From Candidatus Curtissbacteria bacterium RIFOXYA1_FULL_41_14 (GTDB lineage Bacteria > Patescibacteriota > Microgenomatia > Curtissbacterales > GWA2-41-24): 49,671 nt of DNA. How positions within the stretch are numbered: position 1 is the first letter of the stretch; each line of letters starts with the position of its first letter. The notes beneath the pieces were generated by a model. It was not told the origin of the DNA and searched no databases. It worked only from the letters and a program-made list of their open reading frames with translations. Both the position numbers and the translations under genes were made by a program. Positions 1 through 49,671 of this stretch are shown here, one piece after another. The stretch spans positions 17,746 to 67,416 of the forward strand of contig MFCA01000028.1 of NCBI GenBank assembly GCA_001775095.1, in the 5' to 3' direction.

Positions 1-387
1 GTCAATATTTGTGAGAGTCACCAGAGAACAAAGATGCGTGCGGATGGAACTCCCATAATAAGTGGTACTGCTCTTGCCTTTAAGGCACAATTTGAGAAAT
101 ATGGTGCGGCGGTTGAACAAATTGAAAGTATTCGAGACCCAGAACTACAGAGGTCATTAGGAATTCCCGAAGAGTATCTTGAAGGACATGGCTATCACTG
201 GGTTGAGGTACGTGGAGAAGACGGTCATGTGATTATGGCTTTTACCTTAATGGTTCATGGGCGATCATCTTATGTAGAAGGAGCACTTATGGACGTTGAA
301 TTCTTGGATGAGCAACGAAGGGCTGACGTAAGAGGTAGAGTATTTTCACAGGCTGATGTTTTAAGAAATTTAGGGAGGGTAGCATGA
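1..387 (+). CDS. dapB: 4-hydroxy-tetrahydrodipicolinate reductase, C-terminal part (5' truncated by window)
   Basis: Frame open from base 1: ESHQ..K...SGTA, IRDP..Q..LGIPEEYL.GHGYH, GRSSYVEG; overlaps dapA start (ATGA). Confidence 0.8.
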   Translation, partial: VNICESHQRTKMRADGTPIISGTALAFKAQFEKYGAAVEQIESIRDPELQRSLGIPEEYLEGHGYHWVEVRGEDGHVIMAFTLMVHGRSSYVEGALMDVEFLDEQRRADVRGRVFSQADVLRNLGRVA

Positions 388-1334
388 AAGAAGCGGAACA
401 ATTTGGAAGATTAATTACGGCAATGGTGTCTTCTTTCGATGAAGATGGTCAGGTAAGTGTTGAAAGAACTAGACTACTCGCCGAACATCTCGCAGATACA
501 GGCAGTGAAAGCATCGTAGTTTCTGGGACAACTGGGGAATCGCCAACACTTACCGAGCGAGAAAGAATGATCCTTTTAAAAACTGTCCTCCATACAGTTG
601 GTGATCGTGTAAAGGTAATAGCTGGAACGAGCGAGCCTGATACAGCAGAAAGTGTGCATCTTTCGAAATTGGCACAAACAGAGGGTGCACATGGTTTATT
701 ATTGGTAACACCACATTATAATAAACCATCACAGAGAGGACTAATTAGGCATTTTAGTTTAATTGTCGAAGCCGTTACTACTCCCTGTATTCTTTATAAT
801 GTTCCTTCAAGAACCGCCGTGAATATGAGTCCTGACACGGTTTTAAAGTTAGCTGGCGATTTTGAGAATATTGTCGGTCTTAAAGAAGCTGTCGGGGTTT
901 CGACTGAACAGGGACGAAGCCAAGTGGCTTTACTTTTTGAGGGTATACCTTCCGGATTTAAAATATGGAGTGGTAATGATCAAGACACTCTACAAATTTT
1001 AAGAATGGGTGGTCATGGTGTGGTTTCTGTGGCTAGTCATTTGGTTGGGGATTTAATTACCAGAATGATTAATCATCACGTAGTCGGTGAGGGAGATCAG
1101 GCTCAACAATTACATGATCATTTAATGCCACTTTTTGAAGCACTATTTCCACCAACATCACCAGAGCCATCGCCATCGGCAATTAAGGCTATGCTCAATC
1201 TTCGTGGAATTCCTGTTGGTACTTTGCGACCACCGGTTTTGGATATCCTAGATGAATACCCAAATTATAGAGATAGACTTCAAGTATTACTTGCTAACTA
1301 CAATCTATTACCGCAAGGAGGTGACGTAAGATGA
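384..1334 (+). CDS. dapA: 4-hydroxy-tetrahydrodipicolinate synthase
   Basis: GTTGES, TPHYNKPSQ, LYNVPSRT, GLKEA motifs. Confidence 0.93.
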   Translation: MKEAEQFGRLITAMVSSFDEDGQVSVERTRLLAEHLADTGSESIVVSGTTGESPTLTERERMILLKTVLHTVGDRVKVIAGTSEPDTAESVHLSKLAQTEGAHGLLLVTPHYNKPSQRGLIRHFSLIVEAVTTPCILYNVPSRTAVNMSPDTVLKLAGDFENIVGLKEAVGVSTEQGRSQVALLFEGIPSGFKIWSGNDQDTLQILRMGGHGVVSVASHLVGDLITRMINHHVVGEGDQAQQLHDHLMPLFEALFPPTSPEPSPSAIKAMLNLRGIPVGTLRPPVLDILDEYPNYRDRLQVLLANYNLLPQGGDVR

Positions 1335-1391
1335 GTGCAGATTTTACAAGGGGACCTTAGAGATAGTGTTTGCCAAAACATTCTTTGCCAT

Positions 1392-1429
1392 ACAGGTTGT
1401 TTCCCGGGATTTGGGACAACCTGTTTTTT
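1392..1429 (+). terminator. intrinsic terminator
   Basis: ACAGGTTGTTTCC/GGGACAACCTGT stem followed by T run. Confidence 0.7.
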
Positions 1430-1442
1430 ATAGCTAAAGAAT

Positions 1443-1512
1443 TGTCATCGCGAGTCGAGTTTTACTCGACGTGGCGATCTAAAAAGATTGCTTCGCTACG
1501 CTCGCAATGACA
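1443..1512 (-). repeat. RPE/REP-like double-hairpin element (TGTCAT...ATGACA ends)
   Basis: Reverse complement nearly identical to 41541-41606. Confidence 0.85.
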
Positions 1513-1588
1513 GACTTTTTGACGATTTCTGGACGGCTTTAGTCTTTAGTCGTTTAGCTTTCAGCGATCTCCGTGATATATTTAGAGT

Positions 1589-2119
1589 ATGGTAGCTAAA
1601 TCTATAGTTAAGCTAATCGATGAGGCAATTGTTCCTGCCGTTGCCCTAATTGCCGGTAAAATGTTGGGTGTTTTACTCTCAATTTATTTTTTGGATCTAT
1701 CCTTCACAGTTAGGAGCGAGACCCTCTGGATTTTGCCTTCCATTCATTTCGCGGATTTAGCAGGTTATGCCAAAGTTGAAAATTTTTCAAATTTGGCGAT
1801 GTTTACGGTGGCTGCCGCTGGTACTATTCTTGTTTTGGTACGTGCCCATTTCTTTCATGAAAGCCATATTCACCCCAGGCTTCATGCGAAATTGGCCTCT
1901 TTAAACCTGGAAAGCTTAATCGCGCCGAGTTATCATTTATACCACCAGGCTGCAATCTGGTTGATCTTTTTGTGGCTTTCTGTTGGTTTTTTGGTGATTT
2001 CGACGCTTTTTAGCGTAACTTATGGGCAAATTGCCATTGTTGCCTTTGTAGTGGCAGCCAATTTTTCCTGGCTTTTTGCAATTGATATTGAGAAGGAAGT
2101 GGAAATAGCAAGAAGCTAG
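1589..2119 (+). CDS. hypothetical integral membrane protein (~4 TM)
   Basis: 176 aa ORF with hydrophobic segments. Confidence 0.8.
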   Translation: MVAKSIVKLIDEAIVPAVALIAGKMLGVLLSIYFLDLSFTVRSETLWILPSIHFADLAGYAKVENFSNLAMFTVAAAGTILVLVRAHFFHESHIHPRLHAKLASLNLESLIAPSYHLYHQAAIWLIFLWLSVGFLVISTLFSVTYGQIAIVAFVVAANFSWLFAIDIEKEVEIARS

Positions 2120-2268
2120 GAAAAATTAACCTAATTGATCTAATTGATCTAATTTCTAAATAATGACTAAAATTGGGAAATTGAGAAATTGGGATTTGAT
2201 TAAAAATACGAGAGCGTATTTTCGATAAAATCGAAAAGTAGAATAATTAGAGCAATTAGAAATTTATT

Positions 2269-2715
2269 ATGAATTATCACTTATTCAAAATAACCCTTAA
2301 TTTTTTAGCTGTTGTGTTACTAATTAGCCTGATTGCTACCCCTTTCCTTTTTGCTCGGAACTTCGCAAAAGTTGCCGGTGTTAAAAGCGAGAGTCGGTTT
2401 TTGGTGGTTTCCCAAGTTGAAAAATTCCCGGGGATGGAATTTTTTCAAGAGGCTGATCACTATCAAATCTCCTTTACTAAACTGGGCCCAAGTCAGGCAT
2501 TTTTGGGGGTTTTGATTATCAATAATCCGACCAATCGGACTCAGTCTTACAGTCTAGCAGTGACTTCTGGTCAAACCCGAGTTTTTTTTGGTGAAGACCT
2601 TGACAATCCTTTAACTCAAATTTCCATTCCAAGTTCCGCCTCAGTCCCCATGAGTATATATTCGTCTCAGGAGACCTTAGGTGAAAGCCAGATAGTTGAA
2701 TTTACAATTAATTGA
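2269..2715 (+). CDS. membrane-anchored hypothetical protein
   Basis: N-terminal TM, AKVAGV motif, beta-rich remainder. Confidence 0.75.
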   Translation: MNYHLFKITLNFLAVVLLISLIATPFLFARNFAKVAGVKSESRFLVVSQVEKFPGMEFFQEADHYQISFTKLGPSQAFLGVLIINNPTNRTQSYSLAVTSGQTRVFFGEDLDNPLTQISIPSSASVPMSIYSSQETLGESQIVEFTIN

Positions 2716-2716
2716 G

Positions 2717-3727
2717 TTACTGCAGTAGCCTAACAAATCTTGCCGGTAAAAAATCACTGCCGTAAATTACAAAAAAGACCAGGATTGTCCAGACTAAAAC
2801 AGAGACTAGGAGTGGGATATCGGATAGAAGAACCCTCTCCGGTGACTCCCCCTCTTTTTTCTCATGGATAACATAGAGATAGCGCATGACCCCATAGATA
2901 ACGAATGGAACGGTGAGCATTAGCCATTTGGAGGCCAGGAAGGTTCTTGGTAAAAAGTCACCGAATAAAACTAACACTTGCGGTCCGGCTGTTGGCGGCG
3001 GTTGCAGAAAAGTAAACATTGTATAAGCAAACCAGGTGGCTGTGGCAAACATTACGGTTAATGAATCAAGTAGGGATTCTGGGTAGTGCACCAGTATTGA
3101 GCGTGTTTGAATACTTTTTGTCTTTGGCCCTGAAAGTAATGTTCTTTCCGATCTTCTTTTTCCGATCGCCAAAAACAAAGCCAGGGAGGCAACTGTTAAG
3201 ATAAACCAGATAGTCACATGGGCGTCGATTAGAACCGCTCCCGCATAGATTCGAAGTAAAAATCCCGATGCAATGGCCATTACATCTAAAAGAATTATTG
3301 ATCTCAAAAATAGTGAGTAGATAATTTGCAAAATAGCGTAAGAAACAGCTGCAAAAGTAAAAAATGTGGAGATTTGATAGGAAGCAATAAATGCTACGGC
3401 CAAAAGGACTAGAGCAAAGACTAAGGCGAGTATAGGATTAATTCTGCCGGCGGCAATTGGCCGTTTGCTTTTAAATGGATGATGTTTGTCTTTTTCAAGA
3501 TCAATAATGTCATTGATAATATAAATTCCTGAAGTAACTACGCAGAAAATTGCGAAACCTAAGGTGGTTAAAAGAAACTTATCTATATTGAAAAACTCGC
3601 CTTCAAAAACTAAGGTGGCATAAATAGCCAGATTTTTAAGCCATTGTCTGGGGCGGGATGAAACGAGGAGCCAAAACGGCACCCAGATTATCCGCGGGCC
3701 TTTGTCGACAAACCGATATTGAGCCAA
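2717..3727 (-). CDS. UbiA-family prenyltransferase (decaprenyl-phosphate phosphoribosyltransferase-like)
   Basis: RPRQWLKN, YIINDIIDLEKD..HP.K..RPIAAG; likely start TTG at 3727 after GGAGG, not 3832. Confidence 0.88.
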   Translation of the reverse strand: MAQYRFVDKGPRIIWVPFWLLVSSRPRQWLKNLAIYATLVFEGEFFNIDKFLLTTLGFAIFCVVTSGIYIINDIIDLEKDKHHPFKSKRPIAAGRINPILALVFALVLLAVAFIASYQISTFFTFAAVSYAILQIIYSLFLRSIILLDVMAIASGFLLRIYAGAVLIDAHVTIWFILTVASLALFLAIGKRRSERTLLSGPKTKSIQTRSILVHYPESLLDSLTVMFATATWFAYTMFTFLQPPPTAGPQVLVLFGDFLPRTFLASKWLMLTVPFVIYGVMRYLYVIHEKKEGESPERVLLSDIPLLVSVLVWTILVFFVIYGSDFLPARFVRLLQ

Positions 3728-4779
3728 AGTAATCCTCCGATAACAATAACTGCCACTACCGCTCCTGCGAATAACTTTTCTTCCGAAGGTAAAAGCAGCG
3801 CAACCGCACCCAAAATAGCACACAAAAGCCAATAAAACAAGGCAATCCGCCTCTGCCCCCAGCCGAGTCCTAAAAGCAGATGCTGGAGATGGTTACGATC
3901 ATCGGAAAAAGGTGACTTACCTATTGCCAGTCTTCTAAAGATTGTAAAAACACCGTCAACAAGAGGAATTGTCATAACTAAAATAGCTGCACCTACTTTA
4001 GCTCCCGAAAGGATCGCTACTACCGCGATTAAAAATCCCAAAAAGTATGAGGCGGAATCTCCGGGGAAAATTTTTGCCGGATAGAAATTGTAGATCAAAA
4101 AGCCAAAGGTCGCCCCTGCTCCAATTAAAGCCAGTTTGGCAACGACCAGTTGACTGGGATCAACCGCAAATCTTAAACTTGCCGCAAAAAGTACAAATAG
4201 AGTGACTAAAACTATTCCAGGCATCTGACCGTCCACTCCGCTTGAGAAATTGACCATGTTTATCACCCAGACAATCCAAAAGAGGGCAAAAAGATCGGCC
4301 AAAATTAGAATTGAATGTTCTCCCAAAAAATTAAATGGGATTCGCCAGACATCAAGTCTTAGCACTTCTTCGGTCCAAAAACTTCCGGATCCAAAAATAT
4401 GAAGGGGATTGGTAATAAAGCTGATGCCGACCCCAAAACCAATAGCTACGCCGGCTGCCAGGATTTGGCCTGCCAGTTTCCACCAGTTATTAAGATCAAT
4501 CTTGTCATCAACTAAACCGATTATTACTAAAATTAATCCTCCCAAAAAAATACCCGAAATTGCTTTTGTGATTCCTATTGTTAAAAGCGCTGCGACTGCA
4601 AAGGCAAGAAAAATCGGTACGCCTCCTGCTCTGGGAATAATTTTTTTATGCAAAATCGCCGGATGTTTGTGCTTTTTCGGGTTATCAACAAAACTGTATT
4701 TCTTTGCATAGAAAATGGTAATGGGTGTTGCGATAAGACTTATCCCTAATGCTAATAAAAAGGGTATGATGAAGCTCAT
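3688..4779 (-). CDS. MraY/WecA-family (GT4) polyprenyl-phosphate GlcNAc-1-P transferase
   Basis: PRAGG, GLVDD, NMVNFSSGVDG, NFYPAKIFPGD, DRNHLQH. Confidence 0.9.
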   Translation of the reverse strand: MSFIIPFLLALGISLIATPITIFYAKKYSFVDNPKKHKHPAILHKKIIPRAGGVPIFLAFAVAALLTIGITKAISGIFLGGLILVIIGLVDDKIDLNNWWKLAGQILAAGVAIGFGVGISFITNPLHIFGSGSFWTEEVLRLDVWRIPFNFLGEHSILILADLFALFWIVWVINMVNFSSGVDGQMPGIVLVTLFVLFAASLRFAVDPSQLVVAKLALIGAGATFGFLIYNFYPAKIFPGDSASYFLGFLIAVVAILSGAKVGAAILVMTIPLVDGVFTIFRRLAIGKSPFSDDRNHLQHLLLGLGWGQRRIALFYWLLCAILGAVALLLPSEEKLFAGAVVAVIVIGGLLWLNIGLSTKARG

Positions 4780-5147
4780 ATTAATAAAGAGATAATTTTG
4801 GCACTGTCGTAAAGCGTTGCAAATGCTACCAGAGCGCTGAATATTACCAGGACCATAGTTAGGAAATAATATTTACCAACTATGAAAATCGCAACTAAAA
4901 AGTTGACAAGTGTAAATAGAATAGTGATAGATGGCAAAATCCATAGAAAGAGGGGTGAAGCAAGTTGCATTTCACCCCAAGGTCTTGAGTAAAAAAATGG
5001 TATTTCGGGAGGAAGTTTCCCCCATGAAACTAAAATTAATGAGATTTGTCCAAGAATCGAAATGCAGGTGAAGATTAAGAGCGAGAACAAAAGACGATCG
5101 GATGCCAAACTCTTTTCGGTTTTATTTTGGAGCTTGATAAAAGCCAT
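4776..5147 (-). CDS. small membrane protein (DUF1648-like)
   Basis: LPPEIPFFYSRPWGE..LA between TM helices. Confidence 0.7.
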   Translation of the reverse strand: MAFIKLQNKTEKSLASDRLLFSLLIFTCISILGQISLILVSWGKLPPEIPFFYSRPWGEMQLASPLFLWILPSITILFTLVNFLVAIFIVGKYYFLTMVLVIFSALVAFATLYDSAKIISLLI

Positions 5148-5158
5148 GATTTTCTCAC

Positions 5159-6613
5159 TTACCTTTTCTCAAAAACATCGCTGTTTTCGATTTTACCCAC
5201 AAGATGATAATTTTCGGATAGAAGTTTCTCGAACTGTGCAAAATATCCAATTGACTGAGGGGGTTTGATAATATAGACAGGCAAATTATGCTCTAGTGCG
5301 CTGGCAACCTCTTCTCTACCTGTTGGTACACCGAAAACATGAAATGAAGTCACATATCTTGTGGGATTCTGTAGATGGGCAATAGCATAGAGCCAAGGGT
5401 AGTCACCCCAAATATAGACATTTTTATCAAATGCCTCCTTGCTTCTGAGGAAATCGGCAAGACCCATGATTGAATTAACATTTGTGTCGAAGAAGTCATT
5501 ATAGGAGTTGATACTCTTTTTCCCAGAGGAGAACTCGTAAAAATTCTGCCAATATTTAACCTGGTTTATTGGACCGCCGGAAAGAAAATCAGTAAAAAGT
5601 AATTTTGTTAAAAATATCAAAGGGATGAAAAATAGAGAAGCGAAAATAATTTGGGCTTTGGCAAACTTAATCTTTGATGAGACTGAGGCCAGTAGTAAAG
5701 ATAACGGAGGTATTGCCTGCACTAAATAATGGCCGTATGTTCTTCCCGAAAAGTAGCTTCCCAAAAAAGAGAAGGCTATCCAAAGTAATATAAGATGGGA
5801 GATATCAACGGTATTCTGTCTTTTTTTGTAAAAGCCGTAGATAATTACCGAAATAATCGGTAGGAATTTGAGAAGATTAATAAGGAGTGCATATTTAGGA
5901 CTTTCACCTAGGTAAATCCGGTAGTAAGTATAGGCTGCAAAAATATAATCGGCTAAAAGATTTTTAGACGCAAAGTAACCGACAGTTAATGCGTACGGAA
6001 GAACAAAACCAAGGCTAAGAACCAGCCCTTTTTTAATAAACTCACTGAGGTTTTTGCTCATCAAGAAAAGGAAAATGCCCAGAGCTACAGCTTCAAATGC
6101 TCCTACTTGTTTATAAAGTGAGGCTATGGCAAAAAGAATACCGGCTACAAAAAGTGATAAGGTGTCAAATTTGCGAAAAATAGCCATCATCATTGCCAAG
6201 GAAACTGGCAGAATCATAAAGATTTCCGTTAAAGCCAAGTTGCCCTCGACGATCCTCAAGGAGGTCAGAAAGCCAAAGATGAGTGTGGCAAAAAGTGCCC
6301 TATTTTCTCCCAATAGTTTTTTGGCAATTTCGTAGATCACTACTGCTGTTGTTAAAACTACTGCCAGTGTTACCAGTCTTAGTGAAAACATGGAAGTGCC
6401 AAGCGTTTTGAAGATGGCGGCATAAGTTAAATAGATCATTGGCGGTTTATTGTCCCAGGCTGTCTGATAAAGTACGCCATCCTGATTTAGATTATTGGCA
6501 ACCGCTGCAAAAATTCCTTCGTCACCATACCAGAAAGGCTCAAATAGGGAGGGGAGACGAAAGAGGAAGATGGCGAATAAAATTAGCGATAAGACTACAA
6601 AATGTATTTTCAT
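5159..6613 (-). CDS. GT-C (ArnT/PMT-like) glycosyltransferase
   Basis: WYGDEG, WDNKPP, multi-TM. Confidence 0.85.
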   Translation of the reverse strand: MKIHFVVLSLILFAIFLFRLPSLFEPFWYGDEGIFAAVANNLNQDGVLYQTAWDNKPPMIYLTYAAIFKTLGTSMFSLRLVTLAVVLTTAVVIYEIAKKLLGENRALFATLIFGFLTSLRIVEGNLALTEIFMILPVSLAMMMAIFRKFDTLSLFVAGILFAIASLYKQVGAFEAVALGIFLFLMSKNLSEFIKKGLVLSLGFVLPYALTVGYFASKNLLADYIFAAYTYYRIYLGESPKYALLINLLKFLPIISVIIYGFYKKRQNTVDISHLILLWIAFSFLGSYFSGRTYGHYLVQAIPPLSLLLASVSSKIKFAKAQIIFASLFFIPLIFLTKLLFTDFLSGGPINQVKYWQNFYEFSSGKKSINSYNDFFDTNVNSIMGLADFLRSKEAFDKNVYIWGDYPWLYAIAHLQNPTRYVTSFHVFGVPTGREEVASALEHNLPVYIIKPPQSIGYFAQFEKLLSENYHLVGKIENSDVFEKR

Positions 6614-6616
6614 TTT

Positions 6617-6768
6617 TGAGAAATTCTAAATTCTAATTTCTAAATCCTAAACAAATCCAAATGATCAAAATACAAAATTCAAAACAATTTTTAAATAAAT
6701 TTATCTTTTTTGAACATTTGATTTTTGAAATTATTTAGAATTTAGAGTTTAGTGTTTAGAATTTATTT
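6617..6768. repeat. AT-rich degenerate heptamer inverted-repeat tract
   Basis: (TTCTAAA)n...(TTTAGAA)n arms; homologous to 35890-36018. Confidence 0.75.
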
Positions 6769-6881
6769 AGTAATTAGGTCAATATCAGCATTCGCCTTCG
6801 GCGAATCTGATATATCAGTAAACTTCATTAGATTTTTAATATTAATTACAATAATTGAAGTTTAGCTGATATTAGGTTAAT

Positions 6882-8195
6882 TTATTCCGTCCTTTGGACG
6901 GAAGGTCCTGGTCTGAGTTCAAAATAGCCCTTATTAGGCGCTTGATCGATTATTACCATTCCATTGTTAACATAAGCATCAAGTAAGCTTTTACCGGAAA
7001 ATTGGACTAAACCTTCAGGCAGAACTATCAAATCGTTTTTGAGACCAAAGCGATTCCGATAATAGGTAACTTCCGCAAATGAGGGCAGGACTGTCACAAT
7101 TTTATCTTCAGTGGAAATCTTGGGCAATATATCATTCTGGTAGGCCTGGCGAAAGGTGTAGGGATTTCTGACAAAAGTCATTGCGTCAATAATGATACTT
7201 AGAAGTATAACGGCTGTAGTCGAAGTAGCAAACAAATATTTTGGTAGTTTCTCACTAGTGTGAACAATTACCAGGCTCAAAGGGACTGCAGAGCCAATTA
7301 AATATCTCCAGAAAAAAATCGGCCGGAAGGGCAGTTGATGGCCGTCAATTTTGAGTCCGGGCAAGGCCGCCAGGATAAAGGGAACTATAGCCCAAAGCCA
7401 AATTAAAAGATAGGGCTTTTCGAAATGACGGCGAATAATATGTCCAACTATTCCCGAGAGAATAAGGAGAGCCGAGAGACTAAATAAAGCCGGACGGACA
7501 GCAGTTTGTTGCTCACCACCTAAAATTCGCAGGATTGCTTCAAAATGTGTTCTCGTGTCAATAGCCCCAATCCAATAATCGCCTCCGACCGATTTCACTT
7601 GGCTGGCCAAGAAAGGAAGCCATGGTAAATAAAGGAGTGCTATTACCCCACAGAGCCCGGTTACCTTCCAAAAAATTCCCCGATCAAAAAGCAGAAGATA
7701 TAGACCTTGGGCAGCCAGTATAAAAAACATGTAGTAGTGGGTATAAATTCCTAGAGTTGAAAGGACTACGAAGCCGAGGGCGCTGAATTTAGTGAATTTC
7801 TGACTAAGTTTAATTAGAAAGTAAATTGAACCGGTGGCCGCAAAGGCGAACATGGTGTAGTTTCTTGCTTCAAAAGCATAAGTAAAAAAGATTGGATTTA
7901 CGGCAACGACGAGTGTTGACAGTAGTCCAAATAAACGGCCTCGTACGTAAGAAGCTAATTTATATACCAGGAATATTGTCAGTAGATAGAAGATAATTGA
8001 TATCGATCGTGTTACCACTTCTGTCGGTGGTAGAAACTTATAAACAGTTTCGACTATCGAATAATATGCGGGAGGATGAAAGTCGGCGGCTGTTGTTTTG
8101 AGCATCTGGGGGTAGGGAAGTTGAGAGATTAAAGAAGTCCATGCCTCATCGCCCCAAAAGCCGCGAGTTAAATAATTTTGGGAAAGCGAAAACAT
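6882..8195 (-). CDS. GT-C (family 39-like) glycosyltransferase
   Basis: FWGDEA, DFHPPAYY, EARNY, YTHYY; start ATG 8195 or TTG 8213. Confidence 0.85.
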   Translation of the reverse strand: MFSLSQNYLTRGFWGDEAWTSLISQLPYPQMLKTTAADFHPPAYYSIVETVYKFLPPTEVVTRSISIIFYLLTIFLVYKLASYVRGRLFGLLSTLVVAVNPIFFTYAFEARNYTMFAFAATGSIYFLIKLSQKFTKFSALGFVVLSTLGIYTHYYMFFILAAQGLYLLLFDRGIFWKVTGLCGVIALLYLPWLPFLASQVKSVGGDYWIGAIDTRTHFEAILRILGGEQQTAVRPALFSLSALLILSGIVGHIIRRHFEKPYLLIWLWAIVPFILAALPGLKIDGHQLPFRPIFFWRYLIGSAVPLSLVIVHTSEKLPKYLFATSTTAVILLSIIIDAMTFVRNPYTFRQAYQNDILPKISTEDKIVTVLPSFAEVTYYRNRFGLKNDLIVLPEGLVQFSGKSLLDAYVNNGMVIIDQAPNKGYFELRPGPSVQRTE

Positions 8196-8359
8196 CAAGA
8201 CTAAGTATACCAAGTTATTATATGTAAAACTTGGCTGGATTTGTTTTAGCTGGCGATTAAATTAATAAAAGATTTACCCACAATTCATTCGGAAATATTG
8301 TTTTTTCAAATGATTAACACCCTATAGTTTGACTATTTTAGCTTCTGTTTAGTAAAATT

Positions 8360-8635
8360 ATGCTTATGAGTAATCCAGAGTTGCCTAGGCTATACACACC
8401 AGGGGTTGTTGTTAGACGATCGCGTTTAGGAGTGGTAAATCCTGAAACCCCCATTTCTGTCTACAAAGATGCTGCAGGTAACCATGCCCTAGCTGATGGT
8501 AATCACCGATCTTATAAAGCTTGGGTATTAGGCATTGCTGGTCCTGAACGGGTAGTAATAGGTACAATACAGAAGGACGTCTCTCAAGACCCTGATTTCA
8601 GGCCAATATCAGATCTCAGGGTGATTGAAGACTGA
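8360..8635 (+). CDS. small ParB/Srx-like domain protein
   Basis: PISV...LADGNHR motif. Confidence 0.55.
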   Translation: MLMSNPELPRLYTPGVVVRRSRLGVVNPETPISVYKDAAGNHALADGNHRSYKAWVLGIAGPERVVIGTIQKDVSQDPDFRPISDLRVIED

Positions 8636-8778
8636 TTCGAGTACTACTCACCCCATAGTTTAATTGACTTTTATTAGTCGTAAATGTTAAAATCGGTCTT
8701 GTCTTAAATTTGATTGTTTTAAAAAGCTTCTGCTAACTTCTTAGTTCAATCCTTATTTAAGATTTTTTAAAAATAGGC

Positions 8779-8982
8779 ATGGAAACCCCCTGTATTCGTT
8801 GCGGAAAAACCAGAATAGTTAAGCGTAAATGGAAAGAAACCGTCGAACGCGGTGCGCCAATCATCCACGTTGAAACTGTTTGTCCGGATCCCGAGTGTCA
8901 AAAAATAGTCGATGCCCAGTTTGCTGAAATCCGTCAAAAAAGAGAGCTTCAGGAAAGTAGAAAAACAAGCGTTAAGATCTGA
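8779..8982 (+). CDS. small zinc-ribbon hypothetical protein
   Basis: CIRCGK...CPDPEC. Confidence 0.75.
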   Translation: METPCIRCGKTRIVKRKWKETVERGAPIIHVETVCPDPECQKIVDAQFAEIRQKRELQESRKTSVKI

Positions 8983-9026
8983 CTTCCCAAGTAACATTAG
9001 TTTAGCTCTTGTGATATTCTGTGGTT

Positions 9027-10949
9027 ATGGCTGATATCAGAAAACTTGAAAAGTTGGCCCGCCTAGTTCGCTGGTATATTTTGAAAATGACGACACGGGC
9101 AGGCTCCGGTCATCTGACCTCGTCGCTATCGGCAACCGATGTGATGGTGGCTTTATTTTTCAATAAAATTAGATTCGACCTCAAAAACCCGCAAAATCCC
9201 GCCAGCGACAGAGTTATTTTTTCCAAGGGTCATGTTTCGCCTTTGGTTTACGCGCTATACGCTGCTGCAGGGGTTATAAGTGAAAAAGATCTTGAGGGCT
9301 ATCGAAAGTTTAAAAACCCTTTAGAGGGACATCCAAGGCCAAGTTTTAAATATATAGAGGTGGCAACGGGTTCTTTGGGTCAGGGTTTATCAGTCGGTCT
9401 AGGGATGGCCCTCGCCTTAAGGCAAGAATTTCCAAATTCCAAACTCCACATTCCAAAAGTCTATGTTCTTATGGGCGATTCGGAGACCAGCGAAGGATCT
9501 GTTTGGGAGGCTGTAGAGTTGGCACCTTATTATAAATTAGGTAATTTGGTAGGCATTATTGATGTTAATAGGCTTGGGCAGAGCGGCCAGACGATGCTTG
9601 GCTGGAATGTACAAGAATATAGACAGAGAGTTGAGGCTTTTGGGTGGCAGGCAAAAATTATTGACGGTCATGATTTAAAAGAGATAATTAAGGTTCTTAA
9701 TTCGCTGCCCGATGGCGGAGATAAACCACAGATGATTATTGCCAAAACCATTAAAGGTAAAGGCGTTTCGTTTCTCGAAAACAAAGAAGGCTGGCATGGT
9801 AAGGCCTTGTCAGATGAACAGTTTGAAGATGCCCTGGGGGAATTGGGCAGGATTGATAAAGAGGTCAGGGGGGAAATCGCAAAGCCAATTTCATTTCCAA
9901 CTTCAAAAGCTAGAAAGAAACCAACCGGTAATCAGTTACCAGTTACTAGTTACCAGCTCGGTGATTTGGTAGCTACTAGGAAGGCCTACGGCGAGGCGAT
10001 AACGGCTCTTGGTGCCACTGATCCTAGAATTGTTTGTCTTGATGCTGAGGTTAAAAATTCGACCTATGCTGAAATTTTTATGGAAAAATTCCCGGAGAGA
10101 TTTTTTGAGATGTTTATTGCCGAACAAAATATGGTCGGTGCAGCCTTGGGTTTTTCCAAACGAGGAATGATTCCGTTTGTTTCAACTTTTGCAGCTTTTT
10201 TGACAAGAGCTTTGGATCAAATAAGGATGGCGAGTTACAGTAATGCAGATGTTAAATTTGTCGGTAGTCATGCCGGTGTATCAATCGGTGAAGATGGGCC
10301 ATCACAAATGGGACTTGAAGATATAAGTATGTTCAGATCGATTTTTGGAAGTTACGTACTTTGCCCAGGCGACGCAGTATCTTGCAGGGAGCTTGTTGAG
10401 GTTGCAGCTAATACAAAAGGTCTTTTTTACATTCGGACTGCAAGACCAGCAACACCAGTCATTTATGCCAGAGGTGAAAAGTTTAAAATAGGCGGCAGTA
10501 AAGTTATCAGATCAAGTAAAGCCGACAAGCTGACAATTGTTGCCTGCGGTATAGCCTTAATCGAATCGATTAAGGCTGCTGATGAACTAGCAAAACTTGG
10601 CATCAAGGTGCGTCTGGTTGATGCTTATTCTGTCAAGCCTATTGATGAAGCGGGAATTAAAAAAGCCGCCAGAGAGACAAACAATTTACTTATTACAGTT
10701 GAAGATCATTATGCGCAGGGTGGTTTGGGTGATGCGGTTTTAAATGTTTTTGCAAATTCCTCACAGTCTCACTCCCGGAGTGCGCAAAGTTCGACCCATG
10801 CTCACTCCGGGAGTGTTGCTAGGGGTGTGAGGATCTATAAATTGGCAGTTTCTAAAATGCCGATGTCCGGCAAGAGTGAAGAGCTTTTGGATTATGAGCA
10901 GATTTCTCAAAAAGCCATTGTAAAAAAAGTATTGGAGATTTGTAAATAA
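9027..10949 (+). CDS. tkt: transketolase
   Basis: SGH.TSSLS, SKGH, TGSLGQG, GDSE..EG, IAEQNM, GEDGPSQ. Confidence 0.95.
   Translation: MADIRKLEKLARLVRWYILKMTTRAGSGHLTSSLSATDVMVALFFNKIRFDLKNPQNPASDRVIFSKGHVSPLVYALYAAAGVISEKDLEGYRKFKNPLEGHPRPSFKYIEVATGSLGQGLSVGLGMALALRQEFPNSKLHIPKVYVLMGDSETSEGSVWEAVELAPYYKLGNLVGIIDVNRLGQSGQTMLGWNVQEYRQRVEAFGWQAKIIDGHDLKEIIKVLNSLPDGGDKPQMIIAKTIKGKGVSFLENKEGWHGKALSDEQFEDALGELGRIDKEVRGEIAKPISFPTSKARKKPTGNQLPVTSYQLGDLVATRKAYGEAITALGATDPRIVCLDAEVKNSTYAEIFMEKFPERFFEMFIAEQNMVGAALGFSKRGMIPFVSTFAAFLTRALDQIRMASYSNADVKFVGSHAGVSIGEDGPSQMGLEDISMFRSIFGSYVLCPGDAVSCRELVEVAANTKGLFYIRTARPATPVIYARGEKFKIGGSKVIRSSKADKLTIVACGIALIESIKAADELAKLGIKVRLVDAYSVKPIDEAGIKKAARETNNLLITVEDHYAQGGLGDAVLNVFANSSQSHSRSAQSSTHAHSGSVARGVRIYKLAVSKMPMSGKSEELLDYEQISQKAIVKKVLEICK
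10770..10815 (+). repeat. palindromic element A (CACTCCCGGAGTG...CACTCCGGGAGTG), in frame in tkt
   Basis: 13-nt inverted arms, 20-nt spacer; encodes HSRS...HSGS. Confidence 0.9.
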
Positions 10950-11018
10950 ATTTTTCTCAAAGAAAATAATTGGTGATGAACTTACACCTCAAATAAAATT
11001 ATTGCCTGTTAATAAGTC

Positions 11019-11486
11019 TTAGGTCATTTGCGGTATACTACCTGCTCTTATCAAATTTTGCCTCTCGGTTTCAACACTGCTGCTTTCTATCTTCATGCCT
11101 TCTCTTGCAGACAGAGCAATTCCCTCGACTAAGCTTCTAATTTTAAAAACATCCTTTCTGTGAAGGTTGTTAACCATTATTTGGGGGCCACCTGTTAAAC
11201 TTTGGATCTCAATATGTCCAAAAAATGGCCCGCTTGAAGCATTAACGCAGGCGATATCACTAGCCATTATTGAAATGACCTCATTTGACCAAAATCCTTT
11301 TTTTCTGAACCAGACAATCCGACGTTCCTCAACGATCAATTCGTCAGGAAAAAGTGTCAGCGGAAAGATCTGGCGAGCCCAGGCAAGCATACGCGATTGT
11401 TCCTTATGGGTATGTTCGACAACAGTCTTGCCGGGTCCTGATACAAAATCAAGGCGCCAAATGTCGCTTAGTGCTGGGTATCTCAT
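11019..11486 (-). CDS. bacterial PH-like domain protein
   Basis: FPLTLFPDELIV...GPFFG; ATG 11486 preceded by GGAGGTGA. Confidence 0.7.
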   Translation of the reverse strand: MRYPALSDIWRLDFVSGPGKTVVEHTHKEQSRMLAWARQIFPLTLFPDELIVEERRIVWFRKKGFWSNEVISIMASDIACVNASSGPFFGHIEIQSLTGGPQIMVNNLHRKDVFKIRSLVEGIALSAREGMKIESSSVETERQNLIRAGSIPQMT

Positions 11487-12024
11487 GTTCACCTCCCCTC
11501 TGGCCAAAAGCCCTTTGGGTCACTGCTCCGGAGGCTTCCTCCGAGCCAGAGGCCAGTAATTTCGAAGTGAGGACCGCTCTGCTTCGAGGATCGGGTCTTA
11601 GGCCTTTCCAATCGTCAAGATAGGCCATTAATTTTTCCAGGGTAGGGAAGAAACTTGCGATTTCTTCTTCCGAAAGTCTGCTCCTGAGGTCTTTTTCTAA
11701 CTGATTAATTCTCTTTTTAATTAGCCTTACTTTTCTTTTTCCGTCGTCAGTTAGCACAATATTGTATTTTCGGCGATCGCCGTCAGGAGACTGCCTTTTG
11801 ACAAGATTGAGTTTTTCAAGCTTGTCGATAAGAGTTACTACAGAGGCGGGTTCAAGATGAAGTTTAGCTGCGAGTTCACGCTGATTGATGTTTTTTTGTG
11901 AATCCGTGATTAATATAGCTGAGGCCTCGGAATAGGAAAGTGAAAGCGGCGGTGACTTAAACCCGATAACTTTCTGGGTCTTTCTAGCGAATCCTATAAG
12001 GTGAAAGATAATAGTATGTTTCAT
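11449..12024 (-). CDS. MarR family regulator with repeat-derived C-terminal extension
   Basis: QRELAAKLHLEPASV..LIDKLEK..LV.R...DRR...LT..G; likely start 12024. Confidence 0.88.
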   Translation of the reverse strand: MKHTIIFHLIGFARKTQKVIGFKSPPLSLSYSEASAILITDSQKNINQRELAAKLHLEPASVVTLIDKLEKLNLVKRQSPDGDRRKYNIVLTDDGKRKVRLIKKRINQLEKDLRSRLSEEEIASFFPTLEKLMAYLDDWKGLRPDPRSRAVLTSKLLASGSEEASGAVTQRAFGQRGGEHEIPSTKRHLAP

Positions 12025-12043
12025 ACAAACGCTACCCCATTCT

Positions 12044-12072
12044 GTTAGAAATCTAACTGTTAGAATTCTAAC
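12044..12072. promoter_or_regulatory. tandem palindromic operator, probable MarR autoregulatory site
   Basis: GTTAGAAATCTAAC and GTTAGAATTCTAAC 20 nt upstream of marR ATG. Confidence 0.7.
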
Positions 12073-12208
12073 ATAGATCAGACAGAGCCTTAAAGTATAT
12101 CGCATGAAAATAACAATGTCAAGATGCCTTTTTATGTCTATTACGGGCAAGCGAAAACCATGGCTTGAAAGAATGTGAATGAAGTTTGAACCGCGAGGTG
12201 AAGGAAGA

Positions 12209-12241
12209 AAATACCAAGGCCTTTAGGCCTTGGGTAGTTTA
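12209..12241 (+). mobile_element. IS200/IS605-family end-like hairpin remnant
   Basis: CCAAGGCCTTTAGGCCTTGG followed by GTAGTTTA. Confidence 0.45.
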
Positions 12242-12574
12242 TTATTTTTCGATGAGGCGGTTGTAGACCGTTGCTATTAAATAACCGAAAATCCAAGTAC
12301 TTACACAGACAGCAATCAAGATTCCCAGGAAATTAACGAAGCTAAATTTTGGTACCTGAGAAGCGATGTCGACTCCAAAAAATTGGCTGTTTAATAGGAG
12401 CTTAAAGAATGGAGGGGCAATGATCTTGAGTAGATAGAGAACAATATAAATAAAAGCAGTGACAAGTGCAAAACTATTGGCCAGAGCTTGGGCTTTTAAC
12501 ATTTCTATCTTTGCTATTATAGCATTGGGGTTGGTGTCGAAAAGTATTGAGTATAAAAGGATCACTATTGACAT
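12242..12574 (-). CDS. small membrane protein
   Basis: Hydrophobic ORF ending GYLIATVYNRL; start may be internal ATG. Confidence 0.65.
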   Translation of the reverse strand: MSIVILLYSILFDTNPNAIIAKIEMLKAQALANSFALVTAFIYIVLYLLKIIAPPFFKLLLNSQFFGVDIASQVPKFSFVNFLGILIAVCVSTWIFGYLIATVYNRLIEK

Positions 12575-12660
12575 ATATTTTGAGGTTTGCCCATAATGAA
12601 TAAGATCCTAATTCTTTTAGGTCTAAAGCCCTTTCAGTTTGAGTACTGGCCAGTATTACT

Positions 12661-12697
12661 AAAGACCCCGTACATTGCTAACATGGGGTCTTTTTTT
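12661..12697 (+). terminator. terminator-like hairpin
   Basis: AAAGACCCCG/TGGGGTCTTT stem plus T run. Confidence 0.55.
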
Positions 12698-12873
12698 CTT
12701 TTCTAAGGGAACACCAAAGGTTTCCCCTTAGTATTCCTCTTCCTTTAAGTGGATAAAATTGGCCTGGCAAAGCCAGATCCAATTTTGATTTAGTATTAAG
12801 CTTACAATATACAGTCAGATGTCCAATTTCGAATTGGAAATTGGAAATTCACTGTAGTACAATTCAGGGTCAA

Positions 12874-13401
12874 ATGGCGGATAAGATTGTTCCTGAGGTA
12901 TTTAATAGTCCGACTTATGGTCAGTTGTCATGGCAGCAAGCACTTTTGAAAATGATCGCCTTTATGGGAGTTGATACTAAAGCTTCCTACGAGATGATTA
13001 TCGGAACTGATTCTGAGGCTGTCAATGGTATGGCCGATTTTGTTTCAGCTGTAATTGTTCACAAAAAGGGCAGAGGCGGAATCTATTTCTGGGCAAGGCA
13101 AAAAATAGATAATCTTCACTCAATGAGACAGAGGATTTGGCAGGAGGCGATTATTTCCTTGGCTGTGGCGGAGAAATTAGTTGGTGACTTAGTCCAGTTT
13201 GGTCTAGTTGATGGTCGCTCTAAGTCTGTGCTTGGGGATCCTGAGCGATTTAATCTGGAGATTCATGTTGATATCGGACCCAATGGGGAAACGCGTGCGA
13301 TGATTTCGGAAATTGTCGGAATGATTAGAGCCAATGGCTTCAAAGTTGCCACTAAACCAGCTTCCTGGGGCGCAAGCCACGTCGCAGATCGACATGTATA
13401 A
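12874..13401 (+). CDS. RNase H-like YkuK (DUF458) family protein
   Basis: IGTDSE, LEIHVDIG.NG.T, KP.SWGASHVADRH. Confidence 0.88.
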   Translation: MADKIVPEVFNSPTYGQLSWQQALLKMIAFMGVDTKASYEMIIGTDSEAVNGMADFVSAVIVHKKGRGGIYFWARQKIDNLHSMRQRIWQEAIISLAVAEKLVGDLVQFGLVDGRSKSVLGDPERFNLEIHVDIGPNGETRAMISEIVGMIRANGFKVATKPASWGASHVADRHV

Positions 13402-13509
13402 TGTCGATCGAAGACCATGAGTTATATCGAATGGTCGCTGACAGGCATGTGTAACATGACTGGCAGCGGCCCTGAGTACAATCGAAGGGTTGCGGATCGA
13501 CACGTCTAA
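13381..13509 (+). repeat. three recoded copies of the VADRHV-stop tail separated by inverted copies and 18-nt B hairpins
   Basis: Tails at 13381, 13434, 13489; hairpins at 13416-13433 and 13471-13488. Confidence 0.88.
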
Positions 13510-13557
13510 ACTAGGGTTTTTCTCTCAGAATAATATAAAATGAATTAGAGGATTATT

Positions 13558-14115
13558 ATGAATAGTCCCAAACATTTTGCGATTACGGATGACGTCCATC
13601 AACGGACAATTATTCTCGCCCGTTTAAGACTGCCATGGCTAATTGTGGGTCTGACAGGGGGCTTGGCTGCATCTTTTTTGGTGTCTAAGTTTGAAGATGT
13701 GCTGGCTGCAAACCTGTATCTTGTCTTTTTTATACCAGTAATTGTCTATTTAAGCGATGCGGTGGGAACTCAGACAGAAGTTATTTATGTAAGGAATTTG
13801 TCCACTTTTAAGGATAATTTCGCAAAATATTTAGCTAAAGAAATATTAGTAGGGGGCTTTTTGGGGGCTGTTTTGGGCGTATTGTTAGGTTTGGCAGCTT
13901 TTGCGTGGCTAAGGTCTGTTGAGACCGCCATAACAGTAGGTTTTGCAATGTTTTTAAATACTACCATTGCACCTGTGATTGCCGTAGTTATTCCAGAGAT
14001 TTTATCTAAAGAAAATATCGACCCGGCTTTAGGCGGAGGTCCATTTACTACAGTAATACAAGATTTTGTCAGCTTGTTAATTTATTTCCTTGTTGCCACC
14101 GCGATAATTTTGTAA
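13558..14115 (+). CDS. MgtE-type Mg2+ transporter, membrane domain only
   Basis: RLPWL, FIPVI, IDPALGGGPFTTVIQD. Confidence 0.88.
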   Translation: MNSPKHFAITDDVHQRTIILARLRLPWLIVGLTGGLAASFLVSKFEDVLAANLYLVFFIPVIVYLSDAVGTQTEVIYVRNLSTFKDNFAKYLAKEILVGGFLGAVLGVLLGLAAFAWLRSVETAITVGFAMFLNTTIAPVIAVVIPEILSKENIDPALGGGPFTTVIQDFVSLLIYFLVATAIIL

Positions 14116-14132
14116 CTGAAAAAAACACTAAA

Positions 14133-14879
14133 TTACGCTTGGTTTGGGTACTGTCTGCTGATATCTGTTGTGGGATCTCCAATTACTTTAAAAATAGAGC
14201 TAACCGAAACAACGGTGGAAAGATCTCTTATAGTGGCAATTGCTGATTGAAAATTGCTTTCCGGGCTGGAATCAAGTAAGAAGGCGATTTCAGCAAGACC
14301 TCCTTTGGCTTCTGGTTGTATCAATGAGCAGATGTTTAAATTGGAGTTTGCCAGTGTTTGGCATAAACTAGCCAATACTAATGGTTTATCCTTGACTCTC
14401 ACTCGGAAATAATGGCTTGTTTGAATATCATGATCAAGATCAGGAATTGGGGATACACCTTGTTTTTCGCTGTCTTTTAATGTTGATATGTAGACTAGAT
14501 TTTTACTTTCTGCCTGAGCCGACGGATGATTTTTTCTAATAAGAGTTGGTCCGATCCAAGCCACTAGCCCATTATTCCCAGTTCTGGCAATGGCAATGCG
14601 TTTTACAGCGTAACCAATAGGGTCAAATTGGCTGGCAAAGAAATGATCACGTTCTGTAATTCGTGCTTGATTAAGATCAATTTGATCTGGTTTTAGATTT
14701 ATTCCAAAAGCTGCATTTAGAATTGAGCAAAAGATTTTACGGGAATGACCCCTTCCTACTGGAATTTGGATTCCACCTGCAAGTTCAGGGGGAATAGTGT
14801 TTCTCAAAAGATCAACAATAGGGATAATTTTTTCGTTTGCGACGAGAGCGTCTGCTCTATAACGTTCGGATAAACCCAT
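14133..14879 (-). CDS. degenerate homoserine dehydrogenase C-terminal domain plus ACT domain
   Basis: ILNAAFG, GYAVKRIAIA, PTLIRKNHP, YFRVRVKDKPLVLA; no Rossmann domain. Confidence 0.65.
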   Translation of the reverse strand: MGLSERYRADALVANEKIIPIVDLLRNTIPPELAGGIQIPVGRGHSRKIFCSILNAAFGINLKPDQIDLNQARITERDHFFASQFDPIGYAVKRIAIARTGNNGLVAWIGPTLIRKNHPSAQAESKNLVYISTLKDSEKQGVSPIPDLDHDIQTSHYFRVRVKDKPLVLASLCQTLANSNLNICSLIQPEAKGGLAEIAFLLDSSPESNFQSAIATIRDLSTVVSVSSIFKVIGDPTTDISRQYPNQA

Positions 14880-14956
14880 AGTGAAGAGGTATTATAGGCA
14901 AAACAAAAGCCCACGTCAAACGCGATGGGCTTCTGTTTTTTTTACTTTTGAATTGG

Positions 14957-15559
14957 CTATTTTTTCTTTCTGCGTTTTCTCTTTGTTGTTGACTTTCGAC
15001 TTTGCGCTTTCGACTTTGACTCTGGCTTAACTGGTCCTTCTTCCTCTTCCTTCGTATACCACCAGGCGGCAATAATTACTAAAGCAACGACTACTAAGAT
15101 GACCAGGGCCGTATTTTTATCAAAACTGGATGCGGAAACCGGTGACGGCGAACCGACTGGTTCATTTTTAAAATTAACACTCACCACGACCGGGGGATTA
15201 AGTGAGCTGTGATCATTGTTGACAAGTTCGGCTCTTAAATTATGATCCCCATAGGAAACATCACTGAAAGTAAAATCATCCTTTATTAATTTAACAGCCG
15301 ACTCGCGCGTAGGACTGGCCTCATCAAGCCAGAGATGGATATGTCCTTGACCTACCCGCGGTAATTGATTTGTTTGATAATCGGTCAGCTGGAAATTTTC
15401 GATGGAAAAAAGAATGGGCACCCTGTTCTCATATAAAGTCTGGCCTTCAGTAGGCGTTATTACTTTTAATAAGGGGGTAGAGCTTTGAGCAAAAACCGAA
15501 GTGGCTAAAAGGACAGAAAATGCAAAAGCTCCAAAAAAATACTTCGCAATTTCACGCAT
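14957..15559 (-). CDS. exported protein with C-terminal TM anchor
   Basis: Signal peptide VFA-Q, GHIHLWLD, H.LRAELVNNDH, TM plus basic tail. Confidence 0.75.
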   Translation of the reverse strand: MREIAKYFFGAFAFSVLLATSVFAQSSTPLLKVITPTEGQTLYENRVPILFSIENFQLTDYQTNQLPRVGQGHIHLWLDEASPTRESAVKLIKDDFTFSDVSYGDHNLRAELVNNDHSSLNPPVVVSVNFKNEPVGSPSPVSASSFDKNTALVILVVVALVIIAAWWYTKEEEEGPVKPESKSKAQSRKSTTKRKRRKKK

Positions 15560-15866
15560 GATAATGACGAGAGTCATTCTATGACAGACCCCTCAAAAGG
15601 TGTCAATAGTGATCTATTTTTACCCGAATAAGACCAAAATCAGGGTAAAAAATTAGCTCGACATTATTTTTTTCGGTAATTTTTCGTGTTCGGTAAAAAT
15701 TCGGTATGTGAAATTTTTAGATAATTTTAAATTTATATTGAATTTTAAATTATTTAATTTTCAAAAATTCGAACATTTAGATTTCATTTAAAATTTTAAA
15801 TTTTAAATTGAAAATTTATCGTTGTCTTTTAGATGTTAAGATCAGCTGTTATAATCTGATTTACCT

Positions 15867-16820
15867 ATGGTAGATAAAATTCGTAACATCATTATCATCG
15901 GTTCCGGCCCGGCAGGACTAACTGCTGCTCTTTATAATGCGCGGGCGAATTTAAATCCTCTGGTTATAGCCGGAGTTAAATGGGGTGGTCAGTTGATGTT
16001 GACTACAAATGTTGAAAACTATCCGGGTTTCCCTCAAGGCATTTTAGGTCCGGATTTGATGCAAAAATTTAGAGATCAGGCCGGGAGATTTGGAGCTGAA
16101 ATTCTCAATGTTGATGTTGTCTCCGTTAATTTTAAATCACGTCCATTTAAAATCGTAGCGGACAGTAAAAGCTATTCAACAAAATCAGTCATCGTGGCTG
16201 CTGGAGCGGAAACCAATTGGCTAAATTTGCCAAATGAGCAAAGACTTATCGGTAAGGGTGTTTCTTCATGCGCACCTTGTGATGCCTTTTTCTTTAAAGA
16301 TAAAAAAGTGATTATTGTCGGCGGCGGGGACAGTGCGATGGAGGAGGCATTGACTTTAACTAAATTTGCAACAAGTGTGGCAATAGTCCACAGACGAGAT
16401 GAATTTAGGGCTTCCAAGATTATGCTTGGACGGGCCAGAGCCAATAAGAAGATATCCTTTATTATTAATAGCCAAGTTGTCGATGTTTTAGGAAGGGATA
16501 AAGTGGAAGGGGTTAAGATTAAAAACGTTAAAGATGGAAAAGTTAAGGAATTACCCATCGATGGTATGTTTTTAGCGATTGGGCAAAGTCCACTGACTAA
16601 TATTTTTAAGGGGCAGATCGGGCTTGATGAGAGAGGTTATGTTAAACGCGTACCACAAGGCGACGGTCCCGGGAAATTTCAAATGACAACTTCAGTTGAA
16701 GGAGTTTTTGTAGCCGGCGATGTCCATGATTACCACTACCGTCAGGCAGTAACGGCGGCAGGTTACGGCTGTTCCGCCGCACTTGAAGCTGAAAAGTGGC
16801 TTGAGGCGCAGAGTGATTAA
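15867..16820 (+). CDS. trxB: thioredoxin-disulfide reductase
   Basis: GSGPAG, CAPCD, GGGDSA, YRQAVTAAG. Confidence 0.96.
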   Translation: MVDKIRNIIIIGSGPAGLTAALYNARANLNPLVIAGVKWGGQLMLTTNVENYPGFPQGILGPDLMQKFRDQAGRFGAEILNVDVVSVNFKSRPFKIVADSKSYSTKSVIVAAGAETNWLNLPNEQRLIGKGVSSCAPCDAFFFKDKKVIIVGGGDSAMEEALTLTKFATSVAIVHRRDEFRASKIMLGRARANKKISFIINSQVVDVLGRDKVEGVKIKNVKDGKVKELPIDGMFLAIGQSPLTNIFKGQIGLDERGYVKRVPQGDGPGKFQMTTSVEGVFVAGDVHDYHYRQAVTAAGYGCSAALEAEKWLEAQSD

Positions 16821-17463
16821 AGCAGCACTGATTGATCTTGACGGTTTCCTGGTAAACTCCGAAGAACTTTATTTAGAGGCTAATCAAATTTATTTCAAAA
16901 AGTTTAATTTTAACTTTACAGAGGATTTACATCGTCAGAGAACGGGTCAGAAGTTTGCCGAGTGGATCAAAACCGTGGTTTCTATCGATAAAACCGGCGA
17001 GGAGATTTTAAAAGAAAGAGATATTATCCTTTTCAATTTGGTCAGAAAGAAGCTTAAATTGTTGCCTGGCGCAAAGGCTTTTCTCGATAAAATTCATAAA
17101 ATTCTTAAAACAGCACTCGTTACTTCTAGCAAACAGGATTATGTAAATTTGGTTTTCCAGATCACAAACATTAAGAAATATTTTGATGTTGTCGTGACAG
17201 GCGAGATAGTGAAACATGGTAAGCCAGATCCTGAGTGTTATTTATATGCTGCGAAGCTGTTAGGAATTTCGTCCTCGGAGTGCGTTGTTTTTGAAGATGC
17301 GCCAAGTGGAGTGTTGGCTGGTAAAAATGCCTCAATGAAAGTGATCGCCGTTCCAAGTCAATTTGTAAAGGGTGATGTTGTTTTTTTTGAAGCTGATTTA
17401 GTTTTGAATAGTTTGATTGGGGCCGCGCTTGAGGCTGAAAAGTGGCTCGAGGCGCAAGATTGA
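16813..17463 (+). CDS. HAD-family phosphatase (beta-PGM-like)
   Basis: DLDGFL, VTS, GKPDP, FEDAPSG; GTG start overlapping trxB end. Confidence 0.9.
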   Translation: MIKAALIDLDGFLVNSEELYLEANQIYFKKFNFNFTEDLHRQRTGQKFAEWIKTVVSIDKTGEEILKERDIILFNLVRKKLKLLPGAKAFLDKIHKILKTALVTSSKQDYVNLVFQITNIKKYFDVVVTGEIVKHGKPDPECYLYAAKLLGISSSECVVFEDAPSGVLAGKNASMKVIAVPSQFVKGDVVFFEADLVLNSLIGAALEAEKWLEAQD

Positions 17464-17490
17464 CAGAGGCACAATTTTTTAGTAAGATTT

Positions 17491-17784
17491 GTGCCTATTA
17501 GGAGGGCCTTCATGGCACCTTTTTTTCTGGAAGGTACTCAATTAGAAATAGGATCTACAAGAGTAATTGGGAAAGGTAGTAAACGGGCATTAGTTGAAGT
17601 ACGTGATAAGACTACCTTATCACTCCGTTTGACTAATGGTCATCCAGTCTACGCAGGCGAAGCAACCACCGATGGATTAGATTTTGCAGGACACGTACAT
17701 ACGATTAGACATGATACAGAGTTGACTCGACAATCTGTATCTACCCTTGCCAAGAAACCTCAAATAATCTGGAAAGAAAGATAA
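17491..17784 (+). CDS. hypothetical protein
   Basis: 97 aa ORF downstream of TTGACA promoter-like site. Confidence 0.5.
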   Translation: MPIRRAFMAPFFLEGTQLEIGSTRVIGKGSKRALVEVRDKTTLSLRLTNGHPVYAGEATTDGLDFAGHVHTIRHDTELTRQSVSTLAKKPQIIWKER

Positions 17785-17939
17785 TTCATTGCCATTGACT
17801 TTGGCTTCCAATTCCTTTAAACTGCCACTAAATAAGTAGTAGTTTCACTGCTATGCTTAACGCCAAACGCTAAAAGCTTAAAGCCAAACAGTCAATAAAT
17901 GCGTTAAGCGTTAGTCGTTTAGCGTTTAGCGATTTAAAA

Positions 17940-18482
17940 ATGTTTCGTCTTTCCCAAAAAGCAGATTACGGATTGATTTTACTGTCGTCACTGGCCAAGC
18001 TTCACTCCGTAGCCGGACTTCACTCCCGGAGTGAAGTCAAGGCGATATCTGGAGGACACTCCGGGAGTGTCACCGACAGTTCTGAGATTCACCCCCGGGG
18101 TGAAGTCAAGGCGATGTCAGGTTTACACCCCGGGGGTGTGAACCAAGCAGGCTATGTTTCCATTTCCTCGGTTGCCGCTAGACATAAACTCTCCCCCAAA
18201 TTTCTTTCTCAAATAGCCCGCGAACTCAAAGAGGCTGGGATCTTAAAATCCAAGGAGGGGGTCAGCGGAGGTTATAACTTAGCCAAGAAACCCAGGGAGA
18301 TTAAGATTATCGATGTTTTAAATGTTTTAGAAGGCAAGTTTTTCGAAGGTCGGTGTTTTGAGGAAGAGGGTAAATGTATTTGTGGAGCAGGTATTATATG
18401 GAAGGATATGAAAAATCAGGTTGAAGCGGTGCTAGGCGGAAAATCGGTTGCGGATCTGGTAAAATCTAAGCCTAATTCCTAA
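17940..18482 (+). CDS. Rrf2 family regulator (IscR-like) with in-frame repeat insertion
   Basis: LSQKADYG, FLSQI...LK.AG...S.EG..GGY.LAK, three Cys; upstream of iscS. Confidence 0.9.
   Translation: MFRLSQKADYGLILLSSLAKLHSVAGLHSRSEVKAISGGHSGSVTDSSEIHPRGEVKAMSGLHPGGVNQAGYVSISSVAARHKLSPKFLSQIARELKEAGILKSKEGVSGGYNLAKKPREIKIIDVLNVLEGKFFEGRCFEEEGKCICGAGIIWKDMKNQVEAVLGGKSVADLVKSKPNS
18021..18138 (+). repeat. two tandem palindromic A elements in frame in rrf2
   Basis: Arms at 18021, 18057, 18090, 18126; 69-nt period. Confidence 0.9.
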
Positions 18483-18503
18483 TTGAAGCAGTAAATTGAA
18501 GTA

Positions 18504-19664
18504 ATGAGGAAAAGAATATATCTTGATTATGCGGCGACGACGCCAGTTGATCCGGCGGTTTTAGTGGCGATGCGGCCATATTTTAACCGTGACTTTGGCA
18601 ATCCTTCGTCTTTACACTCCTTCGGTCAAAAAGCCAAAAGTGCATTAGAGGGGAGTCGAAATGTTATTGCCGGGCTGATTGGTGCCAAAAGCGAGGAAAT
18701 TATTTTTACTTCTTCGGCAACAGAAAGCAACAATTTGGCCTTGAAGGGGGTGGCATTTGCCAATCGCGATAAGGGTAATCACATCATCATTTCTGCAATT
18801 GAGCATGATTGCGTTTTAAATACCGCTCTTTGGCTTAGCAAACAAGGATTTGAAATAACCCAAATTCCGGTTGGTAAAGACGGTCTGGTTGATCCTGAGA
18901 GGATTGAAAAATCAATCAAAAAGGATACGATTCTGGTTTCTGTCATCTGGGGGAATAATGAAATCGGTACTTTGCAGCCGATTGTTGAAATCGGCAGAAT
19001 TTGCCGGAAGAAAAACGTTCTATTTCATACAGACGCGGCTCAGGCTTTCGGTAAAATTCCAATTGATGTTGTCCGCGACAATGTGGATCTTCTGACTGCT
19101 TCTTCGCACAAAATCTACGGTCCAAAAGGCGCGGCATTTTTGTTCGTCAAAAGAGGAATTTTATTGACCCCGATTTTGCACGGAGGCGGTCAGGAGCGAA
19201 ATTTACGTTCCTCAACCGAAAATATTGGCTCAATTGTCGGCTTTGCCATAGCAGCTGAGATTGCGGATGAAAGGATGAATAGCGAGAACAAAAAACTTTT
19301 AATGATGCGTGATAAAATTATCAATAAGATTTTGCGGAAAGTTCCCGATTCCTACCTTAACGGACATCCGACTAAAAGAATTTCCAATATTGCCAATTTG
19401 AGATTTGCATTTGTCGAAGGAGAATCGATGATCATGGAACTTTCTGCTGCGGGAATCGCGGTTTCAACCGGATCTGCCTGTTCATCTCCAAAATTGGAAC
19501 CATCGCACGTTCTTTTGGCTTTAGGCCTGCGGCCGGAGGAAATCCATGGATCAGTCAGAATTAGTCTGGGAAGATGGACGACCGACAAGGAGATTGATTA
19601 TCTTATCGAGGTTTTGCCAAGAGTAGTTGAAAAGCTGCGAAAAATTTCGCCTTTTGCGAGGTAG
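18504..19664 (+). CDS. iscS: cysteine desulfurase
   Basis: YLDYAATT, GNPSS.H, HTDAAQ, SSHKIYGPKG, STGSACSS. Confidence 0.95.
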   Translation: MRKRIYLDYAATTPVDPAVLVAMRPYFNRDFGNPSSLHSFGQKAKSALEGSRNVIAGLIGAKSEEIIFTSSATESNNLALKGVAFANRDKGNHIIISAIEHDCVLNTALWLSKQGFEITQIPVGKDGLVDPERIEKSIKKDTILVSVIWGNNEIGTLQPIVEIGRICRKKNVLFHTDAAQAFGKIPIDVVRDNVDLLTASSHKIYGPKGAAFLFVKRGILLTPILHGGGQERNLRSSTENIGSIVGFAIAAEIADERMNSENKKLLMMRDKIINKILRKVPDSYLNGHPTKRISNIANLRFAFVEGESMIMELSAAGIAVSTGSACSSPKLEPSHVLLALGLRPEEIHGSVRISLGRWTTDKEIDYLIEVLPRVVEKLRKISPFAR

Positions 19665-19668
19665 ACCT

Positions 19669-20181
19669 ATGTATTCAGAAGACGTCATTAAACATTTTAG
19701 AAATCCCCATAATATGGGGAAAATCAAAAAACCCGATGGTATCGGTAAGGTCGGGAATATTATCTGTGGAGACGTCATGTGGCTTTATATCAAGGTGGGG
19801 AAATCCGCCAGCCGGCGGAAAAAGGACGAGGAAGTAATCATCGATGTTAAATTTGAAACTTTTGGCTGTACGGCGGCGATTGCAACCAGCAGCATGATTA
19901 CGGACTTAGCCAAGGGAAAAACCTTTGAGGAGGCTTTAAAAATAAATAAACAGGAAATAACCGAGTCATTAGGGGGTTTACCACCAATTAAAGTTCACTG
20001 TTCGGTTCTGGCAAGCGATGCGCTGGTTGAGGCAATTTATGATTATCTTGCAAAAAACAAAAGACCCATTTCAAAAGAACTTGAAGAGCGTCATGTGCAT
20101 ATTAAAAGAGAAAAAGAAATTATCGAGGAAAGATATAAAGAGTGGGTAGGGAAGCAAGAAGAAGTCGTAGGAGAAAAGTAA
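19669..20181 (+). CDS. iscU: Fe-S scaffold IscU/NifU-like
   Basis: HFRNPHN.G, CGD, GCTAAIA, LPPIKVHC; start ATG 19669. Confidence 0.93.
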   Translation: MYSEDVIKHFRNPHNMGKIKKPDGIGKVGNIICGDVMWLYIKVGKSASRRKKDEEVIIDVKFETFGCTAAIATSSMITDLAKGKTFEEALKINKQEITESLGGLPPIKVHCSVLASDALVEAIYDYLAKNKRPISKELEERHVHIKREKEIIEERYKEWVGKQEEVVGEK

Positions 20182-20191
20182 CCCTTACCAG

Positions 20192-20348
20192 TGTCATTCT
20201 CGCGAAAGTCTTTCGACCCTGAGCTCAAGACCGAAGGGCGGGAATCTATACAATTAAAACTGGATCCCGTATCAAGTCTTCGACCGTGAGACCCTCAACT
20301 CTAAGACTTGGACTTGAAGAGCTCAGACCGAATCGGTGCGGGATGACA
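20192..20348 (+). repeat. nested palindromic element C
   Basis: TGTCAT...ATGACA; inverted homolog at 47435-47564. Confidence 0.9.
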
Positions 20349-20414
20349 TTGAAAGATGGATAGCATAATTTTGAGAATTGAAAGTTGAGAGTTGAGAATC
20401 TAAAATTAGTATAG

Positions 20415-20639
20415 ATGGCAAAGAAATATCGAATTAAAGTTGATAGGGATCTTTGTATTGGAGCGGCCTCTTGTGTGGCTCTGGCTGCCAAGACTTTTCA
20501 GTTGGACAGCGAAAATAAGGCAATAGTACTATCGGAAGATGCGGATACTGTAGAGGCGATTAGACTGGCAGCCGAATCATGCCCAACTAAAGCGATAATT
20601 CTTGAGGATGCCGAAACCGGCAAACAAGAATACCCCTAG
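20415..20639 (+). CDS. ferredoxin, probably [3Fe-4S]
   Basis: CIGAASC...CPTKAI. Confidence 0.92.
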   Translation: MAKKYRIKVDRDLCIGAASCVALAAKTFQLDSENKAIVLSEDADTVEAIRLAAESCPTKAIILEDAETGKQEYP

Positions 20640-20640
20640 T

Positions 20641-20761
20641 AGCGGGTCCTGTCAGTCGTTTCCTTCCCGCCAGTGCTCACTGATATAATGTTTGATGTAT
20701 TAAATTGATCCGTATGGTCAGTTGCGCGCTGTCGGGAACCCTTCCACGACTGCCATCCGCT
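20641..20761. repeat. long imperfect inverted repeat
   Basis: GCGGGT..CAGTCGT..TTCCCGCCAG..ACTGA pairs with TCAGT..CTGTCGGGAA..ACGACTG..ATCCGC; left end recurs at 25323. Confidence 0.7.
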
Positions 20762-20841
20762 CGCATCGATCACTAACGTAATTATTTGAGAACACCTCCC
20801 TAATGTTAGAATGGAAATATTATTAGAGGAATTTTTAAGTG

Positions 20842-22146
20842 ATGAAAAGCGTTGATTTCTTGATAGTTGGTGGAGGTGTGACTGGGACAACGGCTGCCCA
20901 GACGATAAGAGGTTTGAGGCCTGATTCTTCCGTTGTTATTCTTTCCGACGAGCCTTACGAACTTTATTCACGGATTCTTTTGACCAGTTATATTCGCGGT
21001 GAGGCAACTCAGGAGCAAGTTTTTTTGAAAAGAAATGAGTGGTATCAGGAGAATAGGATAGATTTAGTTAAAGGGGTTTCAGCCCAAAAGCTTGATGCAA
21101 ATGCCCACACAGTAGAGTGTGCAAATGGCGATGTTTATCAATATAAAAAATTACTTTTGGCACTGGGTGCCCGGCCGATAAAATTAAATGTTCCCGGAAG
21201 CGAACTTGGAAATATTTCATATATGTGGACAATTGAGGATGCTGAAGAAGTAATCAATGCACTTAAAGGAACAAATGAGAGCCGCCGGCCCGGAGGGCCT
21301 CTGACCCGGAGGGGTGTGGTTATCGGCGGAGGATTTATTGGACTTGAATTTGCCCACGCCTTTAAAGTTAAGGGAATCGAGACGACAATCCTAGACGGCA
21401 GCGAGTATTACTGGGGTAACAGGCTGGATAAACAGTCGAGCCAAGTTATTCAAAATATCCTGGAAAAAAACGGGATAAGCGTAATTGCCGGTGAGATGGT
21501 TGAAAAATTTGTTGGCAGTCGAGAGAATCCGCAGAATGTCGGAAAGGTCATTACCAAATCAGGGAAGGAATTTGGATGTGATTTGGTCGGAGTTGGGGTT
21601 GGCATTAAAAGCGATCTTGGGTGGCTTGAAGGAAGCGGGATAAAAATTGATCAGGGAATTGTTACAAATGAATATTTAGAAACGAATCTTGGCGATGTTT
21701 ACGCAGCCGGTGATTGTGCCAATTATTATGATGTTATTGTCGAAGGTCAGCACTTGGTCGGAACTTGGGCCAATGCCGCAACCCAGGCAGTAGCGGTCGG
21801 AAAGACCATGACCGGGGTTAAAACTGTATTTGAAGCGGTTTGCGCATATACTGCAAGATTTTTTGAATCAACCTGTTCATTTGTCGGAATGACGGAAGCG
21901 GATTTTGCGGATGAGGTTGTAACACGCGGAACTGTCGCTGAAGGAAAAATTTCCAGAATTTTCCTGAAGAATTACCCTTCGACAAGCTCAGGGTCTATGA
22001 CGCGGATTGTTGGCGCAATTATTGCCAATAATTTTGGCGAAGTTGCGCCAATCACTGATGCAATTAAAAATAAGGTTGATGTATCACAAAATAGAGATAA
22101 ACTTGCGGATGCTAATTTTGATTTGCACTCACTCCCCATAAGCTAG
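20842..22146 (+). CDS. FAD-dependent NAD(P)H oxidoreductase (ferredoxin/rubredoxin reductase-like)
   Basis: GGGVTG, GGGFIGLE, VYAAGD. Confidence 0.9.
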   Translation: MKSVDFLIVGGGVTGTTAAQTIRGLRPDSSVVILSDEPYELYSRILLTSYIRGEATQEQVFLKRNEWYQENRIDLVKGVSAQKLDANAHTVECANGDVYQYKKLLLALGARPIKLNVPGSELGNISYMWTIEDAEEVINALKGTNESRRPGGPLTRRGVVIGGGFIGLEFAHAFKVKGIETTILDGSEYYWGNRLDKQSSQVIQNILEKNGISVIAGEMVEKFVGSRENPQNVGKVITKSGKEFGCDLVGVGVGIKSDLGWLEGSGIKIDQGIVTNEYLETNLGDVYAAGDCANYYDVIVEGQHLVGTWANAATQAVAVGKTMTGVKTVFEAVCAYTARFFESTCSFVGMTEADFADEVVTRGTVAEGKISRIFLKNYPSTSSGSMTRIVGAIIANNFGEVAPITDAIKNKVDVSQNRDKLADANFDLHSLPIS

Positions 22147-22182
22147 TAATCTTAATATAGGTATTTAAGGAATATTTGAAAA

Positions 22183-22647
22183 ATGATTTACATCGCTTCT
22201 GATCATGCTGGATTTTATCTTAAGAAACAGCTGATCCAATATCTCAAAATTAAAGGTTTGGAACTTGAGGATCTGGGGCCATATGAGATGGATCCGGATG
22301 ATGATTACCCCGATTTTATAATTCCTTGTGCCCTTCGCGTGGCGGAAAGCCACGCTCAGGGTAAACCCGACGATGTTGGAATAGTTATTGGCGGTTCCGG
22401 GCAGGGGGAGGCAATTGCCGCCAATAAAGTTAAAGGTATTTGGGCAGCAGTTATAAATAGTGCAAATCCGCAAATTGCGAAACTAGCCCGTGAGCACAAT
22501 AATGCCAATGTTCTTTCCCTTGGCGCAAGGTTTCTGTCGGCCGATGATGCTAAAAAAGCTGTTAGTTCTTGGCTTGATGCCGAATTCGAAGGGGGTCGGC
22601 ACCAAAAAAGGATTAACAAAATCATTAAATTTGAAAAGAGACTATGA
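22183..22647 (+). CDS. rpiB: ribose-5-phosphate isomerase B
   Basis: ASDHAG, GGSGQGE, ANK..G, AREHNNAN, GRH..R. Confidence 0.94.
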   Translation: MIYIASDHAGFYLKKQLIQYLKIKGLELEDLGPYEMDPDDDYPDFIIPCALRVAESHAQGKPDDVGIVIGGSGQGEAIAANKVKGIWAAVINSANPQIAKLAREHNNANVLSLGARFLSADDAKKAVSSWLDAEFEGGRHQKRINKIIKFEKRL

Positions 22648-23042
22648 AGGTAATTAAATTCATTAAAATATATGGCAGGTTTGAAAAAAACTTAGCTAAG
22701 ATCAATCTCTTCTTTATTTTTATCTTCCTTAACCTTTGGGACTATTTAATCAGCCGGGAGTTTTTTAATGGGATGATCCTTGGACTTGTGATGTTTGGGC
22801 CGGCAGTGTTTTTATGGTTTGTGGGTACAGTACGGGCAGCGGCTCTGGTGACCTTGGTCTCGATATTTGAATTTGGGGTGATGACTGTTTTTGTGCTTGA
22901 AGGATTCGAGCTGGGTGGTGCTGCTACTCCTTTGAAGTCAATTTTCTGGCTTCCTTATCTTCTAATGGCAGCGGTCAACGGCTTTTGGGGTTTAAAAATT
23001 TATTCGGATTATAGAGAGAAGAAGGTGAAGGTGCGGAGTTAA
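22644..23042 (+). CDS. hypothetical membrane protein
   Basis: ~4 TM; coupled to rpiB. Confidence 0.75.
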   Translation: MKVIKFIKIYGRFEKNLAKINLFFIFIFLNLWDYLISREFFNGMILGLVMFGPAVFLWFVGTVRAAALVTLVSIFEFGVMTVFVLEGFELGGAATPLKSIFWLPYLLMAAVNGFWGLKIYSDYREKKVKVRS

Positions 23043-23043
23043 A

Positions 23044-23097
23044 ATGACGGCCCGTGACTGGTTTGAGAAAGCTCAAAATGAGAAATTCGCAATTGGT
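23044..23097 (+). pseudogene. orphan 5' fragment of an fba allele
   Basis: MTARDWFEKAQNEKFAIG versus fba start MTARDWFLKAQTGGWAIG. Confidence 0.85.
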
Positions 23098-23207
23098 ACC
23101 CTTCGGCCCTTCGATGAAACTCAGGGTCTTCGACTTCGCTCAGGACGAAATTTTCAGATCCTGAAACCCTTCGACTGCACTCAGGACGAGCGAGTTCAGG
23201 ATGACAG
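23098..23207 (+). repeat. cluster of B hairpins plus half C element
   Basis: CCTTCGATGAAACTCAGG, TCTTCGACTTCGCTCAGG, CCTTCGACTGCACTCAGG, ending CAGGATGACA. Confidence 0.85.
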
Positions 23208-23222
23208 GAGGGGGAAAGTGTT

Positions 23223-24113
23223 GTGACAGCTAGAGATTGGTTTTTAAAGGCGCAGACGGGGGGTTGGGCAATTGGTGCATTCAATGCCGATAATTTGGAG
23301 ATTTTGAAGGCGATTTGTCTGGCGGCTAAAAATAAAAAATCGCCGGTGATGGTTGAGTTTTCTCCCGGGGAAGTTGACTATTTCGGCTTGAGGAACATTG
23401 TCGATTTAGTTAAAAACGCGCGCGAAGAGTATAGAATCCCGATACTTCTTAATTTGGACCATGGTAGAAAAGTTGAGGATTGCCTGGCGGCCGTCAATAT
23501 GGGTTCTTCGACAAGCTCAGGATCTTCGAGTTTCGACTTAATTCATTTCGACGGATCGGATTCGGAACTTGAGGAAAATATCCACAATACCAAGAAGGTT
23601 GTAGAAGCAGCTCATACCAAAGGTCTTCTGGTTGAGGGTGAGATTGACAAAATTCCCGGAGCAAGCGAAATCCATGATCAAGATCTTGATTCAGAGCTGG
23701 TTAAAAAGTCTTACACGGATCCCCAAAAAGCGGCTAAGTTTGTTTCCGAAACTGGTATAGATATTTTTGCGGCCTTTTTTGGCAATGTTCATGGGACATT
23801 TCCCAACCAGCCGGATTTGGATTTTGACCTTCTGGCTAGAATTCGGAAGTCTTTACCTGATACCTTTCTTTCGCTGCATGGTGGGTCTGGAATTCCAGCC
23901 GATCAAGTTAAACAGGCGATTGAAGTTGGAAAGATCGTTAAAGTCAATGTTAATACAGAGTTAAGACAAGCATTTCGCGACGCGTTAACCGAAAAGCTAG
24001 GGGAGAAACCCAATGAATATGCCATGTATAAAGTAATGCCTGACGTGATTTTGTCTGTGGCGGCGGTAGTGGAGTCGAAAATCGATATTTTCGGATCTGC
24101 AGGTCGAGTTTAA
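23223..24113 (+). CDS. fba: class II fructose-bisphosphate aldolase
   Basis: AIGAFN, LDHG, VEGEI, GNVHG, LHGGSG, KVNVNTE. Confidence 0.92.
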   Translation: MTARDWFLKAQTGGWAIGAFNADNLEILKAICLAAKNKKSPVMVEFSPGEVDYFGLRNIVDLVKNAREEYRIPILLNLDHGRKVEDCLAAVNMGSSTSSGSSSFDLIHFDGSDSELEENIHNTKKVVEAAHTKGLLVEGEIDKIPGASEIHDQDLDSELVKKSYTDPQKAAKFVSETGIDIFAAFFGNVHGTFPNQPDLDFDLLARIRKSLPDTFLSLHGGSGIPADQVKQAIEVGKIVKVNVNTELRQAFRDALTEKLGEKPNEYAMYKVMPDVILSVAAVVESKIDIFGSAGRV

Positions 24114-24209
24114 TTTTCCTACCCTCTTGCACAACTATTTTTTTTCTGTTAATGTTATCAGTTTTCGTTGAAAAGGCTTCTGGCCCGGAGGGAGGTGATT
24201 ATATAAGAA

Positions 24210-24626
24210 ATGATTAATTTTAGAAAAGTGGTTTTACTTGGAACAGTAGCGTCAAGCGCGTTGGTTCTTTCAGCCTGCGGTTTGTATGGAGGTTCGACGA
24301 ATACGGGTACAGGACAGACCAATGGGACTACCCCGGAAACAGTTGAATCGCCAGTTGCCGGAAATGTTATCACTTATTCGGAAAGCGGTTTTTCTCCCAA
24401 GCAATTAACGGTGAAAGTAGGTGAAAGTGTTGAATTTGTGAATAATTCGTCTTCTAATGTTCAGGTTAATTCGGCACCTCATCCGACACACGAGCTTTAT
24501 CCTGAACTTAATATTGGGGTAATTGCCCCTGGGGAAACAAAATCAGTTACTTTTACAACGGCGGGGACCAAAACATACCATAACCATCTTAATCCTTCCC
24601 AGAATGGGCAGGTCACAGTTGAGTAA
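24210..24626 (+). CDS. cupredoxin-like lipoprotein
   Basis: Lipobox LSAC; FSP..LTVKVG, PHPTH, YHNH. Confidence 0.85.
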   Translation: MINFRKVVLLGTVASSALVLSACGLYGGSTNTGTGQTNGTTPETVESPVAGNVITYSESGFSPKQLTVKVGESVEFVNNSSSNVQVNSAPHPTHELYPELNIGVIAPGETKSVTFTTAGTKTYHNHLNPSQNGQVTVE

Positions 24627-24632
24627 GTTGAA

Positions 24633-25289
24633 CTAGACTAGTGGTTTTTGGCCGCTTGCTTTAAAATCAGCCAAAAATTTGGCAAGGCCAGTATCAGTTA
24701 AAGGATGATGGACCAGTTTTTCTAATATCTCATACGGACAGGTAGCAATATCGCATCCAGCCAAGGCTGCTTGTTTTACATGGAGTGGACTTCTAATAGA
24801 CGCAAAAAGAATTTGGGTTTCGAAGGCAAAATTGTCATAGATTTGGCGAATTTCTTCAATTACATCAATAGCTGTATGACCGATATCGTCAAGCCTGCCG
24901 GCAAAGGGGCTGACAATATAGGCTTTAAGTTTGCCGACTAATAGCGCTTGATTGGCACTGAAAACCAAAGTCATATTGGTTCTGATCTTTTCAGGTGTAA
25001 GAATTTTGAGTGCTTTGAGTCCATCTGGGGTCGTCGGAAGTTTAACGACAACATTTTTGTTAAGCTTAGCAAGTGCCCGGGCTTCTCTAAGCATTCCCTG
25101 GGTGTCTGTTGACAGAACTTCCAGACTAATATCGCCGTTGACGGTTACAAGAATTTGATTGACGGCTTGTTTGTAATCAATACCGGCTTTGGTTGCTAAA
25201 GATGGATTGGTAGTAACACCATCGATGATGCCTGCTTCCCACATCTTCTTAACTTCTTGGGGATTAGCGCTGTCGATAAAAAGTTTCAT
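24633..25289 (-). CDS. tal: transaldolase / fructose-6-phosphate aldolase (TalC type)
   Basis: FIDSA, GVTTNPS, VVKLP, SPFAGRLDD, ASIR. Confidence 0.93.
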   Translation of the reverse strand: MKLFIDSANPQEVKKMWEAGIIDGVTTNPSLATKAGIDYKQAVNQILVTVNGDISLEVLSTDTQGMLREARALAKLNKNVVVKLPTTPDGLKALKILTPEKIRTNMTLVFSANQALLVGKLKAYIVSPFAGRLDDIGHTAIDVIEEIRQIYDNFAFETQILFASIRSPLHVKQAALAGCDIATCPYEILEKLVHHPLTDTGLAKFLADFKASGQKPLV

Positions 25290-25350
25290 AGTATTATCAT
25301 TTTAACAGTAATTGACAAGGAACGGGTCCTGTCAGTCCTAAGTCCTGGTT

Positions 25351-25396
25351 CACTCCCGGAGTGTGCCAGGGTTTAACTTTGCGCACTCCGGGAGTG
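25351..25396 (+). repeat. palindromic element A, intergenic copy
   Basis: CACTCCCGGAGTG-N20-CACTCCGGGAGTG. Confidence 0.9.
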
Positions 25397-25482
25397 TGCA
25401 ATATCGAAAATTGGAAATTTGAAATTGAAAATTCCTAAGTTGTTGTTTGACAACAACTTAGGTTAGGTGGTCTAATCGTTTT

Positions 25483-26181
25483 GTGAGCTTTAAATTTTTC
25501 AAAGATTGGATCAGTAGTTGGCGGGCGTATTTGGCTGAGTTTATAGGCACTTTTGTTTTTGTTTTTATCTCTGCCGGTTCGGTTCTAGTTAATATTTTTT
25601 ATGGTGATGTAGGTATCATAGGTATCGCATTTGCGACCGGAATGATAATTTCAGCACTGATGTTTTCGGTGTCGAAATTATCAGGTGCTCATTTTAACCC
25701 GGCTGTTACCCTGGCGCTTTGGCTTGCACAGAAAATAAAAGGGAGTTTAGCATTTTTTTATATTTTGGCCCAAATTTCGGGGGGTTTTGCCGCAGCAGGA
25801 GTTCTCCTTTGGATCTTTGGACCGGACGCCCGGGAATTTTCATTAGGAGGTCCTGTTCTTGGAGTAGGGGTAAGTACGCAGGCTGCGGTGATTATTGAGG
25901 CATTATTAACGGCAATTTTAGTTTTTGTCTATTTTGCAATGACTGTTTCCCGAAACAGCTCGGTAAGTTTTAGCCCAATAGCTGTAGGTGCAATCTATAC
26001 AATCTCGATCTTTTTTGCCGGATCATTAACCGGAGGAGCAATTAATCCTGCAAAGGCGCTGGGGACACTGGTTATTTCAGAATCATATAGCAATCTTGTG
26101 ATTTGGGTCATTGGTCCGGCGACAGGAAGTATTTTCGGCATAATTTATGATTTTCTCTTTTTGAGAAAAGGAAAGAAGTAA
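25483..26181 (+). CDS. MIP family channel (aquaporin)
   Basis: AEFIGT, SGAHFNPAVT, GGAINPAK. Confidence 0.93.
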   Translation: MSFKFFKDWISSWRAYLAEFIGTFVFVFISAGSVLVNIFYGDVGIIGIAFATGMIISALMFSVSKLSGAHFNPAVTLALWLAQKIKGSLAFFYILAQISGGFAAAGVLLWIFGPDAREFSLGGPVLGVGVSTQAAVIIEALLTAILVFVYFAMTVSRNSSVSFSPIAVGAIYTISIFFAGSLTGGAINPAKALGTLVISESYSNLVIWVIGPATGSIFGIIYDFLFLRKGKK

Positions 26182-26284
26182 TTGTTATATTGCTAAATTG
26201 CTACATTGCTAAGTTGGTAGATTCTTCAACAATTTAACCATTTAACAATTCAACAATCCGATTGTTTCTGCTAAAATTACTTCA

Positions 26285-26797
26285 ATGCCTAATCAAACTA
26301 ATCCAGCGACCGGTCAAGATTCTCCTCAAGATAACGATCAAACCCAACAAGCGGGAGGAAGTTCTGTTGGCACTGCTCTCAAGGAGCAAGAACAGGACCA
26401 GCCGTCGGCTGTTAAAAAGGAAAAAGAGATTCTTTCCGAGATTATCAGAAGTAGTGAAGCAGCTGACGAACAGCTAAAAGCGGAAGTTCAAGGCGCAATT
26501 AGGGAAGCGAAATTAGCAATGCCGGAGCCAGAGTTGGCTCCCGATGTTGCCGACAGTGGTGTTAAAGCACCGCAATCTCAAGCAAACGAAGTTGTCACCC
26601 AAGGAACAACAATTAACTTACCAATTTCCGAAAAAGAATATAAAAAGGGACTGCATCAAAAGATTGCAGGAGTTGTTGTTAATAAGGTAGTTGTTGGAAC
26701 ATCAAGCCTTTTTGCTCTTGCTACTTGGGTTGGCAGACTTATTAAGATTGCACATAAGCATACGATCAAGGTCATATTTAAGAAGGGAGGGACCTAA
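26285..26797 (+). CDS. hypothetical protein
   Basis: 170 aa, disordered N-terminus, directly upstream of the ATPase. Confidence 0.75.
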   Translation: MPNQTNPATGQDSPQDNDQTQQAGGSSVGTALKEQEQDQPSAVKKEKEILSEIIRSSEAADEQLKAEVQGAIREAKLAMPEPELAPDVADSGVKAPQSQANEVVTQGTTINLPISEKEYKKGLHQKIAGVVVNKVVVGTSSLFALATWVGRLIKIAHKHTIKVIFKKGGT

Positions 26798-26800
26798 ATT

Positions 26801-29164
26801 ATGCCGATTGAGGAAGGATCACAAACAGCTGGCCAGATCGATGTACTTTCCGGTTTTCAACTAGTACTTCAGACGCTTGGATTTTTAGCCATAGCACTGG
26901 TGATTTTGGGTGTTTTGGCTTTTGTTGTTGGTTATATTTGGGTTATCTGGATGCGCAATAAAAATAGGGAAGAACGTTCACTTGAGTTTGTTTTACTTCA
27001 GGTTGCAGTACCCAGGGATAATGAAATAAAAATAGATGCCGCCGAGCAAATGTTTTCTTCTCTTTACTCTATTTATAAAAGTGGAACTCTTTCGTTTATT
27101 AAGCCTCAGGATCATCTCTCACTTGAGATTGTGGCTTTGCCTGAAGAAATTAAATTTTACATTTCCTGCCCCAAAAATTTACAGGATTTGGTTGAAAAAC
27201 AAATTCATGGTGCCTATCCTGGAGCTGATGTTAGAGAAGTTGAGGAATACAATATTTTTTCCGAGGAAGGCAAGCTTGCTTTTGCAGCTTTAAAACTCAA
27301 TAAAGCGAAATATTACCCGGTAAAAACTTATAAAGAATTAGGCACCGATCCTTTGAGTCAGATCACATCGGCAATGGCTAAAATGGAACCCGGAGAAGGT
27401 GCGGCTATTCAAATATTAGCGTCGCCTGCTGATGCCAGATGGCGGGCAGCCGGCAAGCGTTTTGTTACCAAGACGAAACAGGCAGAACTTTCGCCTAAGA
27501 CTGAAGAAAGGACCCCGCCTGATCCTAAAAAAATGGAGGCAGTTGAAAACAAGATTGCCAAAGTTGGTTTTAATGTGGTTGTTAGGATCGTTGTATCTGC
27601 TAAAACCGATGAAGATAGTAAGATTCATCTTGAAAACATTAAGTCGACCTTTGCTCAATTTGCCTCAGAATATAATGGATTTACCGGTGCCAATATTAGA
27701 TTTAAGAAACAATTTTTAGTTGACTTTGTCTATCGGTATTTACCACTTTTTGGCAACTTCGGTGTTTTAAATAGCGAGGAGCTGGCTACAATTTTTCACC
27801 TGCCTAATAAAAGCGTAGAGACTCCAGGGATTTTCTGGGTTAATGCCAAGCGGGCACCGGCTCCGGCTCAGATTCCTTCAACTGGACTTCATCTTGGCAA
27901 AAGCGTTTACCGGGGGACGACTAAGGAAGTTCATCTAAGTGAGGATGACCGCAGAAGACATGTCTACATAGTTGGAAAAACCGGAACCGGTAAGACCGAA
28001 CTTCTAAAGTATCTATTGATGCAGGATATCAAGGCAGGTCACGGTATTGCTTTTATTGATCCTCATGGTGATGCGGCCGAGGATATTCTAGCCCAAATTC
28101 CCCCTGACCGGGCGGAGGACGTTATTTACTTTAATCCCGCAGATACCGAGCGACCTCTGGGTATGAACATGTTAGAAGCCCAAACCGAGCAAGAAAAGCA
28201 TTTCGTAGCTACCTACATCGTCGGCTTAATGTACAAACTTTATGACCCTCACAAAACCGGAATTATCGGGCCACGATTTGAGCATGCAATCCGCAATGCA
28301 ATGCTGACGGTGATGTCAGAACCCGGCAATACTTTTGTCGAGGTGGTAAGGGTTCTTACCGATTCACGTTTTGTTCAGGAGCTTTTGCCAAAAGTTACTG
28401 ACCCGGTTGTTAGGCGCTACTGGACGGATCAAATTGCCCAAACAGCTGATTTTCATAAATCCGAGGTATTAGATTATATCGTTTCCAAATTCGGCCGGTT
28501 CGTAACTAACCGGATGATGAGAAATATAATTGGCCAGTCAAAAAGCGCTTTTAATCTTCGCGATATCATGGACAACAAAAAGATTTTGATCGTCAATCTT
28601 TCAAAAGGGAGAGTCGGCGAAGAAAATTCAAGCTTTTTAGGATTGGTTCTGGTTCCCAAAATTCTGGTTGCAGCAATGAGCCGGCAAGATGTTCCCGAGG
28701 AACAAAGGCCGGACTTTTTCCTGTATGTAGATGAGTTTCAAAACTTTGCGACAGAAACCTTTGCCGATATTTTGGCAGAGGCCAGAAAATTCAGACTGAA
28801 TTTGATTGTTGCTAATCAGTTCATTGGACAAATTGAAGAAGAAGTTAAAAATGCCGTTTTCGGCAACGTCGGAACACTAGTAAATTTCAGGGTGGGTGTG
28901 ACCGATGCTAATTACCTGCAGCACGAATTCACGCCGGTATTTAATGAGACCGATCTTATTAATATTGAGAGATTCCAGGCCTATGTCAAGACGATTGTTC
29001 GTAACGAACCGGTGCCGCCGTTTTCTTTGGATACGACCCGGGACTTGGCTAAAGTTGAGAGCGATCCTCGAATAGCCGAGATGATAAAGCAATTATCTAG
29101 GCTGAGATATGGCAGGGATGTAAACGTAGTCGACGCGGAGATTGTGCACCGGGCACGACTGTAA
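26801..29164 (+). CDS. membrane-anchored VirB4/TraD-like (T4SS coupling-type) ATPase
   Basis: N-terminal TM, DRRRHVYIVGKTGTGKT, IDPHGD, LYVDEFQNF, EARK, ANQ. Confidence 0.9.
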   Translation: MPIEEGSQTAGQIDVLSGFQLVLQTLGFLAIALVILGVLAFVVGYIWVIWMRNKNREERSLEFVLLQVAVPRDNEIKIDAAEQMFSSLYSIYKSGTLSFIKPQDHLSLEIVALPEEIKFYISCPKNLQDLVEKQIHGAYPGADVREVEEYNIFSEEGKLAFAALKLNKAKYYPVKTYKELGTDPLSQITSAMAKMEPGEGAAIQILASPADARWRAAGKRFVTKTKQAELSPKTEERTPPDPKKMEAVENKIAKVGFNVVVRIVVSAKTDEDSKIHLENIKSTFAQFASEYNGFTGANIRFKKQFLVDFVYRYLPLFGNFGVLNSEELATIFHLPNKSVETPGIFWVNAKRAPAPAQIPSTGLHLGKSVYRGTTKEVHLSEDDRRRHVYIVGKTGTGKTELLKYLLMQDIKAGHGIAFIDPHGDAAEDILAQIPPDRAEDVIYFNPADTERPLGMNMLEAQTEQEKHFVATYIVGLMYKLYDPHKTGIIGPRFEHAIRNAMLTVMSEPGNTFVEVVRVLTDSRFVQELLPKVTDPVVRRYWTDQIAQTADFHKSEVLDYIVSKFGRFVTNRMMRNIIGQSKSAFNLRDIMDNKKILIVNLSKGRVGEENSSFLGLVLVPKILVAAMSRQDVPEEQRPDFFLYVDEFQNFATETFADILAEARKFRLNLIVANQFIGQIEEEVKNAVFGNVGTLVNFRVGVTDANYLQHEFTPVFNETDLINIERFQAYVKTIVRNEPVPPFSLDTTRDLAKVESDPRIAEMIKQLSRLRYGRDVNVVDAEIVHRARL

Positions 29165-29197
29165 AATTCCCCAATTTGTGCTAAAATTTGAAAACTT

Positions 29198-29394
29198 GGA
29201 GCCGTAGCTCAACGGTAGAGCAGTACCCTTATATCTTGCTCATGGGCGCATAGCTCAATGGCAGAGCACCACTCTTATAAAGTGGCGGTTCTTGGTTCGA
29301 ATCCAAGTGCGCCCACAAGAACAAGATACATGAGCAAGATGTATTCTTGCGAATATAAGGTAAAGGTTTGATGGTTCGAATCCATCCGGCTCCA
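29198..29394 (+). tRNA. interrupted outer tRNA (Ile UAU if rejoined), ~124-nt insert in anticodon loop
   Basis: Acceptor GGAGCCG/CGGCTCC, D arm GCTC/GAGC, T arm GATGG-TTCGAAT-CCATC, TACC/GGTA stem, CTTATA..TATAA junctions. Confidence 0.7.
29244..29315 (+). tRNA. tRNA-Ile(UAU)
   Basis: Full cloverleaf GGGCGCA/TGCGCCC, CCACT-CT-TAT-AA-AGTGG, CTTGG-TTCGAAT-CCAAG; no encoded CCA. Confidence 0.93.
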
Positions 29395-29434
29395 CAAGTT
29401 CTCTGATGGAGCAATTCTGAATTAAAGTACTAAC

Positions 29435-29459
29435 GAAGGTTCGACTCCTTCCAGGCCCA
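29435..29459 (+). pseudogene. orphan tRNA 3' fragment
   Basis: GAAGG-TTCGACT-CCTTC-CAGGCCC-A. Confidence 0.7.
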
Positions 29460-29530
29460 CACTTACCCTTATATATCAGAGGAGCAACATTGAGACGAAG
29501 TCTCAAGTTGACCTGTTGATACAAAATGAA

Positions 29531-29560
29531 GTCCTTGGTCCGAATCCAAGTAGGCCCACC
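29531..29560 (+). pseudogene. orphan tRNA 3' fragment
   Basis: CTTGG-TCCGAAT-CCAAG-TAGGCCC-ACC. Confidence 0.7.
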
Positions 29561-29639
29561 TCACATTTCTCTCATATTTCAGAATCGTTACCTTTACATC
29601 CTTTTAGGAATTGTATAGACTTGTTTTATAGTTGGATTT

Positions 29640-29867
29640 ATGAGAATACTGGGCAATAGAGTCTTGTTTTTGACAGGAATTATTTGGGTAATCGGAGTTT
29701 TTATAATTGGTCTTGCCTTTGTGGCAAGTCATCCAGATTATTACAGGGAAGACGCCGTCCCCTCTGGAATACTGCTCTATAATATTTTTGCCTTTGCACT
29801 TTTCAGTATTCCGGGTTTTGTGCTTATTTACTTAGGGAAGTTGAAACCTAGAAGAGCTCCAAAATAA
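29640..29867 (+). CDS. small 2-TM protein
   Basis: 75 aa, two hydrophobic helices. Confidence 0.65.
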   Translation: MRILGNRVLFLTGIIWVIGVFIIGLAFVASHPDYYREDAVPSGILLYNIFAFALFSIPGFVLIYLGKLKPRRAPK

Positions 29868-29951
29868 ACCCATATCCGAAGTAAGATTAACCCATTTTTA
29901 TCCTCATTTTATTTCAGTTTCTTATCAAAATGCTAAAATGTATCTTTGGAT

Positions 29952-30791
29952 ATGAATTTTGGAATTGTTGTTGCTAAAGATAATCCTCCCGCAAAGAAAC
30001 TGGCTGGTGAGATTACAAAGTATGTTAAGTCAAAAGGTCATGAGGTACTGGATAAGGATAGACTAAAAGGATCGGATCTGTTTTTAACTCTTGGCGGTGA
30101 CGGAACACTTCTACACACGGCTTGCGAAAATATCCAGTTTCAAGTTCCTTTTGTCGGCATTAATCTCGGCAAGCTTGGGTTTTTAACGGCGACTGAAGCC
30201 AGTGATTGGAAAACTGCAATTGATAAACTAATTGACGGCAAGTATGTGGTTTCGGAAAGAATAACGCTGGATACGGAGATCGGTGCACACTCCCGGAGTG
30301 CGCTTGGTCGAAACTTTGCTCACTCCGGGAGTGAAGAAAAGGTCTTTCGTGCGTTAAATGAGGTTGTTGTTAAGGGATTGTATCGGGTGGTTGATTTACA
30401 GTTGAGTCTAAACGATCAGAAGTTTTTGAAAATTGTCGGAGATGGCGTAATTATTGCAACGCAGACCGGATCGACTGCATATTCTCTTTCGGCAGGAGGT
30501 CCAATTGTCGATCCGGATCTTGATTCTCTTCTAATAACACCAATAAATTCGACTGGTCTACCGATGCCCTCAGCAGTATTATCCAGTGAAAGTGTGGTTA
30601 ATATCGAGGTTTTAAGAGGAGATGATATTTCCTTAATTATTGACGGACAGGAGCATACGAAAATTAGTCAAAGTCAAAGTGTGAAGGTGAAAAGAGGGAA
30701 GCATAGGGTGAAGTTTGGTTACTTTGACGAGCACCACTTTTTAAAAGCCCTAAATGCGAAGTTTGGTCTTTCAGGAAGGTTTGATGGATAG
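29952..30791 (+). CDS. nadK: NAD kinase
   Basis: LGGDGTLL, GINLGKLGFL, ALNE, GDG...T.TGSTAYSLSAGGP. Confidence 0.94.
   Translation: MNFGIVVAKDNPPAKKLAGEITKYVKSKGHEVLDKDRLKGSDLFLTLGGDGTLLHTACENIQFQVPFVGINLGKLGFLTATEASDWKTAIDKLIDGKYVVSERITLDTEIGAHSRSALGRNFAHSGSEEKVFRALNEVVVKGLYRVVDLQLSLNDQKFLKIVGDGVIIATQTGSTAYSLSAGGPIVDPDLDSLLITPINSTGLPMPSAVLSSESVVNIEVLRGDDISLIIDGQEHTKISQSQSVKVKRGKHRVKFGYFDEHHFLKALNAKFGLSGRFDG
30288..30333 (+). repeat. palindromic element A in frame in nadK
   Basis: Encodes HSRSALGRNFAHSGS. Confidence 0.9.
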
Positions 30792-30800
30792 GAAGTTCCT

Positions 30801-31328
30801 CTAAAGTGATTTAAATTTATCACATATATTCTGTACTACCTTTTCAACTGAAGTATTCGTAGTATCAATGACTAGATCAAAAAACTTCGGATCGAGAAAA
30901 TTTTCATCGGCGTAAAGTTTACGGAATTTTAGATCGTGGGCGCGGTCGCGTCGTTTAACGTCTTCTCCTGTCTCTTTGTGCGTATGAGTGCGCTTTAAAG
31001 CTCTTTGAATTCGCACGCTTTCATCACAGGTCAATAATACTTTTAAGACATGAGGCATGTTACGGGTGAAGTAGCCGATATAAAGACTATCAATGATAAT
31101 TGGTTTATCGGACGCTGCTAAGCTAGTGAGTTCTTCGTCGATTTTTCTTTCAATATCATCCGGGACTTTTTCTTTTTCCGGCAGGGGAATATTGTGTTCG
31201 GACATGTATTTGCGGAAAAAATCCCCGGCCGATTTGTAGGGGATTTTAAGCTGCTCGCTGAGAACCTTGGCAGTGGTTGTAGAGCCGGAAGCAACCGGGC
31301 CGGAAATGGTGATGGAATGGTAGATCAT
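30801..31328 (-). CDS. cmk: cytidylate kinase-like (archaeal-type) nucleoside monophosphate kinase
   Basis: ITISGPVASGSTT, SAGDFFR, FDLVIDT. Confidence 0.82.
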   Translation of the reverse strand: MIYHSITISGPVASGSTTTAKVLSEQLKIPYKSAGDFFRKYMSEHNIPLPEKEKVPDDIERKIDEELTSLAASDKPIIIDSLYIGYFTRNMPHVLKVLLTCDESVRIQRALKRTHTHKETGEDVKRRDRAHDLKFRKLYADENFLDPKFFDLVIDTTNTSVEKVVQNICDKFKSL

Positions 31329-31360
31329 AAGTGATAAGTGATAAGTGATAAGTGATAAGT
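31327..31360. repeat. heptamer tandem repeat (ATAAGTG) x~5
   Basis: Direct reading. Confidence 0.95.
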
Positions 31361-31365
31361 TGAAG

Positions 31366-31776
31366 TCATAGTCGGCGGTGACGGCGTTTAATTTTAAGTT
31401 GCACCAGGGTTTTTTGAAGTTCGGCTGCTGCTGTTGCGTATTCCTCTTCGGAAAGTAGATGTTTTTGCTTTAAGGCTTCCTCCGCTTTTTTCTTGGCTTC
31501 TTCAATTTTCTTCTCCTCAATTTCTTCCTCGGGTGCAGCCAGATCAACTAAGACTTTAACGCTATCTTTAGTGATTTGAGCAAAACCGTAACCGCTGGCC
31601 ATAATTGTCTCTTTGTTGTGTTTTCTAAAAATCATTTCTCCGGGTTTAATTTGAGTAACCAGATCTGTGTGATGGGGAAGGACGGTAATTTGTCCAGTGG
31701 TTGTTGGCAGGGTAACCTGGTCGACTTCGTCGTCAAAAACAGATTTCTCAGGAGTTATTATCTGTAAATGTAACAT
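31366..31776 (-). CDS. atpC: ATP synthase epsilon
   Basis: LQIITPE, G.ITVLPHH; operon position. Confidence 0.93.
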   Translation of the reverse strand: MLHLQIITPEKSVFDDEVDQVTLPTTTGQITVLPHHTDLVTQIKPGEMIFRKHNKETIMASGYGFAQITKDSVKVLVDLAAPEEEIEEKKIEEAKKKAEEALKQKHLLSEEEYATAAAELQKTLVQLKIKRRHRRL

Positions 31777-31862
31777 GCGAATAAGATGCAAATTAAAATC
31801 ATGCGAATGTATGCGAATGAGCTAATAGCGTGTTTGGAGTTTGGAGTTTGGTCATTAGAATT

Positions 31863-33278
<1,416 letters not shown>

Positions 33279-33353
33279 TCAGTAATTGTTAAATTGTTAT
33301 ATTGTTACATTGCTATATTGACAACAACAATTTAGCAATCTAGCAATTAATTA

Positions 33354-34208
33354 TCATTCAAACGCTCTTTGCGCCGTAATGATATCTAAAAGTTCTTTAG
33401 TAATTGCTTCCTGTCTTGCTTGATTATAAGTTAAAGTCAGATCGTCAATTAGATCGCCGGCCGCGTCGGTTGCATTTTTCATGGCGACCATTCTAGCGCT
33501 GTGTTCAGAAGCTTTGGCTTCAAGAAGAATTTGGTAAATTTGGGTGAGGATGAAATGAGGCAGAATTGACTCTAAAATTCCGTCAGCAGAAGGCTCAAAG
33601 ATTAGGTCGTCATAATGGTAGGTTGGTTGGGCGGTGGGTTGGTCGATCGAATTGATCTGGATTGGTAAGAGCTGGATCCATTTGGGAGTTTGTTTAATGG
33701 TGGACTCAAAATGCGGGTATACAAGGCTAATTTTTGAAGCTTGGGACTGCCTATAAGCGTTAGTTGCCATTTTAGACAAAGTTCGGGCCAGATCCAGTGT
33801 TGATTTTTCTTCAGAGGTAAAACTGGCCAGGATCTCAAATCGGGATTTTGCGGCAAAATTAGTTGCTTTTTTGCCGACAGTAATAAACTTTGCATTTTTG
33901 ATTTCCTTTGCCAAGATTTCCCGAAAAAGATTGATATTAAGGCCTCCTGCCAAGCCCCGGTCAGAAGTTACCAGGATGATGATTTCGCCTGGTGCATTTT
34001 TAGCTTTGAGAAGTTCGTGCTTTCTTGCGGATTTTGCCTTCACCTCATCAATAATCTCCCCGAGATTGACAGAATAGGGCCTGCCAGCAAGAGCCGCCAT
34101 TTGGCTTTTTCTCATTTTGGCGCCAGCAACCAGCTCCATTGCATGAGTAACCTTTTTGGTGTTTTCAATCGATCTGATTCTTTTTTTAACCTCGCGAATT
34201 TGAGCCAT
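33354..34208 (-). CDS. atpG: ATP synthase gamma
   Basis: SDRGLAGGLN, ASEHSARMVAM, RQEAITKEL. Confidence 0.97.
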   Translation of the reverse strand: MAQIREVKKRIRSIENTKKVTHAMELVAGAKMRKSQMAALAGRPYSVNLGEIIDEVKAKSARKHELLKAKNAPGEIIILVTSDRGLAGGLNINLFREILAKEIKNAKFITVGKKATNFAAKSRFEILASFTSEEKSTLDLARTLSKMATNAYRQSQASKISLVYPHFESTIKQTPKWIQLLPIQINSIDQPTAQPTYHYDDLIFEPSADGILESILPHFILTQIYQILLEAKASEHSARMVAMKNATDAAGDLIDDLTLTYNQARQEAITKELLDIITAQRAFE

Positions 34209-34233
34209 TGGTTAGTATTTAGTTAATTAGCGT

Positions 34234-35886
34234 TTAGCGTCTAGATTTCTTTTTAGATTTGGATCGTGATTTAGATTTAGCTTTTCTTGCAACCACTGAG
34301 GACACTGATTGTTTTTTGATCACTGAAGTCACAGAAGATTTTGAGGGCACTGAAGAATGTACTTTCTGTGCTCTCTTTTCATTTTCTGTGCTTTCCGTGA
34401 TCGGTTTTGATCCGCTGATTGAGCCGAGCATTTTTGCAAGTTCCTTTTCGGCGAAGTCATCGATTTCGCCTTTATCCTCAAGATAATCTTTTAGTTTTTT
34501 GTTAGTCGCAAGGAGAGTCAAAATTTTTTCTTGGAAATTGGCAACTTCACTAACAGGTACGGAATCTGAGTAGCCATTGTTAACCGCCCAGAAAATAACA
34601 ACCTGAGAAACTACATCCATTGGAGTAAATTGAGGCTGTTTAAGAACTTCGACTATTCTTTTTCCGCGCTCGAGTCTAGATAGGGTTGCTTCGTCGAGGT
34701 CTGAGCCGAATTGTGCGAAGGTCGCCAGTTCACGGTATTGAGCAAGATCCAGCCGGAGACTTCCGGCAACCTGCTTCATCATTTTAAGTTGAGCTGCACC
34801 GCCAACCCGGGAAACCGAAAGTCCTGGATTAACGGCAGGCCTGATGCCTGCGTTGAAAAGCTCAGCCTCAAGATAAATTTGGCCGTCAGTTATTGAAATG
34901 ACATTTGTTGGAATATAGGCGGAAAGATCGCCCGCTTGAGTTTCGATAATGGGCAGGGCAGTTAAGGAACCGCCACCGAATTTATCGGCCATTTTAGCGG
35001 CTCTTTCAAGAAGTCTTGAGTGCAGATAAAAAATGTCTCCCGGATACGCTTCGCGTCCGGAGGGTCGCCTGAGTAGTAGGGAAACTTGTCGATAGGCCCA
35101 GGCATGTTTGGAAAGATCGTCGTAAATTACCAAAGCGTCTTTACCTTTGTCCATAAAATATTCTCCTATAGCACAACCGGCGTATGGGGCAACATACTGC
35201 ATGGTAGCAGAATCTGAAGCGGAAGCAGCGACAATGATTGTATGATCCATTGCCCTATGTTTTTCTAAAGTGGCGACAACCTGGGCGATTTTGCTGGTTT
35301 TCTGACCGATTGCCACATAGATACAAATTACATCTTTGCTCTTTTGATTAATAATCGTATCCAAACAGATTGCAGTTTTACCCAAACCCCGATCGCCAAT
35401 AATCAACTCTCTTTGGCCCCTGCCAATAGGAATCATTGAGTCAATAGCTTTAAGACCGGTTTGCAGGGGAGTATTGACCCGCTGGCGATAAATGACGCCG
35501 GGAGCGATTTTCTCTGCCGGGTAAAAGGTTTTTGTGGATACAGAACCTTTGCCGTCAAGAGGTTTGCCTAGAGGATCGACGACTCTGCCAATTAAATTTT
35601 CGCCAACAGGAACCTCTAAAATCCTGCCTGTTGTTTGGCAAACGTCTCCTTCTTTAAGACGCGCCCAGTCGCCGAAAATAATAACGCCGACATTATCTTC
35701 CTCGAGATTTAAGGCAAGGCCAAAAATATCATAAGGGAAAGAAACCAGCTCTGATGAGGAAACATCAGAAAGTCCGGAAACTCTAGCTACACCATCACCA
35801 ATTTCAATAATCCTGCCGACATTTTTGGCAGTAGAGGAGAGTCTCGCCTTATTTATCTGTTGTTCGATATCTTCAAGGATAGACAT
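34234..35886 (-). CDS. atpA: ATP synthase alpha, with repeat-derived C-terminal tail
   Basis: [24 protein letters not shown]. Confidence 0.98.
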
Positions 35887-35889
35887 AAT

Positions 35890-36018
35890 AAAATTTCTAA
35901 TTTCTAATTTCTAAATCCTAAACAATTTCAAAATCCTAATTCTCAAAATTAGTTTCTTATTTTGAATTTTGATCATTTGTATTTGTTTAGAATTTAGATA
36001 TTAGTGTTTAGAGTTTAT
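35890..36018. repeat. AT-rich heptamer inverted-repeat tract
   Basis: Homologous to 6617-6768. Confidence 0.75.
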
Positions 36019-36045
36019 TTTACGTTAGTCTTTAGTCGTTAGTCT

Positions 36046-36426
36046 TTAAGCTTTAGTCAACTGATTTAGCTTTGCATCCAAAGTAGCATCATAAATCCAA
36101 TCGCCTGCGGTAATTTTGGCGCCAAAGACGATTTTAGGATTAATTTTAAAATTAATCCGCTTTACCCCTGTATTTTTGGTGAACTCTTGTTCTAACTGCT
36201 TCTGATTGGCTACTTTCTGGGCTGATTCTATTAGAATTTCTTCTTTCTTGAGCTTATTTTCGACCAGTCGCCTATAAACTTTTAGAATTTTTGTTAACCC
36301 TTGCGGTCTTTGAGAGATTACCTCTCTTAAGACAAAGCTAACTAATTTACTATTGACTAAACCGCCAGACAGGCTATTTTTCAACATAACTTTTGCAATC
36401 TGTATCTGTTTTTTCTTTGCGATCAT
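36046..36426 (-). CDS. atpH: ATP synthase delta (short form)
   Basis: INPKIVFGAKITAGDWIYDATL; operon position. Confidence 0.85.
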   Translation of the reverse strand: MIAKKKQIQIAKVMLKNSLSGGLVNSKLVSFVLREVISQRPQGLTKILKVYRRLVENKLKKEEILIESAQKVANQKQLEQEFTKNTGVKRINFKINPKIVFGAKITAGDWIYDATLDAKLNQLTKA

Positions 36427-36929
36427 GAAATTTGTTTCTCAATTTCCGAAACGGCTTTTGTAGTTAAATCCTGCCGCTCTTTGGGTTTTAAGGTTCTTTC
36501 CAGAACTTTCCTGACTACTTCAACAACCAGATTTAGAGTTTCTTTTTCAAGCTGTTTTTGCATTTGTTTTCTCTGGGCTTCAATTTGTACTTGGCTTTGG
36601 GTCAAAATTTCTTCAAGCTGCTTGCGAGCTTCAAGGGTTGCTTGAGAGATAATTTTCTCTGATTCACCCTTGGCACTGGCGATTAAAGCCTGGCTATTCT
36701 TCTGAGCTTCTGCCAGAATTTGAACCGACTGCTCCTGAGTCTTTTTGAGTTTTTCTTCAATAAGATCAGCGTTTTTAAGACTTTCTTCGATTCTTTTCTT
36801 TCGCTGCTCTAAAAGTTTGACTATTGGTTTATAAAAGAACTTTTGTAAAAGGTAAAGAATTATCAGAAAGTTGACAATCTGAGCCAAAAGTAAAACTGGT
36901 TGAATACCGAAATTGCGTATGATTTCCAT
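36423..36929 (-). CDS. atpF: ATP synthase b
   Basis: AQIVNFLI..LL..F.YKPI...LEQR, coiled coil. Confidence 0.94.
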   Translation of the reverse strand: MEIIRNFGIQPVLLLAQIVNFLIILYLLQKFFYKPIVKLLEQRKKRIEESLKNADLIEEKLKKTQEQSVQILAEAQKNSQALIASAKGESEKIISQATLEARKQLEEILTQSQVQIEAQRKQMQKQLEKETLNLVVEVVRKVLERTLKPKERQDLTTKAVSEIEKQIS

Positions 36930-37014
36930 AATTTTTATTGCCAAACGCTAAAAGCTGAACGCTTAACGCATGATTAGAAGCGTTGAGCGTTTGTTGTTTT
37001 GCGTTCAGCGTTAT

Positions 37015-37245
<231 letters not shown>

Positions 37246-37250
37246 TTAAG

Positions 37251-37982
37251 TCAATGCGACTTTTGCGTTAATATTACCATAAAAACCAGGGTCAACATTG
37301 CGAAAATTAAAGCCTGGACAAAACCGACGAGCATTTCCAGAAAATAAAAGGGTATTGGGATGATAAAGGCGAAAAGGCGGGTGGAGGCAGTAGTTAAAAG
37401 AACTTCGCCGGCAAAGATATTGCCAAAAAGCCGAAAGGAAAGGGAAAGTATTTTAGTGGCTTCGCCGATTATTTCTAAGAATCCAACGAACAGGAAAATT
37501 GGGTTTAAGCTCAAGAACTTACCCAAATAACCGCCAAGCCCCAGATATTTTACTGATAGAAAATGGGTGGCAATAAGGGAAACTAGGGCAAGGGCGACTG
37601 TGGTATTTAAATCAGAGTTTATTGATCGAAACAGAGGGACAAATGTTTCTCCGTCATTCTCAAAAAACCCCACGGTACCGATTCCCGGCAAAAGGCCAAG
37701 ATAATTTCCGAATAAAATGAAAAAGAAAAAAGAGCCGACGATTGGTAGAAAAACTTTGGTTTTATCGCCAGCGATGGTGCTAACCAAATCCTGAAATGTC
37801 TCAACGGCGACTTCGGCAATATTCTGAAGTCCTTGGGGAACGGCAGAGATTTTTCTGGTCGCCATATATGCAAAGATTATTAATATAAAGGTAACTATCC
37901 AAGTCGTGAAGATGGTATTAGTAATTGGTATGGGGCCGATTGAGAATATTTTTTCGGCAGCCAAAGCAACGTGCGATTCCAT
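37251..37982 (-). CDS. atpB: ATP synthase a
   Basis: SLSFRLFGNIFAGE, VQALIF. Confidence 0.97.
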   Translation of the reverse strand: MESHVALAAEKIFSIGPIPITNTIFTTWIVTFILIIFAYMATRKISAVPQGLQNIAEVAVETFQDLVSTIAGDKTKVFLPIVGSFFFFILFGNYLGLLPGIGTVGFFENDGETFVPLFRSINSDLNTTVALALVSLIATHFLSVKYLGLGGYLGKFLSLNPIFLFVGFLEIIGEATKILSLSFRLFGNIFAGEVLLTTASTRLFAFIIPIPFYFLEMLVGFVQALIFAMLTLVFMVILTQKSH

Positions 37983-38070
37983 TGGTTTAATTTGATTATA
38001 TAACGGTCTTACTTACTTGACATGGAAACTTCTCGACTTTGCTCGAAGAATAACAAAGGTTAGGCAACAT

Positions 38071-38433
38071 TCATATTTCTTTTATCCCGTCAAGAGTAAC
38101 AAAAAGCGTATTTACTTTTATTGATGGTTTAATTTTTTCTAAATAGTCTTTTAAGGCATTGGCATTTTGGCGATGAGTTTCAAGTGAATTGTCTTCACCG
38201 TAAGCACCGCAATCTTCATGTTCGTAAATAAAGGCTTCGTCAGGGTCATGGAGGTTAATAGAAACCTTGGTGGCCTTTTTGATATTTTCGAGATCTTTTG
38301 ACACTCCGGGCCAGGAGATTCGATCAGTCTGACCTTTCAGATTGCGCATTTTAAGATCATTCTCTACAAGTTTTTGGAAACGAAAATCAATGCAATGAAC
38401 AATTAACGCTTTGGCCTTGTGCTTGACTGACAT
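38071..38433 (-). CDS. beta-carbonic-anhydrase-like protein
   Basis: CIDFR and HEDCGAY Zn motifs. Confidence 0.8.
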   Translation of the reverse strand: MSVKHKAKALIVHCIDFRFQKLVENDLKMRNLKGQTDRISWPGVSKDLENIKKATKVSINLHDPDEAFIYEHEDCGAYGEDNSLETHRQNANALKDYLEKIKPSIKVNTLFVTLDGIKEI

Positions 38434-38630
38434 AACTATTTAAAAAAAAGACCTCTGTCTTATCCAGAGAGTCCTTTGTGATGCTATACTAGCAAAAAGG
38501 AAATTGAGGGTCAATACTTATCTAATTTTAATTTTCAATTTCTAATTTTTATTCAATTTTTAAATTTAAATTTTCAAATTGGAAATTCATTAAAAATTTC
38601 AAATTTCAAATTTCAAATTAAATAAAAGAT

Positions 38631-38777
38631 ATGTTTTTGAAAATAATTTTTATCATAGCCGGGATTGCGGGGATCGTGGCGACTTTTTATGTTTCTTGGT
38701 TCTGGCGAGGATTGATTATTCCAATGGTGATTATTTTACTTGCAGATGTGGTTTGGGAGATCCTTAAGAAGAAATAG
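38631..38777 (+). CDS. 48-aa membrane protein (below ORF-track cutoff)
   Basis: MFLKIIFIIAGIAGIVATFYVSWFWRGLIIPMVIILLADVVWEILKKK; paralog at 42098. Confidence 0.7.
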   Translation: MFLKIIFIIAGIAGIVATFYVSWFWRGLIIPMVIILLADVVWEILKKK

Positions 38778-38778
38778 A

Positions 38779-39945
38779 TTATTGAAGCGATTCGGTGGGT
38801 GGATTCGAAAATGAAGATTGTGCTCCATCAGTGAAATATGGTACTAGGAATATTTGGCCTTCATGAACTATCACTAGCTGTTTACTTGCTCCTGGATAAC
38901 GCTCTTGGCCATTTGGAGAGTTGAGAATAAAAAAACCCTCGAGAAGTTTATCGGCTGTTGTTTGGCCAAAAACAAGTTGATTTTCGGGATCCATCATGCC
39001 TTTTACAAAATTGGCAACCGTTGGATCGGAACTTTCAAGCATTTTTTGATTTTCGGGAATAGCCAACAGGCAAGCTAAGTCTTGATAGAGTAAATTCACG
39101 TCCATTGTGCCATCAGGGTTCAAGTAGCGTTTCATTCCATTAGCATCGACTAAGAGTTTGGTTAAAAAGTCCCCTTGTTTGATTTCCATTTCTTTCGTGG
39201 CCGGACACGTTAAAGATTCATGAGTTTCATACAATAGACTTTTTTCGGGAATTTGGTCAGCGGGGATAGTTTCAACAATCGAGGGTGGAGGTGGGGTTTC
39301 GTGAGTCGTACCTTGTCCGGCTACTAAAGATGATCCAACTATTGGAGGGAGAAACATAAGGTCGATAAGCTTTCTTCTCCAATCTTTTTGCTGTTCTTGC
39401 GCAACGGGCTGAGATTCTAAGGATGGTCCGGATTGAGGTGAAGCAATTATAATTGCATCCGGGTTAAGCTGACTAAGTTGAACTTTATGAATCGTAATCG
39501 AATTTTTTTCGGGATTGAAATCAACAAGTTCGAAACCAAGTTGGTCGTTGAGTTGGATTACGCGAGGTTTCTCTCGTAATATTTGTGGCGAAAATTGATA
39601 GTCGCCATCTTCTCTGTGTAAAATTAATGTATCCTTTTGTCTTTGCAGCAAGACTACTGTTTTGAGTTCGTCTGGCGTCATTTCTTGAACTTTTCTGGAA
39701 TCTTCAAGATTGATAATTCTTTGGTCGTTTTTGGGATCGATTGCCAGTGCGAAGGAATTTTCCTGGGATCCCATCTTGAGCTGAAAGGTAACCGCTCTAT
39801 CTTGGCCATTTTCGCCCTCATTAAAAACACCCATTTTATTGACATTACCTTCGTAGACTTTAACATTGGGTCTTTTTATAAAAGGGTTGGGAATTTCTTC
39901 AACTGTTGGTTGAGTAGAGCGTACAAGCTCAGTTGTTATATCCAC
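38779..39945 (-). CDS. hypothetical protein, possible split LysM-like C-terminal domain
   Basis: 388 aa; EIKQGDFLTKL...IVHEGQIFLVP. Confidence 0.65.
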   Translation of the reverse strand: MDITTELVRSTQPTVEEIPNPFIKRPNVKVYEGNVNKMGVFNEGENGQDRAVTFQLKMGSQENSFALAIDPKNDQRIINLEDSRKVQEMTPDELKTVVLLQRQKDTLILHREDGDYQFSPQILREKPRVIQLNDQLGFELVDFNPEKNSITIHKVQLSQLNPDAIIIASPQSGPSLESQPVAQEQQKDWRRKLIDLMFLPPIVGSSLVAGQGTTHETPPPPSIVETIPADQIPEKSLLYETHESLTCPATKEMEIKQGDFLTKLLVDANGMKRYLNPDGTMDVNLLYQDLACLLAIPENQKMLESSDPTVANFVKGMMDPENQLVFGQTTADKLLEGFFILNSPNGQERYPGASKQLVIVHEGQIFLVPYFTDGAQSSFSNPPTESLQ

Positions 39946-39997
39946 AATTTAATATTTATCCTAAATGGGATTAATGTCAAGGATGAAGGGGTTTCGT

Positions 39998-40036
39998 TTA
40001 CAGCTGTTCCAGCTTTACCCTTCGGCTTCGCTCAGG
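39998..40036 (-). repeat. B hairpin plus recoded xer tail VKLEQL-stop
   Basis: Minus strand CCTGAGCGAAGCCGAAGG-GTAAAGCTGGAACAGCTGTAA. Confidence 0.85.
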
Positions 40037-40042
40037 ATGAAA

Positions 40043-40345
40043 TTAGAGCTGTTCCAATTTCACTTTTTCCTCGCCCTTGGGAGGCTGGATGAGAGAGAGG
40101 TAGCGTTCGGTGGTCGAAAGTCTCTTGTGGCCGGCGATTTTGGAAATTAGAACAAGCGATGCACCGGACGAAAGATGATGGGCAACCCAAGTGTGGCGAA
40201 GATCATTAACTTTGGCGCCCGAGATCCCTGCCCTTTTGTAGTAGCGGTCAATAGCAGTTCTGATATTTCTGACGAGAAGTGGTCTGCCGGTTTTGGTGAC
40301 GAAGAGGGTTTTATTGGTAGTTTTTGTGCGTTCTTCTAAATATCT
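40043..40345 (-). pseudogene. duplicate of the last 100 codons of the Xer-like recombinase
   Basis: Protein identical to the C-terminus of 43008-43883; only synonymous differences. Confidence 0.92.
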
Positions 40346-40353
40346 GTAGAAAA

Positions 40354-41460
40354 TCAAGAATTCGGAGGCCAAAGTTTCCAGACGGCCCATTGATCTTTGA
40401 GAACTACAACTGCTACCGAATCTACAAGATCAAATAGTCCCTCAGGGAAGACGTTGGTATTACTTAATTCAAAACAAATGTTTTCTTTTGTGCCTGGAAG
40501 CACCTCTTTACCAAAAAGGAAACCAAAAGGGCCACCTTGAGATTTTTTTGCCGGAATCACTCTTCCATCTTTGAGATAAACGACAATAGAGAGATCTACA
40601 TTATCTGTTATGTCCGATGAAAAACGAAGTGTTTCTGGAGAATTATTTTCAAAATCAAAAGAAATACATTGATAATATCTCTTCGGTACTCCTGTCCCTT
40701 CAGGATCCCAGGGATTTACGATTGGCCCTGTCAAAGTAATAGTGGCATAATCCCGTGCACTAAGGCTTTCACCCAAATTCTTATAATTATTAACGGCACC
40801 TTCTGGAATTAGCTGAGCTTTGCTCAAATCCGCAATCACTTCACCGTAGGGGATTGATCTTGGACTGACGCCATTTTCCATATTACCGTGGTCAGTGGAA
40901 AGTAAATTTGGTTTCTCTATCGCTACCGTTTTTGGTGCTGTACTTACTAAGATCAGAGGCAGGGCAAATCCTGGGGGAATTTTTCTGTGTTCTCCTGATT
41001 CTAAAGAGAACGGTTCATCCCAAAAATACTCTTCAAATTCGTCAAATTCTTCTCCATAGGCAGTAGGAACAAAATTTCGTGTGTTATAAGATCTTCCCTG
41101 ACCAGTAATCTTCAGGCCCAAATTAGCAAAAGTTCTTGTATCTAGTGTCTGTCCACTAATATTTCTGGCAACAGCTTCAATCACCTCAGTTTCTACTTCC
41201 GGTTTAGTTTCAAGAAAGTCTGGAATTGTTTGCCATCTTTTAATATAAATTTGCCAACCATCAGCTTCCAGAATTCCTTCTCTATTTTTTTCAACGCTTG
41301 GGGTTAATTCAGAAGTTGGCATACCTATTTCATCTTCATCATTTCCACCACAACCAGCTAACAAAGCAGTCCCGCCTAAGAATAATTTGAATGTCTTAGC
41401 AAGGAATCTTCTTCGACTAGCTTGAGTCAAAAGGATACCGGATGTTTGTTCAACTGTCAT
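40354..41460 (-). CDS. lipoprotein with twin-arginine-like signal
   Basis: SRRRFL...LLAGC. Confidence 0.75.
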   Translation of the reverse strand: MTVEQTSGILLTQASRRRFLAKTFKLFLGGTALLAGCGGNDEDEIGMPTSELTPSVEKNREGILEADGWQIYIKRWQTIPDFLETKPEVETEVIEAVARNISGQTLDTRTFANLGLKITGQGRSYNTRNFVPTAYGEEFDEFEEYFWDEPFSLESGEHRKIPPGFALPLILVSTAPKTVAIEKPNLLSTDHGNMENGVSPRSIPYGEVIADLSKAQLIPEGAVNNYKNLGESLSARDYATITLTGPIVNPWDPEGTGVPKRYYQCISFDFENNSPETLRFSSDITDNVDLSIVVYLKDGRVIPAKKSQGGPFGFLFGKEVLPGTKENICFELSNTNVFPEGLFDLVDSVAVVVLKDQWAVWKLWPPNS

Positions 41461-41511
41461 GACAAGCGGGAATTTTATCAGATACCCGATAGTTTTTCAA
41501 GTTCAAATGAG

Positions 41512-41634
41512 GTAAGTATTCAGTTTTCTCCAGCCAAGTCGTCATTGCGAGCGTAGCGAAGCAATCTTTTAGATCGCCACGGCTACTACGTAGCCTCGCG
41601 ATGACATATCCATTGGAGAAAGGTGAATACTTAC
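41512..41634. repeat. RPE-like element (41541-41606) nested in an outer inverted repeat
   Basis: GTAAGTATTCA..TTTCTCCA / TGGAGAAA..TGAATACTTAC flanks. Confidence 0.82.
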
Positions 41635-41644
41635 GATTTAGTTA

Positions 41645-42064
41645 TCAATAAAAATCTATCTTGTCACCTTTTGATTTTTTACTGATCTGGCGCCTCCCAG
41701 CATTTGTATAAAACCCCTCAAGTATTTCTTCTTTTAATCTTTCAAGGTCGTGAATATGACTTAGGATTTGAATATAAGCTGCCCTGGTCTTGTCAGTTCT
41801 GCCAAGCGGTGTCAAATTCGTGCGGAGAATTTTAGTTCTGTTTTCAAGAGCTTGAGTTAAAGTTTGGATTCGACCCTCAGGCGCAAGTATTAAGAATGTC
41901 TTGTTTTTAACTAAAACCTCCCAGTGACCATTGTCAACTAAAAATTCCAGTTCACGAGTTTCATCGGGAGATAGTCGAACTTCTTGTTTGGGTAGAACGC
42001 TTGCTGGTTTTGTAATTAAATCAATAATGTATCTTCTGGCGGTTTTTATGGATGATTTTTTCAT
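41645..42064 (-). CDS. hypothetical protein
   Basis: ORF; ATG 42064 preferred since ATG 42079 overlaps a TATAAT box. Confidence 0.6.
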   Translation of the reverse strand: MKKSSIKTARRYIIDLITKPASVLPKQEVRLSPDETRELEFLVDNGHWEVLVKNKTFLILAPEGRIQTLTQALENRTKILRTNLTPLGRTDKTRAAYIQILSHIHDLERLKEEILEGFYTNAGRRQISKKSKGDKIDFY

Positions 42065-42097
42065 TTGTGATGGGCACATTATAAAACTCTAGAGTAA

Positions 42098-42240
42098 TTG
42101 GTGCTACTCACGAGAATAATCTTTATCATTGTCGGTATTATAGCGACTTTTTACGTTTCCTGGTTTTGGAGAGGGTTAATTATTCCAATGGTTATTATTT
42201 TTTTTGCAGATGTTATTTGGGGATGCTTAAGAATAACTAG
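42098..42240 (+). pseudogene. frameshifted paralog of the 48-aa membrane protein
   Basis: ATFYVSWFWRGLIIPMVII shared; 1-nt loss after W leaves TAG 42238 out of frame. Confidence 0.7.
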
Positions 42241-42260
42241 CCTGATTTTGGGTTATCGAT

Positions 42261-42932
42261 TCAGCTTGGTGTTCTGGCCCTATGTCTTTGATCTTTGGCT
42301 GCTCTTGCTCTCGCTTTCTTTTGTTGAGTTGCTTGTCTTTCTTTCTTATCGAGTCTGTTTTGGATGACTCTGGCGATGTCTCGGCGATCCTGATGATTGT
42401 CTCGTTCTATCGGTAAACTATCGATTAATTCTTTGAGTCTCGAACTTTGAAGAACACCTTCTTCCGTGGCAACATCGAAAGCATTGACAGCACTTGGCCA
42501 GTCTTTCTCCTCAAAAGCCTTTTTACCGAAACCTTCAATTAAATCATTAATATAAGATTCGGTCTTTGTGGTTAACTCTTGATCAGTTTCAAATGGACTT
42601 CTGAGCTTAATATCAGACCATTTCCGAGAAATTGCATCAGGTATTTGATCAATTGTGAACACAGACCGAAATTCGATCATGGTATCGTCAGGTAGTGTTA
42701 TTGGTCTCGGAGCACCATCTCTAAATCGTGAACAGGATTCCAAGTCTTTTTTGTGTTGGTTATATAAGTCTATACCTGCTTCTTTATCCTTTCCCAAAGC
42801 TTCCAGAAGTTGTTGACGTTCTTGTCTTTCTTTTTCCAGTCCTTCTTGCTCAAACTGGGCCAGTTTGTCCGGGGTTAAACCGACAAAGTCAAGGACACGG
42901 ACATTTGGGAGAATTGGTGATCTCTCTGCCAT
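42261..42932 (-). CDS. hypothetical protein
   Basis: 223 aa, MAER start, charged helical. Confidence 0.7.
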   Translation of the reverse strand: MAERSPILPNVRVLDFVGLTPDKLAQFEQEGLEKERQERQQLLEALGKDKEAGIDLYNQHKKDLESCSRFRDGAPRPITLPDDTMIEFRSVFTIDQIPDAISRKWSDIKLRSPFETDQELTTKTESYINDLIEGFGKKAFEEKDWPSAVNAFDVATEEGVLQSSRLKELIDSLPIERDNHQDRRDIARVIQNRLDKKERQATQQKKARARAAKDQRHRARTPS

Positions 42933-42938
42933 TCTAAA

Positions 42939-42986
42939 TTAGAGTTGTTCTAATTTCACTTTTTCTTCCCTTCGACTTCGCTCAGG
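42939..42986 (-). repeat. B hairpin plus recoded xer tail EEKVKLEQL-stop
   Basis: Minus strand CCTGAGCGAAGTCGAAGG-GAAGAAAAAGTGAAATTAGAACAACTCTAA. Confidence 0.88.
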
Positions 42987-43007
42987 GTAAACTGCTCGGA
43001 AAAAGTT

Positions 43008-43883
43008 TTAAAGTTGCTCGAGCTTAACTTTTTCCTCGCCTTTTGGGGGTTGGATGAGAGAGAGGTAGCGTTCGGTGGTCGAAAGTCTCTTGTGGCCGGC
43101 GATTTTGGAAATTAGAACAAGCGATGCACCGGACGAAAGATGATGGGCAACCCAAGTGTGGCGAAGATCATTAACTTTGGCGCCCGAAATCCCTGCCCTT
43201 TTATAGTAGCGGTCAATAGCAGTTCTGATATTTCTGACTAAAAGTGGTCTTCCGGTTTTGGTAACAAAGAGAGTTTTATTGGTAGTTTTTGTCCGTTCCT
43301 CCAGATACCTTTTGAGTACAGCTTCGGCTGCTTTATTTAAAGGGACTGTCCGCTCAGGCCTATTTTCCATAGGTCTAATGTAAAGATGACCCTCCTTACC
43401 GTCTTCTCCTAAAAAGACATCATCAGTTCTTAAATTGGCCAATTCCCCAATTCTGATACCTGTCTGAAGGAGTACCTCGATAATAGCAGCAATTCTAGCA
43501 TCATCTCTGGCGGCATCACGCAGTGCCCTGTATTCAGTGGGGGAAAGAATTCTTGGAGGTTTTGCCTCAAATTTTGGATGGTCAACTAAACTTGCCGGGT
43601 CGTCGGTTAGATACTCCTGGACTTTTAAATATCTAAAAAATGTTTTGGTGGAATTTAATTTTCGCGAAATTGATTTTAGGGTGTAGCCGCTATTTTGCAT
43701 TTTGGCCAAAAAGCCTTTAATGTCATCTGAAGTGACCTCATGGACGTGAGCTTTTGATATCTCTTGTAAGAATGCTATCAGCTGCTCGATATCTTTACCG
43801 TATGCTAAGATGGTAGCGGAGGCTCGCTTTCGGCCTTTTAGGTGTTCAATAAACTCTTTATGAGCTTCGTCCAATTTTTTCAT
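43008..43883 (-). CDS. XerC/XerD-like tyrosine recombinase
   Basis: N-terminal SAM-like domain, TGIRIGEL, NDLRHT, AGH..LSTTERY. Confidence 0.92.
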   Translation of the reverse strand: MKKLDEAHKEFIEHLKGRKRASATILAYGKDIEQLIAFLQEISKAHVHEVTSDDIKGFLAKMQNSGYTLKSISRKLNSTKTFFRYLKVQEYLTDDPASLVDHPKFEAKPPRILSPTEYRALRDAARDDARIAAIIEVLLQTGIRIGELANLRTDDVFLGEDGKEGHLYIRPMENRPERTVPLNKAAEAVLKRYLEERTKTTNKTLFVTKTGRPLLVRNIRTAIDRYYKRAGISGAKVNDLRHTWVAHHLSSGASLVLISKIAGHKRLSTTERYLSLIQPPKGEEKVKLEQL

Positions 43884-44102
43884 ATCCTAGGCATAATTTG
43901 TGCCGAGTCAAACTCGGCTATCGGGTCAGACTTGGTGCAGAATAGCAGGCTGACCCCGATTAATCTTGCTGTTCGCCTTTAGGTTCTATTCGAACATGGT
44001 TCACAGTGCGATTTTACGGGGCAGGCAACTTAAAAAGTTAAGGCAAGTATAATCCTATGCTATGGGTCTTGTCAAGCCCGTCAGGATAATACTGCAGTTG
44101 AT

Positions 44103-44453
44103 ATGAAACGTACTTTTTTACTATTTTTTGCGGTACTTGTAAGTATCGTTTTGGCTATAAACAGCACAAAGCGGATTCTAGGTTTGAGAACAAATTCGCT
44201 TAGCGTTGGTGAGGCCGAAAAACAGTTGGAAAAGTTAAAGCAGGAAAATGAGGCTTTAAAGGGGGAGCTGGAATACAAAAAAACTGACGAATTTGTCGAA
44301 GAGGAAATTAGGAATAAACTTGGTTTAGCCAGAGAGGGGGAGACAGTAGTTATTCTCCCAAAAGAGAATGATGAAAACTCCAAACTCCAAACTCCAGACT
44401 CCAGACTCGGATCAAATTGGGAAAAGTGGCAGGAATTGTTTTTCGGAAGTTGA
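44103..44453 (+). CDS. septum formation initiator (FtsB/DivIC) family
   Basis: TM, coiled coil, EEEIRNKLGLAREGE. Confidence 0.85.
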   Translation: MKRTFLLFFAVLVSIVLAINSTKRILGLRTNSLSVGEAEKQLEKLKQENEALKGELEYKKTDEFVEEEIRNKLGLAREGETVVILPKENDENSKLQTPDSRLGSNWEKWQELFFGS

Positions 44454-44498
44454 CAGGAAGCTATTTTGAAGCTAAAATAGCTTCACTTATTCAAACAT

Positions 44499-44569
44499 CG
44501 CGGGGTGGAGAAACGGTATCTCGGGAGGCTCATAATCTCCAGAAGTGGGTTCGACTCCCGCCCCCGCTA
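44499..44569 (+). tRNA. tRNA-Met(CAU), probably initiator
   Basis: CGCGGGG/CCCCGCT with unpaired C1; GGAGG-CTCATAA-TCTCC; T arm GTGGG-TTCGACT-CCCGC. Confidence 0.88.
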
Positions 44570-44576
44570 CAGCGTA

Positions 44577-44607
44577 AGAACGGCTCGCACTAGAGCCGTT
44601 TCTTTTT
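44577..44607 (+). terminator. intrinsic terminator
   Basis: AACGGCTC/GAGCCGTT stem plus T-rich tail. Confidence 0.75.
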
Positions 44608-44692
44608 AGGAAAGAAACTTTTTCGTGCTCGCGTTCTTACTTTTCAATTTGCCTTTGGCAAATTGGATGGCTTTTGATAGAATACAAACCGC

Positions 44693-44767
44693 GGCAGGGT
44701 AGCTCAATGGCAGAGCGAGAGAATCATAACCTCTAGGTTGTGGGTTCGATCCCCACCCCTGCCACCA
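44693..44767 (+). tRNA. tRNA-Met(CAU), probably elongator
   Basis: GGCAGGG/CCCTGCC, AATCATAA loop region, encoded CCA. Confidence 0.88.
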
Positions 44768-44839
44768 GGTTGCAGGTCTTCGACTCTGAGGGAGAGCTTT
44801 CAGGCTTAGACTCGATGAGTTCAATCCCTGCCGCAGCCA
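44767..44839 (+). pseudogene. orphan tRNA 3' half with 43-nt palindromic insert in the T arm
   Basis: AGGTT-GCAGG-[insert]-TTCAATC-CCTGC-CGCAGCC-A. Confidence 0.72.
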
Positions 44840-44891
44840 CTTTTTTGTCCAGCATGTTTGTCGGTATTGTTTCCCAAGCTATAATTAGCAC

Positions 44892-46247
44892 ATGATTAGA
44901 CCAGAGCTTGTCATCGCGCCTGATATCCAAATTGAACCCTTAAAACCAACAGATGTTGAAGGCCTCTTATCTATTCTGCGGGAAGATGTCCGTGACCGAG
45001 ATACTGGAGAAGTCATAGAAAGTGATATTCAAAAAATACAAGGATTTATGCGAGGGGAAAAAGATGAACATGGTCGAGTCAGGAAATATCTTGTGGCTAG
45101 AGGTGATGATGATAGAGTTTATGGTTGCATGGCTTACTCTTCGCCCCCAGATCCGGATATAGTCAGTCTTTTCAAAAGTGATCCGATACACTCGGCTCAA
45201 CTTCTAGATGTTTTTGTCCCTGATCCGGACGTTGCAAGCAAGCTTTTGAATAGGCTTTGTATACAAGCAGCAAAAGAGGGTAAGCGTCAACTGTGGATAG
45301 CTAGCAATCTGAGATACGAAAGCTACTGGGTTTTTTTTGAAAAGATGTGTGGCAGACCCAAGGGTTTTTTCTGGAGAAGCGGCGAACAAGGCCATACAGA
45401 AATTTGGTTAAAGAGCTTAGATTATGAAACCTACGGACCGGGGTCAGATTACCACAGATTTTTGTCTCTTAGTCCAGATTACTGGAAATATATGTCCCCT
45501 GATGAATACAGGGAGAAAATAAATACGCCTGCCAGAAACCCAGAATATTTCCGACGATTTCACCAGCCTATCATTGAAAGGGCAAAGCAACAATTTGGGC
45601 CGCAGATCCGTCTTTTAGACATTGCTTGTGGTCCAGGGGATGAACTTGATTTTGTCAAAAATGATCCGGAAGTTCAGATTATTGCGACAGATGCATCACA
45701 CGTAATCCTGCCTACCGTTAGGGATAAAATCGGCAACGCAGCAGTTTTCGCAAGCGATGTGAGAGCCTCTGCGCTTCAAGACAACATTGCGGATGCCGGA
45801 ATGTTAGTAAACGCGATGGTTTATGTTCCGGACAAAATGCTCGAAACCATGTATCGTGCTCTTAAGCCAGGCGGGGAATGCGCTGTTAATTTTCGGATTT
45901 TTGGCAATGAACACAATAAAGCATTTTATGATTTTAATGTTAGCCATGGCGGAAAAATCTTGGACAAAAAGTTAACCGTTGAAACTCCTGAGGGACCAAG
46001 AGATTTTGACGTAAAAGTTTTAGATTATACAGAATTTGTAAATGATAATGGAACGCCTGACCTGTCCATGCGCCAACTTGCGCAACAAATATATTTTAAG
46101 TCGGCAGACGATGTAAAAGACTTAATTTCGGCAATCGGTTTTGAGCAGGTAGAACACTCACAATTCGAGTTTGCCTCTCCAGCTAATCCCAATAATCAAA
46201 TTGATGTATTCATTTTGAAAAAACCTTTAAGCAAAATAGACTCTTAA
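44892..46247 (+). CDS. GNAT-like plus class I SAM methyltransferase fusion
   Basis: YLVA...VYGCMAY, LLDVFV; LLDIACGPG, IATDAS, YRALKPGG. Confidence 0.75.
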   Translation: MIRPELVIAPDIQIEPLKPTDVEGLLSILREDVRDRDTGEVIESDIQKIQGFMRGEKDEHGRVRKYLVARGDDDRVYGCMAYSSPPDPDIVSLFKSDPIHSAQLLDVFVPDPDVASKLLNRLCIQAAKEGKRQLWIASNLRYESYWVFFEKMCGRPKGFFWRSGEQGHTEIWLKSLDYETYGPGSDYHRFLSLSPDYWKYMSPDEYREKINTPARNPEYFRRFHQPIIERAKQQFGPQIRLLDIACGPGDELDFVKNDPEVQIIATDASHVILPTVRDKIGNAAVFASDVRASALQDNIADAGMLVNAMVYVPDKMLETMYRALKPGGECAVNFRIFGNEHNKAFYDFNVSHGGKILDKKLTVETPEGPRDFDVKVLDYTEFVNDNGTPDLSMRQLAQQIYFKSADDVKDLISAIGFEQVEHSQFEFASPANPNNQIDVFILKKPLSKIDS

Positions 46248-46256
46248 ACCCTAATT

Positions 46257-46844
46257 ATGTTTACCGGAATTATTTCCCATTTAGGCAAAGTTGTTAGTAT
46301 AGAAAGAAACGGGTTTTCTTTTTCTGCTGGCCCATCTTTTTTTAAAAATATTAAAAAGGGATCAAGTGTGGCGGTTAACGGTGTTTGTCTGACAACGATT
46401 GGTCGACCGAGTCATGACTCGTTTAAGGTCGAAGTAATGCCGGAGACTTTGAAGCGGACAATGCTTGGCGATTTGAAAAAGGGAGATCTTGTCAACTTAG
46501 AACTTGCTCTTTCGGCAAATGGGAGATTCGAAGGACATATTGTGCAGGGACACGTGGATGGGAAAGCAATGGCGGTTAATATAGATAAAGAAGAAAACAG
46601 TTTTATTTTTAAATTCAGAGTTGATAAATCTTTAACAAGCTATCTCGTCAACAAAGGTTCTGTTTGTATCAATGGCATTTCTTTAACGGTGATTGAAGCA
46701 AAGAATGATTTTTTTACTGTTGGTATAATTCCTTATACTTGGAATAACACCATGATGAGCCAGTTAAAAGTCGGCGATAAGGTAAATATTGAGGTTGATA
46801 TCTTAGCAAAATACGTGGAAAGAATTATGAAGAATGAATTATGA
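46257..46844 (+). CDS. ribE: riboflavin synthase (alpha chain)
   Basis: MFTGII, SVAVNGVCLT, GHIVQGHVD, VNIEVD. Confidence 0.96.
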   Translation: MFTGIISHLGKVVSIERNGFSFSAGPSFFKNIKKGSSVAVNGVCLTTIGRPSHDSFKVEVMPETLKRTMLGDLKKGDLVNLELALSANGRFEGHIVQGHVDGKAMAVNIDKEENSFIFKFRVDKSLTSYLVNKGSVCINGISLTVIEAKNDFFTVGIIPYTWNNTMMSQLKVGDKVNIEVDILAKYVERIMKNEL

Positions 46845-46845
46845 A

Positions 46846-46944
46846 TGTCATTCTGGGGAGCGAAGCGACGCCAGAATCTAAACAGGTAAGGATTCTGGAC
46901 AAGTCTTTCGACCCTGAGCTCAAGACCGAAGGGCCAGAATGACA
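46846..46944 (+). repeat. palindromic element (TGTCATTCTGG...CCAGAATGACA) carrying the shared 34-nt module
   Basis: AAGTCTTTCGACCCTGAGCTCAAGACCGAAGGGC identical to 20206-20239. Confidence 0.85.
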
Positions 46945-46959
46945 GAAAGACGACCTAAT

Positions 46960-47460
46960 ATGTTGAAGAGTCATAAAGAAAAAGTCGAGATTGATAAGAA
47001 ATTGATAAAAAAGGCCAGAATCGCCATTATCAGAAGCGAATTTAATGGGGAAATTACCCTAAGCCTTGAAAATCACTGCTTAAAAACTCTCCTTGACGCC
47101 GGTCTCAAGCGGAGTCAAATAGGTTTATATCAAGTCCCGGGCTCTTTGGAAATTCCAATTATTGCCCAAACTATTGCTCAAAAGAAAAAGGCTAATGTAA
47201 TTATTGCCTTGGGAGCTGTCATCAAGGGAGACACGTACCACTTCGAAATAGTTGCCAACGAATGTGCCAGGGGTTGTATGGATGTAGCCTTAAAGTACAA
47301 TGTACCGGTGATTTTTGAGGTGATTCCCGCTTACAATCTAAAGCAGGCAAAAGAAAGAGCAGGAAATGACGATAATAATAAAGGAAGGGAAGCGGCATTG
47401 GCAGCGCTGAAAATATTGAAGACTCTTGATGTGCTGTCATCCCGCACCGATTCGGTCTGA
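46960..47460 (+). CDS. ribH: 6,7-dimethyl-8-ribityllumazine synthase
   Basis: SEFN, VPGSLEIP, ALGAVIKGDTYHFE, NKGREAA; start 46939 or 46960. Confidence 0.95.
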   Translation: MLKSHKEKVEIDKKLIKKARIAIIRSEFNGEITLSLENHCLKTLLDAGLKRSQIGLYQVPGSLEIPIIAQTIAQKKKANVIIALGAVIKGDTYHFEIVANECARGCMDVALKYNVPVIFEVIPAYNLKQAKERAGNDDNNKGREAALAALKILKTLDVLSSRTDSV

Positions 47461-47564
47461 GACTCACGGTCGAAGACTTGATGCGGGATCCAGTCTTGCC
47501 CATTTTCTGGATTCTCGCCCTTCGGTCTTGAGCTCAGGGTCGAAAGACTTTCGCGGGAATGACA
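47435..47564 (-). repeat. palindromic element C; supplies ribH last codons and stop
   Basis: Reverse complement matches 20192-20348. Confidence 0.9.
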
Positions 47565-47582
47565 AGGAGAATTGGATGACAA

Positions 47583-47966
47583 ATGACCAAATTGCGATTT
47601 AGTGCCAAAGTAGTTAAAGGGGCTGGTCGAGGTAAAAAACTTGGAATTCCGACAATCAATTTTGTTCCTAAAATAGTAAAAGGTCTTAAGGAGGGAATAT
47701 ATGTTTGTAAAATCGTTTTCCCTTCAGGCCAATATTGGGGAGTTTTGCATTTTGGACCCCGGCCGACTTTTAGAGAAAAGAGCCAATCGTTGGAAGCTTA
47801 TCTTTTTGATTTCGACCGAGTTAGAGTTCCAAAAAAACTTGATATAGAGATCTATTCTTACATTCGGGAGATCGTTAAATTTGCAAATCCGGGACAAATG
47901 GTTAATAAAATCGAAAAAGATATCGAAATTGCCAAAAAGAGGATTAAATTACTCCAAAACAATTAG
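47583..47966 (+). CDS. monofunctional riboflavin kinase (RibF kinase domain)
   Basis: G.GRGKKLGIPTIN, GPRPTF, EAYLFDF. Confidence 0.92.
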   Translation: MTKLRFSAKVVKGAGRGKKLGIPTINFVPKIVKGLKEGIYVCKIVFPSGQYWGVLHFGPRPTFREKSQSLEAYLFDFDRVRVPKKLDIEIYSYIREIVKFANPGQMVNKIEKDIEIAKKRIKLLQNN

Positions 47967-48044
47967 CACTCAACCGTAAAGTCCGCTGATCGAGTCTGAT
48001 TCGACAGACTTGACTGGGATTGACAAACCTTGATACAATAAAAA

Positions 48045-48390
48045 TTGTAAAGCAGTGCTCTTTTGAGGTGGTTAGAAATTTTTATTAGCAGATGGGGCAG
48101 AAATCTGCTAATATTAGAATAATATATCAGAGGAGCGCTATTGACAGGGCGAAGCCTGTCAAAGCGAACTGCTGATATTTTTTTTAATAATGATTTTAAA
48201 CTTAAAAACTACAACCATTTGGCCTCCGGCTCAGAGAGCTTTCTGGCTCGGAGAGTTTTATCACTTTACTCGCTAAATAGCGGGTTTTATGGTTCCTTCT
48301 TCGCATAAAGCTTCGAAGGACAAGGAGTTTTTAAGTTTTAATTAAAAACTAGCCAAATACGAAACTCGCTTAAGGTAGGCGAGTTTTTTT
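48045..48390 (+). ncRNA. candidate structured ncRNA or leader ending in an intrinsic terminator
   Basis: TTGACT-N18-TACAAT upstream, multiple stems, AAACTCGCTT/AGGCGAGTTT plus T run. Confidence 0.4.
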
Positions 48391-48422
48391 ATGAGCAAAA
48401 AACGAAAAGGAGGTGCCATTAA

Positions 48423-48623
48423 ATGTCAGAAAGACAAATATGTTATGCCAAAATACTCGGTAGTTGTCTTGGCTGTGACGTCCTAAATGAAGCCTTACTT
48501 GAGATGAGGAGAAACGGCCGAGAACCAAAAGAAGTACTTGATTTGTTTTCTAATAAAAGATGTCCAGAGGGACTTCGGGTTCAGTTGCCCGAAAAGGAAC
48601 CGTCAATATACTTTGTTAAATAA
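48423..48623 (+). CDS. small Cys-containing hypothetical protein
   Basis: AGGAGGT SD; four Cys. Confidence 0.6.
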   Translation: MSERQICYAKILGSCLGCDVLNEALLEMRRNGREPKEVLDLFSNKRCPEGLRVQLPEKEPSIYFVK

Positions 48624-48802
48624 ACAGTAGTATAGCCTGCTGAAAACCTTGTTATTCTTCGAACAAAGTGAGAAGTCTGCAGTTCTCGCTACGGAGAGTA
48701 TCAGACGGTACTCTCCTACGCTCGAACAATAAGTTTTTAGCAAGCTCAGTAGTAGTGACCCTCCTACGCCAAGGCTACGGAGGGTGAAGGGAGGTGTTGA
48801 AA

Positions 48803-49015
48803 ATGGTAGAAGCAAAAAAAGGTGAAATACCACAGCATTGGCTGGATGATCCTGATATTGGTTTGGCAATTGTTATCATGGGCAGTGTAAAAGAGGAAGC
48901 TGGTAGAATTAGTCCAGGCAATGATCCTGAGTCTGTCCAGAGACGCAATCAGCTAGCATCGTTAATGATAGATCAAGCAGTAGAAAGATTGGTCCATTCT
49001 AATCATAATGGCTAA
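48803..49015 (+). CDS. hypothetical protein
   Basis: GGAGGT SD; overlaps ybaK start. Confidence 0.55.
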   Translation: MVEAKKGEIPQHWLDDPDIGLAIVIMGSVKEEAGRISPGNDPESVQRRNQLASLMIDQAVERLVHSNHNG

Positions 49016-49496
49016 TCTGAAACAAATTAAGATACACTTAGAGTCAAAACGACTGCCATATCAGGTGATTGATTTAGGCCGAGAAGTCTTTACGGTTAAG
49101 GGTGTTGCTCAAACCGGAGTGGATGAGAACGAAATAGTCAAAACTCTAGTTATCAGAAGCAATGATCGGCCTCCGGCCCAGAGGGCCTCTGGCCCGAAGG
49201 GTTTTGTCGCTTTGGCGGTAAGGGGAAAAGATCGGGTTGATTTTAAAAAGGTGAGGAGATTGTTTGGCAGCAAAAGCGAGCTGGCAAAGCCGGAAGAAGT
49301 CAGAAAGGTCATTGGAGTACCAGTAGGCGCAGTTTGCCCGATTTTGATCGGTATTCCTTTATATTTTGATCGTAAGGTGATGGATCTAATGCACGTTAAT
49401 ATGGGTTCGGGAGATTTAAAAAAAGGGCTGGAAATGGAATTTCCCGATCTACTAAAGGCAGTAGGAAAATACGAAGCTGAGGATTTGACAAATTGA
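49008..49496 (+). CDS. YbaK/EbsC family aminoacyl-tRNA deacylase
   Basis: IVKTLV, G..VGAVCP, GSG. Confidence 0.88.
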   Translation: MANLKQIKIHLESKRLPYQVIDLGREVFTVKGVAQTGVDENEIVKTLVIRSNDRPPAQRASGPKGFVALAVRGKDRVDFKKVRRLFGSKSELAKPEEVRKVIGVPVGAVCPILIGIPLYFDRKVMDLMHVNMGSGDLKKGLEMEFPDLLKAVGKYEAEDLTN

Positions 49497-49523
49497 TTTA
49501 TGAATAGCTATACTTTTGTCTAT

Positions 49524-49568
49524 ATGGACGTGCGAGTAATCGCAAATTGGTGGTACAAGACAAACTAA
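49524..49568 (+). CDS. Trp leader peptide MDVRVIANWWYKTN
   Basis: 14-codon ORF with TGGTGG just after TTGACA-N18-TATACT. Confidence 0.8.
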   Translation: MDVRVIANWWYKTN

Positions 49569-49660
49569 CCTTCGGTTGGCTGTTTTGTGATGCCTAAGTT
49601 CTAGAATAACTTTTAAAAAACCAAAAACACAAAACTCGCTAACCGGCGAGTTTTTTTGTG
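49555..49660 (+). promoter_or_regulatory. transcription attenuator (1:2, 2:3, 3:4 hairpins)
   Basis: Mutually exclusive stems; terminator AAAACTCGCT/GGCGAGTTTT plus T run. Confidence 0.8.
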
Positions 49661-49671
49661 GGAAAAAATGA

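Follow-up and report, generated by a model that had tools for sequence, protein, structure and literature searches.

A probable ribosome-mediated tryptophan attenuator upstream of trpS in a Curtissbacteria genome and its homologs in related bacteria

Described attenuators and the Curtissbacteria leader

The trpL leader peptide of Escherichia coli has 14 codons with an adjacent pair of Trp codons. Here we describe an element of similar anatomy in Candidatus Curtissbacteria bacterium RIFOXYA1_FULL_41_14, found in a stretch of 49,671 nucleotides (hereafter the window, meaning the whole stretch of DNA that was analyzed). Like trpL, it has a 14-codon ORF in which adjacent Trp codons lie about five codons before the stop, mutually exclusive 1:2, 2:3 and 3:4 hairpins, and an intrinsic terminator with a U tract. 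It differs from trpL in that it has no Shine-Dalgarno site, a -10 box only 9 nt upstream of the ORF and, probably, a leaderless start; in that two extra helices (P0 and P1) are present; in that its putative target is trpS in a genome without a Trp pathway; and in that most of its relatives carry one Trp codon rather than two.

CPR bacteria have very small genomes with few recognizable regulators, and how they sense nutrients from their surroundings or hosts is poorly known. In a literature search that lay largely outside subscription journals, no paper discussing leader-peptide attenuation in CPR bacteria was found. Outside this group, one report describes classical attenuators that are known or predicted before trpS and leuS in Streptomyces and before pheST in gamma-proteobacteria (PMC1262725). 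The attenuators presented there share with the Curtissbacteria element leader codons cognate to the synthetase, as well as antiterminator and terminator hairpins. They belong to different phyla, however, and have no sequence relationship to it; moreover, a single terminator module is reused here for Trp, His and Phe leaders and is also found before racemase, tRNA-His and YbaK-like genes. A second comparison is offered by mycobacteria, in which, according to the abstract of a preprint (bioRxiv 10.1101/834739), ribosome pausing on leaderless polycysteine short ORFs reports the amino-acid supply to the downstream operon. The element studied here likewise has a short ORF with cognate pause codons, and would share the leaderless start. 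As presented there, the mycobacterial system acts at the level of translation by freeing a sequestered ribosome-binding site, whereas the output here would be an intrinsic terminator (bioRxiv 10.1101/834739). Finally, the element can be compared with the T-box riboswitch (RF00230). The T-box raises the level of a synthetase when its cognate tRNA is uncharged, through a choice between terminator and antiterminator, and the present element would do the same job. Unlike in the T-box, sensing here would proceed via a translated ORF and not via tRNA binding.

In a search of Rfam with E values up to 10, the best match in positions 48000-49671 was RF00513 (Trp_leader; 29.9 bits, E 0.0013), which falls below the gathering score of 41 and consists mostly of the terminator; the element is thus not a member of that family. 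Phe_leader also gave a sub-threshold match of 22.6 bits in the same region, and neither the T-box (RF00230) nor any other riboswitch matched there at E up to 10. What is new about the element is its lineage, the combination of an apparently leaderless start with an intrinsic terminator, a helix that pairs with the AUG, and a single regulatory codon in most members of the group. Likewise new is that a single module serves three amino acids as well as racemase and editing genes. For annotators, the element provides an RNA family that is absent from Rfam.

Promoter, leader ORF and alternative hairpins

The element begins within the last codons of an upstream gene that encodes a protein with a YbaK-like aminoacyl-tRNA editing domain (49008-49496; PF04073, 79.6 bits). 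All features given here are on the plus strand unless stated otherwise. A -35 box (TTGACA, 49485-49490) lies inside this gene and is followed, after 18 nt, by a -10 box (TATACT, 49509-49514). The pair agrees with the consensus at 11 of 12 positions, is of near-consensus sigma-70 type, and is the best of seven promoter-like sites in 48000-49671, a region in which shuffled sequences give 2.8 +/- 1.7 such sites. The original prediction had named this very promoter, and it is confirmed at 49485-49514. The leader peptide ORF (MDVRVIANWWYKTN) occupies 49524-49568, comprises 14 codons and ends with TAA at 49566-49568; its start codon follows the end of the -10 box by 9 nt. Judged from the position of the -10 box, the 5' UTR would measure only about 0-3 nt. 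The regulatory Trp codons (TGG TGG) are at 49548-49553, and the first of them is kept in all 19 homologs described below. The short Trp-codon peptide that had been foreseen at this place therefore stands, and the ORF is predicted to be translated as a leader with cognate codons. From promoter to terminator, the unit is 135 nt long.

Several helices can be drawn in the leader RNA. Helix P0 pairs 49526-49529, which overlap the start codon, with 49598-49601. In the Curtissbacteria genome studied, P0 is weak, with four pairs of which one is G-U, and the minimum-energy fold of the leader lacks it; in relatives it is stronger and covaries. Hairpin P1 (49531-49544) lies inside the leader ORF, at codons 3-7. 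Hairpin 1:2 (also P2, the 'pause/protector' stem; 49549-49594) reaches -18.3 kcal/mol alone, and its 5' strand takes in the Trp codons together with the final codons of the leader ORF and its stop. Region 2 (49574-49589) may pair with either region 1 or region 3. An A-rich linker separates hairpin 1:2 from the terminator hairpin. The intrinsic terminator 3:4 spans 49628-49660, has a U7 tract at 49651-49657 and a folding energy of -14.9 kcal/mol, and separates the leader ORF from the structural genes. Region 3 (49628-49644) comprises the 5' arm and loop of this terminator and is at the same time the antiterminator partner of region 2. The antiterminator 2:3 (49574-49589 with 49628-49644; 15 base pairs, -17.4 kcal/mol) overlaps the terminator 5' arm and is exclusive with both 1:2 and 3:4. 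Thus, the pause stem, the antiterminator and the terminator of the original prediction could all be located, and each is supported by folding.

A simple terminator scan listed this site on the minus strand only (49654-49631), stem extension having consumed the T run of the plus strand; both the fold and the Rfam alignment display the hairpin on the plus strand, with U7 behind it.

The leader RNA as a whole (49521-49662) folds to -40.6 kcal/mol, compared with -28.1 +/- 3.6 kcal/mol for 200 dinucleotide shuffles (z -3.46), of which one folds as well as the real leader. We also folded the RNA with ribosomes at different positions, represented by masked nucleotides in a purely thermodynamic model. 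A ribosome that holds the first UGG in its A site shifts the minimum-energy structure to the antiterminator. When the second UGG occupies the A site, the two states differ little (-23.3 and -23.0 kcal/mol), and the terminator forms if the ribosome stands at the stop codon or is left out. Folding of the alternatives, which had been proposed as a check, thus yields a terminator/antiterminator switch that depends on ribosome position. In these constrained folds, a stalled ribosome would free region 2 and a ribosome at the stop codon would block it, which is the geometry of an attenuator.

Since no other terminator follows the YbaK-like gene, the attenuator element also terminates the upstream operon.

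Homologous leaders and sister attenuators in related genomes

A DNA search of 40 relatives revealed that the leader is 78-82% identical in three genera, as against 67-73% for flanking coding DNA. A covariance model built from five sequences was then used for wider searches. It matched 25 of the 32 genomes of the family (E <= 0.01) and 23 of the 34 genomes of the order (E <= 0.001). In a sample of the class, 18 of 151 genomes were matched, a tally that includes an unpublished genome (G099), which enters nowhere else. In a sample of the phylum, two of 150 other genomes gave matches; both proved to be the end of a gene or tRNA beside an ordinary terminator and were rejected. The matches were sorted into types by inspection, with 19 leaders from 18 genomes in five families making up the Trp type.

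A coordinate-driven listing of ORFs showed that each of these 19 leaders has an ORF, started by ATG or GTG, that holds the conserved TGG in frame. Counted from the start codon at or next to the model match, the ORFs have 12-23 codons, and all length differences among them are multiples of three. Four leaders have an extra in-frame ATG further upstream, inside the promoter, and ORFs in other frames overlap the element in 4 of 19 cases. In one leader, the stop codon is changed from TAA to TGA with the hairpin pair kept. All 19 leaders retain one Trp codon without exception, although the adjacent pair, whose conservation in relatives was to be checked according to the original prediction, occurs in just three and so did not hold up. 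The codon after the invariant Trp specifies Trp in three leaders, Tyr in 12, and Leu, Phe, His and Cys in one each. With a single Trp codon, the remaining 16 leaders have a weaker classical signal.

Downstream of the Trp-type leaders, a trpS gene is found within three ORFs in 10 of the 19 cases, with scores over the NCBIfam cut-off where tested; trpS had been among the predicted targets, and this part of the prediction is borne out. In 10 of 19 the leader is followed first by an amino-acid racemase gene, and nine of these ten leaders encode W-Y. All three leaders with the WW pair precede a small ORF and then trpS directly. Neither trpS nor a racemase lies within 1.5 kb of the remaining four leaders (in G021, G008, G112 and G161).

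The starts of the leader ORFs were compared among 13 family members. In nine of them the start codon follows the end of a canonical -10 box by 6-12 nt, and in four no clear promoter is present just upstream of the ORF. A Shine-Dalgarno-like site is missing from 12 of the 13 leader ORFs, whereas those of the downstream genes are strong. The spacing of the -10 box and the missing Shine-Dalgarno-like sites suggest that the leader ORF may be translated from a leaderless or near-leaderless transcript.

For covariation, the 13 family sequences were aligned to the covariance model, and the counts therefore lean towards the model; MAFFT alignments put the 5' ends of two sequences wrongly and were replaced by the model-based ones. 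In the terminated-state structure, 89.7% of cells are paired and 16 of 37 pairs show compensatory change. None of 500 shuffles reaches any of five measures for this state, and slid partners pair in 36-45%. By helix, compensatory changes affect three of five pairs in P0 (92.6% of cells paired), all four pairs in P1 (76.9%), seven of 19 pairs in hairpin 1:2 (89.4%) and two of nine pairs in the terminator (94.7%). The antiterminator is paired in 86.6% of cells, compared with 29-49% for slid partners, and its shuffle control is only moderate, with 10 of 500 shuffles reaching the observed value. One antiterminator pair appears as C-G in seven sequences, U-A in three and U-G in two, and the same region 3 column covaries with region 4 (G-C 10, A-U 3), as is expected for a base with two alternative partners. 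The alternative hairpins that had been claimed for the single sequence are thus conserved and covarying in the 13-sequence alignment. On the other hand, covariation of P0 and P1 within the ORF means that constraints act on the RNA beyond those that the classical model needs, and this counts against a purely classical reading.

The Trp leader also has sisters for other amino acids. Only two terminators of its particular form occur in the genome, and the second belongs to a paralogous Phe-type attenuator (48190-48390) about 1.2 kb upstream, which shares the common terminator module. This Phe-type element has a 28-codon aromatic-rich ORF (48190-48276) and a terminator at 48362-48390, and is followed by a gene for a 66-aa Cys protein (48423-48623) that precedes the YbaK-like gene. 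Among relatives of the 48190-48276 ORF, the aromatic-rich peptide ends in F-T/A-R in 13 of 15 cases, and the other two read through. The Phe-type leader of the genome studied here (G000) contains an in-frame repeat insertion of 33-35 nt.

In eight genomes, the genes behind Phe-rich leaders encode 61-76-aa Cys proteins of one family and a YbaK-like editing protein (PF04073). In G016, the gene behind the Phe-rich leader is prephenate dehydratase (pheA) with an ACT domain, and in G060 it is pheS (TIGR00468, 251.9 bits vs a cut-off of 237.45). Leaders with three to four consecutive His codons are found before hisS in three genomes of other families. The hisS genes in question score 400-411 bits with TIGR00442, over the cut-off of 286.75, and in two of the three genomes a tRNA-His gene lies between leader and hisS. 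No leader paired with a non-cognate synthetase was seen among the clearly classified leaders that have a synthetase downstream.

A few further candidates were set aside. At a second locus in G145, class I lysine-tRNA ligase is the third gene; the short ORF is not Lys-rich, and the locus was left unclassified. Three possible His leaders were not counted, one whose His codons do not stand in a leader of their own but close a longer ORF at its 3' end (G022) and two with only two His codons or an interrupted run (G010 and G147).

Downstream genes, mechanism and lineage

The original prediction had a gene starting at the ATG at 49668 (49668-49671). This ATG opens an ORF of only five codons (ATG-AAA-GGA-GGA-AAA-TAA), which lies over the AGGAGG site of the real gene, and is not a gene start. 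The contig runs on for 301 nt past the window, and the true next ORF starts at the window-equivalent position 49685, 17 nt past ATG 49668 and beyond the end of the window. It encodes a 72-aa orphan protein with four cysteines (Cys4). No Pfam family matched this protein, and among proteins of 39-126 residues a word-based search returned no relative but itself. After the 72-aa ORF, the contig ends inside a GC-rich repeat. The last 35 nt of this contig (C28) are identical to the reverse-complement end of another contig (C16), and the overlap is unique in the assembly. Across this join, there is a stub resembling the start of trpS, then the repeat, and then a complete tryptophan-tRNA ligase gene; the same order of stub, repeat and trpS is present in another genome (G015). 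The gene scores 282-287 bits with TIGR00233 (cut-off 176.75), is the only trpS of the genome and is the second gene downstream of the leader, where it would lie in the same orientation some 0.33 kb past the terminator. The expectation that a Trp-related gene would come next, and that the gene after the terminator could be identified as such, is therefore upheld in part: the only trpS is the second gene, reached across the 35-nt overlap, but the immediate gene encodes the orphan 72-aa protein. Both circumstances weigh against the attenuator reading. It is an orphan small ORF and not a Trp gene that stands directly after the terminator, and the link to trpS in this genome spans a contig break within a repeat element, with a duplicated trpS-start stub between. 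On the same side stand the single Trp codon of 16 leaders, the four leaders followed by neither trpS nor the racemase, the four family members in which no clear promoter was seen, and the weakness of P0 in this genome.

Taken together, the anatomy of the leader, its conserved ORF and Trp codon, the covarying helices and the trpS gene downstream support the classical Trp ribosome-mediated attenuator that had been predicted. Chance as an explanation is ruled out by conservation and covariation. In our reading, the element is a ribosome-mediated leader-peptide transcription attenuator that senses charged tRNA-Trp and controls an operon of the 72-aa orphan ORF and trpS; we assign this reading a probability of about 0.78. 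In such a mechanism, transcription would begin a few nucleotides before the AUG, and a ribosome would load on the leaderless or near-leaderless AUG and trail the polymerase. When Trp-tRNA is scarce, the ribosome would stall at UGG UGG and cover the 5' strand of hairpin 1:2. Region 2 would then pair with region 3, the terminator would be blocked, and the 72-aa ORF and trpS would be transcribed. When Trp-tRNA is ample, the ribosome would reach the UAA inside region 1 and mask the start of region 2, allowing hairpin 3:4 with its U7 tract to form and transcription to end at about 49657. If no ribosome loads, P0, P1 and 1:2 would shut the 5' domain along with its AUG, leaving termination as the default; P0 might in this way stop late initiation.

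Other readings keep parts of this scheme. The same terminator/antiterminator switch could be operated by a short ORF that stalls ribosomes for something else, either as a TnaC-like arrest peptide for free Trp or another ligand or as a general sensor of translation inhibition. Such a peptide would fit the invariance of only one Trp codon, the fairly conserved residues that follow it (aromatic, basic, and with T-N before the stop in many leaders), and the 4 of 19 leaders that precede genes without a known Trp link. The conserved C-terminal codons, however, are the 5' strand of hairpin 1:2, and their conservation is explained by RNA pairing in that hairpin. Moreover, the runs of three to four His codons that precede tRNA-His and hisS, like the Phe-rich runs ahead of pheS or pheA, reflect a logic at the level of codons, and the induction of trpS by excess Trp would make little physiological sense. 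We regard either kind of stalling sensor as unlikely. A reading in which RNA alone is the sensor, as a riboswitch or a miniature tRNA-binding element, would have the three-way junction of P0, P1 and P2 bind a ligand that stabilizes the terminator state, with the ORF being incidental. It draws on the compensatory changes in P0 (3 of 5 pairs) and P1 (4 of 4) in spite of their position within the ORF, on the lack of conservation of peptide codons 3-8, and on the pairing of the AUG itself in P0. An incidental ORF would nevertheless hardly stay in frame in each of the 19 leaders when lengths change by 3 to 27 nt, nor would its stop codon keep its position where the hairpin sequence changes, as in the replacement of TAA by TGA. 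In the His and Phe sisters, the tandem codons are cognate to the synthetase that lies downstream, and no T-box or other Rfam family, save the weak leader-peptide ones, matched at E up to 10. An RNA-only sensor is thus quite improbable in our view.

An attenuator RNA of Sinorhizobium, rnTrpL, has reportedly been described as a trans-acting small RNA, and the 135-nt unit might similarly be chiefly a small RNA gene, perhaps in addition to being an attenuator. The unit comes with a promoter of its own and ends in a strong terminator, and the terminated RNA is predicted to be highly structured, with its 5' end protected by P0. Against a role chiefly in trans, the element always immediately precedes genes in its own orientation, and a second promoter is not evident there. 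A small RNA function would also be compatible with the attenuator reading; as the main role of the unit, we consider it very unlikely. The attenuator sensing charged tRNA-Trp accordingly remains the preferred reading.

If this attenuator operates as proposed, the Trp leader introduces a family of amino-acid sensors in CPR bacteria that are built on the ribosome, and indicates that the ribosome itself may serve there as the sensor of tRNA charging, acting on synthetase genes rather than on lost biosynthetic pathways. A broader reading, which we put forward only tentatively and with some doubt, is that a modular leaderless attenuator family is the main way in which one CPR class matches its translation apparatus to scavenged amino acids. 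One terminator module would be combined with Trp, His or Phe cassettes, and the targets would be TrpRS, HisRS with tRNA-His, PheRS, prephenate dehydratase, the YbaK-like factor and the racemase. The last is sometimes accompanied by an aminoacylase-family enzyme and might salvage D- or N-acyl-aromatic amino acids. The AUG-pairing helix would leave only a short time for leaderless initiation, such that untranslated transcripts terminate by default. The element might also provide a portable reporter for Trp limitation, as well as a starting point for finding the substrates of the putatively co-regulated racemase and YbaK-like proteins.

The genome that carries the element is 1.15 Mb in size and 99.66% complete. 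No match to trpA, trpB or a chorismate-binding (trpE-type) domain was found in it, and neither were ribosomal proteins L30 and L9, whose absence has been described for CPR lineages. On the basis of these absences, the organism is very probably a Trp-auxotrophic CPR bacterium, and the missing L30 and L9 are consistent with the original assignment to a probable CPR genome. Regulation by Trp had been called unexpected in such an auxotroph. The element would govern tRNA charging and not Trp synthesis, which fits an auxotroph in whose genome no trpA, trpB or chorismate-binding enzyme was found. A search for T-box elements elsewhere in the genome gave one weak T-box-like match (31 bits vs 93). The sequencing runs listed for the stretch are groundwater metagenomes.

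A Phe-type attenuator and a putative structured RNA

A second attenuator, of the Phe type, was identified in the window at positions 48190-48623, upstream of the Trp-type leader (the leader ORF and terminator ahead of trpS). Its leader ORF is rich in codons for aromatic residues, and its terminator module (a hairpin followed by a U tract) is the same as that of the Trp-type leader. Downstream of this attenuator are a gene for a Cys protein of 66 aa, an ORF of 73 aa and the gene for the YbaK-like editing protein, and in relatives, Phe-type leaders are followed by pheS or a prephenate dehydratase gene. Ahead of the Phe-type leader lies a promoter-like site (48010-48039), which is followed by a putative structured RNA of approximately 140 nt (within 48010-48187). 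This RNA, for which no match was found in Rfam, ends at its 3' side in a terminator-like hairpin and T run immediately 5' of the ATG of the Phe-type leader. A similar hairpin and T run was also detected immediately 5' of the Trp-type leaders in two related genomes (G001 and G023).

Genes associated with Trp- and His-type leaders

In 10 of the 19 Trp-type leader homologues, the first gene after the leader encodes an amino-acid racemase of the PF01177 family (L062:1643-3123, as well as L014, L019, L060 and other loci). Both of the racemases tested (from G023 and G025) matched TIGR00035, and in G145 the racemase gene is followed by a gene for an AstE/AspA-family enzyme. We speculate that the racemase, together with the AstE/AspA-family enzyme in G145, may allow aromatic amino acids to be salvaged.

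His-type leaders in two relatives, G171 and G108 (L063:1501-3004 and L067:1501-3008), contain three to four His codons and precede, in order, the terminator, a tRNA-His(GTG) gene and hisS; the conserved GTGG that follows the U tract is shared with the 5' end of the tRNA gene. At another locus, in G022 (L034:1300-1620), the two His codons and the stop codon in the hairpin belong to a longer ORF, lying at its 3' end, and hisI and hisS are located downstream. Compared by eye, the C-terminal part of the predicted product of this ORF resembles TrpR/YerC-like proteins.

Repeats and other features of the source genome

We also observed a GC-rich, hairpin-forming mini-repeat of approximately 33 nt, copies of which are present in many related genomes. 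It occurs as in-frame insertions in both the YbaK-like gene (window 49168-49201) and the Phe-type leader ORF (about 48221-48255), with further copies at window 21281-21313 and on contig C25 of the source genome (109611-109640). Another GC-rich repeat, distinct from the mini-repeat, is located at the 5' end of trpS (L001:1970-2018 at the end of contig C28, and L044/L045 at the end of contig C16), and the assembly break between these contig ends falls within it. This repeat is preceded by a short stub duplicating the start of trpS, an arrangement also found in G015; G001 has a similar repeat-like insertion within the 5' end of trpS.

The sole T-box-like match in the source genome (contig C13, 38409-38623; L074) scored 31 bits, below the gathering score of 93. 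Between the riboflavin genes of the window, two intergenic stretches (46825-46974 and 47426-47602) contain inverted copies of a repeat, and short ORFs on opposite strands have a common translated motif.
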